Below, piece after piece: positions 1 to 64,000 of a stretch of 64,000 nucleotides of DNA. Source of the DNA: a virus (lineage: Duplodnaviria; Caudoviricetes). The stretch's first letter is position 1. Every line of letters starts with the position of its first letter. The position numbers and the translations under genes were made by a program. The notes below the pieces were generated by a model. It was not told the origin of the DNA. It made no database searches and saw only the letters and a list, made by a program, of their open reading frames with translations. The stretch spans positions 1-64,000 of IMG/VR virus record IMGVR_UViG_2905373006_000003; one strand, given 5' to 3'.

Positions 1-231
1 ATGAGAAAAGCTTGTATTGAATTGAATTCAACCATGAAATATGCAGCCTTAAATGCTGGTCCGCTTGGTGGTGGAAAATGTTTAGTTATGGTGACTGTCT
101 CTAATAATTTAGATGAAGTCGTTCCTGCAGAAAAGTGGGCAAAAGCTTTAGATATCTGTCTTGCTGAAGCTAAAGAACTAAAATATGAAATAGCTCGGAT
201 TTATGGCGAAAGTTTAGCAAGAAAAAAATAA
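1..231 (+). CDS. Hypothetical protein, probably the 3' part of a gene of a neighbouring element left of the att site
   Basis: AT-rich ORF open from the window edge, stopping just before the tRNA fragment. Confidence 0.45.
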   Translation: MRKACIELNSTMKYAALNAGPLGGGKCLVMVTVSNNLDEVVPAEKWAKALDICLAEAKELKYEIARIYGESLARKK

Positions 232-248
232 TATCATTATAGCTCGTT

Positions 249-296
249 GTCATGGGGTGTCAGGGGTCGTAGGTTCAAATCCTATCATGCCGACCA
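249..296 (+). other. 3' fragment of tRNA-Pro(GGG) (att core); 5' half absent
   Basis: GTCATGGGGTGTCAGGGGTCGTAGGTTCAAATCCTATCATGCCGACCA matches the anticodon arm, T arm and CCA end of enterobacterial proL; no acceptor-stem 5' strand or D arm upstream. Confidence 0.88.
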
Positions 297-308
297 TTCT
301 TATTTAAG

Positions 309-337
309 AAAACCAACCACTTACGGTTGGTTTTTTT
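309..337 (+). terminator. Intrinsic terminator after the tRNA fragment
   Basis: AAAACCAACC-ACTTAC-GGTTGGTTTTTTT hairpin plus T run. Confidence 0.8.
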
Positions 338-354
338 ATGTCTGGAATTTGCCA

Positions 355-386
355 CTGGTAAAACTCTGGTAAAACTCTGGTAAAAC
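355..386. repeat. Three tandem CTGGTAAAAC(T) repeats, likely integrase arm-type sites
   Basis: 11-bp period direct repeats about 60 bp from the att core. Confidence 0.7.
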
Positions 387-476
387 GACAACAAATCATC
401 TCTCAAAATCACCCTTTCTTTAGCTCATAAAATTGCCCTTTTCTCCTTGCTATTCTATTCGTTACCTTATATAAGT

Positions 477-496
477 TACTGTATAAAAACACAGTT
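477..496 (+). promoter_or_regulatory. LexA (SOS) box upstream of ORF 511
   Basis: TACTGTATAAAAACACAGTT = CTG-N10-CAG with AT-rich spacer, 14 bp before the ATG. Confidence 0.85.
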
Positions 497-510
497 AAAT
501 AAGTGATACC

Positions 511-786
511 ATGATTAAGCTTGAAATCAATAATGCGGAATATATTGCTCAGTTAGAAGAGGCTCGTTTATCTGCAGATAACCCTTATGGTTATCTGTTT
601 ATGGACATTGTCTTTTCTGATCCAAGGTTTGATAAGAATACATTTGAAATGAAGAATGTTCGTAGGGAACCGATGAGGACGTATATGACGGAGGCTGTGG
701 CAAGGGATTTGTTTGAGAAGTTGAAAACGCATTTCAATCATCAAAATATGGTACCGACATCAAAAAATATAGATAATCTTATGTAG
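511..786 (+). CDS. SOS-regulated hypothetical moron protein (possibly frameshifted)
   Basis: 91-aa ORF following a LexA box, opposite to the late genes. Confidence 0.75.
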   Translation: MIKLEINNAEYIAQLEEARLSADNPYGYLFMDIVFSDPRFDKNTFEMKNVRREPMRTYMTEAVARDLFEKLKTHFNHQNMVPTSKNIDNLM

Positions 787-935
787 AAAAAAACAATTCA
801 TCACCACAACCTTCGAATAATAGTGGCGGTGATGATCTGTTATCTAAATTAGAAAAATTAGGTAAATTAAAAGAAAGTGGTGTACTGACGGAAGAAGAGT
901 TCAAAGAACAAAAAAGTAAATTACTTAATTTATAA
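777..935 (+). pseudogene. SHOCT-domain coding fragment without a start codon
   Basis: Frame reads ...DDLLSKLEKLGKLKESGVLTEEEFKEQKSKLLNL*, a typical SHOCT motif; stop codon at 774-776 immediately upstream. Confidence 0.7.
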
Positions 936-979
936 TTTAAGTAACGGGGCGAGTTTAATATATATGTAGCACTAATGGT

Positions 980-2344
980 TTATTTTAATTCCCCCCAATA
1001 AACAAATGAAAATTTACTACTCTCCATTCTGTATGTTGCACCCGGCTTAACAATTGCAAAAAAATTCCTATCAATGGCAATAGTATCACTTCCGCCAACC
1101 ACTGCGGCAACCTTGCCATTTACTTTAAAATAAGAGTGATGAGTACCATTTGAACGTCCTGTAATTGAAATCATAATAGGTCTATTCGTATCATTCTTGT
1201 AATCGGTATTGATTGCACGACTAGAAGTGACATCTTGATAGTCTTGCCCAAAACCCAGTGCTTGATTACTTCCCAAAGCACCCACATCGTTTGCAGTTAA
1301 ATTTATATCGTTACTTAATTGTTTGTTGTTAATTTTACGTGCGGAAGGAACATAGTTCCCAGCAGGGGCATAATTTCCTTTAGGCTGGTATTTACTGTCA
1401 GACTCTGCCTTAGTATACGATGCGCCTACTAGCGCATAATTGCCAGCTGGTTGGTAATTTCCCTTACCTTGATAACGTCCGTCACTTTCCGCTTTTGTGT
1501 AGCTACTTCCAGCTGTTGCATAACTTCCTTTAGCTTGATATCGGCCATCCGACTCAGTCTTCGTATATGAAGCACCCACTAACGCATAATTACCTTTAGG
1601 CTGATAATTTCCCTTAGGTTGAAAAGCATCTGTAGAAGCTTTCTGGCTCATCACATGAACCGTTGACGTTCCCGTACTTTGAGTTACATTACCTTTATCA
1701 AATTTATTATTCAGTCCACTATTGAGCGCTGAGTTAGTCGCATAATCACCTGATGGCTGGTAACTCCCTTTCGCTTGATAACGTCCGTCACTTTCCGTTT
1801 TAGTGTAACTATCCCCTTTATTGGCATAGTTCCCTGCTGGCGCATAATTACCCTTTGGCTGATATTTGGTGTCGGTTTCTGCCTTTGAGTAACTATAACC
1901 AGATGGTGTGTAATTACCTAATGGTTGAAAACGTTTATCAGCCTCGGCTTTGTTATAAGCACCCACTTCATTCGCGGTGATATCAGCTTTTAACTCTGCC
2001 CAAGCATTACCGGCAACCGGCTCAATATTGTTATTCTCAACTTTAGACTGCCAGACTTTATTTTTATGATACACAATAGTGCGTATCGCATACGGCTTAC
2101 CGGCTTCATCCCATTTTGGAAAACCAAATCGCTGAATTTCGCCAATCGCTTCCGTGATATCGTGAAATATCCCGTTCATTTTTTCACGTTCAATATCTTT
2201 CGCAGCAGGATCTGTGACTTGGTCACGCTCATAGTCGTAACCATAACCTTGTGTATAAGACACTGAGCCGTCTGGTTGGATTTCTACGGGTATAGAAGCC
2301 TTATCCCCTTGTGTTGCAAAGGGGGTTTTAAAAATAGTTGTCAT
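980..2344 (-). CDS. Tail fibre protein with SYTKAESDGRY / QPKGNY repeats
   Basis: Last gene of the tail operon; N-terminal PFAxxGD baseplate anchor, repeat shaft, beta-rich tip. Confidence 0.88.
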   Translation of the reverse strand: MTTIFKTPFATQGDKASIPVEIQPDGSVSYTQGYGYDYERDQVTDPAAKDIEREKMNGIFHDITEAIGEIQRFGFPKWDEAGKPYAIRTIVYHKNKVWQSKVENNNIEPVAGNAWAELKADITANEVGAYNKAEADKRFQPLGNYTPSGYSYSKAETDTKYQPKGNYAPAGNYANKGDSYTKTESDGRYQAKGSYQPSGDYATNSALNSGLNNKFDKGNVTQSTGTSTVHVMSQKASTDAFQPKGNYQPKGNYALVGASYTKTESDGRYQAKGSYATAGSSYTKAESDGRYQGKGNYQPAGNYALVGASYTKAESDSKYQPKGNYAPAGNYVPSARKINNKQLSNDINLTANDVGALGSNQALGFGQDYQDVTSSRAINTDYKNDTNRPIMISITGRSNGTHHSYFKVNGKVAAVVGGSDTIAIDRNFFAIVKPGATYRMESSKFSFVYWGELK

Positions 2345-2349
2345 AGGAA

Positions 2350-3006
2350 TTATGCTCCGAAGTTACTGCCTAAGAAGTTTTTACGATGTTGACCAACACC
2401 AAAGGCTTTTTGGGTCACAATGCGATATTTGACGCCAACACCCGAAGGGCGTGGCATTAAGTCAAAGTTTTCGAGAAGAACCCGTAGACGTTCGTCAGGG
2501 TTAAAGTTAAAGACGTAATACATATAAGTCATATCTAGCGGGTCAAGGACAAAAACTTTGCTGTCATCACGCCAAAAGAAACGTTTTAAAAATTCATTAA
2601 TATTGGTGACCGTAGGACTTTGTGTCAGATTAAAATAGCGCATTCGTACTAACATGCGTTTTTGATCAACAGTCAGTGACAAGGTGTAATCCGCATTACG
2701 TCGGAAGTTAGATTTAAAATTGGCTTTCTTTTTGCCAAAACCAAACCCAACTTTATTTTTATCGCTCGGTGGAATATCAATACCTAAGGGTACATCCAGA
2801 ATGCGTGACCAAATCGACAACCCAAAGTCATTCGCCGTATCGATATTAAACACATCTCGGTACCAGTTTTGCCAAAATGACACCATCGACTTTTCAAAAT
2901 GAGAGGCTTTAAAACTGGCGAGTTTCTTTAAATTCTCTGCATCTTCATACTGCCAGAGGATCGCTTTTAATAGGTCTGAATGGAACTCAAATTGTTGAAC
3001 GTTCAT
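2350..3006 (-). CDS. Baseplate wedge protein (DUF2612-like)
   Basis: FNIDTA...GL.IW motif and C-terminal PRPSGV; follows baseplate J. Confidence 0.8.
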   Translation of the reverse strand: MNVQQFEFHSDLLKAILWQYEDAENLKKLASFKASHFEKSMVSFWQNWYRDVFNIDTANDFGLSIWSRILDVPLGIDIPPSDKNKVGFGFGKKKANFKSNFRRNADYTLSLTVDQKRMLVRMRYFNLTQSPTVTNINEFLKRFFWRDDSKVFVLDPLDMTYMYYVFNFNPDERLRVLLENFDLMPRPSGVGVKYRIVTQKAFGVGQHRKNFLGSNFGA

Positions 3007-4190
3007 ACAATCACCACTTGCACAGCACCCCGTTGCAAGCGTGCGATTTGATTAATGGCAATCGGAATTAATGCAACATTCCACACTTTCCCATCCAGTG
3101 ACAATTCAACTTTAGTCACGAACAGACGAGGTTCAACAGTATTCACTGCAGACGCTATCTCAAAAGGCGATACTTCACGTCCAACAATCAAACCGTTATC
3201 GCCGTCCAACTCTCCACGCGTCCATTGTTCTATGGCACTGGGGATAATAGTTTGCGCATCAACGGCTGATTTTTTCACTGTCACTCGACAAAAAACGGTG
3301 ATCTCTTTAGGGCGTGAAAATTTCACTTTATATTCTTGTCCACTCACTGGCTCTACAACACCGATTTCAATCTCGCCATTAAACGCCGAACCAATGGTTT
3401 TGGTTCTCAGCAATGATTTAGCAATTTCGTTACTATCGCCCCCTTCAACACAAACGTAAATGCTGTGAGGCAATAGAGAAATTCCATCAATAGTGAGCAC
3501 CGCATCGGTGTAGTTCTCTCGAAAAGACAGTGAATTAACGCCCTCTAATTCATACAGTGAAGAGGTGATCGCTTCTGCAACACTGACGGTATTTTTAGCC
3601 AAAGTTTGCTTACGTCGTCGCCTTGCTTTGATATCAGATTCAGCATAACGGCCAACAACCGCATGAGTGGGATTATTGACTTTCTCCCAACCTAATACTG
3701 AGCTAGCCACAGAATTAAGTTGGCCGGCCCCGCATTCAACAGGACCATATTCAACCGCCCTCATATCCCCTGTTGCTTTGCCGGTATTATCAATAATCAA
3801 GGGTGAAACTGTTTCGAACATGGCACCGGCAACACTAGACGCTAATGAGCCTTTAGGAATAATGGTGCCAGGTACGCCACTAAATTCAACGCTGGAAAGA
3901 TAAGAGTGAGTGGCATTAATGCGTTGGCCACCCATTAGCGCCCATATTGCATCAAGAAAAACACCACCCGCAATATCGGGATTGATTTGATTTGCTAACT
4001 CGGCATTGTTTCTCACCATTGCATCACGGTTTTCAACTTCCATCGTCGCTAATGCCCCTTGCGGTGTTTCAGGGGCAAGGTTAATCGATTGACCAAACAC
4101 CGCACGAAACTCGCTTTCGACTTCATCACGTATTGTGGCCGTGTCGGGAAGAATAACGCCTTTATTATTGATATAACGATAATCAGCCAT
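3003..4190 (-). CDS. Baseplate J/gp47-like protein
   Basis: TPQG, G.FLDAI and GRYAESD motifs. Confidence 0.88.
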   Translation of the reverse strand: MADYRYINNKGVILPDTATIRDEVESEFRAVFGQSINLAPETPQGALATMEVENRDAMVRNNAELANQINPDIAGGVFLDAIWALMGGQRINATHSYLSSVEFSGVPGTIIPKGSLASSVAGAMFETVSPLIIDNTGKATGDMRAVEYGPVECGAGQLNSVASSVLGWEKVNNPTHAVVGRYAESDIKARRRRKQTLAKNTVSVAEAITSSLYELEGVNSLSFRENYTDAVLTIDGISLLPHSIYVCVEGGDSNEIAKSLLRTKTIGSAFNGEIEIGVVEPVSGQEYKVKFSRPKEITVFCRVTVKKSAVDAQTIIPSAIEQWTRGELDGDNGLIVGREVSPFEIASAVNTVEPRLFVTKVELSLDGKVWNVALIPIAINQIARLQRGAVQVVIV

Positions 4191-4527
4191 TCAGTGTAAA
4201 CCCTCCGTATATCGTGCGAATTGTTGCTTGATACTTCAATTCACCGTTTTCCACTGTGGCGCTAAAATGCGTCACTTCAACCACCTCTTCAATTTCGCTC
4301 ATACGTTGTCTAAATGCCGTTTCAAACATCGGGATATCAGCTTGGCGACCAAAGGTTGTTGGCCAGAACGGAATACCTTTATCTTTTTTATGTAACATTT
4401 CACCACGCACAGCCTTGGCAAAATGCTGACAAAGGTTTTTAACCGCATCGTCTTTTTCGCTGAATTGGAGGTTTCCATCAGGGCCGATAAAGAGATCATT
4501 ATTTTTATCGATTGAAAATGTTCTCAT
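4183..4527 (-). CDS. Baseplate gp46/gpW-like protein
   Basis: RGE...GIP motif and C-terminal TIYG; position. Confidence 0.7.
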   Translation of the reverse strand: MRTFSIDKNNDLFIGPDGNLQFSEKDDAVKNLCQHFAKAVRGEMLHKKDKGIPFWPTTFGRQADIPMFETAFRQRMSEIEEVVEVTHFSATVENGELKYQATIRTIYGGFTLNG

Positions 4528-5216
4528 AGAGGCGCTCCTGTATTTCCATGACCGGTTTCAACACCACTGTGTTGATGCGTAGAACCGATATCTTTTCCAT
4601 TGTGTTTCATCGTGCCACCGTTAGAGTCACTATTACCATTTACAGCGTAATTACCATTTACCGTGACATTGCCAGTAAATATCGTTTCAGGGGCGTTGAT
4701 TTCATACTTAGGGGTTTCTAGCACCACTTTATCGCTATGTAGCGAGAAACAGACTGAGCCATCCATTGATTGGATCACCAAAGCATCAATGTTTTTTCCA
4801 TCAATGACCCAACCTTTGATGGTGTCAGGGAAAAACATCGCATCACTGAATGAATGGAGGCGTGCGGTATTAGGTTGATCCTCCAATCCTCCACGCTGGA
4901 ATATCAGGCTAATGTCTCTGTCATTGGCTTTTATCCAACCGAAATCACCCGGCTTAATGGGTGCGCGAATAAAGAAACCGCCTCCCCCAAATCTAAAAAC
5001 GGGAATGTTGGCCAATGGCGCACGTCCGACTGTTCCCCCTTCCGTTGTTACCATCATCACCAGTGGTTTGATAACAGCACGATTGGTTTTATCGTCATAA
5101 CTCACTACCGTTGCAGGGAGCATATCTTCAGTATTCATCATCAAGTTACGAAATGCAGACGATAGCGCACCTGCCAGCGAACCATCACTGGCAATATCAG
5201 TATTGGGTTTATTCAT
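4524..5216 (-). CDS. Baseplate spike (Gp138-like)
   Basis: OB-fold N-terminus, C-terminal HQHSGV metal-binding tip. Confidence 0.85.
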   Translation of the reverse strand: MNKPNTDIASDGSLAGALSSAFRNLMMNTEDMLPATVVSYDDKTNRAVIKPLVMMVTTEGGTVGRAPLANIPVFRFGGGGFFIRAPIKPGDFGWIKANDRDISLIFQRGGLEDQPNTARLHSFSDAMFFPDTIKGWVIDGKNIDALVIQSMDGSVCFSLHSDKVVLETPKYEINAPETIFTGNVTVNGNYAVNGNSDSNGGTMKHNGKDIGSTHQHSGVETGHGNTGAPL

Positions 5217-5218
5217 GG

Positions 5219-6037
5219 TTATGCTCGTTTACAGGTAGCCTGATAAAAGAAAGGATCATCATGTGAAGCAACATCGAATTTCAGTTGTTCAATGATGTAG
5301 TCACCATTAAGTGCGGAATTGAATTTACTCTCAAGTCGTAGCATTCCCCCTAGTTCTGAAGCGCCATCAATTAAGTAGGTAACAGACAACCCTTTTTCGG
5401 TGGCTTTCGGTATACCCACCATGCCTGATTTCATGCTAAGAATGCGCAGACGACCTTTTAAGGCTTGGTTATCATCTTTGACAAACAACGTATCATCATC
5501 AATAAAGGCTTTAACGTTTCCTGCTTCCTGCAGTCGTTGTACTTGCTGTAACGCTGAACCGCAAAAATACCAATTGGCAATATTCTTATCGGTGGCTTGA
5601 AAGTCCAATCTAACCTTGCAATCCTTAGCTACTGATGAAGCGATCTCGCTCATTTTCTGCATGGCGCCACCACTGGAAGAAACAATATCACCTGAACTGG
5701 CATTATTAGTTTTGGCTTTAATGGTTAACGTAACATCAGGAGGTGAGGCAATTTCTGCACTGACAATATCACCGGTAAAGATACGAAATAATCCGGTATT
5801 GACGCGTCCTACTTCAAGGTAAAGACGGCGAGTTTGTTTGCTTTTATGATAAGGGCTAGTTTCAGTGAGAAGATAATCTCGAGTGTGGGCGTTCAATCCA
5901 TCAATGCTAACTGTGCATTCATTTTGTAAAGGGTTTGCGTACTTGGTGCCGTTAGCTTTAATCCGCAATCCTTCATACCACTGCAGTCGTTCTGCGACTT
6001 CAATCCCCACCCGTATTCGTCGTAAGTCCATCATCAC
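5219..6037 (-). CDS. Baseplate hub protein
   Basis: Position and IFTGDI / GMVGIP motifs. Confidence 0.75.
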   Translation of the reverse strand: MMMDLRRIRVGIEVAERLQWYEGLRIKANGTKYANPLQNECTVSIDGLNAHTRDYLLTETSPYHKSKQTRRLYLEVGRVNTGLFRIFTGDIVSAEIASPPDVTLTIKAKTNNASSGDIVSSSGGAMQKMSEIASSVAKDCKVRLDFQATDKNIANWYFCGSALQQVQRLQEAGNVKAFIDDDTLFVKDDNQALKGRLRILSMKSGMVGIPKATEKGLSVTYLIDGASELGGMLRLESKFNSALNGDYIIEQLKFDVASHDDPFFYQATCKRA

Positions 6038-6317
6038 TCCAAATAATTAATGATTGGGTTCTATCAAATGATTCATACCAGGGCAGATCATCATTTTCTG
6101 TTATAAACGCTAAATTTGTACCATCAGTCAGATAGCGATAAGGAATGATAGGTGTGTTTGCCACCGCACGCATGCCGACGGCAATAACCTCACTTTCTCG
6201 TTCAATATCGAGATACATCGCATGACGACCGGCTTTTATTGTCAACGTCCAATTAACACCTTCCAAATTGACGGATAAGCGTTGGTTTGGAATAGCTTTT
6301 AAGGGTATGACTTTCAT
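6000..6317 (-). CDS. Baseplate plug-like protein
   Basis: IPL..IPNQ motif; position. Confidence 0.65.
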   Translation of the reverse strand: MKVIPLKAIPNQRLSVNLEGVNWTLTIKAGRHAMYLDIERESEVIAVGMRAVANTPIIPYRYLTDGTNLAFITENDDLPWYESFDRTQSLIIWSDDGLTTNTGGD

Positions 6318-6883
6318 TAGAAGCTCCAATCCCCATCTGCGATACGTGTTGCAACCGAACCTTTTTTCTTGGTCTCAGTATCGGCGTCTTTTGTTTGCAC
6401 ATTTCCCCGATTTACTGTTGATGACTGCGTTGGCTTTTGTGTGGTTCGAGGCGGTAGTTCTCCGTATTCAGGCTCAACGGTGCGCCACTCAACAAACCTT
6501 AGCGACAGTTTTATCGCATCTATCATGTCGGGTATTTCATCATGATTAAAACCCGTTAATAACATCGGTTGATAGGTTTTTACTCGGGTTTGAATACCAA
6601 CAAGTTTGTGTTCATCAAAAGCTTGTTGCATCGATGAGAAGATGTTTTTCATCTCCCCTGTTAATAGCAAATCTATACCAATTTCAACGGGGTTAATAAT
6701 CACATGGTCACTGCGAGTTTCACCGCTTTCAACTTGAAATTGAGTGGCCTTATGCTCATCTCTAATATTGACTTGAATAGGACTCACACTATCAAATAGC
6801 GTAGAAAACGATTCTAAATCAAAGATTTTGACTTCTGTAAGCAATTTAACCTCCCAATCCACTAGAATGTTGTTGATTGACAT
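6317..6883 (-). CDS. Tail tube initiator/baseplate protein (real start probably near 6844)
   Basis: VESG...SDHVIINP motif; follows the TMP. Confidence 0.7.
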   Translation of the reverse strand: MSINNILVDWEVKLLTEVKIFDLESFSTLFDSVSPIQVNIRDEHKATQFQVESGETRSDHVIINPVEIGIDLLLTGEMKNIFSSMQQAFDEHKLVGIQTRVKTYQPMLLTGFNHDEIPDMIDAIKLSLRFVEWRTVEPEYGELPPRTTQKPTQSSTVNRGNVQTKDADTETKKKGSVATRIADGDWSF

Positions 6884-9206
6884 TAGCTATTTCATCTTGT
6901 AACGCATTGCTAAGTCCACTTGCGACACCTTGTGCATCGGTTGCTTGAGTTTCAACCTTAATTTCTCCAATACTTACGTTACTTTCATTCTTCACATTGG
7001 ATTGATTACTGATGGCTTGGCTGGTAATAGGATTCATTGCATCATGGCTTGCCATCATTAAACGTTTATTCGCCTCCTCAACATCCGCTATAATTTTTGA
7101 TGCGTCTAGTCCATTGTCTAATTGCTTCTTGAGTTCAATAATTTCCTTATCAATTTCTGATGTATCTATTCCTGCACTTGCTACCTGATTACGTTTTGCC
7201 GATAAGGCGCTTAAATAATTACTCGCATCATCAGAGGTAATTTTAATTTCAGCTTCATCACCACCAAAACCAAAAAACTCTTTGGCGGATTTCCAACCAT
7301 TTTTAACCGCATTAAGTCCTGTATTTACCCAACCAATAATTTTTTCGACTTGCTCCCACATCCATTCAAACGCGCTCACAACGGCATCACTGACTGTATT
7401 AAATACACCTGCAAAGGATTTACCCCAACCCGCAATGACTGAAATACAACTCAGCAAATACTTAACATAAGCTTTTAAGCCTGATGCCATTAGATCCCAA
7501 CCGGCGACAACAATATCTGTCACAACTTTCACGACCGCTTTTAGATATTCAAAATAAGCTTTCCATGCTTCCCATAATGCGAGAATGACCGTCTTCACCA
7601 TTGGGTATTTTTCAAAAATTCGCCCAATCATCGAATCATTCCCTTCAATGAAGTTCATGATGTCGTCATATACGAGCGCGAAGGCGGCGGCTAAAAGCGC
7701 AATAACGGCAATAATGGCGATAATAGGTAAGAATGTTGCCCATGTACTAATACTGGCCAACTTCATGGCATAGATGTATTTGCCTAACAAAATTGTGGAT
7801 ATAGCAGTAAAAAAACCGACAACAAGGTGCTTGTTTTCCTTACAAAAAGAAATTAATTTTGTTAACCACTCTAATCCTTTAGATAAAGCGGGGATCACCA
7901 TTTCTAAAAAACTATTCTTCAACAACCCTGATGATTGTTGAAATTTTGCCATAACACTATTAAATTTAATTGAGCTTTCAATACTCTCCTTGCTAATGCC
8001 TGAATACTCTTTTTGAATACCCATTGTGCGCTCTAGTTCTTTGCGCCCTTTCATCATTAACTCAATGGTTTTTTCGTCCGATACCCCCATGCCTTCCAGT
8101 GTTTTCTTTGCTTTATCAAAGCTCATGCCTTGAACTTTATCCGCGGTTTGAAGTACTTTTTCCATTGAGTCTTTCGTATTGCCGAACGATTTTGCCATCG
8201 CGGATAAATCGGCTTGTGCGGACTCTCTAGAACCGCCTAACTCAGCGATTGCACCAGAAAATGCATCAACGTCTGCGGTCGCAACACCAATTTGTTTACC
8301 TAGTTTATCCAGCGTTTCAATTTCTTGAGAACGAGAAACCGATTCGGCAAAAATACTGCCAATGCTCATCACTATACCAACAGCACCTAATGCTTTTTTT
8401 ACAAACCCTGTAACAGAGTTACCCACTTCCTGATATTTTTTATTAGTTTTATCTAATTCATCCTGAACTCTCTTCTGTGTATCAACTTCACTATTTCCCG
8501 TTTCAATTCCTTTTTTGCGAGCTTCATCCACAAGTTTAATAAGTTCTTTATAATCCCCCTGTAATGCCTTCATAACGGCTGACAAAAGTAACTTATTTTC
8601 TTTTTCTTGTTTTTCTTTTTCGTTGAGTGAATTTAATTCATCATTGAGAAGGGATAACGCTTCTTGCATCTGTTGATATTGGGCATTGAGCGTTTCAGAT
8701 GAAACACGGCTTTCATTTACGCCTTGTGACAGTTCGTTACGTTGGATATCAAGCAAGTTCATTGATGACTTTAGTTCATCAATTTTAGCGGTGACTGAGG
8801 CTATTTTTTCTTGTGTATCACCTGCCTCAACCTCAATATTTATCGCCTCCCCAGCTGATAACTGTTCAATACTGGCAATCACGCTTTGAATAAAGTCATT
8901 CACCGATTGCGAATTGTCCATCGCACTTTCTTTAATGCGATCTATCTCCGCAATCAGGTTATCGGCAACTCCGTATGTGTCACTATTAACATGAATATCG
9001 ACTGAGTTTGATGATAACTCTGTCAATTGTGCGGATAGATTTTGAATAAATTGAGTAAACCCATCAGCGCCCATCGTTGCCGATTGTTGCGCTCTTTTCA
9101 TCCCGTCAATAATGTCATCCGTTGAACGCTGTACTCGGTCAAATGCACTATCAGCCTGCTGGGTATCGAACTGAAAAACATGAACAAATGTATCTAATAA
9201 AGCCAT
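6846..9206 (-). CDS. Tape measure protein
   Basis: Long helical protein with TM segments and W/F periodicity; start MALLDTF. Confidence 0.88.
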   Translation of the reverse strand: MALLDTFVHVFQFDTQQADSAFDRVQRSTDDIIDGMKRAQQSATMGADGFTQFIQNLSAQLTELSSNSVDIHVNSDTYGVADNLIAEIDRIKESAMDNSQSVNDFIQSVIASIEQLSAGEAINIEVEAGDTQEKIASVTAKIDELKSSMNLLDIQRNELSQGVNESRVSSETLNAQYQQMQEALSLLNDELNSLNEKEKQEKENKLLLSAVMKALQGDYKELIKLVDEARKKGIETGNSEVDTQKRVQDELDKTNKKYQEVGNSVTGFVKKALGAVGIVMSIGSIFAESVSRSQEIETLDKLGKQIGVATADVDAFSGAIAELGGSRESAQADLSAMAKSFGNTKDSMEKVLQTADKVQGMSFDKAKKTLEGMGVSDEKTIELMMKGRKELERTMGIQKEYSGISKESIESSIKFNSVMAKFQQSSGLLKNSFLEMVIPALSKGLEWLTKLISFCKENKHLVVGFFTAISTILLGKYIYAMKLASISTWATFLPIIAIIAVIALLAAAFALVYDDIMNFIEGNDSMIGRIFEKYPMVKTVILALWEAWKAYFEYLKAVVKVVTDIVVAGWDLMASGLKAYVKYLLSCISVIAGWGKSFAGVFNTVSDAVVSAFEWMWEQVEKIIGWVNTGLNAVKNGWKSAKEFFGFGGDEAEIKITSDDASNYLSALSAKRNQVASAGIDTSEIDKEIIELKKQLDNGLDASKIIADVEEANKRLMMASHDAMNPITSQAISNQSNVKNESNVSIGEIKVETQATDAQGVASGLSNALQDEIANVNQQHSSGLGG

Positions 9207-9217
9207 AAAATCACCAT

Positions 9218-9243
9218 AAAAAAAGCCCCTCAATGAGGGGCTT
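9218..9243 (-). terminator. Terminator after the lipoprotein moron
   Basis: AAGCCCCTCA-T-TGAGGGGCTTTTTTT on the minus strand. Confidence 0.75.
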
Positions 9244-9262
9244 GTTATCAATACTAATTATT

Positions 9263-9949
9263 CTATTTTTCAAGATTAGCGAGTATCATCTTTAAGAAAC
9301 CACTACTCACTAGGACTGGTGTAACTTTACCTGATGTTAATAAAGAATTAGACACATCTGACAATTTAACCTTAATACTCTTAGACTCTATGGCAATCTT
9401 ACTTATTAGGATTGGTGAATTTTTACTCTCAACACCCGTCATATAAGAGCCTAATAATGCAACATTAGGAATCGGCTGTTTACCTTTTTCTATATTTAAT
9501 GTCAGTTCGATATTTAAATCTGTGGGCATTTCTTTTTTCAAAGAATTCATTCGTGATATAACATCCTTACCCATAATAGCTCCGACATATACATCGTCTG
9601 TTGAGACTATATAAATATCAGTATCGACAGATTTATATTCCCCTCTAAATGAACCTATTCCAATAGGGATTTCGAAGTTGGCAAATGAATTAAATTTTTG
9701 CTTATAACATTCTTTAAATTCAGCATTTCTAAATACTGTTGGTATTTTTTCCTTTAAATCCACCAGCATTTGGGAATCTTTTCTTGAGTCCTCAAAATCA
9801 TTGCAAGAAGGAACTTCAATAGATAAATTTCCACTAATTAATTTATGCTGATCTGAGAGTAAATCATCAGTATTAATTTTAGTACTCATATCTACTTTGC
9901 AACCAGATAAAAGCATTGCAGACAGAGCGATAATCAGAAATTTTTTCAT
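9263..9949 (-). CDS. AT-rich lipoprotein moron
   Basis: MKK + hydrophobic stretch + LSGC lipobox; inserted between tail chaperone and TMP. Confidence 0.85.
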   Translation of the reverse strand: MKKFLIIALSAMLLSGCKVDMSTKINTDDLLSDQHKLISGNLSIEVPSCNDFEDSRKDSQMLVDLKEKIPTVFRNAEFKECYKQKFNSFANFEIPIGIGSFRGEYKSVDTDIYIVSTDDVYVGAIMGKDVISRMNSLKKEMPTDLNIELTLNIEKGKQPIPNVALLGSYMTGVESKNSPILISKIAIESKSIKVKLSDVSNSLLTSGKVTPVLVSSGFLKMILANLEK

Positions 9950-10098
9950 AAATACTAACCATTAGTAATGTTAATCATTTATTAAACCATATCATATTTA
10001 GATATAAATATACCACTATTAGCTTTATGATGAAGCCAGCGCTTCGTTATAACGATTGGTAATGGCGATCTCCCACAAATCAAACGCCTCTTCTAAAT

Positions 10099-10557
10099 CT
10101 ATTGACGTTTTGAGTTCGGTGAGCGTGGCGAAACCGGCTGAGATGATGACGGCAAAGAAGCCATCAGCGTTTTTATAATCGACGGGAGTGAACCGGTGAT
10201 TTTGTTGAGCAGGAATTGGAGGAAACCTTGGCTCCCGTCTTTGCCGAAAAAACTGGTGTTATACTTCAACATTTCCAGTTCTAGACGAATAAGGGCTTCA
10301 CCATCGGGCACATGATTATCAATTAATGTGCTGGTCTTCAGATAAATCTCTTGTCCCTCTTTTTCCACTGCAACATACGCCATCATCTTTAACATGGCTT
10401 CTTTGCTGACTTCATAGTCGCCAATTTTAGGTGTATTGGATAAAGGGTATTTTGCCAGAATTTCACGTCCAATCGTTGCCGGTAATCGGCTAATAATAAA
10501 AGTGTGCTCTTCACGATCAGCATCGGTGATCGTAATTTCTTTCGGTTTAATTAACAT
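10099..10557 (-). CDS. Tail assembly chaperone (gpG-like); -1 frameshift product extends to 10025
   Basis: Start MLIKPKEI; slippery T TTT TTC at 10252-10246; -1 frame open to TAA at 10027-10025. Confidence 0.8.
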   Translation of the reverse strand: MLIKPKEITITDADREEHTFIISRLPATIGREILAKYPLSNTPKIGDYEVSKEAMLKMMAYVAVEKEGQEIYLKTSTLIDNHVPDGEALIRLELEMLKYNTSFFGKDGSQGFLQFLLNKITGSLPSIIKTLMASLPSSSQPVSPRSPNSKRQ

Positions 10558-10597
10558 GATTAATATCCATAAAAAAAGGCGGAATAACCGCCTAGAA

Positions 10598-11050
10598 TTA
10601 ACGTGCGCGAGTGCGATCGAAGTCTTGAAATACGAAGGTATACGCTTTGGATTTGTGTCGTCCTGCACTGGCAACAGAGCTACCACGACTACCATTGGTA
10701 ATTTTCCCGTTGCGTGCCGTGGTTGTTGAACCATCACCATACGAAGCGACCATGGTGATAATATCCCCTGCATGCCGTTGTCCACGTCGTGCAGTGTTCG
10801 ATTCCAGTAAGATAGCGAGGTTTTCATCTTCTTCACTACCGGCTAACACGTTAATGGTGACCGTTTGAGGTGTTGGTGTTGACCATGTCACCAAATTACC
10901 GTTGATATCCATTCCTGTTTGCGCAATGTCCACGGCAGGCAAATCTAACGGATCGGCATCATCTGCGAAGGCGGTAATTTGAATACCGGCGGGAAAGGTT
11001 TTATGAGCCTGAATAACAATACTCAAGCCAGTTGCTGATACATCATGCAT
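10598..11050 (-). CDS. Tail tube protein (DUF3277-like)
   Basis: Follows the sheath; ITAFADD motif. Confidence 0.8.
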   Translation of the reverse strand: MHDVSATGLSIVIQAHKTFPAGIQITAFADDADPLDLPAVDIAQTGMDINGNLVTWSTPTPQTVTINVLAGSEEDENLAILLESNTARRGQRHAGDIITMVASYGDGSTTTARNGKITNGSRGSSVASAGRHKSKAYTFVFQDFDRTRAR

Positions 11051-11060
11051 ATTGTGTTCC

Positions 11061-12548
11061 TTACACTAAGTTGTGAGAGCCTTCGACTTTACGAACCCAG
11101 TCGCCCTTACCGTAAATCAATACGTATTTCATCACGTACTCGGGTAAATCAGATGGACCTGTGTTTTCGACAATTTGAGCGTTGTACCAATAGCCTTTGT
11201 TTTGTACATCGTGCCACGCTAAATCATCACCAGAAGCGTCTGTCACTGCAATTTTTTGCACATCGGTTAAGGTTTTTCCCGCTAGGATCGTGCCGTTATT
11301 AATCGCCTTGGTCACCGCCCCTGCAATCACCATCATCGCCCGTGCTTCACCGTCTTTATTGGCGGGTACTCCGCGTGTGGCCATAAGTAAACTAAACCAC
11401 TGTTGCGCGATGTAGGCTTTTAACCATTGCTCATTAGCATGGACACTCATATCTAATGGGTTAGCAACCCCACCACATAAGAAGCCACGTTGATAGAAAC
11501 TGATATGTGAACCCGATACCGCCGTTTCTCCGTAATAGTTCACCCGTAGTTTATCTAAGCGATCCGCATCGATATCGGTCGTGATTTGCGATGGGAACGT
11601 GACACCAAATTGACGATACATATAGTTTGTTGTCGCATTGGTGCGGTCATAATCCGTGGCGGACATAATGGCCATAGGTAACGCTTGAACAAAGAAGTTA
11701 TCTGCTGTTTTTAGGTTTAAGCCCGTTGAAGCTGTACCCACCAACGCCCCGCTAAAATCTTCTGCATTTTGATTGGTCACAGACAAGTGCAATTGATACT
11801 TCACGTTTTCGCCTGCCACGTACTGCGCCAGCTCTACGGCATGCTCTAATGAGAGTTCCGTTAAAAACGTTGCACTACCAAAAGAGTCAGAAACAGCCTC
11901 AGAAGCAATAAAGGCTTGTAACGGGGTTTGCGCTGGATTACCGGCTGATGATGTACCGTGGCTAATATTCATTGCATCAGCAAGTACCGATTGACGCACA
12001 CTAATATCTGCACGCTCTTGTACACCACCGCTAATGACAAAGGCACTATCCAGTGAATTAAATGTGACGTAAGCACTAGCAAATTGAGGCTCGCTTTCTG
12101 CATTTAATTTCGCTTGCACAGCTGTTGCAACATCCGCGTATGACGTACTTTCAGAGAGATCAATCCCAGTGATTGTTTTAGTCACCTTGCCGATAGTGAT
12201 ATTGAGTTCACCCTCATTAATCAATTTTAAATCAGCTAAATCGCCTGTCTTTTCGCCAAACAAGGTAGGCGCTCGACCAACAGGCTCATAAGAGGCAATT
12301 TGCAGTTCTTTCGGCTTACTTGCCGGTGCTGGACTGACATAGCTGAAATACTGACGCGCAAAATGCGCCTCGGGGGAGTCAGTACCCAATAAGTCATCCA
12401 CTTGGCCACTGGCAAACTCAAGCACTTTACCAGCAGGAATTTTAGGGTTTGTTGAAAAAACACGAGCCGTGAGCTTACGCATCGGTACAGCAGACGCGCC
12501 AATCACCGCACTCGCGATATCGACATAGCGAGTTTGTTTGATAGACAT
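11061..12548 (-). CDS. Tail sheath protein (DUF3383-like)
   Basis: 495 aa, NYYG and NEQWLK motifs. Confidence 0.85.
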   Translation of the reverse strand: MSIKQTRYVDIASAVIGASAVPMRKLTARVFSTNPKIPAGKVLEFASGQVDDLLGTDSPEAHFARQYFSYVSPAPASKPKELQIASYEPVGRAPTLFGEKTGDLADLKLINEGELNITIGKVTKTITGIDLSESTSYADVATAVQAKLNAESEPQFASAYVTFNSLDSAFVISGGVQERADISVRQSVLADAMNISHGTSSAGNPAQTPLQAFIASEAVSDSFGSATFLTELSLEHAVELAQYVAGENVKYQLHLSVTNQNAEDFSGALVGTASTGLNLKTADNFFVQALPMAIMSATDYDRTNATTNYMYRQFGVTFPSQITTDIDADRLDKLRVNYYGETAVSGSHISFYQRGFLCGGVANPLDMSVHANEQWLKAYIAQQWFSLLMATRGVPANKDGEARAMMVIAGAVTKAINNGTILAGKTLTDVQKIAVTDASGDDLAWHDVQNKGYWYNAQIVENTGPSDLPEYVMKYVLIYGKGDWVRKVEGSHNLV

Positions 12549-12556
12549 AACGTTCC

Positions 12557-13072
12557 TTAAATACGATAAATATCAGGATACAACGCACTCACGGCGTCTG
12601 TATCAGGATGAAGTATGCGATTAAATGTCACATTGAAATCAAATGAGGGGTTTTGTTCGTAGTTGCCCTGGTCATTCAGAAAATAAGGTGTTCGAATACC
12701 GCTTGCCCGCTGAACGCCAATGCCTTGTTTGCGGAGAGCTTCAACAAAGGGCAATGAATTGGCGATCATTCTGACAATAGCGGTAATATCACTCGCTGAA
12801 TAATGGCCCAACTGGGTAACGAAAGCCTGAACTTGGTACGTTTTTTCGGATAACTGGTTTTCTTGGTGATTGGCTTTATTGCCTTGAACGTTATATTTAC
12901 GCCCTTGCCAGCCGTAGCCGTTTTCATTAATGGGAAAGAACATCACCATATTATCTTCACGGCCTTGCTTAGTAGATTGAAAACCAGCTTTAACGGAGAT
13001 ATCAATACCGACCACTTTTAACTGCAACAAGAGCTGTTTTCGAATGGCGACATCAACTTCATAATCCGTCAT
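12557..13072 (-). CDS. Tail terminator/neck protein
   Basis: Position before the sheath. Confidence 0.65.
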   Translation of the reverse strand: MTDYEVDVAIRKQLLLQLKVVGIDISVKAGFQSTKQGREDNMVMFFPINENGYGWQGRKYNVQGNKANHQENQLSEKTYQVQAFVTQLGHYSASDITAIVRMIANSLPFVEALRKQGIGVQRASGIRTPYFLNDQGNYEQNPSFDFNVTFNRILHPDTDAVSALYPDIYRI

Positions 13073-13430
13073 AAGTACCCGCCTCGATACAGATCACCGA
13101 TTTCCAACCGTCTTGTTCGTACCAGTCTGCATCACCCACCACATCATATTTTCGACCATTGAATACAAGGAAATCAGGAGATGTTCCTCGTTGCACCGCT
13201 TTAATATCATGAGAGGTATATAAGCGTCGGTACACTTGGCTCGTATCTAATCCCATGGATTGAACATCTTGGGTATCGACCGCTTGCCAACTGCCACGAA
13301 CTTCTATCGGATCATAATAATAATTTTGGTCATTCCCTCGTTCATCGGGTGCCCGTTCTTTAAATCGAAACCAGAGCACCTTTTGCTGGGGAATATAACG
13401 TGAAGCAATACGATTTAAGTTACCAAACAT
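13059..13430 (-). CDS. Head closure/stopper protein
   Basis: Position; D..VFNGRKY.V motif. Confidence 0.65.
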   Translation of the reverse strand: MFGNLNRIASRYIPQQKVLWFRFKERAPDERGNDQNYYYDPIEVRGSWQAVDTQDVQSMGLDTSQVYRRLYTSHDIKAVQRGTSPDFLVFNGRKYDVVGDADWYEQDGWKSVICIEAGTYDGL

Positions 13431-13888
13431 TATTTATCCTCCACGACAAATGACACGGCTTGAAGCATTTGGCCGGTATCAACTAACGGCTTATCCGTGG
13501 CTTTACCTTTGCTATGGCGACGTGCTCTTGCTTTGACCGTTGACTCTTCCAGCGCTGGGGTGGTGACTGCTTTAATTGCCAATTTCACATCTCCCGCTAC
13601 CGTCGCACCAATTTGTGTCAGCCCATTATCCAGCGTGATGTTCCCCTTAATAGAGGCTTTCACAGCACGAAAAATTAACTGACTATAATCCTGCTTTTTG
13701 TCATTCATGGTCGGACGTAAAAATGGGCGAGGAGGAATGCCACCAGCCGGATAGCCCAACTCTTGAATAGCTGCAACATAAGCAATAGGTGTTCCATCGG
13801 GATATTTTGCGTGTTCAAAAAAACCAACACTTAATCGCTTTTTAGCCAATTCATCGTAAACCGCTTTTAATTGCGCTAATTTAGTCAT
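13430..13888 (-). CDS. Neck/tail completion protein
   Basis: IPPRPFLRPT and KPLVDTGQM motifs. Confidence 0.75.
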   Translation of the reverse strand: MTKLAQLKAVYDELAKKRLSVGFFEHAKYPDGTPIAYVAAIQELGYPAGGIPPRPFLRPTMNDKKQDYSQLIFRAVKASIKGNITLDNGLTQIGATVAGDVKLAIKAVTTPALEESTVKARARRHSKGKATDKPLVDTGQMLQAVSFVVEDK

Positions 13889-14325
13889 TAACGTAATCGC
13901 CCTCCTCGCGTAAATCGCCCACCTACACCACGAAATGCTGAACGTTCGCCACCACCACCCAAATATTGAGGGACGCTACAACGTTTGATCAGTGCAAGAA
14001 ACTGCTGGCCAAAGGTGGTCATTTTAAACCAGTGCGACCAATCCGAACCGGCAGGCGGTGCCGTAAATGACACGCTCACTTTATCGATAGTCACACTCGT
14101 CACCACACCGGTAGGCGACTCATCATCAGCAATCATTTTTCTAAGTGTTAGCATGTGTGCAACAACGAGCATCCACAGCTCGTTAGTGCAAACACCCTTA
14201 CAGGCAGAGAAATAGTTCAACGCAGATTGAGCAATGATATCTATTTCATCATCACCCACACCGTTAAACTGCGGATAGAGCACACGGAATGACGTTAAAG
14301 GAAATGTGCTCGTCTCCATGATCAC
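13888..14325 (-). CDS. Head-tail adaptor (DUF4054-like)
   Basis: FRVLYPQF, AHML, T.FGQQF motifs. Confidence 0.8.
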   Translation of the reverse strand: MIMETSTFPLTSFRVLYPQFNGVGDDEIDIIAQSALNYFSACKGVCTNELWMLVVAHMLTLRKMIADDESPTGVVTSVTIDKVSVSFTAPPAGSDWSHWFKMTTFGQQFLALIKRCSVPQYLGGGGERSAFRGVGGRFTRGGRLR

Positions 14326-14663
14326 TTACCTTTTTTGTTGGTTTTAGGAATGTCTAACTTTTCAGCTTCTAACGATTCTGGTGTGTCAGGAGCTGATTGG
14401 TCGCTCGCTTCCATATTGGTAGCAACTTTTTCGGGATCTTCTTTGCGTTCTTCAACGGTAATATACCCATTGTCACAATGAAGATTGAAAACGTGATTTT
14501 CTTTGAGCTGTTTGTATTGCTCGTCAGAAATTTCCGTCACACGACCACGTGGTGTGTACATGTGTTTGGTCATCACGTTCGCTTGACCGGCAATAAACAC
14601 TTTCCCGTCTTTCACGGTATAGTTCTGGTCATTTGATAAGGTACAATATGCGTAAAGAGGCAT
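14322..14663 (-). CDS. Hypothetical virion protein
   Basis: ORF with RBS in the head operon. Confidence 0.7.
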   Translation of the reverse strand: MPLYAYCTLSNDQNYTVKDGKVFIAGQANVMTKHMYTPRGRVTEISDEQYKQLKENHVFNLHCDNGYITVEERKEDPEKVATNMEASDQSAPDTPESLEAEKLDIPKTNKKGK

Positions 14664-14732
14664 GGAGTGCTCTCCTGTTGTTTAGATATAAAAAAGCCCT
14701 CAAATGAGGGCGCAAAAAGAGAAGTGGTAAGA

Positions 14733-15800
14733 TTAAATGCCGGTTAAGCGTGTCACCGCCCACGGACGGGTCACAAATACACCTGCAGTCGCATTGGTTG
14801 CATCTTCCATATACCCTTTAATTTGGTTGAGTGAACCTAATAACTGGTATTTCACAGGCACAACTTGCAAGATCACCGCACTGGTTGCCGTTGAACCATC
14901 ATCAATACTATCTGCGAACATATAGGCCACATCAGCCCCACCATTTGCGCCGACAAATTCAGGAGAGAAAACCAGACGCATATTTGGATAGTTTTCATTT
15001 ATCCATTGTTTGACTGTTTCACCGCGTGCGACAGGATTAGCCACATTCAGAGCAGAACGAAAGCCCAACGGTAATGTTAAGGTGATTGGCGTATCATCTT
15101 TGATAATACCGCCAGAACTCGTTTCAATGCGCGAGAACATATCGGTAATATCAGCAGTAATATCCGCAAAGGTTCCCCCTTTCCATTTGCCTTTTGCGGT
15201 TTCATAGGCGGGTAAGTTAGGCTCATTCATCAAACCAAAGACGCGTGTTTCAGGGCTATTAAACCCGTAGTAACCCACTCGCTCACGCCCTTGCTCTAAT
15301 GATTCAGTCACTGAATTGCGCTTTTCTTCCATAGCAACAAAGCCTGCAGACGATTGGCGCGCTTCTTCTAATTTCCCCACTTGGAAACCTAATTCGAAAC
15401 GAACAAGACCACGGCGCTCTTGGTCTTGCGCATAAGACGCTAATGGCACATTAGTATGATCACCATAAAGCTCGGCTTTACCGGTTGGTGTCGCCACATT
15501 CAGAATGATCTCTTCATCATGCCATTCGCCCGCATTAACAATACCTGTGATTTCATCTAACACACGCACGCGCGTAGCAGTACGAATGACACCCGGTAAA
15601 ACGTGTTGCAACATTTCGCGTTGAATTAAGCCCCCCTGCATTGCACCACCACTGATCGCGGAGTCCATCGCAGAAAAACCACCAAAGCCGATTTGCGCTA
15701 ATTCCCCGTATGTCCATTTCTGATCAGGGTTAATATTTAGTTGGCCATGTTTTTTGACATCACGACCAGACATGTGAAACTTAATTTTACTGACTGGCAT
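14733..15800 (-). CDS. Major capsid protein (DUF2184-like)
   Basis: AMD N-terminal motif, GLMNEPNLP, GVFVTRPWA. Confidence 0.88.
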   Translation of the reverse strand: MPVSKIKFHMSGRDVKKHGQLNINPDQKWTYGELAQIGFGGFSAMDSAISGGAMQGGLIQREMLQHVLPGVIRTATRVRVLDEITGIVNAGEWHDEEIILNVATPTGKAELYGDHTNVPLASYAQDQERRGLVRFELGFQVGKLEEARQSSAGFVAMEEKRNSVTESLEQGRERVGYYGFNSPETRVFGLMNEPNLPAYETAKGKWKGGTFADITADITDMFSRIETSSGGIIKDDTPITLTLPLGFRSALNVANPVARGETVKQWINENYPNMRLVFSPEFVGANGGADVAYMFADSIDDGSTATSAVILQVVPVKYQLLGSLNQIKGYMEDATNATAGVFVTRPWAVTRLTGI

Positions 15801-16297
15801 TATTCACCTTCCTTTGGAGATGCTGGATATGGGATTTCTGTTAAACGAATAATGCCCAAGTGAGCACTTTCTGTTGACTCAAGGTGTCGGCTGATAAAAC
15901 CAATGACACGATCACCGGCACTAATGGTGGCTTTCGAAGATAGCGAGCCGTCTGCTTCATCAAAAACAACCGGTGCGTTGATTTTTCCTGCCACTTCTTT
16001 TAGTTCAACGAAAACCTCCCCCATTGTCAGGAATTCGCCCTGCGTACCATTACGAGCGAATTCTTCTTCGATACGATAGGCTTTAGGGTTAATCATGATC
16101 CCCGCAAATGCCCCTTTACCGCCCACTTGAACGGATTCCACTGAATCATCTTTGTAGGTATAGGCGCGACCGAAAATATTCAGCTTTTCATCTGCTGAAC
16201 TGAGAATGGCGGAAACAGCGCGAATAGGGCCTGCATGACTAATTTCACCGACAACACCAGAAATTAAGCCGTTTGCTACTGATTTAGGAATTGCCAT
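15800..16297 (-). CDS. Capsid decoration/cement protein
   Basis: Between protease and MCP. Confidence 0.7.
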   Translation of the reverse strand: MAIPKSVANGLISGVVGEISHAGPIRAVSAILSSADEKLNIFGRAYTYKDDSVESVQVGGKGAFAGIMINPKAYRIEEEFARNGTQGEFLTMGEVFVELKEVAGKINAPVVFDEADGSLSSKATISAGDRVIGFISRHLESTESAHLGIIRLTEIPYPASPKEGE

Positions 16298-17556
16298 TAT
16301 TTAGCTCCCCATTTATCCATAATTGATTTATTGCTCACTGCAGAGTCCATTGTTGAGCTGGTCTTTTGAGAATCAGGCACACGCCCTTGCATCCAAGCAT
16401 CAAGAGCAATGGCTTCTGTACCTTTACTGCATTGAATACCCAGTTTTTCAACACCGTACTCGGCAACTTGTTGTTGAGTCATGGCTGAGTGGTCAAACAC
16501 ACCAATAAATGGCGTTAATTTATGCGCTAACGAATCACGCGCACCGATTTGTTTGAGTAACTCCCCCGTATCCATTGCGGGTTTGGCTTTTTCTAATCGC
16601 TTAATTTTACGTTTTAGCGATGCCATTTCGTCCATGGCGGTCATGCTACGATTTAGGCGTTTTAAACGACGATGAAGTCCATCGGTAGTGGCTTGGTCAA
16701 GATGCTCTTTGGCTTCTTCAATCGCTTCGACAGCTTCTTCAATGGCGACTTCGGCTTTCTCGACTGCTTCAGGTTCGCCAGATTCAGCCTCTTCTGTGGC
16801 AATTTCGGCTTTTTCCACTGCTTCTTCTGCTTTCTGCTCTTCGTCAGGATCAGAATCAGTTGAAGGTTTTTTCTCTTCTTCTGGATCATTATCTGTTGCA
16901 GGTTGAGTGCTGGTGATGACTTCCTTGATAATGGCTTTTAACGCTTCCAATTGCTCGGGCGTAAATGCACCCTCATCAGTGGTTTGCTTCTCTTTGTTTT
17001 CTTCTTCGTTCATGCGAATAAGTTCCTTTGTGTCTATGGTAATAACGGAATGGTCTTGCACAGCAACATCAGCGCCAGTGCGCCCTTCATCGACTAACGC
17101 AAGATGGTTGGCTCTAATATGCCGTTGTATGGCGTCATAACGTTCACCGTTAAATTCGCCTGGTGTGAAATCGTAAATACAGCGATAACCTGGAGATAAT
17201 TCAATTTTTCCTCCTTCAATTTGGTTAAGCGCTGAATTAGACAGGATTTTGATATTGCCTCTGAGATAGGGGTATTCAAAATAGACTCGCTCCCCGATGA
17301 CCCCTTGTATCCCCTTTGTCTCCGCGGGTGTACCGTCTTTCCCTAACATTTCATGCTCATCAACAAAGGGCATTAATTTGAAAGAATTAATTGTCTCTGT
17401 GCTGGCCAGTTCTTCTTGTGGGCGATACACCTTGTAAATTTTTTCGGGTATCGGTGCGCCAATTTCAAACCCTAAATAATCAAAAACCCCAACTTTAGAG
17501 ATGGGGTTATCTTTCACTTCCAGCCAGCCGTTTAAATCATATTGTCGTTTGGTCAT
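16297..17556 (-). CDS. Prohead protease/scaffold (DUF2213-like)
   Basis: [16 protein letters not shown] motifs; acidic scaffold C-terminus. Confidence 0.88.
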
Positions 17557-18407
17557 GTCTCCTCACCGAAATCTATTACGGGTGTCCAGAAGCACTTACA
17601 GTTTGGTAATTGTCCGGGCAAGCCACGCTCACCTGTCCGTTCATCAATCACAGGTGGGTTATCTAAATCAAACACTTCACCATCCAGACGCAGATGTAAT
17701 TCACGCGGTTCGGCACTACCAGCCGAGTGATGCCAAACTGCCTTACGAATACCGGCAGATTTCATACGCTCATAATTCACTGCAGTCGTGATTTTTCGTG
17801 TTTGATCAACAGCGATAAAATTCGCCCTTTTTTCAGTCACACTGCCTGTATGCCTAATTTCCTCTAATAGCGTCTTTGCGCCCTCTCCACCTTGGCTAAT
17901 AGAACGTAATGCAACACTTTCAATACGTTGATGAAATTGCAGTGGAATAGATTTAATTAACGATACGTTTTCAGCTGTAGAGGCAATAATTTTATCTTTC
18001 AGGGCTTCGGGCATGGCTGGGGTTTTGATGGTGATCCCCCCTGACAACTGTTTGAGAGAATCATCTAAATTACGCTTTGCGCCTATATCGACTTGGGAAA
18101 CAAATTTATCCGCAATCTCTGTGGATTTTTGTTTAAAAATCTTATCCCATTTGCGTTTTAGCCGATTAAGCCAGATGCGTGTTTGACTGGCAAAGCTGGC
18201 ATCCATCGTAAAACCGTCAAAGCCGTCATTTAATTCACTAAACACTTTTTCATAGTCTTTAATCATTGCATTAATGAGTCGTGACATGTCACCTTGATAA
18301 CGACTAGCTGGGGCGACTGAATACTGCAGAGGTTTCCCCTTCATGACCGCTTGACGCGAAATTGCCCATTGTGCTCGCTTCGTTCGTACTCGTATTCGCC
18401 TCGACAT
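17553..18407 (-). CDS. Head morphogenesis protein (SPP1 gp7/Mu F-like)
   Basis: [17 protein letters not shown] motifs. Confidence 0.88.
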
Positions 18408-19806
18408 AATCTGCCTCGTTCACTTCAATGCCGTAATAGCTGGACTCTTTATTGCTGGCCAGTTTTTTACGGATATCTAACCCATCTATCGCACCCGTCG
18501 AAGCCAGTGCCACATCGGTCTGCGCTTCTTTCAGTTCAATATCCGCACTCTCAACAGCCGTCGGGCTATCAAGTGGCGCCCATGTGATAGAGATTTCTGT
18601 CACAGGTAAACCATCGCTACGCATTAACATGTCGTAATGACGCTGTAATAGATCTTCAAGGTCGTTTGATTGGATACTTTCAAGCTCTTCGCGGTAATTA
18701 GCCTCTTCGTATTCCCCTGTTGAGTTAAAGCCTTTCGGTGTAGTACCTAATAACTTTGTTGCCGGTACATTGGACGCCGATGCCACAAGCTGATATTGCG
18801 TCATAATCGTGGCGTCTAAATCCGCTAATGAGGTGTCGAACTGTTGAACAGTGTCACCACTGCCCGTCATTTGCACACCGTAGTTATCGCGCATCTCCAT
18901 AAAATAGAGCATGTTTTCATTGATAATGCTCTTATCTGCCGACTCAAGGTCTGCGATCCCCATCGTGAGTAAACGCTTAGTCATTGCCAATTGTGGCGCT
19001 TCATTGGCGGTACGTTCTGAAGCGTAGACACGCTCATAAATGCGCTCAGGAACAGAAACACCAAAGTAGTTGTACATTGGCTTCAAGACATTCGGCACAG
19101 GAAACGGTACAAACTTAATAAAGTGAGACTTGTGATACTTACGCCCACCAATCACATAATAGGTTGGCTCGTAGAAATCCATGCTAGCAGGATCTTGAAC
19201 ATTGGAATCCGTTAAATCGGCCGTTACCCATTGTGGATCAATCTGTTTAATACCTTTATACATCCCTTTAGTCACACCATCGATATTAAACGGGTTTTCG
19301 TACCACTCTTTCGGGTTTGATGTCTCCACAACGAATAATGCTAAGCGACCGCCGTATACTCTCCCAAAATGAACCAGCTCTTTCAGTTGGTGTGTAATAC
19401 GGTATTTTTTATCACGTTTACGGAGCTTTTTACTGATAGCGCGATCATCGTCGTTATCACAATCAATATCGTAACCCTGACGTATCGCATCACGCGCAGG
19501 CATATTGCAGGCTTTATCCACCAGCCAATGTTTAGCGATAACCGCACACATATTGTTGCCGATAAACATTTGTGAGGCATACCATGAGGCCTGTGACTCT
19601 GGCACACCGTAAACTTGTTCACCTTTAAATGAGGGCACGTAGCTATCAATGCTATCCATCGCAACACCTGCAATTGTGGGTTGGGGTAAATTAATCCCAT
19701 CAAAGCCCTGTTCTCGCGCCAGTGCAGGATATAAGTCAGTTGTAAATGCTGACCGTTTAACCGGTGCGAGTGGTTCTGTTTTTCGCCTCTTAAACGGCCA
19801 CCACAT
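18304..19806 (-). CDS. Portal protein (DUF1073-like)
   Basis: Follows terL; PATKLLG..PKGFNSTGE motif. Confidence 0.88.
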   Translation of the reverse strand: MWWPFKRRKTEPLAPVKRSAFTTDLYPALAREQGFDGINLPQPTIAGVAMDSIDSYVPSFKGEQVYGVPESQASWYASQMFIGNNMCAVIAKHWLVDKACNMPARDAIRQGYDIDCDNDDDRAISKKLRKRDKKYRITHQLKELVHFGRVYGGRLALFVVETSNPKEWYENPFNIDGVTKGMYKGIKQIDPQWVTADLTDSNVQDPASMDFYEPTYYVIGGRKYHKSHFIKFVPFPVPNVLKPMYNYFGVSVPERIYERVYASERTANEAPQLAMTKRLLTMGIADLESADKSIINENMLYFMEMRDNYGVQMTGSGDTVQQFDTSLADLDATIMTQYQLVASASNVPATKLLGTTPKGFNSTGEYEEANYREELESIQSNDLEDLLQRHYDMLMRSDGLPVTEISITWAPLDSPTAVESADIELKEAQTDVALASTGAIDGLDIRKKLASNKESSYYGIEVNEADYVEANTSTNEASTMGNFASSGHEGETSAVFSRPS

Positions 19807-19809
19807 AGA

Positions 19810-21207
19810 TCATCTCCTAGTTGTGAAGAAACTGCCTTTTTTCTTCTGATATAAATCGCGTAATGCTTGCGTCATGGCATCCACTGTGTCGTCATGGCCA
19901 GCAAACGGGAATGTAGTAATTTCCTCTACGGTTTCGACAATCCACGGCGCAATATCTTTGTGAGGTAGCCACACATTTCTAGCTTCCCACTCAGCAGTAC
20001 ACGCATGAGCACGAGCAACCTTGCTACCATCTGGCTCGACGGGAATTAACCCTGATACGGTTGATTTGAGAGAGTCGATTACAGCAGGGCCATTGGCTTT
20101 GTCTTCCACCAGCTTACGTCGTCCTTCAGGGAATTTTTCAGCTAACCATTTCACCGATTTTAAGGTTTCAGTAAAGCTCATGCGTTTTCTAATTTGATAC
20201 AGTAGATAAGCGTTTGCGTCTTTCTTGCCCCATACCTGCCCCACCACATAGTCAGTACCGTCACTGTCTTTAAAGGTCATATCCCAACTATGGATAACCT
20301 TATCGAATTTTTCAGGTAGGTCTTTCGGTAGATAGTACTGAGCAAATTCTTCGTGGAAGATTTGACCATCACCCGGCTTAGGTGATTGTTGGTACATTGC
20401 AGACCAAAAGTAATCACCGAGGATTGCTTTTGTCTCAAGGAGTTTGTCGATTGGGTGTAACTCTGGTACCAACGCTTCTCCTTTCTCATTAATGGCAGGG
20501 AATGCAAGCACCTTGGTTTCAGGCGCTTTTTCTTTTAATTGACCAGACAAATCATCAGTTGCCCATCGAGTGGCCATGATAATTTCACCGCTATTTTTTG
20601 ATAAACGGGTCTTAAAGGTCGAAACGTACCAGTTCCAAATTGATTTTTTAACAGTTGGGCTAAGTGCCTCTTTCGAGTTCTTTATCGGGTCATCAATAAT
20701 GCCGAGGTCAACTTTCTTACCCGTTAATGGGCCACCTACCCCCGCACACACATAGCTTCCTTTGTAGTTGGCGATACCGAACTCGTCAGAATTACGTTTA
20801 ACTGCAATGCCGTTTTCAGGCCTATTGCCTAACCAACTTTTAGGAAATAGCACGCGATATTCATCGGACATCATAATGCGCTGAACATCGGTATTCATAT
20901 CACCGGCTAAATCTGAGGAATAAGACAGCGCACCCACACGCATGTTAGGGTATTTTCCAAAGAAATAAGCGGGAAGATAACGAGAAACAATATCAGACTT
21001 ACCGTGTTGTGGCGGTGCCCCTAATATTAATTTAGGGCGCTTACCTGCCATCATATCAATCAAGAACTGGTCGAGCGCATCACATACCGTTTGAGAAAAA
21101 TGGCTTGTAATGTATTCAGGGTTTATATACTGAATAAATTCGTGCAAACTACGTCTAGCTATCTCTCTCCTGACTTCTTCATCAAACAAGTCGAAATTGA
21201 CATCCAT
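19810..21207 (-). CDS. terL: Terminase large subunit (outer phage)
   Basis: Walker A PPQHGKS, IIDDP, nuclease SWD / HDDTVDA. Confidence 0.93.
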   Translation of the reverse strand: MDVNFDLFDEEVRREIARRSLHEFIQYINPEYITSHFSQTVCDALDQFLIDMMAGKRPKLILGAPPQHGKSDIVSRYLPAYFFGKYPNMRVGALSYSSDLAGDMNTDVQRIMMSDEYRVLFPKSWLGNRPENGIAVKRNSDEFGIANYKGSYVCAGVGGPLTGKKVDLGIIDDPIKNSKEALSPTVKKSIWNWYVSTFKTRLSKNSGEIIMATRWATDDLSGQLKEKAPETKVLAFPAINEKGEALVPELHPIDKLLETKAILGDYFWSAMYQQSPKPGDGQIFHEEFAQYYLPKDLPEKFDKVIHSWDMTFKDSDGTDYVVGQVWGKKDANAYLLYQIRKRMSFTETLKSVKWLAEKFPEGRRKLVEDKANGPAVIDSLKSTVSGLIPVEPDGSKVARAHACTAEWEARNVWLPHKDIAPWIVETVEEITTFPFAGHDDTVDAMTQALRDLYQKKKGSFFTTRR

Positions 21208-21405
21208 AGAGATACCTAAAGTGACAAAAATAACCCTTTCATGCCGTAATTGGCACGAAATGATTTTCATGTTTTTGATAACAATTGATTAACAATAAAA
21301 CGGCATTAAAACAGAAAGAAGATTGTTACTTTTAGCGGTTTTGGTTGTGTTTTTAGTTGAGTTTAAAAGTGAAGGGGCGCATTAGAACCATTATGTTAAA
21401 TAGAA

Positions 21406-22146
21406 CTACTTTTCACCCTTTTTTCTCAATTGAAGAAGTTGCTCGAAGCTTAAGTGACTTAAATCTATTCCTGTTGTTTGAATAGGACCACCATCGACAC
21501 CCGTTAATTCCGTCTTGTTCTTCAGCATACCTAAATGCTGTGCAACCATCTTAAGCGCTTCATCTTGATTACGGGTAATAACCTCAACACCAAACTTCCC
21601 TTCTTTCACGCCAGCAAATACTCGACGAGCTGGCCCTGTTAAATCACGCGTATCATGAAAGTACGCACGCCCAATACCAGCACCATTACAACGAGGGCAA
21701 TCAGGATTTGGATCTAATGTTTCATCGTAACCGTAGCCACCCACATCTTGTGGAGGCGGTTTATTGGCTGTAAGCGCTTTCTTAATAGCGTCTTCAAACT
21801 CTATTGAATCACGCCATTGGTAATTGAAACCAAAGCCCCAACAATGACGACAACATAATCGACGGTATTCGGTCAGCTCGTTAACGTCTGCAGTTGCAAT
21901 ATCCCACCATATTTTTAATACGGCATCTTGGGTTATCTCTGTTCTGCGTTCCCGTTCTGCTAATGCGTCGGTGATTGCCCGATTAACCTTAACATTTCTA
22001 TACATCCGACTTGCGCTTGCGTATGCCGTATTTCCTTCACATTTACCACCAGCACGCTTATATGCAGCAGTCCTATTTAGGTCAATAAGGTATTCATTAA
22101 CGAATTTAGCCTGTAACTCAGTAAGCCCGTAATTGCGCAGACTAAA
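21406..22146 (-). pseudogene. terS: Terminase small subunit, C-terminal part (split by the transposable phage)
   Basis: Reads FSLRNYGLTELQAKFVNEYLIDLNRTAAYKRAG..., the TerS HTH motif, in frame with ORF 22005-21406. Confidence 0.93.
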
Positions 22147-22190
22147 TGATGCGCCGCGCGATAAATCACCCCATATCCGTGAGATAAATG
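22147..22190 (+). repeat. Left end: two GATAAAT transposase-binding repeats, 23-bp period
   Basis: TGAT...GATAAAT...ATCCGTGAGATAAATG, inverted copy of the right end. Confidence 0.85.
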
Positions 22191-22318
22191 ATACCGTTGC
22201 GGCGTTCCAATATTTGCAAAAGAATTACAATTTCATATATCAATTCTTTCTTAAACGGTCTATCAGAAAGTATCAATATCAAAAATACCTCTTCTGCATA
22301 GCCAGAGTCTGAAATGGG

Positions 22319-22939
22319 TTATTCTGGCTTTTGAGGCCATTCGATATCAGTAGTGCTGGAAGCATCAACACGATTTAACAGAACTCGGTATTTTTTCCAT
22401 TTTTGCAGTGCGACAACCTCTTCTTCTGTGGCTAGATCAACATCAACAGCTTCTTGCAAATACGCGATTGTATTACCTGCTTCATCTAAGCGTCGTGACT
22501 TCTCCTGCTCAATCTGTGTAATGAGTGCCGCTTTTTGGGCTTCTGTGTCAACAATCCATTTCTTACCATCCCATTTATCAAACTCACTATTCGGTTTTAA
22601 CAATGTGAGAGATTCAGGCAATGCCCCCATAAAATCAATGATGATAGGTTGCTTTGTTTGCGTATTGTAGGCGGTTAAATCTCGGTAATCGTCAACAATT
22701 TCCCACGCACTGCCATCTTCTCTACGCCTAACGGCTTGATTTTCTTTTTCGGGTAATGGTGGCTCATCTAAATAAGCACCCGCAGATAATGAAACATCAA
22801 ACATGACATATTCCATAGTTGATCCCATGTATTCGCGTGTTACAGGATTAGCAAGATAACACTTAACCCATCCTGTCACGCTGGCCAGACCGTTATCACC
22901 AATTTTTCCTTTTTGGATATTGACGTTATATTTTTGCAT
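22319..22939 (-). CDS. Tail fibre assembly chaperone (Tfa-like)
   Basis: FDKWDGKKW, WKKYRVLLNRVD, IEWPQKP motifs. Confidence 0.92.
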   Translation of the reverse strand: MQKYNVNIQKGKIGDNGLASVTGWVKCYLANPVTREYMGSTMEYVMFDVSLSAGAYLDEPPLPEKENQAVRRREDGSAWEIVDDYRDLTAYNTQTKQPIIIDFMGALPESLTLLKPNSEFDKWDGKKWIVDTEAQKAALITQIEQEKSRRLDEAGNTIAYLQEAVDVDLATEEEVVALQKWKKYRVLLNRVDASSTTDIEWPQKPE

Positions 22940-23784
22940 TATTTAGCCCTCACGATATATAAAAAAGCGATATTTCGCGGACGCGTTTCATTAGCACCTT
23001 CATCATTACTTGCAGTGCTAATCGTTACCGAAAAACCACTGCCTACCGGATATTCATAATTTACTATAGGGGTATTACCGAATTGCTGACTGAGAATACG
23101 TCTGCCTGTATCCACACCACGACCATTATCCCAGCCACGAATAAATTCACCGCGTAAATCGGGTAATTTTCCTAAAGGATACGCAACGGCAAGTTTTGGG
23201 TATGTTGCCTTATTAAAGGTTTGCCCTTGACAAATTAGATAACCAGAAGGTGCTGTAGGTGATGGCCAGGGTATAGGTGAGCCGACAGGATAATTATCAA
23301 CACACTCAGCATCTGAGGCTAACACAACGGTGCCCGACTTGTCCGGAAAGCTGTAATAGTTCCATTTATTGTTATGTTTTAATGCTAGGGATTTGTCTAT
23401 GCCGGGTTTGAGTGTCAGCCCTGCCTCATTATCGGCACCACGAACAGAAAGCAGTGTTTTAACGCCGATACTTCCCTGAAAATCCTGATGCCTCACATGT
23501 GTCAGGTAAGCGACACTGTTTTTATCCGGGAATTTACCGTCAGACTCTTCTTTAGTATATGACTCTCCTTTCCGGGCATACTGTGTATGCGGATTAGCCG
23601 CTTTGAGATGCTCTGACAGCTCATTTTTCTGACCTTCAGCCTGTTTTTTTAAATAATTCGTCCGGTTGGCCAGTTGTTCTGCCTGCCGGTTGGCGATACC
23701 TCCCGGCCCACCTAATACCGGGTCTGAGACTTCAAGCTGATAAATACCGTCTTCCCAGACAGCGGATTCGTTAAGTGTTGCCAT
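22939..23784 (-). CDS. Tail fibre protein with tail-collar domain
   Basis: QLANRT N-terminus, YPVGSPIPWP...LPDLRGEFIRGWD, ETRPRNIAF. Confidence 0.92.
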   Translation of the reverse strand: MATLNESAVWEDGIYQLEVSDPVLGGPGGIANRQAEQLANRTNYLKKQAEGQKNELSEHLKAANPHTQYARKGESYTKEESDGKFPDKNSVAYLTHVRHQDFQGSIGVKTLLSVRGADNEAGLTLKPGIDKSLALKHNNKWNYYSFPDKSGTVVLASDAECVDNYPVGSPIPWPSPTAPSGYLICQGQTFNKATYPKLAVAYPLGKLPDLRGEFIRGWDNGRGVDTGRRILSQQFGNTPIVNYEYPVGSGFSVTISTASNDEGANETRPRNIAFLYIVRAK

Positions 23785-24365
23785 TACTGATGACTCCCGT
23801 AGTTATAATTACCGTCAAAATGCGCCTCTGCGTTATACCGGACAGGAACAGCCTGATAATCTAGGCTGATAAGGTGACAGCGGGCCGGGGCAAAAAAGGA
23901 CAGTACGCGGCGTAACAGTCTTGCCTGATCATTGGTGATGGGCCGCTGCAGTATCACCCGGTAAACCGCCCAGGCACGCTTGTCCCCGTAAAGGTAATGG
24001 CCGTTAAACGTTCCCTGACCGTCATACTGTAATCCACCCAGTCCTTCGATTAACTCCACCTCACCAAAGCCAAAACGCCGGATGACTTCCCGGATTGACC
24101 ATGGCGTACCTTTATAACGGTGTAATTCAATGGCTGACTTGATGAGTGTGCGGCGGACGTCGTCGGACTCAGCCAGCTCCCAGCCATCGCCGAACAGTGA
24201 AAACTGCTCACCCAGCCATGGCAGCGCGGAACTGTCGACGATATCGGTGAGACAGATCATCAGGGTACTCAGGTCGATACGATTCAGACGTTCTGCCAGC
24301 CTGCCCAGTGACCGGAACCGGATATCGCCTTCCAGCGGCGGCGGAAGCTGAAGGGGATCAGTCAT
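23784..24365 (-). CDS. P2 gpI-like tail/baseplate protein
   Basis: LPWL, HRYKGT, APARCHL motifs. Confidence 0.88.
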   Translation of the reverse strand: MTDPLQLPPPLEGDIRFRSLGRLAERLNRIDLSTLMICLTDIVDSSALPWLGEQFSLFGDGWELAESDDVRRTLIKSAIELHRYKGTPWSIREVIRRFGFGEVELIEGLGGLQYDGQGTFNGHYLYGDKRAWAVYRVILQRPITNDQARLLRRVLSFFAPARCHLISLDYQAVPVRYNAEAHFDGNYNYGSHQ

Positions 24366-25461
24366 CAGCCACTCCGGTCATATTGAGGGTGATACCGGTA
24401 CAGTTAGCCCATTCATTTTCAGCAACGACCAGCAACGCCGGGCTTATCAGTTCAACCTGATAAACACCGGCAACAGACAGCTCACTGATAATCTGACTCG
24501 GGACAATATCGCGCCCCAGAACTGCCCTGCGGGCAGCCACCCAGTTCTGAATAGCCTTGTTTGCATGCACTTTTACCGAGGCGGCATCCTGATCACGATA
24601 GACAGTGATATTGGCCACAATGTCATAATCCACCAGTACGGGTGGTTTCGCCTGTACCGTATCGGTCAGCGGCCTGATTTTTTCATCTGAACAAAAACTC
24701 TCGACCAGCGTCAGAATACTGTCATCCGGCAGACCGGTACTGAGCAACGGATATAATTCCACCGTACCGGGAAACGGTGAAAGCACAGCGACATCCACCA
24801 CATTGGGATGCGCCTGCATGGCATGGAAACGGTAAGCCATTTTGCTTCCGGCATTAGTGAACGATTCCGGTGCCAGCTTGATACGCTCACGGAGCCTGTC
24901 GTTATCTTCCTGCTCTGAACCGCCGGAACTGGCCGTCAGGTTCGTCACCTGTAAATCGATATCCCCGATATCATCCAGTAACTGGCTGATTTGTGCCGGT
25001 TGCCAGTTATTTCCGTTTATTCCCGGCTCAGTACAGGTGGCCCGGGTGTTAACCAACAGTAATCCGGCCTTCAGCACCACATCGGTATCCGTTGCAAAAA
25101 TTATGCTGTCTGACGCACTGACGCGGGTGCCTGCGGGTATCAGGACATCCCTGGTCAGTGCTGTATCCACGGAAAACTGAAGCAGAGTCGAAGCCGGTTG
25201 TGGCGCGAGGCGGTAAACCCCCACCAGTTCGCCCAGAAAATCAATCATCGGCTCCCGGGCAAAGGCCACCAGATTTTGTTTGGCCGCCTCCTGAATCGCA
25301 ACACGGATCAGCATCTCTCGGTAAGCCCACAAATTAATCAGCAGGCGTTCTGCCTGAGCCGGATATAAGGTTTTTCCGGTATCACGCTCATACTGTGCAA
25401 TCATTTCAGCCGTAATTTTATCGGCATCACGTTCAATAAAATCAGGTTCTGTTAACGCCAT
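24358..25461 (-). CDS. Baseplate J protein
   Basis: AG...AYRFHA, IRPLTDTV motifs. Confidence 0.9.
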   Translation of the reverse strand: MALTEPDFIERDADKITAEMIAQYERDTGKTLYPAQAERLLINLWAYREMLIRVAIQEAAKQNLVAFAREPMIDFLGELVGVYRLAPQPASTLLQFSVDTALTRDVLIPAGTRVSASDSIIFATDTDVVLKAGLLLVNTRATCTEPGINGNNWQPAQISQLLDDIGDIDLQVTNLTASSGGSEQEDNDRLRERIKLAPESFTNAGSKMAYRFHAMQAHPNVVDVAVLSPFPGTVELYPLLSTGLPDDSILTLVESFCSDEKIRPLTDTVQAKPPVLVDYDIVANITVYRDQDAASVKVHANKAIQNWVAARRAVLGRDIVPSQIISELSVAGVYQVELISPALLVVAENEWANCTGITLNMTGVADD

Positions 25462-25799
25462 AGCAACTCCTGCATTTGAGTTTCCCCGTCATTCCCTTTC
25501 CAGCTCACACAAAGTGTAAGATGCTCACCGTCAATGAGGGGTTTCACTGACACAAGCTGACAGCGTGGCTCCCAGCGACGGATGGCATCAACAGACTCAC
25601 GCACCACATGGGGAATGGCCCGGTCAACCGGCCAGTCGATATACCGGTGCAGATCCGTACCGAACTCAGAGCGGTGCGGGTCACTGCCCCGGGGCGTTCG
25701 CAGGATAATCTGAATGGACTGCCGGATATCCTCCGGCCCCCGGACGATTTCGCCGGGAGCCTGCAGAGCCGGTTGCCAGAATACAGGGGTTGTTTTCAT
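25452..25799 (-). CDS. Baseplate gpW/gp25 protein
   Basis: ILRTPRGS...FG, WEPR motifs. Confidence 0.9.
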   Translation of the reverse strand: MKTTPVFWQPALQAPGEIVRGPEDIRQSIQIILRTPRGSDPHRSEFGTDLHRYIDWPVDRAIPHVVRESVDAIRRWEPRCQLVSVKPLIDGEHLTLCVSWKGNDGETQMQELLWR

Positions 25800-25805
25800 G
25801 GGGGC

Positions 25806-25850
25806 AGTATTACCCCGGACATGCGGGAGGGATATTAAAGGGGTTTAAAA
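25806..25850 (-). promoter_or_regulatory. Putative activator-dependent late promoter (baseplate/fibre operon)
   Basis: TTTAAA-CCCCT-TTAATA, 21 nt, AATACT. Confidence 0.7.
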
Positions 25851-25854
25851 AGAC

Positions 25855-26451
25855 TCAGTGGCCATGATGATTCGAGTTAGGGCCATCCGATAACATGCTG
25901 CCGGTTGAGTGGACATTACCGTTAACTTCCACATTCCCCTGAATACTGGCAGCAGCACCATTTCCGCCGGAGCCTGCCATGCCCCCCTCATAAGTGAGTT
26001 TACCGCCGACCAGAAGATTGCCGGTGATTTCGGTTTCCGGTGCATTGATGGTGACTTTCGGGGTTTTGACGGTGACATCCGCCTGACATTCAATTCGGAT
26101 ATGCTCAATACCGCCCCGGATAGTCAGCGTGTGTGTGTCCCTGTTGTAGCTGAATTCAGCCCCATCAGCATACACGGTGCCCCGGACATTTTTGTCACTG
26201 AATGGCGGTTTATCCACACTGGAGTAAACGGCCCCCAGGATAACACCGTCCTCACCATTTGCATCCAGCAGCACCTCCACCTGCTCACCGATATCAGGCA
26301 ACCAGTAATCCTTGTTATTCTGGGTATTGCGCTGCAGCACATTCAGCCAGTGTGTGCGCAGATTATCGCATTCCGGCAGACGAACACGGGCCTGAACCTT
26401 ATCGGCATCCACGGCACTGACAGTACCGACCTGACGGGTTACAGTGGCCAT
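25855..26451 (-). CDS. Baseplate spike gpV
   Basis: PDIGEQV, GVILG, C-terminal HHGH. Confidence 0.9.
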   Translation of the reverse strand: MATVTRQVGTVSAVDADKVQARVRLPECDNLRTHWLNVLQRNTQNNKDYWLPDIGEQVEVLLDANGEDGVILGAVYSSVDKPPFSDKNVRGTVYADGAEFSYNRDTHTLTIRGGIEHIRIECQADVTVKTPKVTINAPETEITGNLLVGGKLTYEGGMAGSGGNGAAASIQGNVEVNGNVHSTGSMLSDGPNSNHHGH

Positions 26452-27605
26452 TATTTTTTCTCCTTTATCACCGTTGAGGTGGTGCCATCCGCTTTATACA
26501 CCGTCAGCGTCTGTGTTTTTGCCGGTTTTCCCCGTTGGCGGCGGGTTCGGGTTACCGGGCCTCTGGCCACTTCCAGTTCAGTGGTATAGCCGCTGCTCCG
26601 CTCAAACATATGCCGGGCTGATGTTATCAGCCAGTCCCCGGATAACTGCCCGAAACCGGATAATTCAATTTTATTACCGGCGGTCAATTGCGGCGTCCCT
26701 GCGAGAGTCAGTGAGCCGTTCTGCTGATATTCGTTATTTTTTGCCAGTGCCGAATCTGCCTTTATCCGAGCACTTTCCGGGTCACCGGCGCGACTGTTGA
26801 CCTTCAGTGTGTCTGCGCTGACGGTTTTTCCCCCGCTGAGTTGTTTATCACTCTCACGGGTTCCTCCGTCAGCCTCATAGACAATTAATTTTTTCTCTTT
26901 ACTGTTCTGGTGTTTGACTTTTGCAGACTGGTAAATCCGGTTGATGGTATCACGCAGGGAAAAACGGGCGATATCCTGCGGTGTCAGTTGTCTGACCGGC
27001 TCCTGACTGCGCAGAGAGGTCAGGTGAGAAAAAATCAGCCGGTCACTGACAATTTTCACGGCATAACCATATTCACCGGCCAGGCGGCGCAAAAATCCCA
27101 CATCCGTTTCCGCATACTGTGTAATCCGATCAATTTTGACAGGCTCAATGGTGCCGACCAGTTTCAGCTGATGTTTTTTGGCAATGCGTCCGGCAATGGC
27201 GGCCAGTGTGGTGTTTTCAAAACCCCGGCTGGATTTTGTCCGCAGCGCCTGATTCACCGAGGCAGCCACACCTCTGACGGACACAACCGAAGGGGGGGCA
27301 CTGACCTCGATTTCATCAATGGAGAATGTGCCGCAGGACAGCAATGTTTCGCCTTTATAGCCCATTTTCAGCGTGAGCGTGTCACCTTTTCCCGGATACC
27401 ATTTATCCAGCCAGCGACCGTCCGAATCCTCCAACTCCACTTCAATGGTGTCCGATTCACTTTTGATGTTATCGGTGTAAGTGACGCGTGTGACATACGG
27501 TGCAATATCGGTGGTGATATTTTTCTGAAGATACCACAGCGTAAATACCGGACTCAGGACATCCGTGACGCCGGTATTTACCGGCAGGGTGTTTATCTCA
27601 GCCAT
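26451..27605 (-). CDS. gpD-like baseplate hub (late control D family)
   Basis: QYAETDVGFLRRLA motif. Confidence 0.9.
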   Translation of the reverse strand: MAEINTLPVNTGVTDVLSPVFTLWYLQKNITTDIAPYVTRVTYTDNIKSESDTIEVELEDSDGRWLDKWYPGKGDTLTLKMGYKGETLLSCGTFSIDEIEVSAPPSVVSVRGVAASVNQALRTKSSRGFENTTLAAIAGRIAKKHQLKLVGTIEPVKIDRITQYAETDVGFLRRLAGEYGYAVKIVSDRLIFSHLTSLRSQEPVRQLTPQDIARFSLRDTINRIYQSAKVKHQNSKEKKLIVYEADGGTRESDKQLSGGKTVSADTLKVNSRAGDPESARIKADSALAKNNEYQQNGSLTLAGTPQLTAGNKIELSGFGQLSGDWLITSARHMFERSSGYTTELEVARGPVTRTRRQRGKPAKTQTLTVYKADGTTSTVIKEKK

Positions 27606-27808
27606 GGTGCGATATCCTCCTCAGTACCTGCCTCTCCGGCATCGATGACAGGGATGAGCAGCACCAGTCCGGAAGGCAACACCGGCGTGATGGCAATGTG
27701 TGGATTCGCCGCAATAATCCGGGGGTAGCCCAGCGGGTCACCATAATATTGCTGGGCAAGTGTATCCCAGCGTTCCCCGTGACGGGTGATATGTTCAATA
27801 AACATCAC
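27593..27808 (-). CDS. Tail protein X (LysM-like)
   Basis: GERWD.LA..YYG, ANP motifs. Confidence 0.88.
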   Translation of the reverse strand: MMFIEHITRHGERWDTLAQQYYGDPLGYPRIIAANPHIAITPVLPSGLVLLIPVIDAGEAGTEEDIAPWLR

Positions 27809-28689
27809 ACGCTCCTTACCGTAATTCCGGCAGCCATTTTGCTTAATGCCGGGGATATCCGGGTCAGTACCGTCGTCGCTGACCCCAGCTGACCGGAAAC
27901 CCCGTCCAGTACTGCGGCAATATTTTTACTGTTTGTGCTGTTCAGTGACGACCGGGCCTGCTGCACATACGACACCGCCTCACTGCCTGCCCGGGCCAGC
28001 GTGGCAGCATCAGGCATGACCGCTGAAAGTGAACGGAAAGCCGGTACACTGTTTCCCAGTGCGTTAGACATATTCCCCAGATGACTCATCAGCCCCGGGA
28101 CACGAGTCAGTGCAACAGCCGGATTGTTCTTCATTTTCTGGGCTATCCGGACAGCACTGACCGTTGTCTGAAGCACCGACTGTGCCTGCCGGGTATAATT
28201 CACACCGTCACGGACAAGCTTTGCGATACCGGACGGTTTCGGCACAGCGCCGGAAAGCGTGCTGACACCGGGTACCTGAGTACGTATGGCGGGCGGTTTC
28301 AGCGGGTTTTTCGGGTCTCCGGTATACTCACGCAACGACACGGTGGCATTCATGGCCAGCACATTCCCGGTACTGTCGGTCTGCTCGCTGACAGCGGTAA
28401 TATCGGTAATGACAAACCAGCCCCGGTAATCCCCGTTGCCGAAAACCAGCGCCAGCGCCTGATGTGCCTTCATTGCCGTACGCAACCGGGTCAGTTCGGT
28501 ATCCGGAACACAATAATGCTGATGAAACACCAGCGCGATTTGGATCTCATCCAGTCGGTCACCGATAAACTGTAATCCGGGTTTGCCTTCGATACGGGCA
28601 TGTTCGGCATAATCGACACCGGACGTCATTTCGAAGCCGTCCCAGTACGTGATCAGTTCAAATTCAATATTACCCAGTACCGCAAACAT
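27805..28689 (-). CDS. gpU-like tail protein
   Basis: MFAVLG, KP.LQFIG motifs. Confidence 0.85.
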   Translation of the reverse strand: MFAVLGNIEFELITYWDGFEMTSGVDYAEHARIEGKPGLQFIGDRLDEIQIALVFHQHYCVPDTELTRLRTAMKAHQALALVFGNGDYRGWFVITDITAVSEQTDSTGNVLAMNATVSLREYTGDPKNPLKPPAIRTQVPGVSTLSGAVPKPSGIAKLVRDGVNYTRQAQSVLQTTVSAVRIAQKMKNNPAVALTRVPGLMSHLGNMSNALGNSVPAFRSLSAVMPDAATLARAGSEAVSYVQQARSSLNSTNSKNIAAVLDGVSGQLGSATTVLTRISPALSKMAAGITVRSV

Positions 28690-31466
28690 TATTCGTACTC
28701 CCTGCGTTGTTTCTGAGCCAGCAGACGTGCCAGCATTTTTTCCAGTTCATGCAGACTCATATTCAGCGCACCGGACAGTGTGTCAGGTACGGTTGTTTCT
28801 TTGTTATTGAGAAAAAACTGCGGATTAAAACTGACCTGAATTGCCGGGGCCGAGTCAGTCTTACCGGCACGTTGTCCGGCATACCCCGCAGCCATCACCT
28901 CGTCAGAGGGAATACGCGGTGCGGCGGGTGACATTGACTCTGCAATATGCAACCCCGGTAAGACCGGAGGAACGACAGGCGATATGCCTGACGGCATTAC
29001 GGAAAATGACGGGAAGGTGTCAGATAACCGGGCGAAAAGTGAAGCCCCTGTGCCGGTCAGCCGGTTTTTAACAGCGGTAATTTTCTGACGAACATCGTTA
29101 ACCAGTTGCCCGATCAGATTATCAGGGCGAATTACCGGTAATGAGGGCACCATCTGATCTGCCAGTTGCTGGCTGGCTTTTGCTGCCAGTGGTGTGGTGC
29201 GTTGCAAACCGATGGCCGCACCCTGCACGATGTTATCACCGAATCCCATAAAGACCCGGCTGGGCGAATTAATCCCCAGAGTTTCTTTAAACCAGGAAGA
29301 GACAGAACTGCCGAAATTCACAATCGTTTCTTTTGCGGCGGTCAGCTGATTACTGATCCCGTCGACCAGCCCCGTAATCAGGTTTTTACCGAAATCGGTA
29401 AAACTTTTTGGCATATCGATACCAAACCATGACAGTACACCAGCAAAAGCCTTATGAAATAATCCCAGCGGCGACCAGTTGAGAACCAGCTGGCCGACAC
29501 CGGCAATCCCGCCGTCAAAAGCGGTCTTAATTTCAGTCCAGAGACCGGAAAACCAGCCTGAAATGCCCTGCCAGACGGCAGTAATACTCTGCCATGCACG
29601 ACTGAATGCAGAGGTGACCTGCGCCCATAAGCGTTTAAAAAATGCGGAGACCGGCCCCCAGTAGCGGTACAGCAGATACGCGGCGACCGCAATACCGGTA
29701 ATAATCAGACCGATGGGATTCATCAGTAAGGCTTTTCCCACCCAGAGGATGGCTTTACCGGCGAGCGTTAATCCTTTGAGTAAGCCTCCGGCCAGTATTT
29801 TGCCCAGGCTGGCTGCACCTTTACCGACACGGCTCAGCCCGGTTGCCAGCCAGCGCAATTTTCCGCCTTCACCGAATGCCTGTGTCAGACGTAACCAGTT
29901 TGCCCGGAGTAAAACGAGATTTTTCCAGACACTGACAAAGGGGGAGAGCAGAAGATTCAGCCCCAGTTTCAGGGCAATGGTTGAGGCTTTGAAGGCCAGC
30001 AGCGCACCCACAATCTGTATTGCACCGCTGACCAGCTCAGGATGAAGTGTGATCCAGTTTTTCGTCTTTTGTATAAGCGGAAGCAATTCCTGCACAAGAG
30101 AAACAAAAGACGGTGCAAGTTGATCTCCCAGTGTGATAGCAAGATCACGACTATTGATCATCAGTGCTTTGGTGGCTTCGAGCGGGGATTGTAGACGCCG
30201 GTCATAAGCTGTTCCCAGAAGATCATTATCTGCCGCTTTAAGTGCACCGGCCCGTATTTCACGATATCGATCCATATTCGCCAGCATCGGGCGGATAAAT
30301 GCCATGACCTGCTGATCTGCAAACATCTCCCCCAAACCGAAATTTTTAGCCAGCGCCTGAAGCGCTTCGTCTCTGGCGGTATCATTTTCTATTTTCATGG
30401 CAGATTTAAAACCTGCCAGTGCCTCGGGACTTTTGGCATTCAGGTATCGTTCAATGATACTCATCATGCCTTCGATGGGGGATATACCGGCGGATTTGTA
30501 ACTTTCAAGAGACGCCTGAAGGTCAATCCCCAAATCCGTAAATTGCTTTTGGGTATCCCGGGCAAAAATTTTGGTCAGAAAATTTTTAAAGTTATTCGCC
30601 GCCTCATCGGTTGAACCTGCCCCGATTTTTGCAATCTGCAGGCTGGCACCGATTTCAGCCACGGCATCTTTACCGCTGGCGACACCTTCCATCATAGGGG
30701 CAAGAGACTGCATCCATTTGACCTGATCAGGGATTTCAAATGAACCCTGATCACCGGCATAAGCCATAATATTTTGTACAGCCCCGAAGTCTTCTGCCGC
30801 TCCTTTCAGGGACGTTTGCCAGACAGCGGCGACTTTGGCCCAGTCGGCCCCCGCTGTGCGTGTGGCTGTTGCCGCACGGGCAATATCAGGCATGTAGTAT
30901 CTGATATCAGACAGGCTGTCGATATTATTACTGATGAGTGAACCTACCGCCTCCTGCATCTCATCCTGATTCTGATTGTATTTTAATGCCCATCCTTTTA
31001 TCTGTGCGGCGAGATGATTCTGAGTATCAGTGTCATATTTTGCGGTGATTGACATATCAATCATCTTGTCTTCAAAAGACATAGACTGCTGAACTGCCGG
31101 AAAGATTGTATGATAAAGCGTTTGAGCCATGGCATAGGTTTCAACGCCCTGACCATAAAGTGCCATACGGTTGGCTTTCAGTGCATCGCCGGTTGCGGAT
31201 ACGGCAGAAAGGCGGCGCTGCTGACGCTCAATCTGTTCCATCGTGCGGCCTACCCGTAACAGCTCACGGTTAAGCTGCTGCATCCGGGCACCACCTAACT
31301 GACCGTAACGCTCAGTGGCCCGGGTTAAGGCGTTCTGACGCTCCTGCAGACGACGTGAAGTCTCCCCCAGGGAGTCAAGGGCACGGCGGGTACCACTCAT
31401 CGCGGAACGGAACGTGCTGCCAACGATGCCGCCGATGACAACACCCACAGAAAAATTACCGGCCAA
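28689..31466 (-). CDS. Tape measure protein (inner phage)
   Basis: 925 aa, NPIGL, LGINSPSRVF motifs. Confidence 0.92.
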   Translation of the reverse strand: MAGNFSVGVVIGGIVGSTFRSAMSGTRRALDSLGETSRRLQERQNALTRATERYGQLGGARMQQLNRELLRVGRTMEQIERQQRRLSAVSATGDALKANRMALYGQGVETYAMAQTLYHTIFPAVQQSMSFEDKMIDMSITAKYDTDTQNHLAAQIKGWALKYNQNQDEMQEAVGSLISNNIDSLSDIRYYMPDIARAATATRTAGADWAKVAAVWQTSLKGAAEDFGAVQNIMAYAGDQGSFEIPDQVKWMQSLAPMMEGVASGKDAVAEIGASLQIAKIGAGSTDEAANNFKNFLTKIFARDTQKQFTDLGIDLQASLESYKSAGISPIEGMMSIIERYLNAKSPEALAGFKSAMKIENDTARDEALQALAKNFGLGEMFADQQVMAFIRPMLANMDRYREIRAGALKAADNDLLGTAYDRRLQSPLEATKALMINSRDLAITLGDQLAPSFVSLVQELLPLIQKTKNWITLHPELVSGAIQIVGALLAFKASTIALKLGLNLLLSPFVSVWKNLVLLRANWLRLTQAFGEGGKLRWLATGLSRVGKGAASLGKILAGGLLKGLTLAGKAILWVGKALLMNPIGLIITGIAVAAYLLYRYWGPVSAFFKRLWAQVTSAFSRAWQSITAVWQGISGWFSGLWTEIKTAFDGGIAGVGQLVLNWSPLGLFHKAFAGVLSWFGIDMPKSFTDFGKNLITGLVDGISNQLTAAKETIVNFGSSVSSWFKETLGINSPSRVFMGFGDNIVQGAAIGLQRTTPLAAKASQQLADQMVPSLPVIRPDNLIGQLVNDVRQKITAVKNRLTGTGASLFARLSDTFPSFSVMPSGISPVVPPVLPGLHIAESMSPAAPRIPSDEVMAAGYAGQRAGKTDSAPAIQVSFNPQFFLNNKETTVPDTLSGALNMSLHELEKMLARLLAQKQRREYE

Positions 31467-31539
31467 AATTGTGCTCCCTACGGATAATAAAAAGAAAACA
31501 GCAGCCCTTTGAGGCTACTGTCAGGTTCATCTGAAAGTA

Positions 31540-31700
31540 TCAGTGTCTGTCGCTGTACTCACTTTTGATTTGTGCTTCTGCCTGTGCCAGCCACATTTCC
31601 AGATCGTCAGTATCCAGCGCATCAATCTCACCCGGCTGAAACCGGAACCACCTCGCCAGCAGCCCCTGCGCCTGCATCAGTGTCTGTGTTGCTTTTGCCC
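31540..31700 (-). CDS. GpE'-like chaperone extension (frameshift product or small ORF)
   Basis: LLARWFRFQPGEIDAL...W motif overlapping the chaperone in the +1/-2 frame. Confidence 0.7.
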
Positions 31701-31957
31701 AGCCCAGTGATTTGCTGAAATCGTTTCTGTAATTCCAGATAATCCGCCAAATCCATATTCTCCAGATCTTCCGGAATAAGACCTGTGCTGCGGGCAATCA
31801 GCGGCTCATCCCAGTCTGCCGGATCTTTATACGTTTTTCGCACCTGCTTCAGATCTTTGACTGTCAGGCGCTTCAGCTCGATACGCTCAATACGGGAACC
31901 GGCTGCGGTCATAAAGGGGTATACGGGGATAAAAACATCATGGTGTGGTTGTGACAT
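31628..31957 (-). CDS. Tail assembly chaperone (gpE/gp41-like)
   Basis: LKRLTVKDL, DLENMDLADY motifs. Confidence 0.85.
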   Translation of the reverse strand: MSQPHHDVFIPVYPFMTAAGSRIERIELKRLTVKDLKQVRKTYKDPADWDEPLIARSTGLIPEDLENMDLADYLELQKRFQQITGLGKSNTDTDAGAGAAGEVVPVSAG

Positions 31958-31984
31958 ACGCATTCTCCTGTGTCGTTTCAGGGC

Positions 31985-32029
31985 AGTATGTCTGCAGGGG
32001 AATACAACAGATATTAAAGCAGATGAAAA
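31985..32029 (-). promoter_or_regulatory. Putative late promoter (chaperone/TMP operon)
   Basis: TTTCAT-CTGCT-TTAATA, 21 nt, CATACT. Confidence 0.65.
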
Positions 32030-32058
32030 AAGGGAGCGGTAAGGCTCCCTGCTGTGAA

Positions 32059-32580
32059 TTATCCACCAATATTAATACGATAATCGGTTAGTTGATCGAC
32101 ACCGCCGACGCGGAAGATGTTGGCCAGGTAATCCAGCTCCAGCAGCTCCTCACCATCCAGCACCTGTTTGATGTACGTGCAGGTGAAGCTACTGGAGAAC
32201 TCGGCATTCTCATGCTGTTTGAATGTGCCCAGCGGATTCTTCTTGAACATGACGGTCAGGAACGTCACCAGCGGGATTTCATCAATCAGTCCCTGAGAAC
32301 TGTAACGCTGTACACTGGAGCGACACTGCAGTGACAGCGATTTATACGGATTGGCGGCGGACAGCATGGCATCACGGTAAAAGCTGTTCCATTTTATCTC
32401 ACCTTCCATTTTGTCAAACCCTGCCGGGAGTTCCACTTTGCCCACCATGCCCAGCGCTTTATGCTCCTGCATGGTCATGGAGACGTCCGGCAGTTTGACC
32501 TCTTCAGCCCGGCCCAACAGGTTCGCGCCGTCCAGGTAAATATTGGCATTGGTAATGCGGTTAATCTCAATCTTTGGCAT
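32059..32580 (-). CDS. Major tail tube protein (P2 FII-like)
   Basis: Follows the sheath; ELDYLAN..VGGVD motif. Confidence 0.92.
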   Translation of the reverse strand: MPKIEINRITNANIYLDGANLLGRAEEVKLPDVSMTMQEHKALGMVGKVELPAGFDKMEGEIKWNSFYRDAMLSAANPYKSLSLQCRSSVQRYSSQGLIDEIPLVTFLTVMFKKNPLGTFKQHENAEFSSSFTCTYIKQVLDGEELLELDYLANIFRVGGVDQLTDYRINIGG

Positions 32581-34007
32581 CAGCTGTTTCCTTTCAGGGT
32601 TAACAGGTATTCCGACGTGATTTCAGTCTCAAACGTCAGTCTCTCCAGCGGCGGCGGTGGCGTGTATTTGTAACTCAGCAGAAGATGCCCGGCAGCCAGT
32701 TCGGTCTCTTCGTTACGGGCAGGATCAAACCAGCAGCTGAACCCTAGCAGCGCACCGTCACCAATCAGCTTGCGTCCGAACGCATTGACCGACTCGGTCA
32801 GTGCATCAATCAGCGCCTGGGTAATGGGCTGGTCGATATACTGCTGGCTGAAGTAACGGATGGATTCATTAATCATGTCTCCGGTACGGCGCACATTCTC
32901 AAAGTTGCGCATATGGGGGACCGTCGGCCAGGCTGCCGTCCGGTTGCCCCACAGGCGCAGACCGCTGCCGTAGCTGCTGAAAACGGTCGTGATACCCTGT
33001 TCATTGAGCAGGTTCACCTCGCTCTGCGGGTCATCAATCATGGCGGACAGCTGGCGTTCCACGCCGGTGATACCGAGGATCTCCTGATTGGAGGATGACC
33101 ACCAGTAGCCTTTTTCCAGATCGACTTTCGCCCGTAATCCCGCCGCCCGCTGGCTCAGCGGCTCCAGACGCTCACTGTTGGTAGCCGCGTCATAGACTCT
33201 GACATGCGGATAACACAGACGGACACGGTCAGAGCTGGTATTAAAGTTGATGGTGCCTTCCGGCCCGCGTCCTGCCAGCGCCTGTGCAAAGGTGGTGCCC
33301 ACCGGTGCGTCGATGTAGGTAACAGCCCCCAGTTTCTCTGCCATGGCGGTAAGCTCAACCGCCACGCTGTTCTGGGTGCAGAATACCGGGGCAATCAGGA
33401 TTTTGGCGAAATAGCCGAACAGGTTAAAACTGTCACTGAGCAGCTTCATGCCGGTACGGTTACCGGCGGCATTGACCGCACCAATGATATCCGCTGCAGT
33501 GACTTTGGTCGGGTCAGCATAACGGTACCCGGCTTTCACCGTGGCTCCCGCAGCGATGCCTTTCCCGAGGTTCGTGATTGTTCCGCTTTGCGCATCCAGT
33601 GCGTAATCCTGACCGTCGGTATAGGACTGAGCACCATCCTCCGACGTCAGCACCAGCTGGGACACAATCGGATGAGCCAGCCCGGCTTTCCCGGTCGCTT
33701 TGTCAAAAGTCACTTTTTCGTCTGCCACCGTGGTGTTATGTACTGCCGGGTCAAGGACATTGATAACCAGAACAGTGCCTGCACCATGGTCGTAAATCGC
33801 ATCCAGCGCCTGCGGAATGGTAAAACCGGTAAACGGTGAACCAAAGGCGGCAGCGTCTTTTTCAGACAGGCACTGCACCAGCGTGTTAACGTTGCCCGTG
33901 GGTGCCGTCCCCACCAGCCCAATCACCGCAGACTTGACCATGCTGACCGGGCGCGCCCCTTTTTCCACCTCAAGGGTCTCAACACCATGCAGATAATTAG
34001 CGGCCAT
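32580..34007 (-). CDS. Tail sheath protein (P2 FI-like)
   Basis: YLHGVE, LWGNRT, PPPLERLTF motifs. Confidence 0.94.
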   Translation of the reverse strand: MAANYLHGVETLEVEKGARPVSMVKSAVIGLVGTAPTGNVNTLVQCLSEKDAAAFGSPFTGFTIPQALDAIYDHGAGTVLVINVLDPAVHNTTVADEKVTFDKATGKAGLAHPIVSQLVLTSEDGAQSYTDGQDYALDAQSGTITNLGKGIAAGATVKAGYRYADPTKVTAADIIGAVNAAGNRTGMKLLSDSFNLFGYFAKILIAPVFCTQNSVAVELTAMAEKLGAVTYIDAPVGTTFAQALAGRGPEGTINFNTSSDRVRLCYPHVRVYDAATNSERLEPLSQRAAGLRAKVDLEKGYWWSSSNQEILGITGVERQLSAMIDDPQSEVNLLNEQGITTVFSSYGSGLRLWGNRTAAWPTVPHMRNFENVRRTGDMINESIRYFSQQYIDQPITQALIDALTESVNAFGRKLIGDGALLGFSCWFDPARNEETELAAGHLLLSYKYTPPPPLERLTFETEITSEYLLTLKGNS

Positions 34008-34245
34008 GCGTGTCCTCCTTTTTCATCTCACTGTCATTGCGGCGTTTCGGTAACGACACGGAGGAGGCTCCGGCGGTCAGTGTCTCTTCCTGTACCGGTA
34101 TCAGATGCCCGAGCGCCACCAGTACCTTCACATAGTCATGTTGCTCAGGCAAAAGATGTGTTTTCCCCGGCCAGAGCAGAATTTCAGTTCCGTCCGCCAG
34201 CGTGACGCCACTGGCCGGGCCGGTATAGCGGTATGCTTTCATCAC
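33997..34245 (-). CDS. Hypothetical virion protein
   Basis: Translationally coupled ORF in the late operon. Confidence 0.7.
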   Translation of the reverse strand: MMKAYRYTGPASGVTLADGTEILLWPGKTHLLPEQHDYVKVLVALGHLIPVQEETLTAGASSVSLPKRRNDSEMKKEDTHGR

Positions 34246-34706
34246 TTGCTTTCCTCATAATCAACGATGGTTAACAGCGGCCCGGAGGGTAAATCGCTGT
34301 CTTCAACAAAAACGCTTTCGGTGGTAAAATCGAGGGCGTACTGCCACAGCCCGTTCACCTCCCCGATAAAGACCTCCCGGGTCAGCCAGATGCGGCGGCG
34401 GCAGTGAGGCGGGGTATACCCGCCCAGAATGCGGCGGAGAATATCCAGCACATCAATGGCACCCCGTTTCCCGTTCAGCTGCCGGAAAACCACCGTCACA
34501 CACAGCTGGAGTGTCTGAGGCTGGATCACCGCACCGATATCATCCGGCTTATCGAAGCGCGACCCGGCATAACTCACCAGCAGCGCCCCGACCGGATGAT
34601 TCAACCGGTATTCCGCCGGTTTTTCCGGAAAATACTCCACCGACAGCCCCGGAAGTTTTTCCTTCAGGCGTGCCACCACCGCATCAATCACCGGCAGAAC
34701 GTTCAT
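34242..34706 (-). CDS. Mu gp37-like tail terminator
   Basis: Position after gp36; W.YALDF motif. Confidence 0.75.
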   Translation of the reverse strand: MNVLPVIDAVVARLKEKLPGLSVEYFPEKPAEYRLNHPVGALLVSYAGSRFDKPDDIGAVIQPQTLQLCVTVVFRQLNGKRGAIDVLDILRRILGGYTPPHCRRRIWLTREVFIGEVNGLWQYALDFTTESVFVEDSDLPSGPLLTIVDYEESK

Positions 34707-35152
34707 CAGTATTTCTCCAGTAAGCCATCCTGACCGCCAAAGGTCGGACGACGTGCCCGGGTACGGATTTCACCGGACTCCGGCACATCTTTTTGTGTGG
34801 TCTGCAACCCCAGAGTCAGTTTTCCGTCACGGATAGCCTCCAACTGTCGCCGGGCTTCTTTATGGTCGTCTTTCACCGTGTCCGGGACAGCCCCTTCTGG
34901 GCGGCGGGCGTAGAGCCGGTAACGCACCAGCGTAATGGCAATGTCCCGCAGCACCGTCGGGACTTCTGCCAGCGGCAGGGTATAGCGACCGCGAAGATAC
35001 GCATCGATAAGCTCATCGGCATAACGGATACAGCTGTCCACCACGGTGGTGTTCACCGCAGCCGGGACACTGAAATCCACCTCTTCATTGGTCAGCTGGA
35101 TGAGTGTCCGCTCCGGTATCTGTTCAGGTAAATCCGCCGGGGTGCAGTACAT
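34706..35152 (-). CDS. Mu gp36-like (DUF1320) head-tail adaptor
   Basis: MYCT..DL, IDAYLRGRYTLPL motifs. Confidence 0.88.
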   Translation of the reverse strand: MYCTPADLPEQIPERTLIQLTNEEVDFSVPAAVNTTVVDSCIRYADELIDAYLRGRYTLPLAEVPTVLRDIAITLVRYRLYARRPEGAVPDTVKDDHKEARRQLEAIRDGKLTLGLQTTQKDVPESGEIRTRARRPTFGGQDGLLEKY

Positions 35153-35153
35153 G

Positions 35154-35510
35154 TCACACCCCGCGCAGGATACGGATCACCTCACCGGCGGCGGTGGCGT
35201 CATCCAGTGCAATCCCGGCTGAGATGCCCGCGGCGGTGTCTCCGGTCGCGGCGGTCTGAGGAATGGCACAAGCATTGGCATCGGACTGCACTGCCTGTCC
35301 CCGGTTTATGGCCGCGCCGGCTTCGACGGCCATAATACCCAGTACGCTGACCGGCGTGACATCACCGGCAGCGGCATCCACCGCTGCCACACCGAGCGCG
35401 ACAGCTCCGGCCTGACAGGGGGCATTATCGACACCGACAAACCGTTGTTGCGTCAGTGCGGCACCGGCTGTCACGGTAGTGGTCAGAATGACCTGCTGAG
35501 TTGTCCCCAT
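35154..35510 (-). CDS. Capsid cement protein (DUF2190-like)
   Basis: Ala/Gly-rich, GIAL.DA.AAG motif. Confidence 0.8.
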   Translation of the reverse strand: MGTTQQVILTTTVTAGAALTQQRFVGVDNAPCQAGAVALGVAAVDAAAGDVTPVSVLGIMAVEAGAAINRGQAVQSDANACAIPQTAATGDTAAGISAGIALDDATAAGEVIRILRGV

Positions 35511-35520
35511 GGCGGTCTCC

Positions 35521-36474
35521 TTATTTCACGATGTTGGTGATGAGATATCCGGCATCGCCGCCGACCACGGCGACTTTGTAGATATCGGTATAACGGCAGT
35601 ATTTCACCTTACCGCCAATGCTGTCGTATTTGTCCGCCACCGGCATCCCTTTACGGCGCAGGGTGTACCCGAATGACGGTTCGTTTTCATCCGCACTGTC
35701 TGCACCCGCCTGCGGTTTACTGATGTAATGCAGCATCAGATTGTCGCCCCAGATGTCAGCAGGGAGTTTGTCTTTGTCCTGCGCCTCTTTCATGGAAGCC
35801 ATGGAGACCGGTTCGCCGATCACCACTTCGTCCACCTGGAAAAGGTCTTTCAGAATGTCGAGGGTGATACGCTTGCGCTCGTTGGCACCAATCGCCGCCT
35901 GAATCGCCGGATGGAATTTCAGCAGCGCCATCACACTGGCTCCCATGGTCATCAGGTTCGGGCGCAAACCGGTGGTGTTACGCACTGCCTCAATCCCGGC
36001 TTCAATAACCCCGATCGGGTCACCTTTGCCTCCGGCCCAGCGTTCGTCAGCCTTCAAGGCTTTCACATTTGTCGTTTTATAGACGGTTTTGTCCTGTGCC
36101 AGACGGGCGGCATACAGTTCGCGCTTCAGGTTGACACCGTTCGTCACACGACGGATAGCTTTGGCCTCTTCGTTGAACATCGACTCGGCCTGCTCGCGGT
36201 AGTCCACCGGTGCGGCCAGATCGTGCTCGTTGAGAACCAGATCCAGTTTGCCGGTTTTCTCGCGCACCAGAACGTTACTGTCAGCCCCCACGGCACGCTC
36301 GGTGTCGTATTCCACAAAGGCGGATTTACCAAAGGTTGGCACGGTCACACCTTCCTTATCGGTATGGACGACGGGGAAAATGTGCTCGCCGATGAACGCG
36401 GCATTTTTATAACCACGGGCAATGTTGGTCAGCACCGGGTCAACGACGCGCTTACCTTTTAAATAATCAGACAT
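35521..36474 (-). CDS. Major capsid protein (inner phage)
   Basis: VDPVLTNIARGY start, PSFGYT, AGYLI motifs. Confidence 0.88.
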   Translation of the reverse strand: MSDYLKGKRVVDPVLTNIARGYKNAAFIGEHIFPVVHTDKEGVTVPTFGKSAFVEYDTERAVGADSNVLVREKTGKLDLVLNEHDLAAPVDYREQAESMFNEEAKAIRRVTNGVNLKRELYAARLAQDKTVYKTTNVKALKADERWAGGKGDPIGVIEAGIEAVRNTTGLRPNLMTMGASVMALLKFHPAIQAAIGANERKRITLDILKDLFQVDEVVIGEPVSMASMKEAQDKDKLPADIWGDNLMLHYISKPQAGADSADENEPSFGYTLRRKGMPVADKYDSIGGKVKYCRYTDIYKVAVVGGDAGYLITNIVK

Positions 36475-36488
36475 GTTCTCTCCTTAAA

Positions 36489-37586
36489 TCACAGGCAGCG
36501 GGCGACAGCAGCGTCGTAGCTGATGCCTTCTTTTTTCGACAGAGCCAGCGCTTTCTCATGCAGTGCCAGACGTTCCGGGTCAGCTTCCGCGAACTCCGCT
36601 GACGTTGTGCTGATATCCGTGTCCACACGGTCTTTGGTCGCGTGCTCACTGAAATTCAGTACCGGCTCAGTGCTGTCCAGCAACGTCTTAAACGCCGTGG
36701 CCAGCGGGGTGCGGAGTTCACCTTCCGCAAACTCCACCGGTGTATCACCTGCAGAGACAGCATCCAGAATGGCCACCACAACGGATTTAGCCTTGGGAGC
36801 CAGTCGGCCATCCCCCACCAGTTTTTCGGCAAAGGCCACATTATCGGCGTGCAGTTTGTCCTGCTTTGCTTTCGCATCCTGCTCGGCCCGGGCGGAGGCT
36901 TCTGCTTTCAGACGGGCGTTTTCCGCCTGAAGTGCTTTGATTTCTTCTTCAGTCATTGTATTGCTCTCTTGTTGAGGAGGGAGGGATTGTTCACTGAATT
37001 CCGGTTCCGGCTTCCCGGTGTCGCGGTAAGCCTCTTCACGCAGGGCGTCTACCTGCCAGGCAGGAAGCACTTTTTCCGTCTCATCCAGCCCGAAACGGGC
37101 AATCAGGAAATCCCGCAGACGCCCCCATAAGGAGGCATTCGTGGTATCTGCCCAATCGGCAAACTCCACGACGCCGTCTTCCTGTTCACTGAATGAAACC
37201 GGCTTCAGCCCCTTAACAGAGGGCGGCTGTGCTCCCAGAAAACCGACATGACGCAGGTAAAGCGTGCCCGGTTTGGGATTGCTTGAGGAGTCCGGAAGAT
37301 AAAATGAGGCAGACACTTTTTTGAAACGTCCGTTATCCACCAGTTCCGCAAACTGTGGATCAAGCTGAGCGGGTTCGGCTAACAGATCACCGCCGTTCAG
37401 TGACAGGGATTTCACCCAGCCCCATGCTGGGTCGTCTGTTCTGGGGTGACCAATCACGAGGGGTGCTTCATGGACGGACGGGTCATAGGCGTTCACGCAG
37501 GCGGCAAGATCGCGTTGCGTGAACGGCAGTTTTGTGCCGTGCATATCGGTATGCGTTCCGGCTTTGAAAATATGAATAGCTGGCAT
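36489..37586 (-). CDS. Prohead protease with nested scaffold (Mu I/Z-like)
   Basis: IGHP, KKVSAS, LRHVGFLGAQPP motifs; in-frame internal ATG at 36956. Confidence 0.88.
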   Translation of the reverse strand: MPAIHIFKAGTHTDMHGTKLPFTQRDLAACVNAYDPSVHEAPLVIGHPRTDDPAWGWVKSLSLNGGDLLAEPAQLDPQFAELVDNGRFKKVSASFYLPDSSSNPKPGTLYLRHVGFLGAQPPSVKGLKPVSFSEQEDGVVEFADWADTTNASLWGRLRDFLIARFGLDETEKVLPAWQVDALREEAYRDTGKPEPEFSEQSLPPQQESNTMTEEEIKALQAENARLKAEASARAEQDAKAKQDKLHADNVAFAEKLVGDGRLAPKAKSVVVAILDAVSAGDTPVEFAEGELRTPLATAFKTLLDSTEPVLNFSEHATKDRVDTDISTTSAEFAEADPERLALHEKALALSKKEGISYDAAVARCL

Positions 37587-37616
37587 GTTGCTGTCCTGCG
37601 TTACGTTACCGGGGAC

Positions 37617-37661
37617 AGTCTGAGAAAAAAGGACGGGAAACGCTTTTAATCTGCTTTAGAA
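37617..37661 (-). promoter_or_regulatory. Putative late promoter (protease/capsid operon)
   Basis: TCTAAA-GCAGA-TTAAAA, 21 nt, CAGACT. Confidence 0.7.
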
Positions 37662-37792
37662 AAAACGGGATAACACCGGATTGAGAACCAGTGGTAGGCT
37701 GAGGGGAAAACAGGGGCTGTAAAGCCTTTATAAAGATAATACAGCCCCTGATAACCCTGCAATGATAAAATCCCCGCCTTCAGAGATAAACC

Positions 37793-38251
37793 TCAGCGAC
37801 GGGCCACTGCTTCAAGATACCGCACAATCGTATCCAGTACGGCTTTTTCCGCCTCCGGTTGCAGTTCATTGTCGCCGGTCAATGGTAAATACGGGCGGGC
37901 AGGAAACTCAACGGACTCATGACGTCCCGTTTTTCCACCGAACTGGTGAATGGCACCGTAAACAACGTTCGTGCCGACAGCCGCCTGCCGGTCGTCATGG
38001 TCGGTTGAGACTGAACCCATCAGACGCCCGGTGTCCTGAAGTGTCTGTCCGTCACGTTCCGTGGCGGCCAGCGACGGCAGCCATCCCGGACGCCCTTCGC
38101 CGAGAAAGTTTAACTGTGTTTCTGTCAGCAGCGTTCCGGCGATTTTGCGCATCGCCGGTGTCATGTCTATTGCGGCAGATCCCAGCGCGTTCAGTGCCTG
38201 ACGCAGGGATTGATCGTTAATGGTGATATTAACCAGATTGCCGTAAGCCAT
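37793..38251 (-). CDS. Virion morphogenesis protein (Mu G-like)
   Basis: LQDTGRL, YGAIHQFGG, PARPYL motifs. Confidence 0.9.
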   Translation of the reverse strand: MAYGNLVNITINDQSLRQALNALGSAAIDMTPAMRKIAGTLLTETQLNFLGEGRPGWLPSLAATERDGQTLQDTGRLMGSVSTDHDDRQAAVGTNVVYGAIHQFGGKTGRHESVEFPARPYLPLTGDNELQPEAEKAVLDTIVRYLEAVARR

Positions 38252-38253
38252 CG

Positions 38254-39075
38254 TTATCCTCTCAGTTCCTGTTGTGCCAGTGGCTGAAGCGCCCCCTGAT
38301 AACGGGCAAGGTCGGGCCGGTAAGCCGCACCCGGCGCATAAGACCAGCCGACGTCGGTGGCCACTTTCGTGGTACCGGTACGGAAGGTGGCGACGTTCTG
38401 CATCTCACCGGTTTTCGCTGAGACCAGCTTCAGTTCCCACCCCATAGCAGCACCTGAATTTGTCACCTTCAGGCCTCGGGCACGCACATCCGCTGCACTC
38501 AGGGCAATCACGCCACAACGGCAACGCCAGCCGTTCGGCGGATAGAATGCCTGCCAGAACGGATCATCATAACGCAGCACCAGACCATGCAGTGCCAGAT
38601 GGCTCCTGCGGGTACGGCGGTCACTGATGCCGGTATACATCCAGTACGGTCTGTCATTAACGTTCTCCATCTGTTCCGCCCAGCGACCGGCGCTGTAAAG
38701 CACCGACATATTGGTACGAAAGATGGTGTCGAGCCGCCACGGGCTACCCTGCATAATGGTGACAGGCTCGCCAGTCACCGGGTCAGTGGTGTCACGCGGC
38801 CCCCACCATCCCTTACGCTGCAGCTCCGGCTCCAGCGCCTGCCGGAACCAGCGGCCTGTTTTTCCGTCATCCAGCGCCTGCTGTAAGGCCCGACGGATAT
38901 CTTCCAGAATATCCAGACGGGTCACTTTGGCGACAGTAAAGGCGCGGGCATGCGCCTCCTGCCACATCTCCTCCCAGTCCCACGTGAAGCTATACCCTTT
39001 GGACTTGAGGTAACTGACAGCCCGCTTCGGGGGCAGGGTCATACAGTACGCCAGTTCAGCCGTGGTCACGCTCAT
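38254..39075 (-). CDS. Head morphogenesis protein (Mu F-like)
   Basis: AFTVAK, YPPNGWRCRC motifs. Confidence 0.9.
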   Translation of the reverse strand: MSVTTAELAYCMTLPPKRAVSYLKSKGYSFTWDWEEMWQEAHARAFTVAKVTRLDILEDIRRALQQALDDGKTGRWFRQALEPELQRKGWWGPRDTTDPVTGEPVTIMQGSPWRLDTIFRTNMSVLYSAGRWAEQMENVNDRPYWMYTGISDRRTRRSHLALHGLVLRYDDPFWQAFYPPNGWRCRCGVIALSAADVRARGLKVTNSGAAMGWELKLVSAKTGEMQNVATFRTGTTKVATDVGWSYAPGAAYRPDLARYQGALQPLAQQELRG

Positions 39076-40555
39076 GCAGACGCCCCCAGAGTGTTGCCAC
39101 AAACAGTATCCGTGCCAGCCGCTCCTGAAGGTCTTCTGCGTTCATTTGCGGGTACAATTCGGCCAGTTCACCCAGTAGTTCGGACGGTGCCACACCATCT
39201 TCAACCCGCCTGAACAGCGGCGCTAAAACAGGTTCCAGCGTGCCATTTAATGCGCCGCCGTTCATCAGAATATCCAGCGCCTCGTCAAGCTGCTGCTGTG
39301 CCTGAATATCGGCATCAATCGCCTCGGCGAACGACAGCGACGACATGGCGTTCTTCTGTCGCTCAGACGATGGTGTCTCATCAATATCGCCGTCCTGCAG
39401 CTGGTATTCACGTTTGAAGTATTGCGGGGTGAAAACCACACCGGCACGGGTGAGTTTCTCATCCCGGGTCGCCTGGGTATCATCGACCGTTCCCTGTTCC
39501 CACATTTTCCAGACGGGACAGGCGACATCACCGAAGTTCATCGAGACCGCCATCCTGATGGCCTGATTCACCGCACTTTCCACGATATCCGCATCCGCAT
39601 CGCGGATATCATCGGTGACCTCCAGTCCGGCCTGCGCGGAGGCACGGTTACTGTTGGCCTCGGTGGTCTGATTCTGCCCCAGCAGCGCGATGGATATTTC
39701 ACTGCGGGCAAGCGTTATCAGGTTCTGATAAATATCGCTGCTATCGGCCTTGCCTGCGGCTTCCTTGATTTCAATGGAGGAATCATCAGGGATGGCGGCT
39801 ACCGCGTCTTCCACCATGGTTTCCATGGAGTCCAGCAACAGGTCAATTTCACTCTGTGCGGTATTACGCGGATGCTTGCCAATCACCCACGGTGAACCGT
39901 ATTTCTCGGCAAATCGCACCCAGAATTTCATACCGCCTTTTTTGAAAGTCACCGGCCAGAAGCACATTGACAGGTCAGGGAAGCCATACGGGTTATCATA
40001 AGTGGCATCCTGACGCGGAACGACGAACTTGTTCAGGGGAACGTCTTCCCCCTCCGTCCCGGCATCTTTCGCCCGGAAACGCAGCCGGTTGTCGTTGTCG
40101 AACAGGAACCATTCCGGTGGTTTGCCCACGATATCGGTGATGTGCCAGGCGCGGACGGAGCGTCCCCACATAACCTCACAGGGCTGATAGCCGTAGAGAA
40201 CGGCATCCGTCATCTCACCGATAATGCGGGACAAATCCAGGTCGTCAAGCATATCCCGGATGAAGCTGAACACACGGGCAGGAGCATGACCGCGCTCAAG
40301 TCCGCGCTCCAGCGATTTAACCGCAGCCTTACGCCTGCGGATACAACCACCGACCAGCGGGTCGGTACGCAACTCACGATAAATACGAATATCCCGGCCC
40401 TGTGATTTCAGAATGGGGTCAGGGTTAGGCAGGTACATGCCCAGTCCGAAGAAGTCGATGGCACGACTGCGGGAGGCAATCTGTGCGGTCAGTGTTTTTG
40501 CCGGTTCGGCAAACGAGACAAATTCAGTGGGCGAAATCCAGAGTCCTCTGGCCAT
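39056..40555 (-). CDS. Portal protein (DUF935/Mu gp29-like)
   Basis: FAEKYGSP, ISIALLGQNQTT motifs. Confidence 0.92.
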   Translation of the reverse strand: MARGLWISPTEFVSFAEPAKTLTAQIASRSRAIDFFGLGMYLPNPDPILKSQGRDIRIYRELRTDPLVGGCIRRRKAAVKSLERGLERGHAPARVFSFIRDMLDDLDLSRIIGEMTDAVLYGYQPCEVMWGRSVRAWHITDIVGKPPEWFLFDNDNRLRFRAKDAGTEGEDVPLNKFVVPRQDATYDNPYGFPDLSMCFWPVTFKKGGMKFWVRFAEKYGSPWVIGKHPRNTAQSEIDLLLDSMETMVEDAVAAIPDDSSIEIKEAAGKADSSDIYQNLITLARSEISIALLGQNQTTEANSNRASAQAGLEVTDDIRDADADIVESAVNQAIRMAVSMNFGDVACPVWKMWEQGTVDDTQATRDEKLTRAGVVFTPQYFKREYQLQDGDIDETPSSERQKNAMSSLSFAEAIDADIQAQQQLDEALDILMNGGALNGTLEPVLAPLFRRVEDGVAPSELLGELAELYPQMNAEDLQERLARILFVATLWGRLHERDHG

Positions 40556-42150
40556 CAGAATCCCTCCAGCAGCCGGGCCGCCTGACGCCGCCGACGGGAC
40601 GTTGCCTTCACCGGCCCTTTGTTAATTTCACGGCTGGCAAAATACGCCAGCGCCAGTGCAATGGCAGCATCACCATGACGTTTGCCGCCGTCTGTTTTGG
40701 ATTTTGACCGTAGTTCCGGCACGCGCGGAACACCGTTGACGACCTGAACCGCCCGCAGGTCGTCCAGCGTATCCTCATCTTTTGGTAAATCCACGAGGTT
40801 GCCGTCTTCCAGAGCGGCTTTGACCGGCGGCATATGCTCACGGTACCAGCCTTCGGTTGGCATCACCTGTTTTACCCGGCTGGCACCGTAGCGCTGCATG
40901 GCGTATTCCGCCAGATACGCACCGTTACCCCGGGCGTCAAATGCGGCACCCAGTAAACCGGGCAGCCCATCCATCAGATACCAGGTGATTTGCTCCTGTT
41001 GTTTGAACGGCACGTTACGCAGCTCCAGCACGAACGGCACCCGTCGTATCAGGTTTTTTTCCTGTAACAGGGGATAATCCACTGACAGGTCACCACTGCG
41101 GCCAAAGTCACGCCCAAGGAAAGAACGGGCATCAGCTGGCAGCTTTTCCAGCTGTGGTTTGAGGTGTTCATCCAGCCAGTCCTGCGTCTCGCGGAAACGT
41201 TCGTCGTCGGGCTTCAGTTCGTAGCCTTCCGGACAGGTCAGGCGCAACACCGGCGTACCAGCCGACATCCGGGACTCAATCAGGGCACGGGACAACCAGG
41301 CACCGCCGCCGTTGGCAGGAACACAGTCAAGCTCCTCGGATGCACCGGCACCGTAGAATTTGTACACCGATGCCATCCACGCCTGTTCAGACGCCTGTGA
41401 CCATTCCTGCCCGGTACGCAGGCAGACACGACGGAACAGTCCTTCCGCCACCGCATCTCTGAACGTAATGCGGTGAATACAGCCTCCCTGACGCCCGGCG
41501 CGGATGTCACCAATCAGGGTATTGAACGGATTATCATCACCGTTATGCGTGGAGATAACGCGCACTTTACCGCCCCAGATAAGCATCGCCAGCGCCGCCT
41601 TCAGCAGCTCGTCCAGTTGCTCATGGAACGCGGCCTCATCGATAACGATGATCCCCTGACGGCCACGCAGGTTAGACGGACGGCTGGAGAGAGCCACCAC
41701 GCGGAAGCCGGAATCCGGGAATCTGATGGTGTAGGTTTTGATGTGTTTGTCGTCTTCGTCCTCTTCCCAGAACCCCTCTTCGATTTCGCCTGCGGCATAG
41801 TTGAATGCCCGTGCCCACATCGCACACGCCTGAATATACTCAATGGTCATGTCCTGGTTATAGGCGATGTAATAGACATTCATCCCGCCTGCGGTGACGG
41901 AGGACGCGGCGGTCAGTACGTTATCGGATGCCTCAGCCCAGGTGATACCAGTTCGGCGGCTCTTCTCCATCACCTTAAGCGGAGACGTGTCTGCCACCCA
42001 GCGCTGCTGGTAGGGCATCAGAACGACGGGAATATCCAGCGCCGAGGTATCGGGTAAAACAGGAGTCAGGTTATTCGTCCCATCCGTGGGACTCACCCCT
42101 CCGGGGCCGCCGCCAGCGGCGTTCAAAATCACTCCGGATGATTTTTTCAT
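40555..42150 (-). CDS. terL: Terminase large subunit (Mu gp28-like)
   Basis: EKSRRTG, IDEAAF, ISTHNG, HGDAAIA motifs. Confidence 0.93.
   Translation of the reverse strand: MKKSSGVILNAAGGGPGGVSPTDGTNNLTPVLPDTSALDIPVVLMPYQQRWVADTSPLKVMEKSRRTGITWAEASDNVLTAASSVTAGGMNVYYIAYNQDMTIEYIQACAMWARAFNYAAGEIEEGFWEEDEDDKHIKTYTIRFPDSGFRVVALSSRPSNLRGRQGIIVIDEAAFHEQLDELLKAALAMLIWGGKVRVISTHNGDDNPFNTLIGDIRAGRQGGCIHRITFRDAVAEGLFRRVCLRTGQEWSQASEQAWMASVYKFYGAGASEELDCVPANGGGAWLSRALIESRMSAGTPVLRLTCPEGYELKPDDERFRETQDWLDEHLKPQLEKLPADARSFLGRDFGRSGDLSVDYPLLQEKNLIRRVPFVLELRNVPFKQQEQITWYLMDGLPGLLGAAFDARGNGAYLAEYAMQRYGASRVKQVMPTEGWYREHMPPVKAALEDGNLVDLPKDEDTLDDLRAVQVVNGVPRVPELRSKSKTDGGKRHGDAAIALALAYFASREINKGPVKATSRRRRQAARLLEGF
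42077..42145. repeat. Four-hairpin palindromic element embedded in frame in the terL 5' end
   Basis: GTCCCA/TGGGAC, CCCC/GGGG, CGCCGC/GCGGCG, AAAATCA/TGATTTT stems in tandem. Confidence 0.7.
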
Positions 42151-42692
42151 GAGGCAATCCCCAAGATTTCACGGCGCAACGCCAGCACTGCATCGGCTGA
42201 AAGGCCACCTTTGCGGGCAATTTTCTCGGCGTTGCGGGCGGCCTGCTGTGCTCTGGTGCGGACTTCGGTCTGAAACTTTTTCAGGTTGACAGAGGCGCGG
42301 GACAGAGTGGCCACATTCTTCGCCACCTTCGACAGCAACTCCACGCGCTCTTTGGGATCAATTTCACCTTCTTCCGCCTCCTGCAGCTGAACAATGCTCT
42401 CGAACAGTTCGGTCTGAATCAGAGCAATAACCGCCTCCGAACGTGCATCCTGATCATCTGCCGCACCTTCGGTCAGCATGCGTGCCGCTTCTGTTGCCGC
42501 ACGGATAGCGCCATAGCGGCGCTCAATCTTCTGTCCATAGCGATGGATAGCGGATTTGCTGATGACATAACCCCGTTCACGCAGCAGGGATTCCAGCTCG
42601 TTATATCCGCTGAAGCCGGATTCAGTCAGCGCCCGCTCAAGCCAGCGGCGCACGTCTTCCGGCAGTTTTTCTATTGAGCTGCGTCTGGCCAT
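42147..42692 (-). CDS. DUF3486 protein (Mu gp27-like, putative small terminase)
   Basis: RSSIEKLP, ISKSAIHRY motifs. Confidence 0.88.
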   Translation of the reverse strand: MARRSSIEKLPEDVRRWLERALTESGFSGYNELESLLRERGYVISKSAIHRYGQKIERRYGAIRAATEAARMLTEGAADDQDARSEAVIALIQTELFESIVQLQEAEEGEIDPKERVELLSKVAKNVATLSRASVNLKKFQTEVRTRAQQAARNAEKIARKGGLSADAVLALRREILGIAS

Positions 42693-43003
42693 TATTCACT
42701 CCAGTATTTCTGCGGGCGGGCAATACCGGGACCACACTCCACGGTATACTCCACAATATCCACGCCGAGACGGGTCAGATCCGCAAACCAGTCACCGGAG
42801 GGTTTCTTCTCCAGATCAACCATCTTACGGTCAGACAGATAATCCAGCTCACGGCGTAATTCCAGTGCGGTGGTATCCGGATAAATAGCTCTGGCCACAT
42901 CCAGTAACAGGGTCTCACTGGCGGTATAAGGGCGGGTTTTATTCAGTGCCACCAACAGACTCCAGCGCAGGGATTCGCGGCGCACCCGGGTAATATCAAC
43001 CAT
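42692..43003 (-). CDS. Mu gp26-like winged-helix protein
   Basis: ELDYL, LT..G.D, PGIARP motifs. Confidence 0.75.
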   Translation of the reverse strand: MVDITRVRRESLRWSLLVALNKTRPYTASETLLLDVARAIYPDTTALELRRELDYLSDRKMVDLEKKPSGDWFADLTRLGVDIVEYTVECGPGIARPQKYWSE

Positions 43004-43331
43004 GACTCTGACCTCCGGTATTCCGGTACTGCTGTACCACTTCCAGTTTGTTATAAAGCGCGTCCAGTTTGGCCTCGATGACCGTCTGTCCCCGGATATA
43101 ATCTTCCCGGCGGACGTAATTCAGCGGTAAATCCGCCCTGAAACGCATGAACTCTTTTTCCAGCGCTCCCCATTCAGAGGCGGACTGGTGTAATGCCTGT
43201 TCCAGTGAGGCGAAACGGGCGGCCTGACGTTCCTCAGCCTTACTGAACAACCACTTGGCCATGCCGCCGACAAAGCTCATGAAGGTGATGAGAAAACCCA
43301 CCACCGTCCAGAATTCAATCTGTAATGTCAT
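42996..43331 (-). CDS. Membrane-anchored coiled-coil protein of the lysis region
   Basis: N-terminal TM, LPLNYVRREDY motif. Confidence 0.75.
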   Translation of the reverse strand: MTLQIEFWTVVGFLITFMSFVGGMAKWLFSKAEERQAARFASLEQALHQSASEWGALEKEFMRFRADLPLNYVRREDYIRGQTVIEAKLDALYNKLEVVQQYRNTGGQSHG

Positions 43332-43981
43332 TGTTGTAATCCTTCCCGTTCATCCAGCAGGGCATTTATCTGGGTTCGCCAGATTCGGCACTGTGTTGCG
43401 TTGTCGATAAGGTTGGCAAGGATGTCCTGCTGTGTGACACCTGAGTCGCGTAGCCGGGAGTCAGCGGCTTCAGCTGACCAGGACGTTGTGCCAGTGCCGG
43501 TACCAGCGGCGGCACCGGAGTCTGAACGACCGGTGTCGGCGGATGCGTTGTCATATCCGAGCGCGGCGTTGTACCGGCGCACGAAACCGCGAGTAAACAC
43601 ACACTTAATGGGATGGCTTTTGCCTTTTTCATCCATCCAGCGTTGGGTAACATCGTTAATCTTCCCCTGTAATTGTTGGTTCTGTGTCTTAAGCTGAGCT
43701 ATCTGCTCAAGGTAATCCGCCCCGGCCTGCTGCCCGGCGGCGACCTGAGCCTGATAGCGGGCGGCCCAGGCTTTGAGCGCGGCGTTCTCCCGCTCTGCCT
43801 GTACTCTTCGGTACTGATTAAATTCAGACTGCAGTTTATTAACGGCTACCACTCCATCACGCGCGGCGGCATCGTGACCGGTGGTGTATCCCATGTGATA
43901 CACCCCGGCGAGAAATCCGCTGATAATCAGGAACAGCAACAATTCGCGCCACGGCAGTTTTTTTATCAGCTTAATCCACAC
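43328..43981 (-). CDS. i-spanin (Rz-like)
   Basis: GTG start, one TM then coiled coil; follows the endolysin. Confidence 0.75.
   Translation of the reverse strand: MWIKLIKKLPWRELLLFLIISGFLAGVYHMGYTTGHDAAARDGVVAVNKLQSEFNQYRRVQAERENAALKAWAARYQAQVAAGQQAGADYLEQIAQLKTQNQQLQGKINDVTQRWMDEKGKSHPIKCVFTRGFVRRYNAALGYDNASADTGRSDSGAAAGTGTGTTSWSAEAADSRLRDSGVTQQDILANLIDNATQCRIWRTQINALLDEREGLQQ
43366..43632 (-). CDS. Embedded o-spanin (Rz1-like lipoprotein)
   Basis: MKKAKAIPLSVCLLAVSC lipobox-like signal, Pro-rich, nested in another frame of Rz. Confidence 0.6.
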   Translation of the reverse strand: MKKAKAIPLSVCLLAVSCAGTTPRSDMTTHPPTPVVQTPVPPLVPALAQRPGQLKPLTPGYATQVSHSRTSLPTLSTTQHSAESGEPR

Positions 43982-44693
43982 AGCTACCGCCTCCCCAGGA
44001 GCGGTAACGCGGTGCCAGTTCCCGTAAAATACGCTGCGGATAGTGACGGTTCTCGCGCCAATTGGCGGTGCTGCGTCCGGCATTGACGGTGGCGACATGA
44101 CCAAACCAGCGCAGGCTGTCCAGCCCCTGCTGTGAAGCCAGCCGTTTGTCCCGTTGTACCCAGCCCAGACCACCGTTATAGCCCGACAGCGTCATGGCCA
44201 TACGTTCGCAGTTATCAGCCGCACTGACACGCTGCCACAGCCAGTGGTCATAACTGACCAGTGCCCGGACAGCCCAGGACGGATTAAACGGCTCACGTGA
44301 GCGCAGTTCAGGAACGGTGTGGCTTATCCAGTCGGCGGTGGCAGGCATGAACTGCGCCATACCCTGAGCACCCGCCGGTGATACGGCACCGGGACGCCAG
44401 CCACTTTCCTGATGCAGTTGTGCGGCAAAATCAGCCACCGGTGCACTCATTCCCCATTCAAGCCGGGCATGACGGATCACCTCGTCGCGATACTGCAGGG
44501 CAGCCTGCGGGGGCTGTGCTGCTGCGGCCTGACTGAAAAAAACGCCGCACCAGAGCAACCACGCAATAAGCAGATTGTCCATAAGCTTCCACCAGAAACT
44601 GTATTTATCGTTGCGTGGTTCACCATGTTTAATGGCGGTTGCGCCCAGACAAAAAGCAATCAGAAAGATGAATGTAATCTGAGGCCAGTTCAT
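43971..44693 (-). CDS. Lytic transglycosylase endolysin with two N-terminal TM segments
   Basis: QES, GAQGMAQFMP, YNGG SLT motifs. Confidence 0.92.
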   Translation of the reverse strand: MNWPQITFIFLIAFCLGATAIKHGEPRNDKYSFWWKLMDNLLIAWLLWCGVFFSQAAAAQPPQAALQYRDEVIRHARLEWGMSAPVADFAAQLHQESGWRPGAVSPAGAQGMAQFMPATADWISHTVPELRSREPFNPSWAVRALVSYDHWLWQRVSAADNCERMAMTLSGYNGGLGWVQRDKRLASQQGLDSLRWFGHVATVNAGRSTANWRENRHYPQRILRELAPRYRSWGGGSCVD

Positions 44694-44695
44694 GG

Positions 44696-45052
44696 TTACA
44701 GCCCTGTCGCGACGGCCAGACAGACTGCAGCGACAATCAGCGCACGGCGGATTAATGCGGCAGCGAACACCAGATGGCGTCCGGTCTGGACAGGATAGCG
44801 GCCTTCTGCCATCAGTGTTTTATCGTGTAACAGATACTGACCGGGGCGGGCTTTGGGGAACAGCGAACGGTCAAGCCAGTAACCCAGTACGGCAGCTAAG
44901 GTGATCAGTGACAGTTTATAAATCACCACCGGTAGCTGTTGCGGGGAAACCATGCCGATAATGCCAAGCAACAGAACAGCCATCAGTAACCAGCCACCTA
45001 AACGAGGTTTTTTAACCGAAGAAAAAAACGATTTGAGGTATTTCATGAGCAA
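44696..45052 (-). CDS. Holin
   Basis: TM segments, GYWLDRSLFP, RRALIV motifs. Confidence 0.85.
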   Translation of the reverse strand: MLMKYLKSFFSSVKKPRLGGWLLMAVLLLGIIGMVSPQQLPVVIYKLSLITLAAVLGYWLDRSLFPKARPGQYLLHDKTLMAEGRYPVQTGRHLVFAAALIRRALIVAAVCLAVATGL

Positions 45053-45072
45053 TCTCCTTGAGTCGTGGAGAC

Positions 45073-45117
45073 AGCATCACAGGTGGCCAGGGAAAGGGAT
45101 TTTAAACAGCGTTAATA
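45073..45117 (-). promoter_or_regulatory. Putative late promoter (lysis/packaging operon)
   Basis: ATTAAC-GCTGT-TTAAAA, 21 nt, GATGCT. Confidence 0.7.
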
Positions 45118-45210
45118 GTGATACGACGGCGCAAAACACATGATTACTTTGAAAGAACACCAGCGCCTGACCGGCCAACAATTACAGATATTTCTCTGAA
45201 GGGTAAATGT

Positions 45211-45468
45211 ATGACTTCAGCAACTACTAAACACAGTTCACTCTGTCTGATGGGGATTACCTGCGATGAATATGACACCGCAGAAAAAATTTACACCCTC
45301 AGCGTCAATGCTGACAACCTTGAGGAATCGATAAGAGAGATACGCTCCGCACTTGAACAGATAGATAGTATGCTTAGTCCAATCCTGGAAGATGAGCTGA
45401 ACGGAATACTTATCGGACAGATAAAATTGACGATTAGTGCTAATCCAAAAAGCAGATCGCCTTACTAG
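45211..45468 (+). CDS. Small acidic hypothetical moron protein
   Basis: 85-aa ORF with GAAGGG upstream; AT-richer than the flanks. Confidence 0.6.
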   Translation: MTSATTKHSSLCLMGITCDEYDTAEKIYTLSVNADNLEESIREIRSALEQIDSMLSPILEDELNGILIGQIKLTISANPKSRSPY

Positions 45469-45488
45469 CTATCTGACTGCCATTTTGT

Positions 45489-46070
45489 TCATTCACTTAC
45501 CCGTCGGCCTGTTTTTGCCGGAAGTGGGATCAATATCTCCCAGAATGGCTCTTCACCATTTGTATATGCAAGACTTTCACCTGACCAGTACAGATACGCC
45601 TGGCGATATATATCCAGAATTGGGCCATTACTGTCAAGCAGTCTCATATCACCAAGGTGAACCGGTTTTTCGTTCCTGACTTCATATATCGGCGCTATCC
45701 GTATTCCATCATCACCACGTTCGCGGGCCAGCAATTCCCTGAATTGTTTAACCTCACTGATTTCCCGACAGGCAAACAGCGATTGATATCGGGATGGTTT
45801 CTCAGGGAAGTCGCTACGCCGAACCAGTTCAAATATCAGCCCAATCAAAAAGGCTTTATCTCTTTGATGGTTATCATCGAAAAGAGCAGGATTATAGAGG
45901 TAGTTATAGCCATGCTTCGACAACCCCTCGGGATATATTTGATTAAGGAAACCGGCCAATTCTGGCTGTTTTGGGGTATGGTGACGCAGTGTTATTACAT
46001 GAAATGGAAACAGACTATTTGCAGAATCTAGCGTGTAATACTTTTCCAACGTAAGGCATATCCTTATCAA
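45489..46070 (-). CDS. DUF2441-like ADP-ribosyltransferase-fold protein (start possibly 46049)
   Basis: FELVRR.DFP.KPSRYQSLFAC, AYLYWSG, PFWEILI motifs. Confidence 0.7.
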   Translation of the reverse strand: MIRICLTLEKYYTLDSANSLFPFHVITLRHHTPKQPELAGFLNQIYPEGLSKHGYNYLYNPALFDDNHQRDKAFLIGLIFELVRRSDFPEKPSRYQSLFACREISEVKQFRELLARERGDDGIRIAPIYEVRNEKPVHLGDMRLLDSNGPILDIYRQAYLYWSGESLAYTNGEEPFWEILIPLPAKTGRRVSE

Positions 46071-46104
46071 ATCAGCTAAATGACGTGTTCTTATGCTGCT
46101 ATCC

Positions 46105-46150
46105 AGTAAACTGCATTAATAGCCGCCGAATACTCCCAAAATGCATCCTG
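46105..46150 (+). promoter_or_regulatory. Putative late promoter for the methylase
   Basis: AGTAAA-CTGCA-TTAATA, 22 nt, CATCCT; same architecture as the four virion promoters. Confidence 0.6.
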
Positions 46151-46157
46151 ACAATGA

Positions 46158-46252
46158 AAGAACGACCAGCCCGGTGCGCGAACACCGGACTGGCCATCAA
46201 CCCACAGAGATTGCCTGTGAGCCGACCAGGGTTCAGTCAGTCCCGCGAGACC
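46158..46252 (-). ncRNA. Candidate cis-antisense sRNA to the methylase leader
   Basis: Minus-strand promoter TTTACA-17-CAGGCT (46286-46258) facing three hairpins that end in a T-rich stretch. Confidence 0.5.
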
Positions 46253-46299
46253 TGATTAGCCTGCCATATTTTTTAATTATTGTAAAAGGCTTACGGATA

Positions 46300-47070
46300 A
46301 TGAAAGAACGCACTTTACCCATCGTCCCCTGGATAGGGGGGAAACGTCGTCTGGCGAAACATATTTTACCGTTATTCCCGTCCCATACCTGTTATGTGGA
46401 ACCCTTCTGTGGAGCTGCTGCACTTTATTTTTTAAAAACGCCCAGTAAAACAGAGATTATTAATGATATTAACGGTGAGCTGATTAACCTTTACCGGGTG
46501 GTGAAACACCATCTGGAAGAATTTATCCGCCAGTTCAAATGGGCACTGGTCAGCCGCCAGATGTATAAATGGCTGCAGAACACCCCGGAAGAAATACTCA
46601 CGGATATTCAGCGGGCGGCACGGTTTTATTATCTTCAGAAGCAGGCTTTTGGTGGCAAAGTCGCAGAGCACAGCTTCGGAACGTCCACCACCAGCCCGCC
46701 ACGTTTTAACCTGCTGCGTATTGAAGAAGAGCTTTCTCTGGCGCATCTGAGGTTATCCAGAACGATCATTGAACATCTGGACTGGCGTCAGTGTATTGAA
46801 CGCTATGATCGGCCACACACGCTGTTTTACTGTGACCCGCCTTACTGGGGAACGGAAGGTTATGGTGTGGATTTTCCGATCGGAAACTATGTCCATATAG
46901 CTGAGCTGGCACGGAGTATCAAAGGCAGGATGATTATTTCGGTAAACGATATACCAGAAATGCGGCAGGCGTTTCAGGGGCTGACGATTCAGGTGGTTGA
47001 TATCAGCTACAACCTGAAGGTCACCGGAAAAGCAGCCCGCAAGAAGGAGTTGATTATTTGCAATTTCTAG
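46300..47070 (+). CDS. DNA adenine methyltransferase (D12/Dam class)
   Basis: PWIGGK, YVEPFCG, FYCDPPY motifs. Confidence 0.93.
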   Translation: MKERTLPIVPWIGGKRRLAKHILPLFPSHTCYVEPFCGAAALYFLKTPSKTEIINDINGELINLYRVVKHHLEEFIRQFKWALVSRQMYKWLQNTPEEILTDIQRAARFYYLQKQAFGGKVAEHSFGTSTTSPPRFNLLRIEEELSLAHLRLSRTIIEHLDWRQCIERYDRPHTLFYCDPPYWGTEGYGVDFPIGNYVHIAELARSIKGRMIISVNDIPEMRQAFQGLTIQVVDISYNLKVTGKAARKKELIICNF

Positions 47071-47205
47071 GTATCGGGGCGATATCGGGTCGCCCCAGTA
47101 TCCTTATTCATCGTGCTCATGATTACCTTCATTGAGTTTTTGTGTCCGGAAAGTAATGAAATCAACCACCTTGCCTTTGCCCCGGAAGTCCTATTCTGTA
47201 AGAAC

Positions 47206-47553
47206 TTATCCGGCACATTTACCCGGTTTGGGCTGTGTATAGAATCGCCCAACCTCAAGAAATGAGCGTTGTTGCTCCGGTGTCATTTCATCAAATGCGT
47301 CCATTAGTTTTTGCTTGTCTGGGGACATTTTTGGGATAACGCTGGAAATCAAAGTTCCTCTCTGTCCCGTAACAACGTAAAGCACATCAAGTCCTAAAGT
47401 AGCCCAAATAGCTAGAGCATCAGCCCCAGGGGATGATTCGTCTTTTTCCCACCGTAATTGGCTTTTATAGGATGCCCCTACCAATTCGGCAAACTCAGAT
47501 TGACTAAATCCCAGGCGGTTTCGTTCTTCTCTTAATCGTGATCCAAGTGACAT
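47206..47553 (-). CDS. Prophage repressor (XRE HTH)
   Basis: RLREERNRLGFSQSEFA HTH; divergent from the early operon. Confidence 0.9.
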   Translation of the reverse strand: MSLGSRLREERNRLGFSQSEFAELVGASYKSQLRWEKDESSPGADALAIWATLGLDVLYVVTGQRGTLISSVIPKMSPDKQKLMDAFDEMTPEQQRSFLEVGRFYTQPKPGKCAG

Positions 47554-47570
47554 ATTTGTCCATTTATCTA

Positions 47571-47599
47571 TTTACATATCCCAATTTTGGGATAATAAT
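47571..47599 (+). promoter_or_regulatory. Early promoter with operator palindrome
   Basis: TTTACA-17-AATAAT with TATCCCAA-TT-TTGGGATA between the boxes. Confidence 0.65.
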
Positions 47600-47646
47600 A
47601 TACCATATATAAGGCAAACATCATTGCATCAACAAAGGAGACAATC

Positions 47647-48195
47647 ATGCTTGCAAATCCTTCAAAACACGATGTGCCGTTTATTACCCGTCTGGCTGAA
47701 CTGGCTGGTGAAGATATTGCCAGTCAGCTCTGCCACGAATATGGCGCTACATCGGTTTATTTACCCTTCAGGGTATGGCTACCTCCCCAATCCGTCGAAG
47801 CGATCGGGAACGCATTTACCGGTGACAACTTTGCGGCACTGGCCAAACAGTTCAGCACAAACATTAATGCTGTTTACTGGGCTGTTCAGCAGCATCAGAA
47901 ACAACAGATAAAACAGGTGTTTCTGGCGCCCCGGAAAGACGGGGAAAACGACGTACAAGTTCATCAGGTAATCCCGGTGACGCAATTGGGTCTCCCTGAC
48001 CTGCTAGAAGTTGTGCTTCAAGCTGTAAAAAAGGCCACAACGCAGGCGAACCAGTATCAGCCTCACATTGCGTTTTTATCTCTGCGTGAAGGGCATTCAG
48101 TAACTGCTGACGCTCAACTGTCTGAAGTTGTGTCAGAAGAAAACCAATCAGGCAATTCAGTCCATCCTGATATTCAGCCTGATCACTCAGCGTAG
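47647..48195 (+). CDS. Protein with a divergent N-terminal Mor/C-like domain
   Basis: LCHEYGATSVYLP...FTGDNFAALAKQF...VYWAV resembles the Mor dimerisation + HTH motif; AAGGAG RBS. Confidence 0.65.
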   Translation: MLANPSKHDVPFITRLAELAGEDIASQLCHEYGATSVYLPFRVWLPPQSVEAIGNAFTGDNFAALAKQFSTNINAVYWAVQQHQKQQIKQVFLAPRKDGENDVQVHQVIPVTQLGLPDLLEVVLQAVKKATTQANQYQPHIAFLSLREGHSVTADAQLSEVVSEENQSGNSVHPDIQPDHSA

Positions 48196-48246
48196 CCAAT
48201 ATATTTCTTAAATTATTCATTGAATTACACCATGGAGATTTTTGTC

Positions 48247-48435
48247 ATGACTCCAGAACAGATTAAAAATCGCTTCCGTCAACGCGGGATCACTTTTACC
48301 CAGTGGGCAGAAGAAAATGGTTATTCCCGCAATGAGGTTTACCGTGTTCTCAACGGCCAGACCAAAGCACGTTACGGCAAAGCTCATGAAATTGCCGTAA
48401 AACTCGGTTTAAAACCTGCCGCAAATGCGGCGTAA
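48247..48435 (+). CDS. Ner/Cro-like DNA-binding protein
   Basis: MTPEQIK...WAEENGY...GKAHEIAVKLGLK. Confidence 0.88.
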   Translation: MTPEQIKNRFRQRGITFTQWAEENGYSRNEVYRVLNGQTKARYGKAHEIAVKLGLKPAANAA

Positions 48436-48486
48436 TTTTCTGATTATGTAACAGGTTATCACATATTGCAAAAAAGGAGATATGAC

Positions 48487-48795
48487 ATGAGTAAACCCAA
48501 TGTCTCCAGTTCTGGCTCCCGAATTCTGCGGGTATTGAAAGCATTACGTGGACATGCATTAAACGGTATTTCAAACGGGGAACTGGCATCGGCACTTAAT
48601 GAATCACCGGCCAACATTAACAGAGCACTGAATACCCTTATTGAAGAAGGGCTGGCCCTGAAACTGGATAACGGACGTTTTGCTCCCGGTATTCAATTGA
48701 TACAGATTGCCATGGCGCACAGTAACGAAATGGCACGGGCACAGGATCGTATTAATGAAATTAACCAGCGTGTTATTTCAGGTAGCCGTTATTAA
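48487..48795 (+). CDS. IclR-like winged-helix protein
   Basis: GISNGELA...RALNTLIEEG. Confidence 0.8.
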   Translation: MSKPNVSSSGSRILRVLKALRGHALNGISNGELASALNESPANINRALNTLIEEGLALKLDNGRFAPGIQLIQIAMAHSNEMARAQDRINEINQRVISGSRY

Positions 48796-48805
48796 GGAGT
48801 AAATA

Positions 48806-49714
48806 ATGGGACGAACAAAATCACAACATGTTGAACTGGAAACAGATGTAGCGTTGCCCGGCGATATGAATGTCAGCCTGAATGCCATGACTGAACACCG
48901 CCTCGAAATCATGCAGCAGTTTGGTGACGGCCTGCCATATGAACGTGATCGCATTGTTCACGAAGCCCGCTTTTATATGGCCCAGAGTGCTGAAGCCATG
49001 CTGGAAGCAGGTAAAAGACTGATTATTCTGAAAGAAAATGAACCTCACGGAGAATTTGTTGCAATTGTAGAAGAACAATTGGGGTTACATGTTCGGGCTG
49101 CACAAAGAATGATGAAAGCATCATTGAAATATCTTTCTCCGAAACTTGAACCAAAAGCGACAACGTTGTCGCTTTTGGGAAAAGCTAAATTGTTTGAACT
49201 AGTAGCTGAAGATGATGAAGAACTATCTGAATTAGCGGATGGAGGCACTGTCGCAGGCCTGACACTTGATGATGTTGATCGCATGTCTGTCCGTGAATTA
49301 CGGCAGGCTCTGCGCGAAGCCCGCGAAACCAACGCTGCACAACAACGCGTACTCGCTGACAAAAACGAAAAAATCGACTCGCTTTCCACCAGACTGGAGA
49401 AGAAATCCCGCATCCAGCCGCCCAAGCCTGACGAAGAAGTGAAGAAGCTACGCGCAGAAGTGACGGCATTAGCGGTAGAGGCGGAATCTGCTATCGCTGT
49501 TCAATTATCCGGTGCCTTTGAGACCCTGTGCGCATATTGTGCTGAAAACATGATTGATACACCCAGAGACTTCATGGCGGGTCTGGTCTGTCAACTGGAA
49601 AGCACCGCGCGTAGCCTGCGCTCCACATTTGACCTGCCGGACGAACCGACTGGCAACGTTGCCCCCTCCTGGCTGACAGACCCGATACCTGAAATTAACG
49701 GGCGGGAGGAATAA
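48806..49714 (+). CDS. DUF3102-like protein
   Basis: GKRLIILKE...HGEF...RAAQRMM motif. Confidence 0.8.
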   Translation: MGRTKSQHVELETDVALPGDMNVSLNAMTEHRLEIMQQFGDGLPYERDRIVHEARFYMAQSAEAMLEAGKRLIILKENEPHGEFVAIVEEQLGLHVRAAQRMMKASLKYLSPKLEPKATTLSLLGKAKLFELVAEDDEELSELADGGTVAGLTLDDVDRMSVRELRQALREARETNAAQQRVLADKNEKIDSLSTRLEKKSRIQPPKPDEEVKKLRAEVTALAVEAESAIAVQLSGAFETLCAYCAENMIDTPRDFMAGLVCQLESTARSLRSTFDLPDEPTGNVAPSWLTDPIPEINGREE

Positions 49715-49717
49715 GTG

Positions 49718-51487
49718 ATGAGTGCTGCCCTGACTGAACGGCTGGTTTCTGTTGCCCGCGCGGCACGTGACGCGGGGCATGGTAAGCGCGGTGCAATATA
49801 CGACGCCGCCTGCGCTGAACTGGGTATGTCCCGCGCCACTCTGTTGCGTAAACTGAAGGAGGTCTCTGTGACTGATAAACGCAAAAAACGCGCCGATGCA
49901 GGGCACAGTACCCTGAGCCGTGATGAAGCCGCCCTGATATCTGCCACGCTGCGTGAGGCCACCCGTAAGAACGGTAAGCGCCTGTATTCCATTGCAGATG
50001 CGGTTGAAACCCTGCGGGCTAACGGCTTTATCACCGCAGGCAGAACGGATGAGACGACAGGCGAGTTTTTCCCGCTGTCCGGGGATACTATCAGCCGCGC
50101 CCTGCGTAACTATGGACTGCACCCGGAACAACTGGATGCCCCTGCGCCGCATACCGAAGTCGCCAGTCTGCACCCCAATCACGTATGGGAAATAGATGCT
50201 TCTCTTTGTACGCTTTACTACCTGAGCAACGGCCATAAAGGGCTGCAGGTGATGGACAGCGCGAAGTTCTACAAGAACAAGCCCGCCAACCTTGCCCGTA
50301 TCGCCAGTGACCGTGTCTGGAGTTACGAGATTACCGACCATGCCAGTGGCTGGATTTACGTCGAGTACGTGATGGGGGCGGAATCCGGTGAAAATCTGTG
50401 TTCTGTGCTAATCAATGCCATGCAGGAGCGCGGTGGTGCAGACGTGCTGCACGGCGTGCCAAAAATACTCTACCTTGACCCCGGCTCGGCGAACACCGCA
50501 GGTATGACGAAGAACCTGTGCCGTTCTCTGGGTATCGAGCTGACAGCACATAAGCCACATAACGCCCGCGCCACCGGACAGGTGGAAAAGGCGCGTGACA
50601 TTATTGAGCGCAAGCTGGAGCCGGGGTTGAAATTTCAGCCTGTTCACAGTCTGGAAGAACTCAACGCGCTGGCCGTGAAATGGCGCAGCCATTTTAACGC
50701 CACGGCTGTTCACAGCCGCCACGGTAAAACCCGCACGGATATCTGGCTGAAAATTACTGCTGACCAGCTGAAAAAAGCACCTTCCGTTGAGGTATGCCGT
50801 GAGCTGGCTGTGGCTGCACCTGAACTTCGCAAGGTCACGCCAAAACTTCGTGTCTCCTTCCGGGGCACTGAGTTTGATGTTTCAACGGTGCCGGGTGTAC
50901 TGGTCGGCGAAAAACTGATGATTACCCGCAACCCGTGGCGCACTGATGTGGCACAGGTAGTACTGACCGGAGAAGACGGTCACGAAACCTTTTTCCTGGT
51001 CGATGAAGTCAGAAAGAACGAATTCGGATTTGCTGAAAATGCGGCGGTATTTGGCGGAAGCCACAAAGCCCTGCCGGAAACCCCGGCGCAGAAAGCGGCA
51101 AAAGAAATCGAAGAGCTGGTCACCGGTACCGATAACGCCACCGATGCAGCTGCTGCACGCAAAGCGAAGGCGCTGCCCTTCGGCGGGCGACTTGACCCGT
51201 ACAAACATATCGATGACACCCCGCTTCCGGCCTATATGCCGAAACGCGGTCAGGCTTCAGACGTGCGCGGACCGCGTATTGAACAGCGTCCTTTAACCCA
51301 TGTGGAGGCCGCAAAAATCCTGCGCGGGAAATTCAGTGCTGCCGGTCATGCCTGGACACCGGAACATTACCGCCGGTTAACGGCACAGTACCCGGACGGC
51401 GTACCGGAAGCCGAACTGGATGAAGTGATGGCCGTTATGACCACGACCGCCCACAACAGCGTTATCAGCATCGTTAACGGCAACTGA
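49718..51487 (+). CDS. DDE transposase (B3/Tn552-related TnpA)
   Basis: PNHVWEIDAS, YLDPGS, GQVEK catalytic D-D-E. Confidence 0.93.
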   Translation: MSAALTERLVSVARAARDAGHGKRGAIYDAACAELGMSRATLLRKLKEVSVTDKRKKRADAGHSTLSRDEAALISATLREATRKNGKRLYSIADAVETLRANGFITAGRTDETTGEFFPLSGDTISRALRNYGLHPEQLDAPAPHTEVASLHPNHVWEIDASLCTLYYLSNGHKGLQVMDSAKFYKNKPANLARIASDRVWSYEITDHASGWIYVEYVMGAESGENLCSVLINAMQERGGADVLHGVPKILYLDPGSANTAGMTKNLCRSLGIELTAHKPHNARATGQVEKARDIIERKLEPGLKFQPVHSLEELNALAVKWRSHFNATAVHSRHGKTRTDIWLKITADQLKKAPSVEVCRELAVAAPELRKVTPKLRVSFRGTEFDVSTVPGVLVGEKLMITRNPWRTDVAQVVLTGEDGHETFFLVDEVRKNEFGFAENAAVFGGSHKALPETPAQKAAKEIEELVTGTDNATDAAAARKAKALPFGGRLDPYKHIDDTPLPAYMPKRGQASDVRGPRIEQRPLTHVEAAKILRGKFSAAGHAWTPEHYRRLTAQYPDGVPEAELDEVMAVMTTTAHNSVISIVNGN

Positions 51488-51497
51488 GGAGGAATAC

Positions 51498-52664
51498 ATG
51501 CTGGTACTGAAGCAACAACTGAAGGAGGCCCGCATCCCGCAGGCGGTGGCGGCGAGAGCGGTCGATGTTTCCGAGGCCACGCTGGCCCAGATTGTGAATC
51601 ATAACGTGTGGCCCCGTACCTGTCCCGGAGAAGTGCGCCAGCGTCTTGCATCCTGGCTGGAAAGTCAGGGAATTGATACAGCAAAGAGTTTTGATGCTGT
51701 ACAGGGCGCGACCACGCCCTATACAGCGGGTACTACTGATAAAGCAATCCTCAGCGAGGAAGAGAATATGTTACTAAAAAAACAGGTGTTATTTCCAGCA
51801 ACCAAAAAAGCGTTTGGCCTTTTCCGTGACCCGTTTGCTGACGAAGCCATGCAGGGCGCTGAGGATGTGTTCACCACACCCGATATCCGTTATGTCCGGG
51901 AAGCACTCTACCAGACAGCCCGCCACGGTGGTTTTATGGCGGTTATCGGTGAGTCCGGTGCGGGGAAATCCACGCTGCGCCGTGACCTGATTGAACGCAT
52001 CAACCGCGAGAATGCACCGGTCATTGTCATTGAACCTTATATCATTGCGATGGAAGACAACGACGTGAAGGGAAAGACCTTAAAAGCGGCGGCGATAGCA
52101 GAAGCCATCATCAGTACGATTGCGCCGCTTGAGAACATCAAACGCAGTCAGGATGCCCGTTTCCGCCAGTTGCACCGTGTTCTGAAAGACAGTTGTCAGG
52201 CTGGTTTCAGTCACGTTCTGGTGATTGAGGAGGCCCACAGCCTGCCCATTCCGACACTGAAGCACCTCAAACGTTTTTTTGAGCTGGAGTCCGGTTTTAA
52301 AAAGCTGCTGTCGATTGTGCTGGTTGGGCAACCAGAACTCGCCACCAAACTGTCCGAACGCAATATGGAAGTCAGGGAAGTCGTACAGCGTTGTGAAGTG
52401 GTTGAACTGCTGCCGCTGGACAACAACCTTGAAGAGTTTCTGACGTTCAAACTGCAACGGGCAGGCAAGCAACTGACGGACATTATGGATGCCAGTGCGG
52501 TGGATGCCATCCGTGCCCGCCTGAGTAATCCGGGCAGCAACCGTAAAAACAGGGTCAGTCTGCTGTATCCGCTGGCCGTCAGTAATCTGGTTATTGCAGC
52601 CATGAATCTGGCCGCTGAAATTGGTATTCCGCAGGTCACTGCGGATGTGGTGAAAGGGGTTTAA
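51498..52664 (+). CDS. Transposition AAA+ ATPase (MuB analogue) with N-terminal HTH
   Basis: GESGAGKS, IEEAH, LVGQPEL motifs. Confidence 0.92.
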   Translation: MLVLKQQLKEARIPQAVAARAVDVSEATLAQIVNHNVWPRTCPGEVRQRLASWLESQGIDTAKSFDAVQGATTPYTAGTTDKAILSEEENMLLKKQVLFPATKKAFGLFRDPFADEAMQGAEDVFTTPDIRYVREALYQTARHGGFMAVIGESGAGKSTLRRDLIERINRENAPVIVIEPYIIAMEDNDVKGKTLKAAAIAEAIISTIAPLENIKRSQDARFRQLHRVLKDSCQAGFSHVLVIEEAHSLPIPTLKHLKRFFELESGFKKLLSIVLVGQPELATKLSERNMEVREVVQRCEVVELLPLDNNLEEFLTFKLQRAGKQLTDIMDASAVDAIRARLSNPGSNRKNRVSLLYPLAVSNLVIAAMNLAAEIGIPQVTADVVKGV

Positions 52665-52666
52665 TC

Positions 52667-52936
52667 ATGAAAAACATAACAGCAATTAACCAGCAGATGA
52701 ATAACGTCAGCAATGCTATTACGGCACTTAACGCCATGAATGCCACAGTGCAGAGCGTCATGATTGCAGGCAGTAAACCGCTAATCCGTATTGCCCGCAG
52801 CAGTCTCTGCAACCGCCTGCTGGCACAGGGTAAAGCCTCTTACGTCCATATCGGACATGGGCGTTCCGGCAGCTTTCGTCAGGGTGTTTTTGAATTACAT
52901 GGCTGCCGGGTCATCTGGTCAGAATTATTGCTCTGA
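52667..52936 (+). CDS. Hypothetical early protein
   Basis: Coupled ORF, GCRVIW C-terminus. Confidence 0.75.
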   Translation: MKNITAINQQMNNVSNAITALNAMNATVQSVMIAGSKPLIRIARSSLCNRLLAQGKASYVHIGHGRSGSFRQGVFELHGCRVIWSELLL

Positions 52937-52981
52937 GGCGTTGTATCCGTTTTTTATTAAACAACACATGAGGTCATTAAC

Positions 52982-53503
52982 ATGGCAAGAAATGCAAAGC
53001 GAATTAAAGCCAGTGCGGCTGTGTGGACGGCACAGACAAAAGATGAAGTCATCGCCGCAATCAAACAACTCGGTGATTTACAGCGGGAGTTAATCAGAAC
53101 AGAGGCGAAAATGAATGACGCTATCGGGGAAATTACTGCCGGTATGTCGCCGTCAATTGAAGAGCTGAAGGCCCGTATGAAGGAGTTACAAAGCGGTATA
53201 CAGACATGGTGTGAAGCACACCGGGATGAACTGACCAACGGAGGTAAAGTCAAGTTTGCCAACTTAACCACCGGGGAAGTGCAATGGCGTAACCGTCCTC
53301 CGTCAGTGAATATCCGTGGCGCTGATGCCGTTATGGATTTCCTGAAACGCCTGGGTCTGCAGCGTTTTATCCGGGTAAAAGAGGAAATAAATAAAGACGC
53401 CATCCTGAATGAAAAAGAAGCCGTGAAAAATATCCCCGGCATTACCATAAAAAGTGATATTGAGGATTTTTCCATTATTCCTTTTGAACAGGATGTCCAG
53501 TAA
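52982..53503 (+). CDS. gam: Host-nuclease inhibitor Gam
   Basis: GEVQWRNRPPSV, FIRVKEEINKDAIL motifs. Confidence 0.92.
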   Translation: MARNAKRIKASAAVWTAQTKDEVIAAIKQLGDLQRELIRTEAKMNDAIGEITAGMSPSIEELKARMKELQSGIQTWCEAHRDELTNGGKVKFANLTTGEVQWRNRPPSVNIRGADAVMDFLKRLGLQRFIRVKEEINKDAILNEKEAVKNIPGITIKSDIEDFSIIPFEQDVQ

Positions 53504-53601
53504 TTCAGTAAATATCGTTATTTAACTTACTCTTTTCTTTTTATTTCGGCGTCAGTGCCGTGGGTTTCTGCACGCCGAAAACAGCCAGAAGGTTATTTAT
53601 T

Positions 53602-53790
53602 ATGTCCGTTAAATGTCGTCATTGTCAGCAAAGTATCACCTCACTGAAACTGCGTGAGGCCAACGTTATCACTACCGGGAAATACCACGTTCCGACAGTA
53701 CTCATCACGCTGGTTTGCCCGTATTGCAGCCAGCATTACTACGCGGAAGTCCCGGTTATGGAATTTATCCCTTGCGAGGAAAAACAATGA
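53602..53790 (+). CDS. Small Zn-ribbon protein
   Basis: CRHC...CPYC. Confidence 0.7.
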   Translation: MSVKCRHCQQSITSLKLREANVITTGKYHVPTVLITLVCPYCSQHYYAEVPVMEFIPCEEKQ

Positions 53791-54059
53791 TTACACCTCT
53801 GGAAGCCAAAAAACGTACCCGTGAAATTATCGAAGACTATGTCAATGAGTGCGGATGCAGAAACCTCACCGATGTTCAGCACGTACTGGAGGCATTAATC
53901 AGTATGGCTGCACAGGCGGTTGTGGCAACAAACGGCAAAGCAGCCGCCATTGAGGTACTGGAAAAAACACTTATCCATACGGTACTGCATGAAGTGCCAT
54001 ACCGGATGGAAACAACGGCGGACGGCCACCTCAGAATTACTGTCGCCCGGAAACACTAA
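53787..54059 (+). CDS. Hypothetical protein
   Basis: GAGG RBS, ATGA coupling. Confidence 0.7.
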   Translation: MITPLEAKKRTREIIEDYVNECGCRNLTDVQHVLEALISMAAQAVVATNGKAAAIEVLEKTLIHTVLHEVPYRMETTADGHLRITVARKH

Positions 54060-54105
54060 ACCGTGCGCCTGCATAATCACTCAATGAATTACGGAAAGGT
54101 GAAAA

Positions 54106-54267
54106 ATGAAAGTACTGATGACAAAACTCTGGTTTATGACAATAAAAGAAACCCGGAAAATCCTGGATATTATCAGTTCATTAATGGGGTATTTTCTTTT
54201 GTCGGTAGCCATTGGTGCCGGACTGACTTTTGGTTTTTTATCGGTTTTTGTCATTTACGGGAGTTAA
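54106..54267 (+). CDS. 53-aa membrane protein (not in the ORF track)
   Basis: AAGGTGA RBS; MKVLMTKLW...GAGLTFGFLSVFVIYGS; stop abuts the next ATG. Confidence 0.6.
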   Translation: MKVLMTKLWFMTIKETRKILDIISSLMGYFLLSVAIGAGLTFGFLSVFVIYGS

Positions 54268-54780
54268 ATGATGAAAGAGATAAATTTATATAACCGCTCA
54301 ACACTTTACCGCACAGCACTGAAAACCTTCGGCCCGGAAGCGCAGTTACTGAAACTGACAGAAGAAGCCGCTGAACTGGCCGCAGCGGCAGCCCGTAATA
54401 TGAACGGGGCAGGCAGTGAGGTGGATTTGGCCGGTGAGCTGGCTGATGTGGAAATAATGACTGAACAATGCCGTCTCAACGGTATGGGAAAACTCATTGA
54501 CTTTCAGAAGCAGAAAAAGCTGGCGAGACTGGCCGAACGATTGGGGGTGACTTACACCCCTGAAACTGAAAAGGCACCAGCCGTCTTTTACCCGCCACAA
54601 TTAACAGCATTAGCGCAAAAATTGCCTTCCCGTGAACTGCTGGAAGACTGGTGTGGTGCTGTACCAAACAGCGCCTTCATCGGTGCCACGGACGAAGAAA
54701 TTGCGGATATGGCGCGTTTTATTCTTTGTGCTATGCCCCTGCTTGATGTTCACGGAGGCTGTGATGACTCAGCAAAATGA
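54268..54780 (+). CDS. MazG-like nucleotide pyrophosphohydrolase-domain protein
   Basis: EEAAEL...GELADV motif. Confidence 0.75.
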   Translation: MMKEINLYNRSTLYRTALKTFGPEAQLLKLTEEAAELAAAAARNMNGAGSEVDLAGELADVEIMTEQCRLNGMGKLIDFQKQKKLARLAERLGVTYTPETEKAPAVFYPPQLTALAQKLPSRELLEDWCGAVPNSAFIGATDEEIADMARFILCAMPLLDVHGGCDDSAK

Positions 54781-55453
54781 AAAAATACTGGAGAAATTAA
54801 AAAAATTACTGGCGCTGGCCAAATCAGATAACCCGCACGAAGCCGCAGTGGCATTACAGCGGGCACAAAAACTGATGCAGGCTTATCACATTACTCAGGA
54901 GGATATTGCACTCAGTGATATTGATGAAAGTCTCAGTGATTACTGGGCGACCGGCAGTATCCATCCTCCCCGTTACATGCTGGGGCTGTTATCCGTTATA
55001 CAGACCGCATTTGGTGTGAAATCCATACTTCATCCCGGGATAAAACCCAGAATAGGATTTTACGGTAATAAAGAGCGGGTCAGTCTTGCGTCCTATACAT
55101 GGGAGGTACTGGCCAGACAGTTAACGGCTGCCCGTAAACATTATATTCGTCAGCAAAATAAGCGGATTAAAAACACGACGAAAACCAGCCGTGGCGACCA
55201 GTTCGCGGAAGGCTGGGTGTTAGCCGTCCACAGCGAAATCCGGTTATTTGCGATGTCAGATGAGGAGCGGGAACTTGCTGAACGCTGGATTGAACATAAA
55301 TACCCTTCCCGCAGTACCACTCAGGGACGGGAAGCCGGAAATGCACGGGATGCTAACCTGTCCGGCTCTCTGGGGTATCAGGCGGGTAAAAATGTCAGAC
55401 TGCACCGCCCTGTTAACGGGCAGGAGCAGCCCAGACTGAGGGGGGCGCGATGA
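54764..55453 (+). CDS. DUF2786-domain protein
   Basis: KLKKLLALAKSDNPHEA..A...AQKLM motif. Confidence 0.85.
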   Translation: MTQQNEKILEKLKKLLALAKSDNPHEAAVALQRAQKLMQAYHITQEDIALSDIDESLSDYWATGSIHPPRYMLGLLSVIQTAFGVKSILHPGIKPRIGFYGNKERVSLASYTWEVLARQLTAARKHYIRQQNKRIKNTTKTSRGDQFAEGWVLAVHSEIRLFAMSDEERELAERWIEHKYPSRSTTQGREAGNARDANLSGSLGYQAGKNVRLHRPVNGQEQPRLRGAR

Positions 55454-55665
55454 TAACAGAATCTGTTTTATCTTCTCTGGCTTTATATTTTGTTGCGGGT
55501 TGGTGTACTGCTGAATTACACCGGTATTCTGGTTTTTTCTCGCGTTACCGTCGTATCGGATATTGTCTCAGCTGGATAGTGATGTTTCTGTGTTGGCCTC
55601 TGTTACTGCCTCTTTATGTCAGTTATATCGGTACCCAATATCAGAAGGAGAATAATGATGGATAA
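55450..55665 (+). CDS. Small membrane protein
   Basis: Two hydrophobic segments, coupled ORF. Confidence 0.65.
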   Translation: MITESVLSSLALYFVAGWCTAELHRYSGFFSRYRRIGYCLSWIVMFLCWPLLLPLYVSYIGTQYQKENNDG

Positions 55666-56083
55666 ATCACGTCTTATTCAACTTATTCACATCGCTAAAA
55701 ATAAACTTCAACTGGATGAGGATACTTATCGCCAGATGTTACAGGGACTAACAGGAAAAGCCTCTACAAAGAACATGGATACTTCTGACCTGAATAAAGT
55801 CCTTGATGCAATGAAAAAGAAAGGATTTCGTATCAGTCCGGCGAAGAAAGCTCAATCCCGTTTACCGCTGGATGACCATCCGCAATCCAGGAAAATCCGT
55901 GCGTTATGGCTTGAAATGGCTGATGCGGGTATCGTGCGTAACCGTTCTGAACAGGCGCTGGCCCGGTGGGTAAAACGGGAAACTGGCGTCAGTGCGTTAC
56001 GCTGGCTCAGCAACGAGCAGGCAAGCCACGTTATTGAAAAACTGAAGAAGTGGCAGCACAGAGCCACGGGGAGGAAGCCATGA
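55655..56083 (+). CDS. gemA: GemA/gp16 (DUF1018) regulatory protein
   Basis: IHIAK..L.LDEDTYR, KIRALW, VIEKLKKW motifs. Confidence 0.88.
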   Translation: MMDKSRLIQLIHIAKNKLQLDEDTYRQMLQGLTGKASTKNMDTSDLNKVLDAMKKKGFRISPAKKAQSRLPLDDHPQSRKIRALWLEMADAGIVRNRSEQALARWVKRETGVSALRWLSNEQASHVIEKLKKWQHRATGRKP

Positions 56084-56472
56084 GCGACCTGAACCAGTTT
56101 CGCAGTAAAGGGCCGGAACTGCTGGTTGAACTAGCCCAGCACACTGCTGAAACCCTTCGGGAAATTATCGATATAGACCCGGCAGTGGCTGACCAGATAG
56201 GTCAGGCTGTTGCCAATCGTATGATGCAGGTCTGGGGCGGACAAAATGTGTATTTTCCGATGGGTATGGTCTGGCGGGTAAGCCAGCGGGACAGGGAGAT
56301 ATTTAATGAGTTCAACGGGCGTAACCATCACGAACTGGCCCGTAAATTTGGTGTCTCACTGCAGTGGATTTACAGTGTGGTAAAACGCGTCAGAAAAGAA
56401 GAGCTAGATCGGATGCAGGGTAAGCTGTTTGAAAATGATCAGGACGAAACACCGCCAGATAATAACGTATAA
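56080..56472 (+). CDS. mor: Mor/C-family transcription activator
   Basis: WGGQNVYFP, RDREIFNEFNGRNHHELARKFG. Confidence 0.92.
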   Translation: MSDLNQFRSKGPELLVELAQHTAETLREIIDIDPAVADQIGQAVANRMMQVWGGQNVYFPMGMVWRVSQRDREIFNEFNGRNHHELARKFGVSLQWIYSVVKRVRKEELDRMQGKLFENDQDETPPDNNV

Positions 56473-56502
56473 ATACACATTAATGTGCTTTAAAGAATAT
56501 AT

Positions 56503-56533
56503 GACACAGTGGATACCCCACTGTGTTTTTTTT
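56503..56533 (+). terminator. Terminator of the early operon
   Basis: ACACAGTGG-ATACC-CCACTGTGT followed by a T run. Confidence 0.8.
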
Positions 56534-56569
56534 ATTCTAAAAGCAGAATAAAAACATCGGAGGAATGAC

Positions 56570-57220
56570 ATGTTTGACGCATCGTTACTCAATTTGCCAT
56601 GGGCAACACTCGTGACGCTGACCAGTGGCTATATCGGCTATTTTATTGCAAACGTAGGTCTGAAAGAGCATCACAAACCTATAGAGGTGACATTTTCCTC
56701 GCTGATTTTCGGTCTGTTATCAATGATGGTTTATCAGGCTGTGATGTGGTCTGGTCTGAATGCGTGGCTGGCAACGCCACCCGCACTTCTGTGTGCTTTT
56801 ATCTGTGGCGTGTTCTGGCGCAGATATGGGCGCAAATGGATGTACAAATTTCTTCGGGATAAAGATATTTCATGGTCTGATAATACGCATTCAGCCTGGC
56901 AACGTATGTTTGATCAACATGGATATTATATCAGTGAAGGGTATGTGTATCTTAAAGACGGTACTGTTCTTCTTTCTGAACATCCCGGACACTTTGAGGG
57001 GCAGCCGGGAGGGGCATTTGTCCTGGGGGCTGAAAAGGATGTGTTGATGTACGTCACCCATGAAAAAAAACCGGGAAATGATAAGTGGCTCAAAAAAGAA
57101 GTTGCAAATAAAAACTGGGGAGTGATGGCAACCTATATTCCAGCCGATCAGATTGCCATGATAAGGATAAGACGAACCAGAAACCGCATCATCAATTCAC
57201 GAAGTGATGAAACAGATTAA
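56570..57220 (+). CDS. Three-TM membrane protein with C-terminal beta (Sm-like) domain, DUF6338-like
   Basis: GGAGG RBS; SAWQ..F, VYLKDG, YIPADQIAMIRI motifs. Confidence 0.75.
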   Translation: MFDASLLNLPWATLVTLTSGYIGYFIANVGLKEHHKPIEVTFSSLIFGLLSMMVYQAVMWSGLNAWLATPPALLCAFICGVFWRRYGRKWMYKFLRDKDISWSDNTHSAWQRMFDQHGYYISEGYVYLKDGTVLLSEHPGHFEGQPGGAFVLGAEKDVLMYVTHEKKPGNDKWLKKEVANKNWGVMATYIPADQIAMIRIRRTRNRIINSRSDETD

Positions 57221-57369
57221 TCCCGTGACGGAGGTGCGTCATCATCAGAATGAGTCGATTGATGCTCAGATGAATCATTTGTTTGTGCAGAGTTATCGGA
57301 CTCAAAGGTGACGCACCCTTTTAAGTCTTCAGAAAAGTCAGTTGTTGAATTATTATTTTTGTCTGGCAT
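57217..57369 (-). CDS. 50-aa acidic disordered micropeptide (not in the ORF track)
   Basis: GAGGA RBS; MPDKNNNSTTDFSEDLKGCVTFESDNSAQTNDSSEHQSTHSDDDAPPSRD; stop overlaps the partner's stop (TTAA). Confidence 0.6.
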   Translation of the reverse strand: MPDKNNNSTTDFSEDLKGCVTFESDNSAQTNDSSEHQSTHSDDDAPPSRD

Positions 57370-57493
57370 GTATTAGAATTCCTCTACAAGTAGAATCGGT
57401 AGCAATGATTTTACCCATCAATCTGCCAGTTTTTTGTGAACCGTATTTGTTTCTCATACTGAAAAAGAATTACATAATACATCTTCATCTCTT

Positions 57494-57559
57494 CCCATCT
57501 CGTACCACTACATCCCATTTATCTCACGGATCACTATTCATTTATCTCATGTCTAATCA
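57494..57559 (-). repeat. Right end: GAGATAAATG transposase-binding repeats
   Basis: Reverse complement TGAT...GAGATAAATG...ATCCGTGAGATAAATG, plus a degenerate third copy. Confidence 0.85.
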
Positions 57560-57844
57560 ACTAAAGGTGTTTTGATCATCATGCGCATTACTGGATTCAT
57601 TACTCTGCGCAGTGGGTATATCACTATTGCGCATTGGCTCTTTTGCGCTTTCTTTTTTCTGCGCAGTGCGCAATTTCTTGTGCGCAGTTTTTTTCGCATT
57701 CTGCGCACTGGATATTTTGATATATCGTCGGGCTGTTGCGTAGTTTAGTTCCTTTAGTTCGCACCACTCTTTAGGGGATATTCCTGTTATAGCATGTTCA
57801 GCGAGGAACTGTTGTTGTAGCATCCCCCAATCCGGTTTTGCCAT
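57560..57844 (-). pseudogene. terS: Terminase small subunit, N-terminal 95 codons
   Basis: MAKPDW TerS start; truncated by a TGA supplied by the inserted phage end. Confidence 0.92.
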
Positions 57845-57914
57845 TGTGTTTATCTCCTTAGCCTATTAAAAAGCCCATTCGTTAAAATAAGCTTTGTGAT
57901 TGACTCTTATGAAT

Positions 57915-58095
57915 TGTACTCGTCTCTCCGGTTGTCACGCCCTTTCTTCTACCTACAGCTGACGTTGCTGATAATGACCGAAAAATAACAAATGGTGGTA
58001 TTCATTGTTTTTGACTCTCACTATGCGCTATCTGTCGAGAATAAAACAGATCATGGCTAACATAGGAGACAGCGACAACGCTACGCCTTCTTCTA
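57915..58095 (-). ncRNA. Candidate structured RNA between lysis and terS
   Basis: ORF-free, several nested stems, TAGAAGAA(A)GG(G)CGT direct repeat. Confidence 0.35.
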
Positions 58096-58332
58096 TTGGC
58101 ACGAAATAAAAATAGCAGTATGATTAATGAGTATTTATTTTTTGCTTAAATTCAGCCACCCTGTGAAATCAAACTCACAGGGTTATTTTTATATTGTGCT
58201 GTTTATTTAAGTAGAAGATAAATAAGAATAATCAATCTGGTATATATACCTACTTAAGCTATACTAAGTAGCTATCGCTATACTTTAATTGATATCTTGC
58301 TAGTATTGCCCAGCCTCCCATGCTGGGCTTTT

Positions 58333-58794
58333 TTATTCCATGCATTCTTGTTTGATATAATCCTGCAACCCTTTAATCATCTGTTCTGACTCTGCAATTC
58401 GCTCTCTGAGTAACCAATAATTTCTGATAGCGGTGTCTGTAGGTCGGGCGGTGGTTGCATCATCCATGCTGGCGGTGGAAGTGGTGGTGCTTTCTGGACA
58501 CTCGGCTTTAATGTACACCCTGTCAGGATTACGCTCACTAATATCACGCAAGCGACTAATTTCATTTTTTGCATTAATAAGCTCCTGTGTGCGCCTTGTA
58601 TCAAGTTGATTTAGTCGCTCTATGCGTACTTGATAGTCAGTATTGATATCCTTCTGCTCTTCGAGTGCGGTAGTAAGTTCTTTGTTGTTTTCTGTCAGTG
58701 TGTTAATTCTTTTCGCCTGTGCATTAATCAGCACGCAACCACCAGCAACAGTCCCCACTATCATAATGACAATGTAAAGTTTCCAATGCTTCAT
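58333..58794 (-). CDS. rz: i-spanin Rz
   Basis: TM + coiled coil, RVYIKAECP, GLQDYIKQEC. Confidence 0.9.
   Translation of the reverse strand: MKHWKLYIVIMIVGTVAGGCVLINAQAKRINTLTENNKELTTALEEQKDINTDYQVRIERLNQLDTRRTQELINAKNEISRLRDISERNPDRVYIKAECPESTTTSTASMDDATTARPTDTAIRNYWLLRERIAESEQMIKGLQDYIKQECME
58377..58574 (-). CDS. rz1: o-spanin Rz1 (nested lipoprotein)
   Basis: LTGC lipobox, PPLPPPAWMMQPPP. Confidence 0.88.
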   Translation of the reverse strand: MQKMKLVACVILVSVILTGCTLKPSVQKAPPLPPPAWMMQPPPDLQTPLSEIIGYSESELQSQNR

Positions 58795-58796
58795 AA

Positions 58797-58955
58797 TTAG
58801 TACCGATGATGTGAGAGAGCAATCTGACAGCGTTTGTCTAAACTGGCTTTATCATTAACACATGAATTATCAATTGAGAGATAAATGCCACCAGCAACCG
58901 AGATGAGTAATGTAAGTATAAAACCGACGATGATGATTAAAGGCTTCCATTGCAT
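58797..58955 (-). CDS. 52-aa TM protein between endolysin and Rz (not in the ORF track)
   Basis: MQWKPLIIIVGFILTLLISVAGGIYL...C...C; overlaps the endolysin end. Confidence 0.6.
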   Translation of the reverse strand: MQWKPLIIIVGFILTLLISVAGGIYLSIDNSCVNDKASLDKRCQIALSHHRY

Positions 58956-59407
58956 AATGCTGACTCCGCCTCTCTACGACTGACCAACCCTCGCCACACC
59001 TTTCCACCAGCATAAACCCAGCGTTTCATTTCTTCACAAGCGCCATTCTGATCACCAGCATTTAATTTCTTAAGCAATGTAGAACGTGCAAAAGCTGTGG
59101 TGCCAACATTGAAAGCAAAGGAATATAAAGAGGCTTTTGTTTTATCATCTACCGGCACTTTAACTAGAACATCAACTTGTTGTTGCGTTCTAATAAAGTC
59201 TTTCTGCAGTAACTCGTCACATTCTTGCTGTGTGTATGTCTTGCCTTGAATAATGTCATTTCCAGTGTGGCCATAACAAACCGTCAGAATTCCAGCAACA
59301 TCACGGTATGGTTCATAACGCACTCCCTCAAAGTAACCAATCACTGTTAGCGCAATACTTACCGCACCGGCACTTGCAACTGCTGTCACTTTCTGTTTTA
59401 GGTTCAT
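58937..59407 (-). CDS. SAR endolysin (lysozyme, R21-like)
   Basis: Weakly hydrophobic N-terminus, E-8-D-5-T catalytic triad, GLVSRREAE. Confidence 0.93.
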   Translation of the reverse strand: MNLKQKVTAVASAGAVSIALTVIGYFEGVRYEPYRDVAGILTVCYGHTGNDIIQGKTYTQQECDELLQKDFIRTQQQVDVLVKVPVDDKTKASLYSFAFNVGTTAFARSTLLKKLNAGDQNGACEEMKRWVYAGGKVWRGLVSRREAESALCNGSL

Positions 59408-59682
59408 TAAATGTCCTTTTTAGCTTTAGTCAGCATCTCGCCAACTATCTTTTCTATGTCTTGCGGATCACTAGAACAATTTCGATGAACCAATTCAGCA
59501 AATAATGCTGTTCGTTTCCGCTGTTCTCGCCGTGTCATCAGATAAGTTGCTAATCCAAGAAGCATGCTAAATCCCATCCCTATTACAAAGCCCCACTCAT
59601 AAAGTGAGAGACTTGCAAAAAAGGCAGTCAAGCCAGCTGTTCCGTAGGTAGCATTGGTTAATTTGTCCATGCGCATATACAC
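59407..59682 (-). CDS. Holin (pinholin-like)
   Basis: Two TM segments, several tandem Met starts, precedes the SAR endolysin. Confidence 0.82.
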   Translation of the reverse strand: MYMRMDKLTNATYGTAGLTAFFASLSLYEWGFVIGMGFSMLLGLATYLMTRREQRKRTALFAELVHRNCSSDPQDIEKIVGEMLTKAKKDI

Positions 59683-59780
59683 CCCCTACGGAGTGCCTAA
59701 GTTTAGTTAAAGGAGTGCCGACTCACAGCTCTTGTGTGAACGTGATAACGAGGGTAATCGCCCTGTGGTCGGCATATACG

Positions 59781-59803
59781 AAAAAAGTCGCATTAGACGA
59801 CTT
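59781..59803 (-). terminator. Terminator downstream of the methylase
   Basis: AAGTCG-TCTAATG-CGACTTTTTT on the minus strand. Confidence 0.7.
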
Positions 59804-59937
59804 ATTGAAATAGATGGCTGGTTTAGTTCAGCCAGACTGTTACGCGCTACCATAACCTTATAGCAAGGAATTCAGTTGTTCGGAATAACCGAGCATGTGA
59901 ACTATCCGGAAATTCCGGATAGTTGAACCTGTAAGAA

Positions 59938-60987
59938 TTACTTACAAGTTAGAGCTTTTATTTCTTGTTCTGTTTGTTCAAATCGCTCTTTCTCAAGTTC
60001 AACTCCAAGAACTCGACGATTTAACTTTAATGCGGACTTTAGTGTTGCACCCGACCCCATAAAAAAATCAGCAACCAGATCACCTTCGCGACTGCTTGAG
60101 CGAATAATGTGTTCCATCATTTCAGCTGGTTTTTCACAAGGATGTTTACCTGCGTAATATTGCACAGGTGGATATGTCCACACATCGGTGTAAGGAACAT
60201 CAACGGTGACAGAAAAAGGACGGCGCAATAATTGATATTGTTCAGCAAGCTCTTGGTACTCTCGACTAAGAGAAGCCTGCACCTCTATCAAATCAGTATG
60301 ATCACGATTTAAAGGATTACTACTAAACTTTTCACTTGCTACGCGATGAAACAGCTCCTGCAGTTTTTTGTAGTCAGACTCACTCGGTAGTTGCCATTGG
60401 CTGTAACTAAACCAGTGTGAAGCCATTTGTTTACCTGTGGCCTGTTTTATTTCTTTTGCTGTTATTCCTAACGATTCACGTGCAGATTTAAAATACTCAA
60501 TTAAAGGCTTAAATACATTTTCTTTAAGCGCTTTGCATTGCTGAAGATAAGCACTACTTTTGCCCTTGTGTGGACTTTGATAATGTTCAGCAAATAAAAT
60601 TCTTTCAGTGCTTGGAAAGAAACTGCGTAAATCAGCTTTACATGCCCTACGCCAAGGCCCAGATGGTTTAGCCCATACAATGTGACTTAGAATATTAAAT
60701 CTTTCACGAACGAGTAATTCTGTATCTGACGCTAGTTTCGAACCGCAAAAGATATAAAGGCTACCGTTAGGCTTTAATACTCGCCAAAATTCCGCAAGCA
60801 TTTCATCAAGCCAAGATAAATATGATGTTACGTTTTCCCACTGATTATCCCAACTACAAGACTTCACCTGAAAGTAAGGCGGGTCAGTTGCGATTAAGTC
60901 AATACAATTATCGGGAAGTGTTTTTATATAGCTGAGTGAGTCATCATTGACTAAATTTACACTGTTTAAATTCACAGTATTTTTCAT
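59938..60987 (-). CDS. N6/N4 DNA methyltransferase (beta class)
   Basis: DPPYF, HPCEKP, DFFMGSG motifs. Confidence 0.93.
   Translation of the reverse strand: MKNTVNLNSVNLVNDDSLSYIKTLPDNCIDLIATDPPYFQVKSCSWDNQWENVTSYLSWLDEMLAEFWRVLKPNGSLYIFCGSKLASDTELLVRERFNILSHIVWAKPSGPWRRACKADLRSFFPSTERILFAEHYQSPHKGKSSAYLQQCKALKENVFKPLIEYFKSARESLGITAKEIKQATGKQMASHWFSYSQWQLPSESDYKKLQELFHRVASEKFSSNPLNRDHTDLIEVQASLSREYQELAEQYQLLRRPFSVTVDVPYTDVWTYPPVQYYAGKHPCEKPAEMMEHIIRSSSREGDLVADFFMGSGATLKSALKLNRRVLGVELEKERFEQTEQEIKALTCK
60960..60979. promoter_or_regulatory. LexA-box-like site in the first codons of the methylase
   Basis: TACTGTGAATTTAAACAGTG (minus strand) = CTG-N10-CAG. Confidence 0.6.
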
Positions 60988-61006
60988 AGATCAGGAGAAC
61001 CTTTTT

Positions 61007-61122
61007 TGATAAGCTCACTATGCTTTGTGCACATAAGCAGTGGGCTTTAGTTTGTCCGTGATCTACCAGAACGGGTGAATGACTGTAAAGGTGCTACCAA
61101 CACTTTTACAGTCGCCCATTTT
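61007..61122 (+). ncRNA. Candidate cis-antisense sRNA / structured leader of the methylase
   Basis: Extended -10 TGnTAAGCT, hairpins, final long hairpin GACTGTAAAGGTG-CTACCAA-CACTTTTACAGTC then TTTT. Confidence 0.45.
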
Positions 61123-61129
61123 CACAGTA

Positions 61130-61327
61130 TTAGATATTTTGAAATGTGTTTTCTTTGATGTTTTCTTTGATTAGCCCCGCCATCGCCAACTGAGTTAATA
61201 TCAATTGACAACGTGGCTCAGTTAAATAAGTAAACTGTGCAACTTCGCCAACAGTTACCTCTTTCGTATGCGGAACAACTTCAAAAACAAGTCTTGCCTC
61301 TTCTGTCATATCACTATGTTTTAACAT
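61130..61327 (-). CDS. Small winged-helix protein preceding the methylase
   Basis: TVGEVAQFTYLT...CQLILTQL..AGL. Confidence 0.75.
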   Translation of the reverse strand: MLKHSDMTEEARLVFEVVPHTKEVTVGEVAQFTYLTEPRCQLILTQLAMAGLIKENIKENTFQNI

Positions 61328-61462
61328 GATATTTTAATACCTTTGGTCAGTTATTGGTCGTGAACACACATGTAACTCTGAACAAAGGAAACAGCAAGCC
61401 TTATCTGTTTTAGATACAAAAAAAACCAGCTCTATGGCTGGCTTTTATAGGTATATCAGTAC

Positions 61463-61795
61463 TTACTTATCTACAACAGTGAATTGCAGTGCAATTAAAT
61501 GCTTTTTGCAATCTTTAATGCCCTCGTTGTAACCGGCATCATAAAAATTTTCTGGCTTTTCTTTAAGGTTAGGAAGATTTATTTTCATTTTTTTCTTAGC
61601 ATCGTTAGCGCCTGCATAATAAATCTCCCAAAGTAATTGAGTGCCCGGATCTGAATATTTAGAGATAGTTTCACGCTCTACAAGGAATCTGAAAGTAGAG
61701 TCACGCTCCCTGCTCAGGTCAATAGACTTCACTTTTCTTTTTATCTGTCTTTCAAATAATTCCTGCAACCCTATTAAATCCATCCTAAATCCCAT
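61463..61795 (-). CDS. Hypothetical moron downstream of pR'
   Basis: AT-rich ORF flanked by terminators. Confidence 0.65.
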   Translation of the reverse strand: MGFRMDLIGLQELFERQIKRKVKSIDLSRERDSTFRFLVERETISKYSDPGTQLLWEIYYAGANDAKKKMKINLPNLKEKPENFYDAGYNEGIKDCKKHLIALQFTVVDK

Positions 61796-61797
61796 GT

Positions 61798-61902
61798 AAA
61801 AAAGCCCCGCAATTAGCGAGGCCTTAAATTCGTTTCCTGCTTTGCGTTTAAAGCTCTACGCAGCATATACGAAAACTATAACTTCATTGTTCAAAAAGTC
61901 AA
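61798..61902 (-). promoter_or_regulatory. Late promoter pR' and terminator tR'
   Basis: TTGACT-16-TATAGT right after Q; -10-like TATGCT pause element; GGCCTCGC/GCGGGGCT hairpin + T run. Confidence 0.7.
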
Positions 61903-61910
61903 TCATTTAT

Positions 61911-62459
61911 TCATGAATAATGATGCTTTCTGTCAAACTCATCACACATAGGCCAATAGAGCATAAATTCAGCAATAGATAACCATGTTTTAACTCGTCT
62001 CCTATAAGTCGATAGTGACATTGAAGGGTGCTTTTCATGTAGCTCTAACGCTATGCCGAAATATGATTTTTTATATACATAATACTGTTTCAGTATTTCT
62101 AATAATCCTTGATCTTTTTCGAAAACAGCACAAATGACCTTGTCCATTTTTCCACCTTCAATATCACTACAGAACCACATATTGCTAAGTGTTTTCTTAT
62201 TTTGGTACTCCTCCAAGAAAAGCTGTAAGGTTTCTTCTGATAGCCCTGATTTTTTCATTCTTCGCATAGCATCTTTGAGGGCTTTCTTTGTGATTTTTGG
62301 GTCTGATAATAATCGCTGAAAAATACCAGAGGCTTGCGGTGATTTACTAAATGCAGCCCAACAACCCCACATTTTTAATCGCCCCCGGATCCATGTACTT
62401 TCTAATGTGCGCAATCTTAAATACTCACCACTCTTGCCACTTGTCTCTGGATAAATCAT
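61911..62459 (-). CDS. Q-like late antiterminator (DUF1133-like)
   Basis: LRTLESTWIRGRLKMWG; position before pR'. Confidence 0.8.
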   Translation of the reverse strand: MIYPETSGKSGEYLRLRTLESTWIRGRLKMWGCWAAFSKSPQASGIFQRLLSDPKITKKALKDAMRRMKKSGLSEETLQLFLEEYQNKKTLSNMWFCSDIEGGKMDKVICAVFEKDQGLLEILKQYYVYKKSYFGIALELHEKHPSMSLSTYRRRVKTWLSIAEFMLYWPMCDEFDRKHHYS

Positions 62460-62493
62460 GCTTATACCTCAACTTCTTTATTTATCAATATCA

Positions 62494-62805
62494 CTAGACG
62501 CGACAAGCGCGTAATTCCATTACTTCAATTTTTGTTTGCTCGAGCAATTCTGCTTCAGAACCATGAATTTCTTGCCATGATTTAGGTGATGCATGAAAGC
62601 CGGTTTCATAACACGCCCTATGATGTGGCGGACACAGTGGTAAAACATCTGTATGACTTGCTCGTTGTGCCATTCCCTGCCCTGTTCTAACATGATGTAT
62701 TTCCGCTCTACTTGCCCCAAGCCCCATATTGCGACAACAAATACAACCCAGTTCCGCTACATCTGATAGCCACTGTCTTTCTTCTTTGGTCTTTGATTTG
62801 ATCAT
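62494..62805 (-). CDS. Ref/DUF968-like HNH nuclease
   Basis: GCICC, EIHH, LPLCPPHH motifs. Confidence 0.8.
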   Translation of the reverse strand: MIKSKTKEERQWLSDVAELGCICCRNMGLGASRAEIHHVRTGQGMAQRASHTDVLPLCPPHHRACYETGFHASPKSWQEIHGSEAELLEQTKIEVMELRACRV

Positions 62806-62816
62806 TGGTCTTGCCT

Positions 62817-63410
62817 CTACGTAAAACTTAATAATTGAGATACTGCATTTTCTACAGCTTTTTGAGTGGGGAATTGCTTACGAAGGATAAAATTCCAAAG
62901 CACATCGAGTGTGGCTTTGTAGAGTTCGCTAAATGCTAGGTCATCCATATTTGCAAAGCTGATTGATTTAGCGACACGACGTAAACTACCGTCAGGCATT
63001 TCAAACGTGTCGTAATAACCGGCTTGCTCTACAACCCAATAGCGAAAAGCATCAAATGATTTTGTTGCTGAGATATTTTGCGCACGTTTTTGTGCGACTT
63101 CTTCTAGATAGATATCGGATGCTGATAAGAGCACGTCAGCATTATCCGTGTAATATGAAAGGAATGTGATGTAACCACGCACAAGCTCTTTTTCTTCAGG
63201 TGAAATGGTACCGCCAACTGGTTCCCAATATTCATAGCCTAAGTTGAGTAATGCGAAGTATTTACGATGAAATCGAGGGTTACGGGCTTTCTTAAAATTT
63301 GCTGAAAGCACATCACCACATTTGATTTTTGAATGCAGAAAATCTCTCGTAACAGGATTGGCCGGTACAAGAGTATCGTTAGACATTTTGATAAAGTTAT
63401 GCTGTGCCAT
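62817..63410 (-). CDS. DUF1367 family protein
   Basis: RNPRFHRKYFALL, KSISFANMD motifs. Confidence 0.85.
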   Translation of the reverse strand: MAQHNFIKMSNDTLVPANPVTRDFLHSKIKCGDVLSANFKKARNPRFHRKYFALLNLGYEYWEPVGGTISPEEKELVRGYITFLSYYTDNADVLLSASDIYLEEVAQKRAQNISATKSFDAFRYWVVEQAGYYDTFEMPDGSLRRVAKSISFANMDDLAFSELYKATLDVLWNFILRKQFPTQKAVENAVSQLLSFT

Positions 63411-63523
63411 ACTTGACTCTCAGTTGACACAGCAAATGTTTAGGATTGGGTGTTCAGACCAATGGATTTATTTTATCAGAAATGCTTTTTTCTTCAAAAG
63501 AAGATAATTTTAAGTTTAAAAAA

Positions 63524-64000
63524 TCACATAAATAGTTCTTTAAGTTGAGATATGTAAGGTGTTATTACAGATAATACAGATGCAGAACCACCAGCAATAG
63601 TCATTATTTCGACTAGTTTTGTCATAACACCAGTTTGGTCTTTAACACTTTTCATCGACTCAACATGTGGGATTATATCATCAATAATTTGAGTGTCTTT
63701 TCCCTGCTTTTTTATCTCTAATAATTCAGAAAGTAGTTTATCTATTAAATCATGAGATTGAACTTGTAAATTTTGATTAAAATTTTCGCTGGCATTAGCA
63801 ACATTAGCATTACCATAAATATTGGTGTTAAATATATGTGCTATTTTTTCCTTTTGTTCATCATTCAAATTAGACAATTTGATATCCTCAATATTTGAAA
63901 TTTTACTTTCTACTTCTAATGTGAATTGTAATATTCTGGTTTTAATTCCATCAAGAATAGCTGTATATAAATGAGCCGGCGACTCACTCCAAATCCTCAT
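63524..64000 (-). CDS. Partial AT-rich protein, C-terminal part of an AbiTii-like domain protein
   Basis: W.......ILDGIKTRILQFTLEVE followed by NTNIYGNANVAN; truncated by the window edge. Confidence 0.5.
   Translation of the reverse strand: MRIWSESPAHLYTAILDGIKTRILQFTLEVESKISNIEDIKLSNLNDEQKEKIAHIFNTNIYGNANVANASENFNQNLQVQSHDLIDKLLSELLEIKKQGKDTQIIDDIIPHVESMKSVKDQTGVMTKLVEIMTIAGGSASVLSVITPYISQLKELFM

Follow-up and report, generated by a model that had tools for sequence, protein, structure and literature searches.

A structured RNA family encoded head to head with phage adenine methylase genes from two unrelated classes, and its possible role in methylase silencing

Results

A single family of structured RNAs is encoded head to head with adenine methylase genes that belong to two unrelated classes. 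Both arrangements occur in the DNA analysed here, a 64-kb stretch referred to below as the window: one copy faces a Dam-like gene and a related copy faces a beta-class methylase gene. Comparison of phage and prophage relatives shows that the RNA structure next to the Dam-like gene exists only on the minus strand, opposite dam. Our preferred reading, which we hold with moderate confidence, is that this is a small RNA of about 98 nt, transcribed from its own promoter on the minus strand, and that it acts as a negative regulator of methylase expression.

Genomic setting

The window is part of an 80.7-kb provirus record and contains two prophages, one nested within the other. The inner prophage, at approximately 22.3–57.3 kb (also given as about 22.1–57.4 kb), is a BcepMu-type transposable phage. 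Its arms are divergent, the early genes being read from the plus strand and the late genes from the minus strand; among its genes are those for an rve transposase and the AAA partner of this transposase, Gam, GemA and Mor, together with an SLT endolysin that has 60% identity to BcepMu gp22; and a close relative is classified as Bcepmuvirus. The outer prophage is lambdoid, with a Q-like gene, a beta-class methylase, lysozyme and Rz. The inner prophage is inserted between the structural genes and the lysis genes of the outer phage. The two methylases belong to PF02086 and PF01555 respectively, in agreement with the original prediction, which had assigned them to different classes.

The stretch of interest lies between the inner Dam-like gene (plus strand) and a cargo gene encoding DUF2441 (minus strand), with the lysis genes beyond the cargo. 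The features identified here are collected in Table 1. The dam gene is 771 bp long in five of the six annotated relatives, starting at the equivalent of 46300. An N-terminal extension of dam from 46141 was considered and rejected, because the frame is not conserved and the leader of most relatives contains a 1-base indel.

Table 1. Positions of the RNA elements and of the neighbouring genes in the window.
Feature	Position	Strand	Remarks
Dam-like D12-class adenine methylase gene (PF02086)	46300..47070	+	Head to head with the RNA gene
−35-like hexamer TTTACA	46281..46286	-	Overlaps the dam ribosome-binding region; TTTGCA, TTTTCA or TTTCCA in relatives
Extended −10-like element TGGCAGGCT	46258..46266	-	Hexamer CAGGCT at 46263-46258, TG at 46266-46265
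P1, 5′ hairpin/palindrome	46240..46251	-	At the predicted RNA start (~46251); hairpin 3 of the original prediction
P0 clamp, 5′ strand	46231..46234	-	GAAC here, 7-9 bases in distant relatives; 4 of 8 pairs doubly changed
P3 hairpin	46196..46226	-	Hypervariable loop; hairpin 2 of the original prediction, extended; 96.8% of its cells form pairs, G.U in many cases
P4 terminator hairpin	46164..46195	-	Hairpin 1 of the original prediction; 7 of 11 pairs doubly changed
U-rich tail, predicted 3′ end	46153..46163	-	Includes the P0 3′ strand (46160-46163); limit of the strict homology block
Degenerate second copy of the RNA 3′ part	45140..45215	-	Holin side of the cargo; terminator-like site at 45175-45159
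Outer beta-class methylase gene (PF01555)	59938..60987	-	349 residues
Related RNA at the outer methylase	61007..61136	+	TGATAAGCT at 61007-61015, three hairpins, terminator 61081-61113, tail GCCCATTTTCAC; predicted transcript about 61022-61125

The cargo, which comprises the DUF2441 gene (minus strand) and a gene for 116 residues at 45118–45468 (plus strand), is flanked by two copies of the 3′ part of the RNA, one intact and one decayed, and CTATTAAYGCNGTTTA follows each copy in the window (45097–45215 and 46106–46256). This arrangement looks like module exchange at a repeated terminator. Two other loci, L130 and L145, give weak model matches at the place equivalent to the decayed copy. The 22-base motif CTATTAACGCTGTTTAAAATCC is found on the minus strand at 45097–45118, about 50 bases before the holin start, with a partial copy on the same strand at 46106–46122; it is retained in close and distant relatives, and has a good −10 (TAAAAT) and no −35. 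This motif may be an activator-dependent lysis promoter, perhaps a bidirectional one. A 12-base direct repeat, AATGAAAGAACG, found at 46153–46164 and 46299–46310, brackets the RNA gene and its promoter (146 bases), one copy forming the RNA tail and the other the region of the dam start codon.

Conservation and structure of the RNA

Among 5426 complete E. coli genomes, 28 match positions 45900–46500. These matches begin between 46101 and 46155, never further left, and the upstream neighbours vary among relatives, being DUF2441, an ATPase gene or nothing. We therefore place the start of the strictly homologous block at TGAAAGAACGACC (46155), and conclude that the block travels with dam. Scanning viral contigs for an exact pattern yielded 53 loci, which when pooled with others comprised 43 distinct leaders. 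Scored against the first helix model, these contain 295 alignment cells that are G.U on the minus strand versus only two that are A.C (and hence G.U on the plus strand); the excess of G.U on the minus strand indicates that the structure is selected in a minus-strand RNA. The close relatives were informative on the terminator only, and more distant relatives were therefore sought in two ways: as loci anchored on the holin gene, which gave matches of 36–59 bits, and by a degenerate pattern scan of species genomes. The latter gave 36 loci, from Pantoea, Photorhabdus, Xenorhabdus, Serratia, Brenneria, Symbiopectobacterium, Arsenophonus, Citrobacter, Salmonella diarizonae and others.

The two strands differ markedly in their folding. 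The minus strand of the stretch has a predicted energy of −52.8 kcal/mol (z −3.9), a value that none of 200 shuffles equals, while the plus strand reaches −32.4 kcal/mol (z −1.6), with 12 of 200 shuffles as good. An alignment of 67 distinct sequences (A5) has 384 G.U cells at paired positions versus 42 A.C cells, and 92.3% of the cells are paired when read on the late strand versus 76.8% on the dam strand; pairing in slid controls reaches only 35–50% of cells. Fourteen of the 33 pairs are changed on both sides, amounting to 116 cells, and none of 500 shuffles equals this. The covariation among homologues that the original prediction called for is thus present, and selection of structure on the strand opposite the methylase gene is found for the inner and outer copies alike.

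Single-sequence folds of the 67 sequences have a common plan, consisting of P1, the P0 clamp, an extended P3 and the terminator hairpin P4. In the clamp, a purine stretch after P1 pairs with the tail after the terminator, enclosing P3 and P4. The three hairpins originally described are all found where they had been placed, as P4, the core of P3, and P1. A different helix, P2 (CUGACUG/UGGUCGG), was discarded: it is absent from the distant relatives, and is replaced by the extended P3 and the clamp P0. The final hairpin has the character of an intrinsic terminator, being G+C-rich and followed by a U run, and a terminator-like site with 17 pairs is found on the minus strand at 46198..46161; its U run is interrupted (TCGTTCTTTCA).

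The P1 stems vary in sequence between groups and keep their self-complementarity, and the imperfect copies (in the window and at loci L206 and L202) have G.U on the RNA strand. The Photorhabdus/Xenorhabdus group has an insertion that breaks P1, and the remaining structure is kept. The apex of P1 is palindromic in nearly every group, with CGCG, TCGA or TTAA in the inner type and GCGC, GTGCAC or GCGCGC in the outer type. A palindromic apex is not needed in an RNA loop, and it is possible that it represents a protein site or takes part in loop-loop pairing.

Predicted promoter and transcript

The positions of the promoter and the terminator lead us to predict that the RNA starts at about 46251 and ends at about 46154. 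The resulting length of approximately 98 nt is close to the original prediction of a roughly 95-nt RNA ending at hairpin 1 and a T-rich run. The promoter had been described as a well-formed sigma70 promoter on the opposite strand. Its hexamers, the 17-base spacer and the TG are all present (TTTACA-17-CAGGCT with TGn), but it is not well formed: the −10 hexamer matches TATAAT at two of six positions, and a consensus promoter scan of both strands of 46100–46300 called no promoter. The −10 is poor overall, at two to three of six positions. Its variants in the different groups (CAGGCT, TAGGCT, TAGACT, TAAGCT and CAGTCT) have A2, C5 and T6 in common. A TTnnCA hexamer is found 16–17 bases upstream of the −10 hexamer in relatives. 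The conservation of the −10 hexamer argues for its use. At one locus (L208) the upstream sequence is unrelated and there is no dam, and here TTGACG-17-AAAAAT is found at an equal distance before P1. We infer transcription of the RNA from a weak extended −10 promoter of its own, whose −35 overlaps the ribosome-binding region of dam. The alternative that this promoter serves only the DUF2441 gene can be dismissed, because the terminator intervenes and many relatives have the RNA without DUF2441.

Public transcript assemblies offer a weak hint of expression in their coverage of the RNA gene. A gut metatranscriptome includes a 114-nt contig that covers 46154–46252 at a depth of 73, flanked by neighbouring contigs of depth 19 and 3; the deep contig is 86% like the window, and hence possibly comes from a different phage than the shallow contigs. 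In a second study, an RNA contig spans 46154–46607 and stops 18 bases to the left of 46154, and a probable DNA run continues across this position. The RNA contigs are unstranded, and give neither strand nor ends. The RNA contigs of X6 and X1 are uninformative on expression, and gaps in the coverage of the region are no evidence either way.

Linkage to methylase genes

The 80 holin-anchored loci comprise 64 that contain both dam and the RNA, two that contain the RNA with only a remnant of dam (L181 and L182), one that contains the RNA without a methylase (L208, where it follows a DUF7424 gene), seven that contain neither, and six in which the upstream sequence is too short to judge. The genome loci give a similar picture: a Dam match of at least 114 residues is found upstream on the opposite strand in 33 of 36, a remnant of 23 residues in one, and none in two. 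The predicted RNA start lies 35–49 bases before the methylase start codon for both enzyme classes and in different phage types.

The RNA at the outer methylase

The leader of the outer methylase is conserved in 40 phage records, which include cdtI, SfV, mEp460, Stx2c phages and PY54. It folds better on the plus strand, that is, antisense to the outer methylase, and in six outer sequences three hairpins are found, in which 14 pairs have both partners changed, the final hairpin being followed by GCCCATTTTCAC. The outer type was examined less fully than the inner type.

A model built from close relatives only (R1), which contained the incorrect P2 helix, found no second copy in the window at E-values up to 10. 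This null result was at first taken as evidence against a shared module, and was overturned by a broader model, R2. The latter was built from the BcepMu-type alignment alone and was run with filters off; its E-values are rough. A genome search that used R2 under default filters left the outer copy unreported. R2 matches outer-type leaders over their full length on the antisense strand: the matches are to Eeyore (37.3 bits, rough E-value 5.5e-8), phiNP (31.9 bits), cdtI (24.6 bits), positions 61010–61136 of the window (22.1 bits, rough E-value 7.8e-4), a Hafnia phage (18.3 bits) and PY54 (13.3 bits). Within the window the opposite strands of the two copies score 14 and 13 bits, and the best remaining match 10.8 bits. 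R2 also matches 57 of 80 loci that were fetched by a pattern unused in its training, with scores of up to 48 bits. The proposal that the outer beta-class methylase has the same layout is therefore borne out by a model that was derived from the other phage type.

In 21 distinct rows of the outer type (alignment A7, which was fitted to the model), 16 of 33 pairs are changed on both sides. The motif TGnTA(G/A)GCT occurs 23–28 bases from the methylase start codon in all six aligned outer leaders and in 24 of 47 distinct fetched sequences; 20 of the 23 fetched sequences that lack it are chance pattern matches. Short motifs in the stretch from start codon to hexamer are common to the inner and outer types. 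Another candidate for the outer promoter, TTTACA-16-TATTTT at 60956–60983, was rejected, its −35 being lost in five of five relatives.

Several other features of the outer region were noted. In many outer-type leaders (for example L245 and L248) a GATC lies between the methylase start codon and the −10 of the RNA, in the form of CATGGATCAG or CATAGATCAG; the inner type has no GATC in this position. Directly upstream of the terminator of the outer RNA is a small open frame of about 62 residues (61140–61326, minus strand), and in cdtI, phiNP and Hafnia phage yong2 the place of this frame is occupied by small annotated genes, of which that in yong2 is named as a transcription regulator. A late-promoter-like sequence, TTGACT-16-TATAGT, occurs within 61795–61902 on the minus strand, just after the Q-like gene, and is followed by a hairpin and T run. 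Ahead of the small frame, at 61421–61446, the minus strand has another strong terminator-like site.

Discussion

Orphan methylases enable phages to overcome host restriction, but can also be harmful to the chromosome of the host. As a negative regulator, the RNA described here would hold methylase expression down. In lambdoid phages the methylase would be read within the late operon, as an mRNA that must contain the full complement of the RNA, and the RNA would be a cis-antisense partner of the methylase leader. The outer methylase lies inside the late operon, downstream of the late-promoter-like site (61902–61875) and of two terminators, and its message would therefore carry the RNA complement.

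For BcepMu-type phages two arrangements can be envisaged. A promoter beyond the RNA gene would give dam a long leader, to which the RNA would be antisense; the spacer beyond the RNA gene and before the holin holds the conserved CTATTAACGCTGTTTAAAATCC (45118–45097), part of which is duplicated beside the RNA gene (46122–46106). Alternatively, the dam promoter would lie in the 45 bases before the start codon, so that the two back-to-back promoters would overlap and compete. The terminator of the RNA would also stop leftward transcription ahead of the lysis genes. No dam promoter could be placed in the inner phage. The original interpretation as an antisense module is upheld as to a recurrent, structured, terminator-ended RNA opposite methylases of two classes; overlap with the inner dam mRNA, silencing of the enzyme and a role in place of com stay hypothetical.

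Direct pairing with the inner phage was also considered. Between the RNA tail and the dam start there is a complementarity of 12 bases in the window and of 9–10 bases in close relatives. This pairing is not kept in the distant groups, where z-scores are near 0, and is significant in the close family only; we therefore place no reliance on it. A k-mer complementarity scan of the inner phage found only the dam start, with no other stretch of at least 11 bases; complementary matches of 9 and 10 bases number 13, as compared to a shuffle mean of 7.6 and a highest shuffle value of 23. A lambda-like late-operon leader with antitermination was discounted, the outer copy being oriented against the late operon, and a comparison with other late intergenic regions gave only short and unconvincing motif matches.

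The RNA could in principle act in trans, on messages of the host or of other phages, its methylase neighbourhood arising from shared promoter DNA or co-inheritance. Such a role would suit the RNA of L208, which follows a DUF7424 gene without a methylase, and an RNA body that is more conserved than a cis partner requires; the hypothetical status of the overlap between inner RNA and dam mRNA also speaks for it. We nevertheless consider it unlikely, since the RNA is tied at 35–49 bases to the start codons of two unrelated methylase classes in different phage types, its hypervariable loops and its tail held in P0 leave little conserved single strand, and no other part of the inner phage has a complementary stretch of at least 11 bases, the 9–10-base matches being within the shuffle range. 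The covariation of P0 and P3 is unneeded by a bare terminator, and a promoter-like hexamer is conserved at a fixed distance; these two observations make it decidedly unlikely that the element is only a cis terminator or insulator on the late strand, which would end leftward transcription from the repressor side antisense through dam and so protect the lysis genes, with the extra hairpins stabilising the 3′ end. That explanation also fails for the lambdoid phages, in which the RNA points against the late operon and the lysis genes would not be insulated. It does agree with the absence of any other minus-strand terminator-like site from the repressor gene to the lysis genes, with the location of the BcepMu-type RNA always on the holin strand and upstream of the holin, with the decayed second copy, which retains the terminator only, and with the contig depth of 19 over the promoter region in X7, which fits read-through.

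Two further explanations place the conserved function outside the antisense RNA. The functional structure could be the sense leader of the methylase mRNA, hiding the ribosome-binding site in the style of Mu com-mom, with the antisense RNA incidental. In both types AGGCU at the ribosome-binding region is a potential pairing partner of AGCCU, the complement of the −10 hexamer, and in the outer copy of the window both sides have changed to wobble pairs on the sense strand. The case for this pairing is based on a single double change, the body folds far better on the opposite strand (384 G.U versus 42 A.C), and the leader has no conserved Com-like reading frame; we therefore regard a sense leader as very unlikely. 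It is highly improbable that the conserved parts are simply DNA sites, with P1 as the operator for a dimeric phage regulator of divergent promoters. The palindromic centre of P1 in most groups, which an RNA loop does not need, would be explained in this way, but P0, P3 and P4 would not; moreover the imperfect P1 copies (window, L206, L202) are G.U on the RNA strand, and the Photorhabdus/Xenorhabdus insertion breaks P1 while the rest persists.

Returning to a small RNA that represses the methylase, we suggest tentatively that it forms part of a portable “muzzle”, comprising the antisense RNA, the promoter from which it would be read and the methylase leader as far as the start codon, which may have moved between enzyme classes and may silence methylases in lysogens. 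With equal caution, the enzymes concerned would be Dam-like in BcepMu-type phages and beta-class, M.EcoGII-like in lambdoid and other phages, and the silence of promiscuous methylases would thereby find an explanation. The junction of the module at the start codon suggests that regulatory RNA and gene can recombine as separate parts. The RNA is fixed at methylase start codons across many Enterobacterales genera and several phage types, and constitutes an unannotated RNA family for the databases.

According to the accessible parts of two published studies, prophage methylases of both classes, namely the beta-class M.EcoGI and M.EcoGII (349 residues) and the D12-class orphan M.EcoMIV, are unexpressed in lysogens, and constitutive M.EcoGII harms the cell (PMC5778455, PMC4659465). 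Their silence fits the silencing idea, without testing it. In those same parts the silence of both classes is published without a stated mechanism, and the conserved RNA is a concrete candidate for the control element.

Comparison with known systems

A search of the whole 64 kb against Rfam 15 gave no matches at the gathering score. Local permissive Rfam scans matched only mir-374 (23.9 bits, versus a threshold of 54), and gave nothing for the outer copy. No description of this RNA was found in the literature within reach, which excluded subscription journals and supplements. The outer gene resembles M.EcoGI and M.EcoGII in being also 349 residues long and a member of PF01555; the accessible parts of the papers on M.EcoGI, M.EcoGII and M.EcoMIV name no RNA (PMC5778455, PMC4659465).

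Two of eight distant loci match RF00236 (ctRNA_pGA1) with 31.7 and 30.8 bits, below the gathering score of 45, and the window has no match. The likeness lies in two adjacent hairpins with a terminator; the setting differs, being a plasmid replication gene for ctRNA_pGA1 and a phage methylase here.

Lambda 6S and StxS are terminated late leader RNAs, produced as sense transcripts from the Q-controlled late promoter. They too are short RNAs that end at a terminator near late genes, but the outer RNA runs against the late operon, for which the candidate Q-type late promoter is at 61902–61875. In Mu com-mom, a phage DNA-modification gene is off until late infection and is controlled at its leader. 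The system proposed here would be similar in keeping a phage DNA-modification gene off except late, by way of the leader. It differs in that the conserved structure is on the opposite strand and that there is no Com-like frame in the leader: the 146-base leader has a single open frame, which a 1-base indel interrupts in most relatives, so that the inner gene probably does not belong to the com-mom type.

Close parallels in form are lambda OOP and P22 Sar, two short cis-antisense RNAs of phages, each with a promoter and an intrinsic terminator of its own. Like them, the RNA described here is small, structured and terminator-ended, lies opposite its putative target, and would be expected in the lysogen. 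It is set apart from them by a target overlap that is hypothetical in the inner phage, by its clamp-closed junction, and by its linkage to two classes of methylase.
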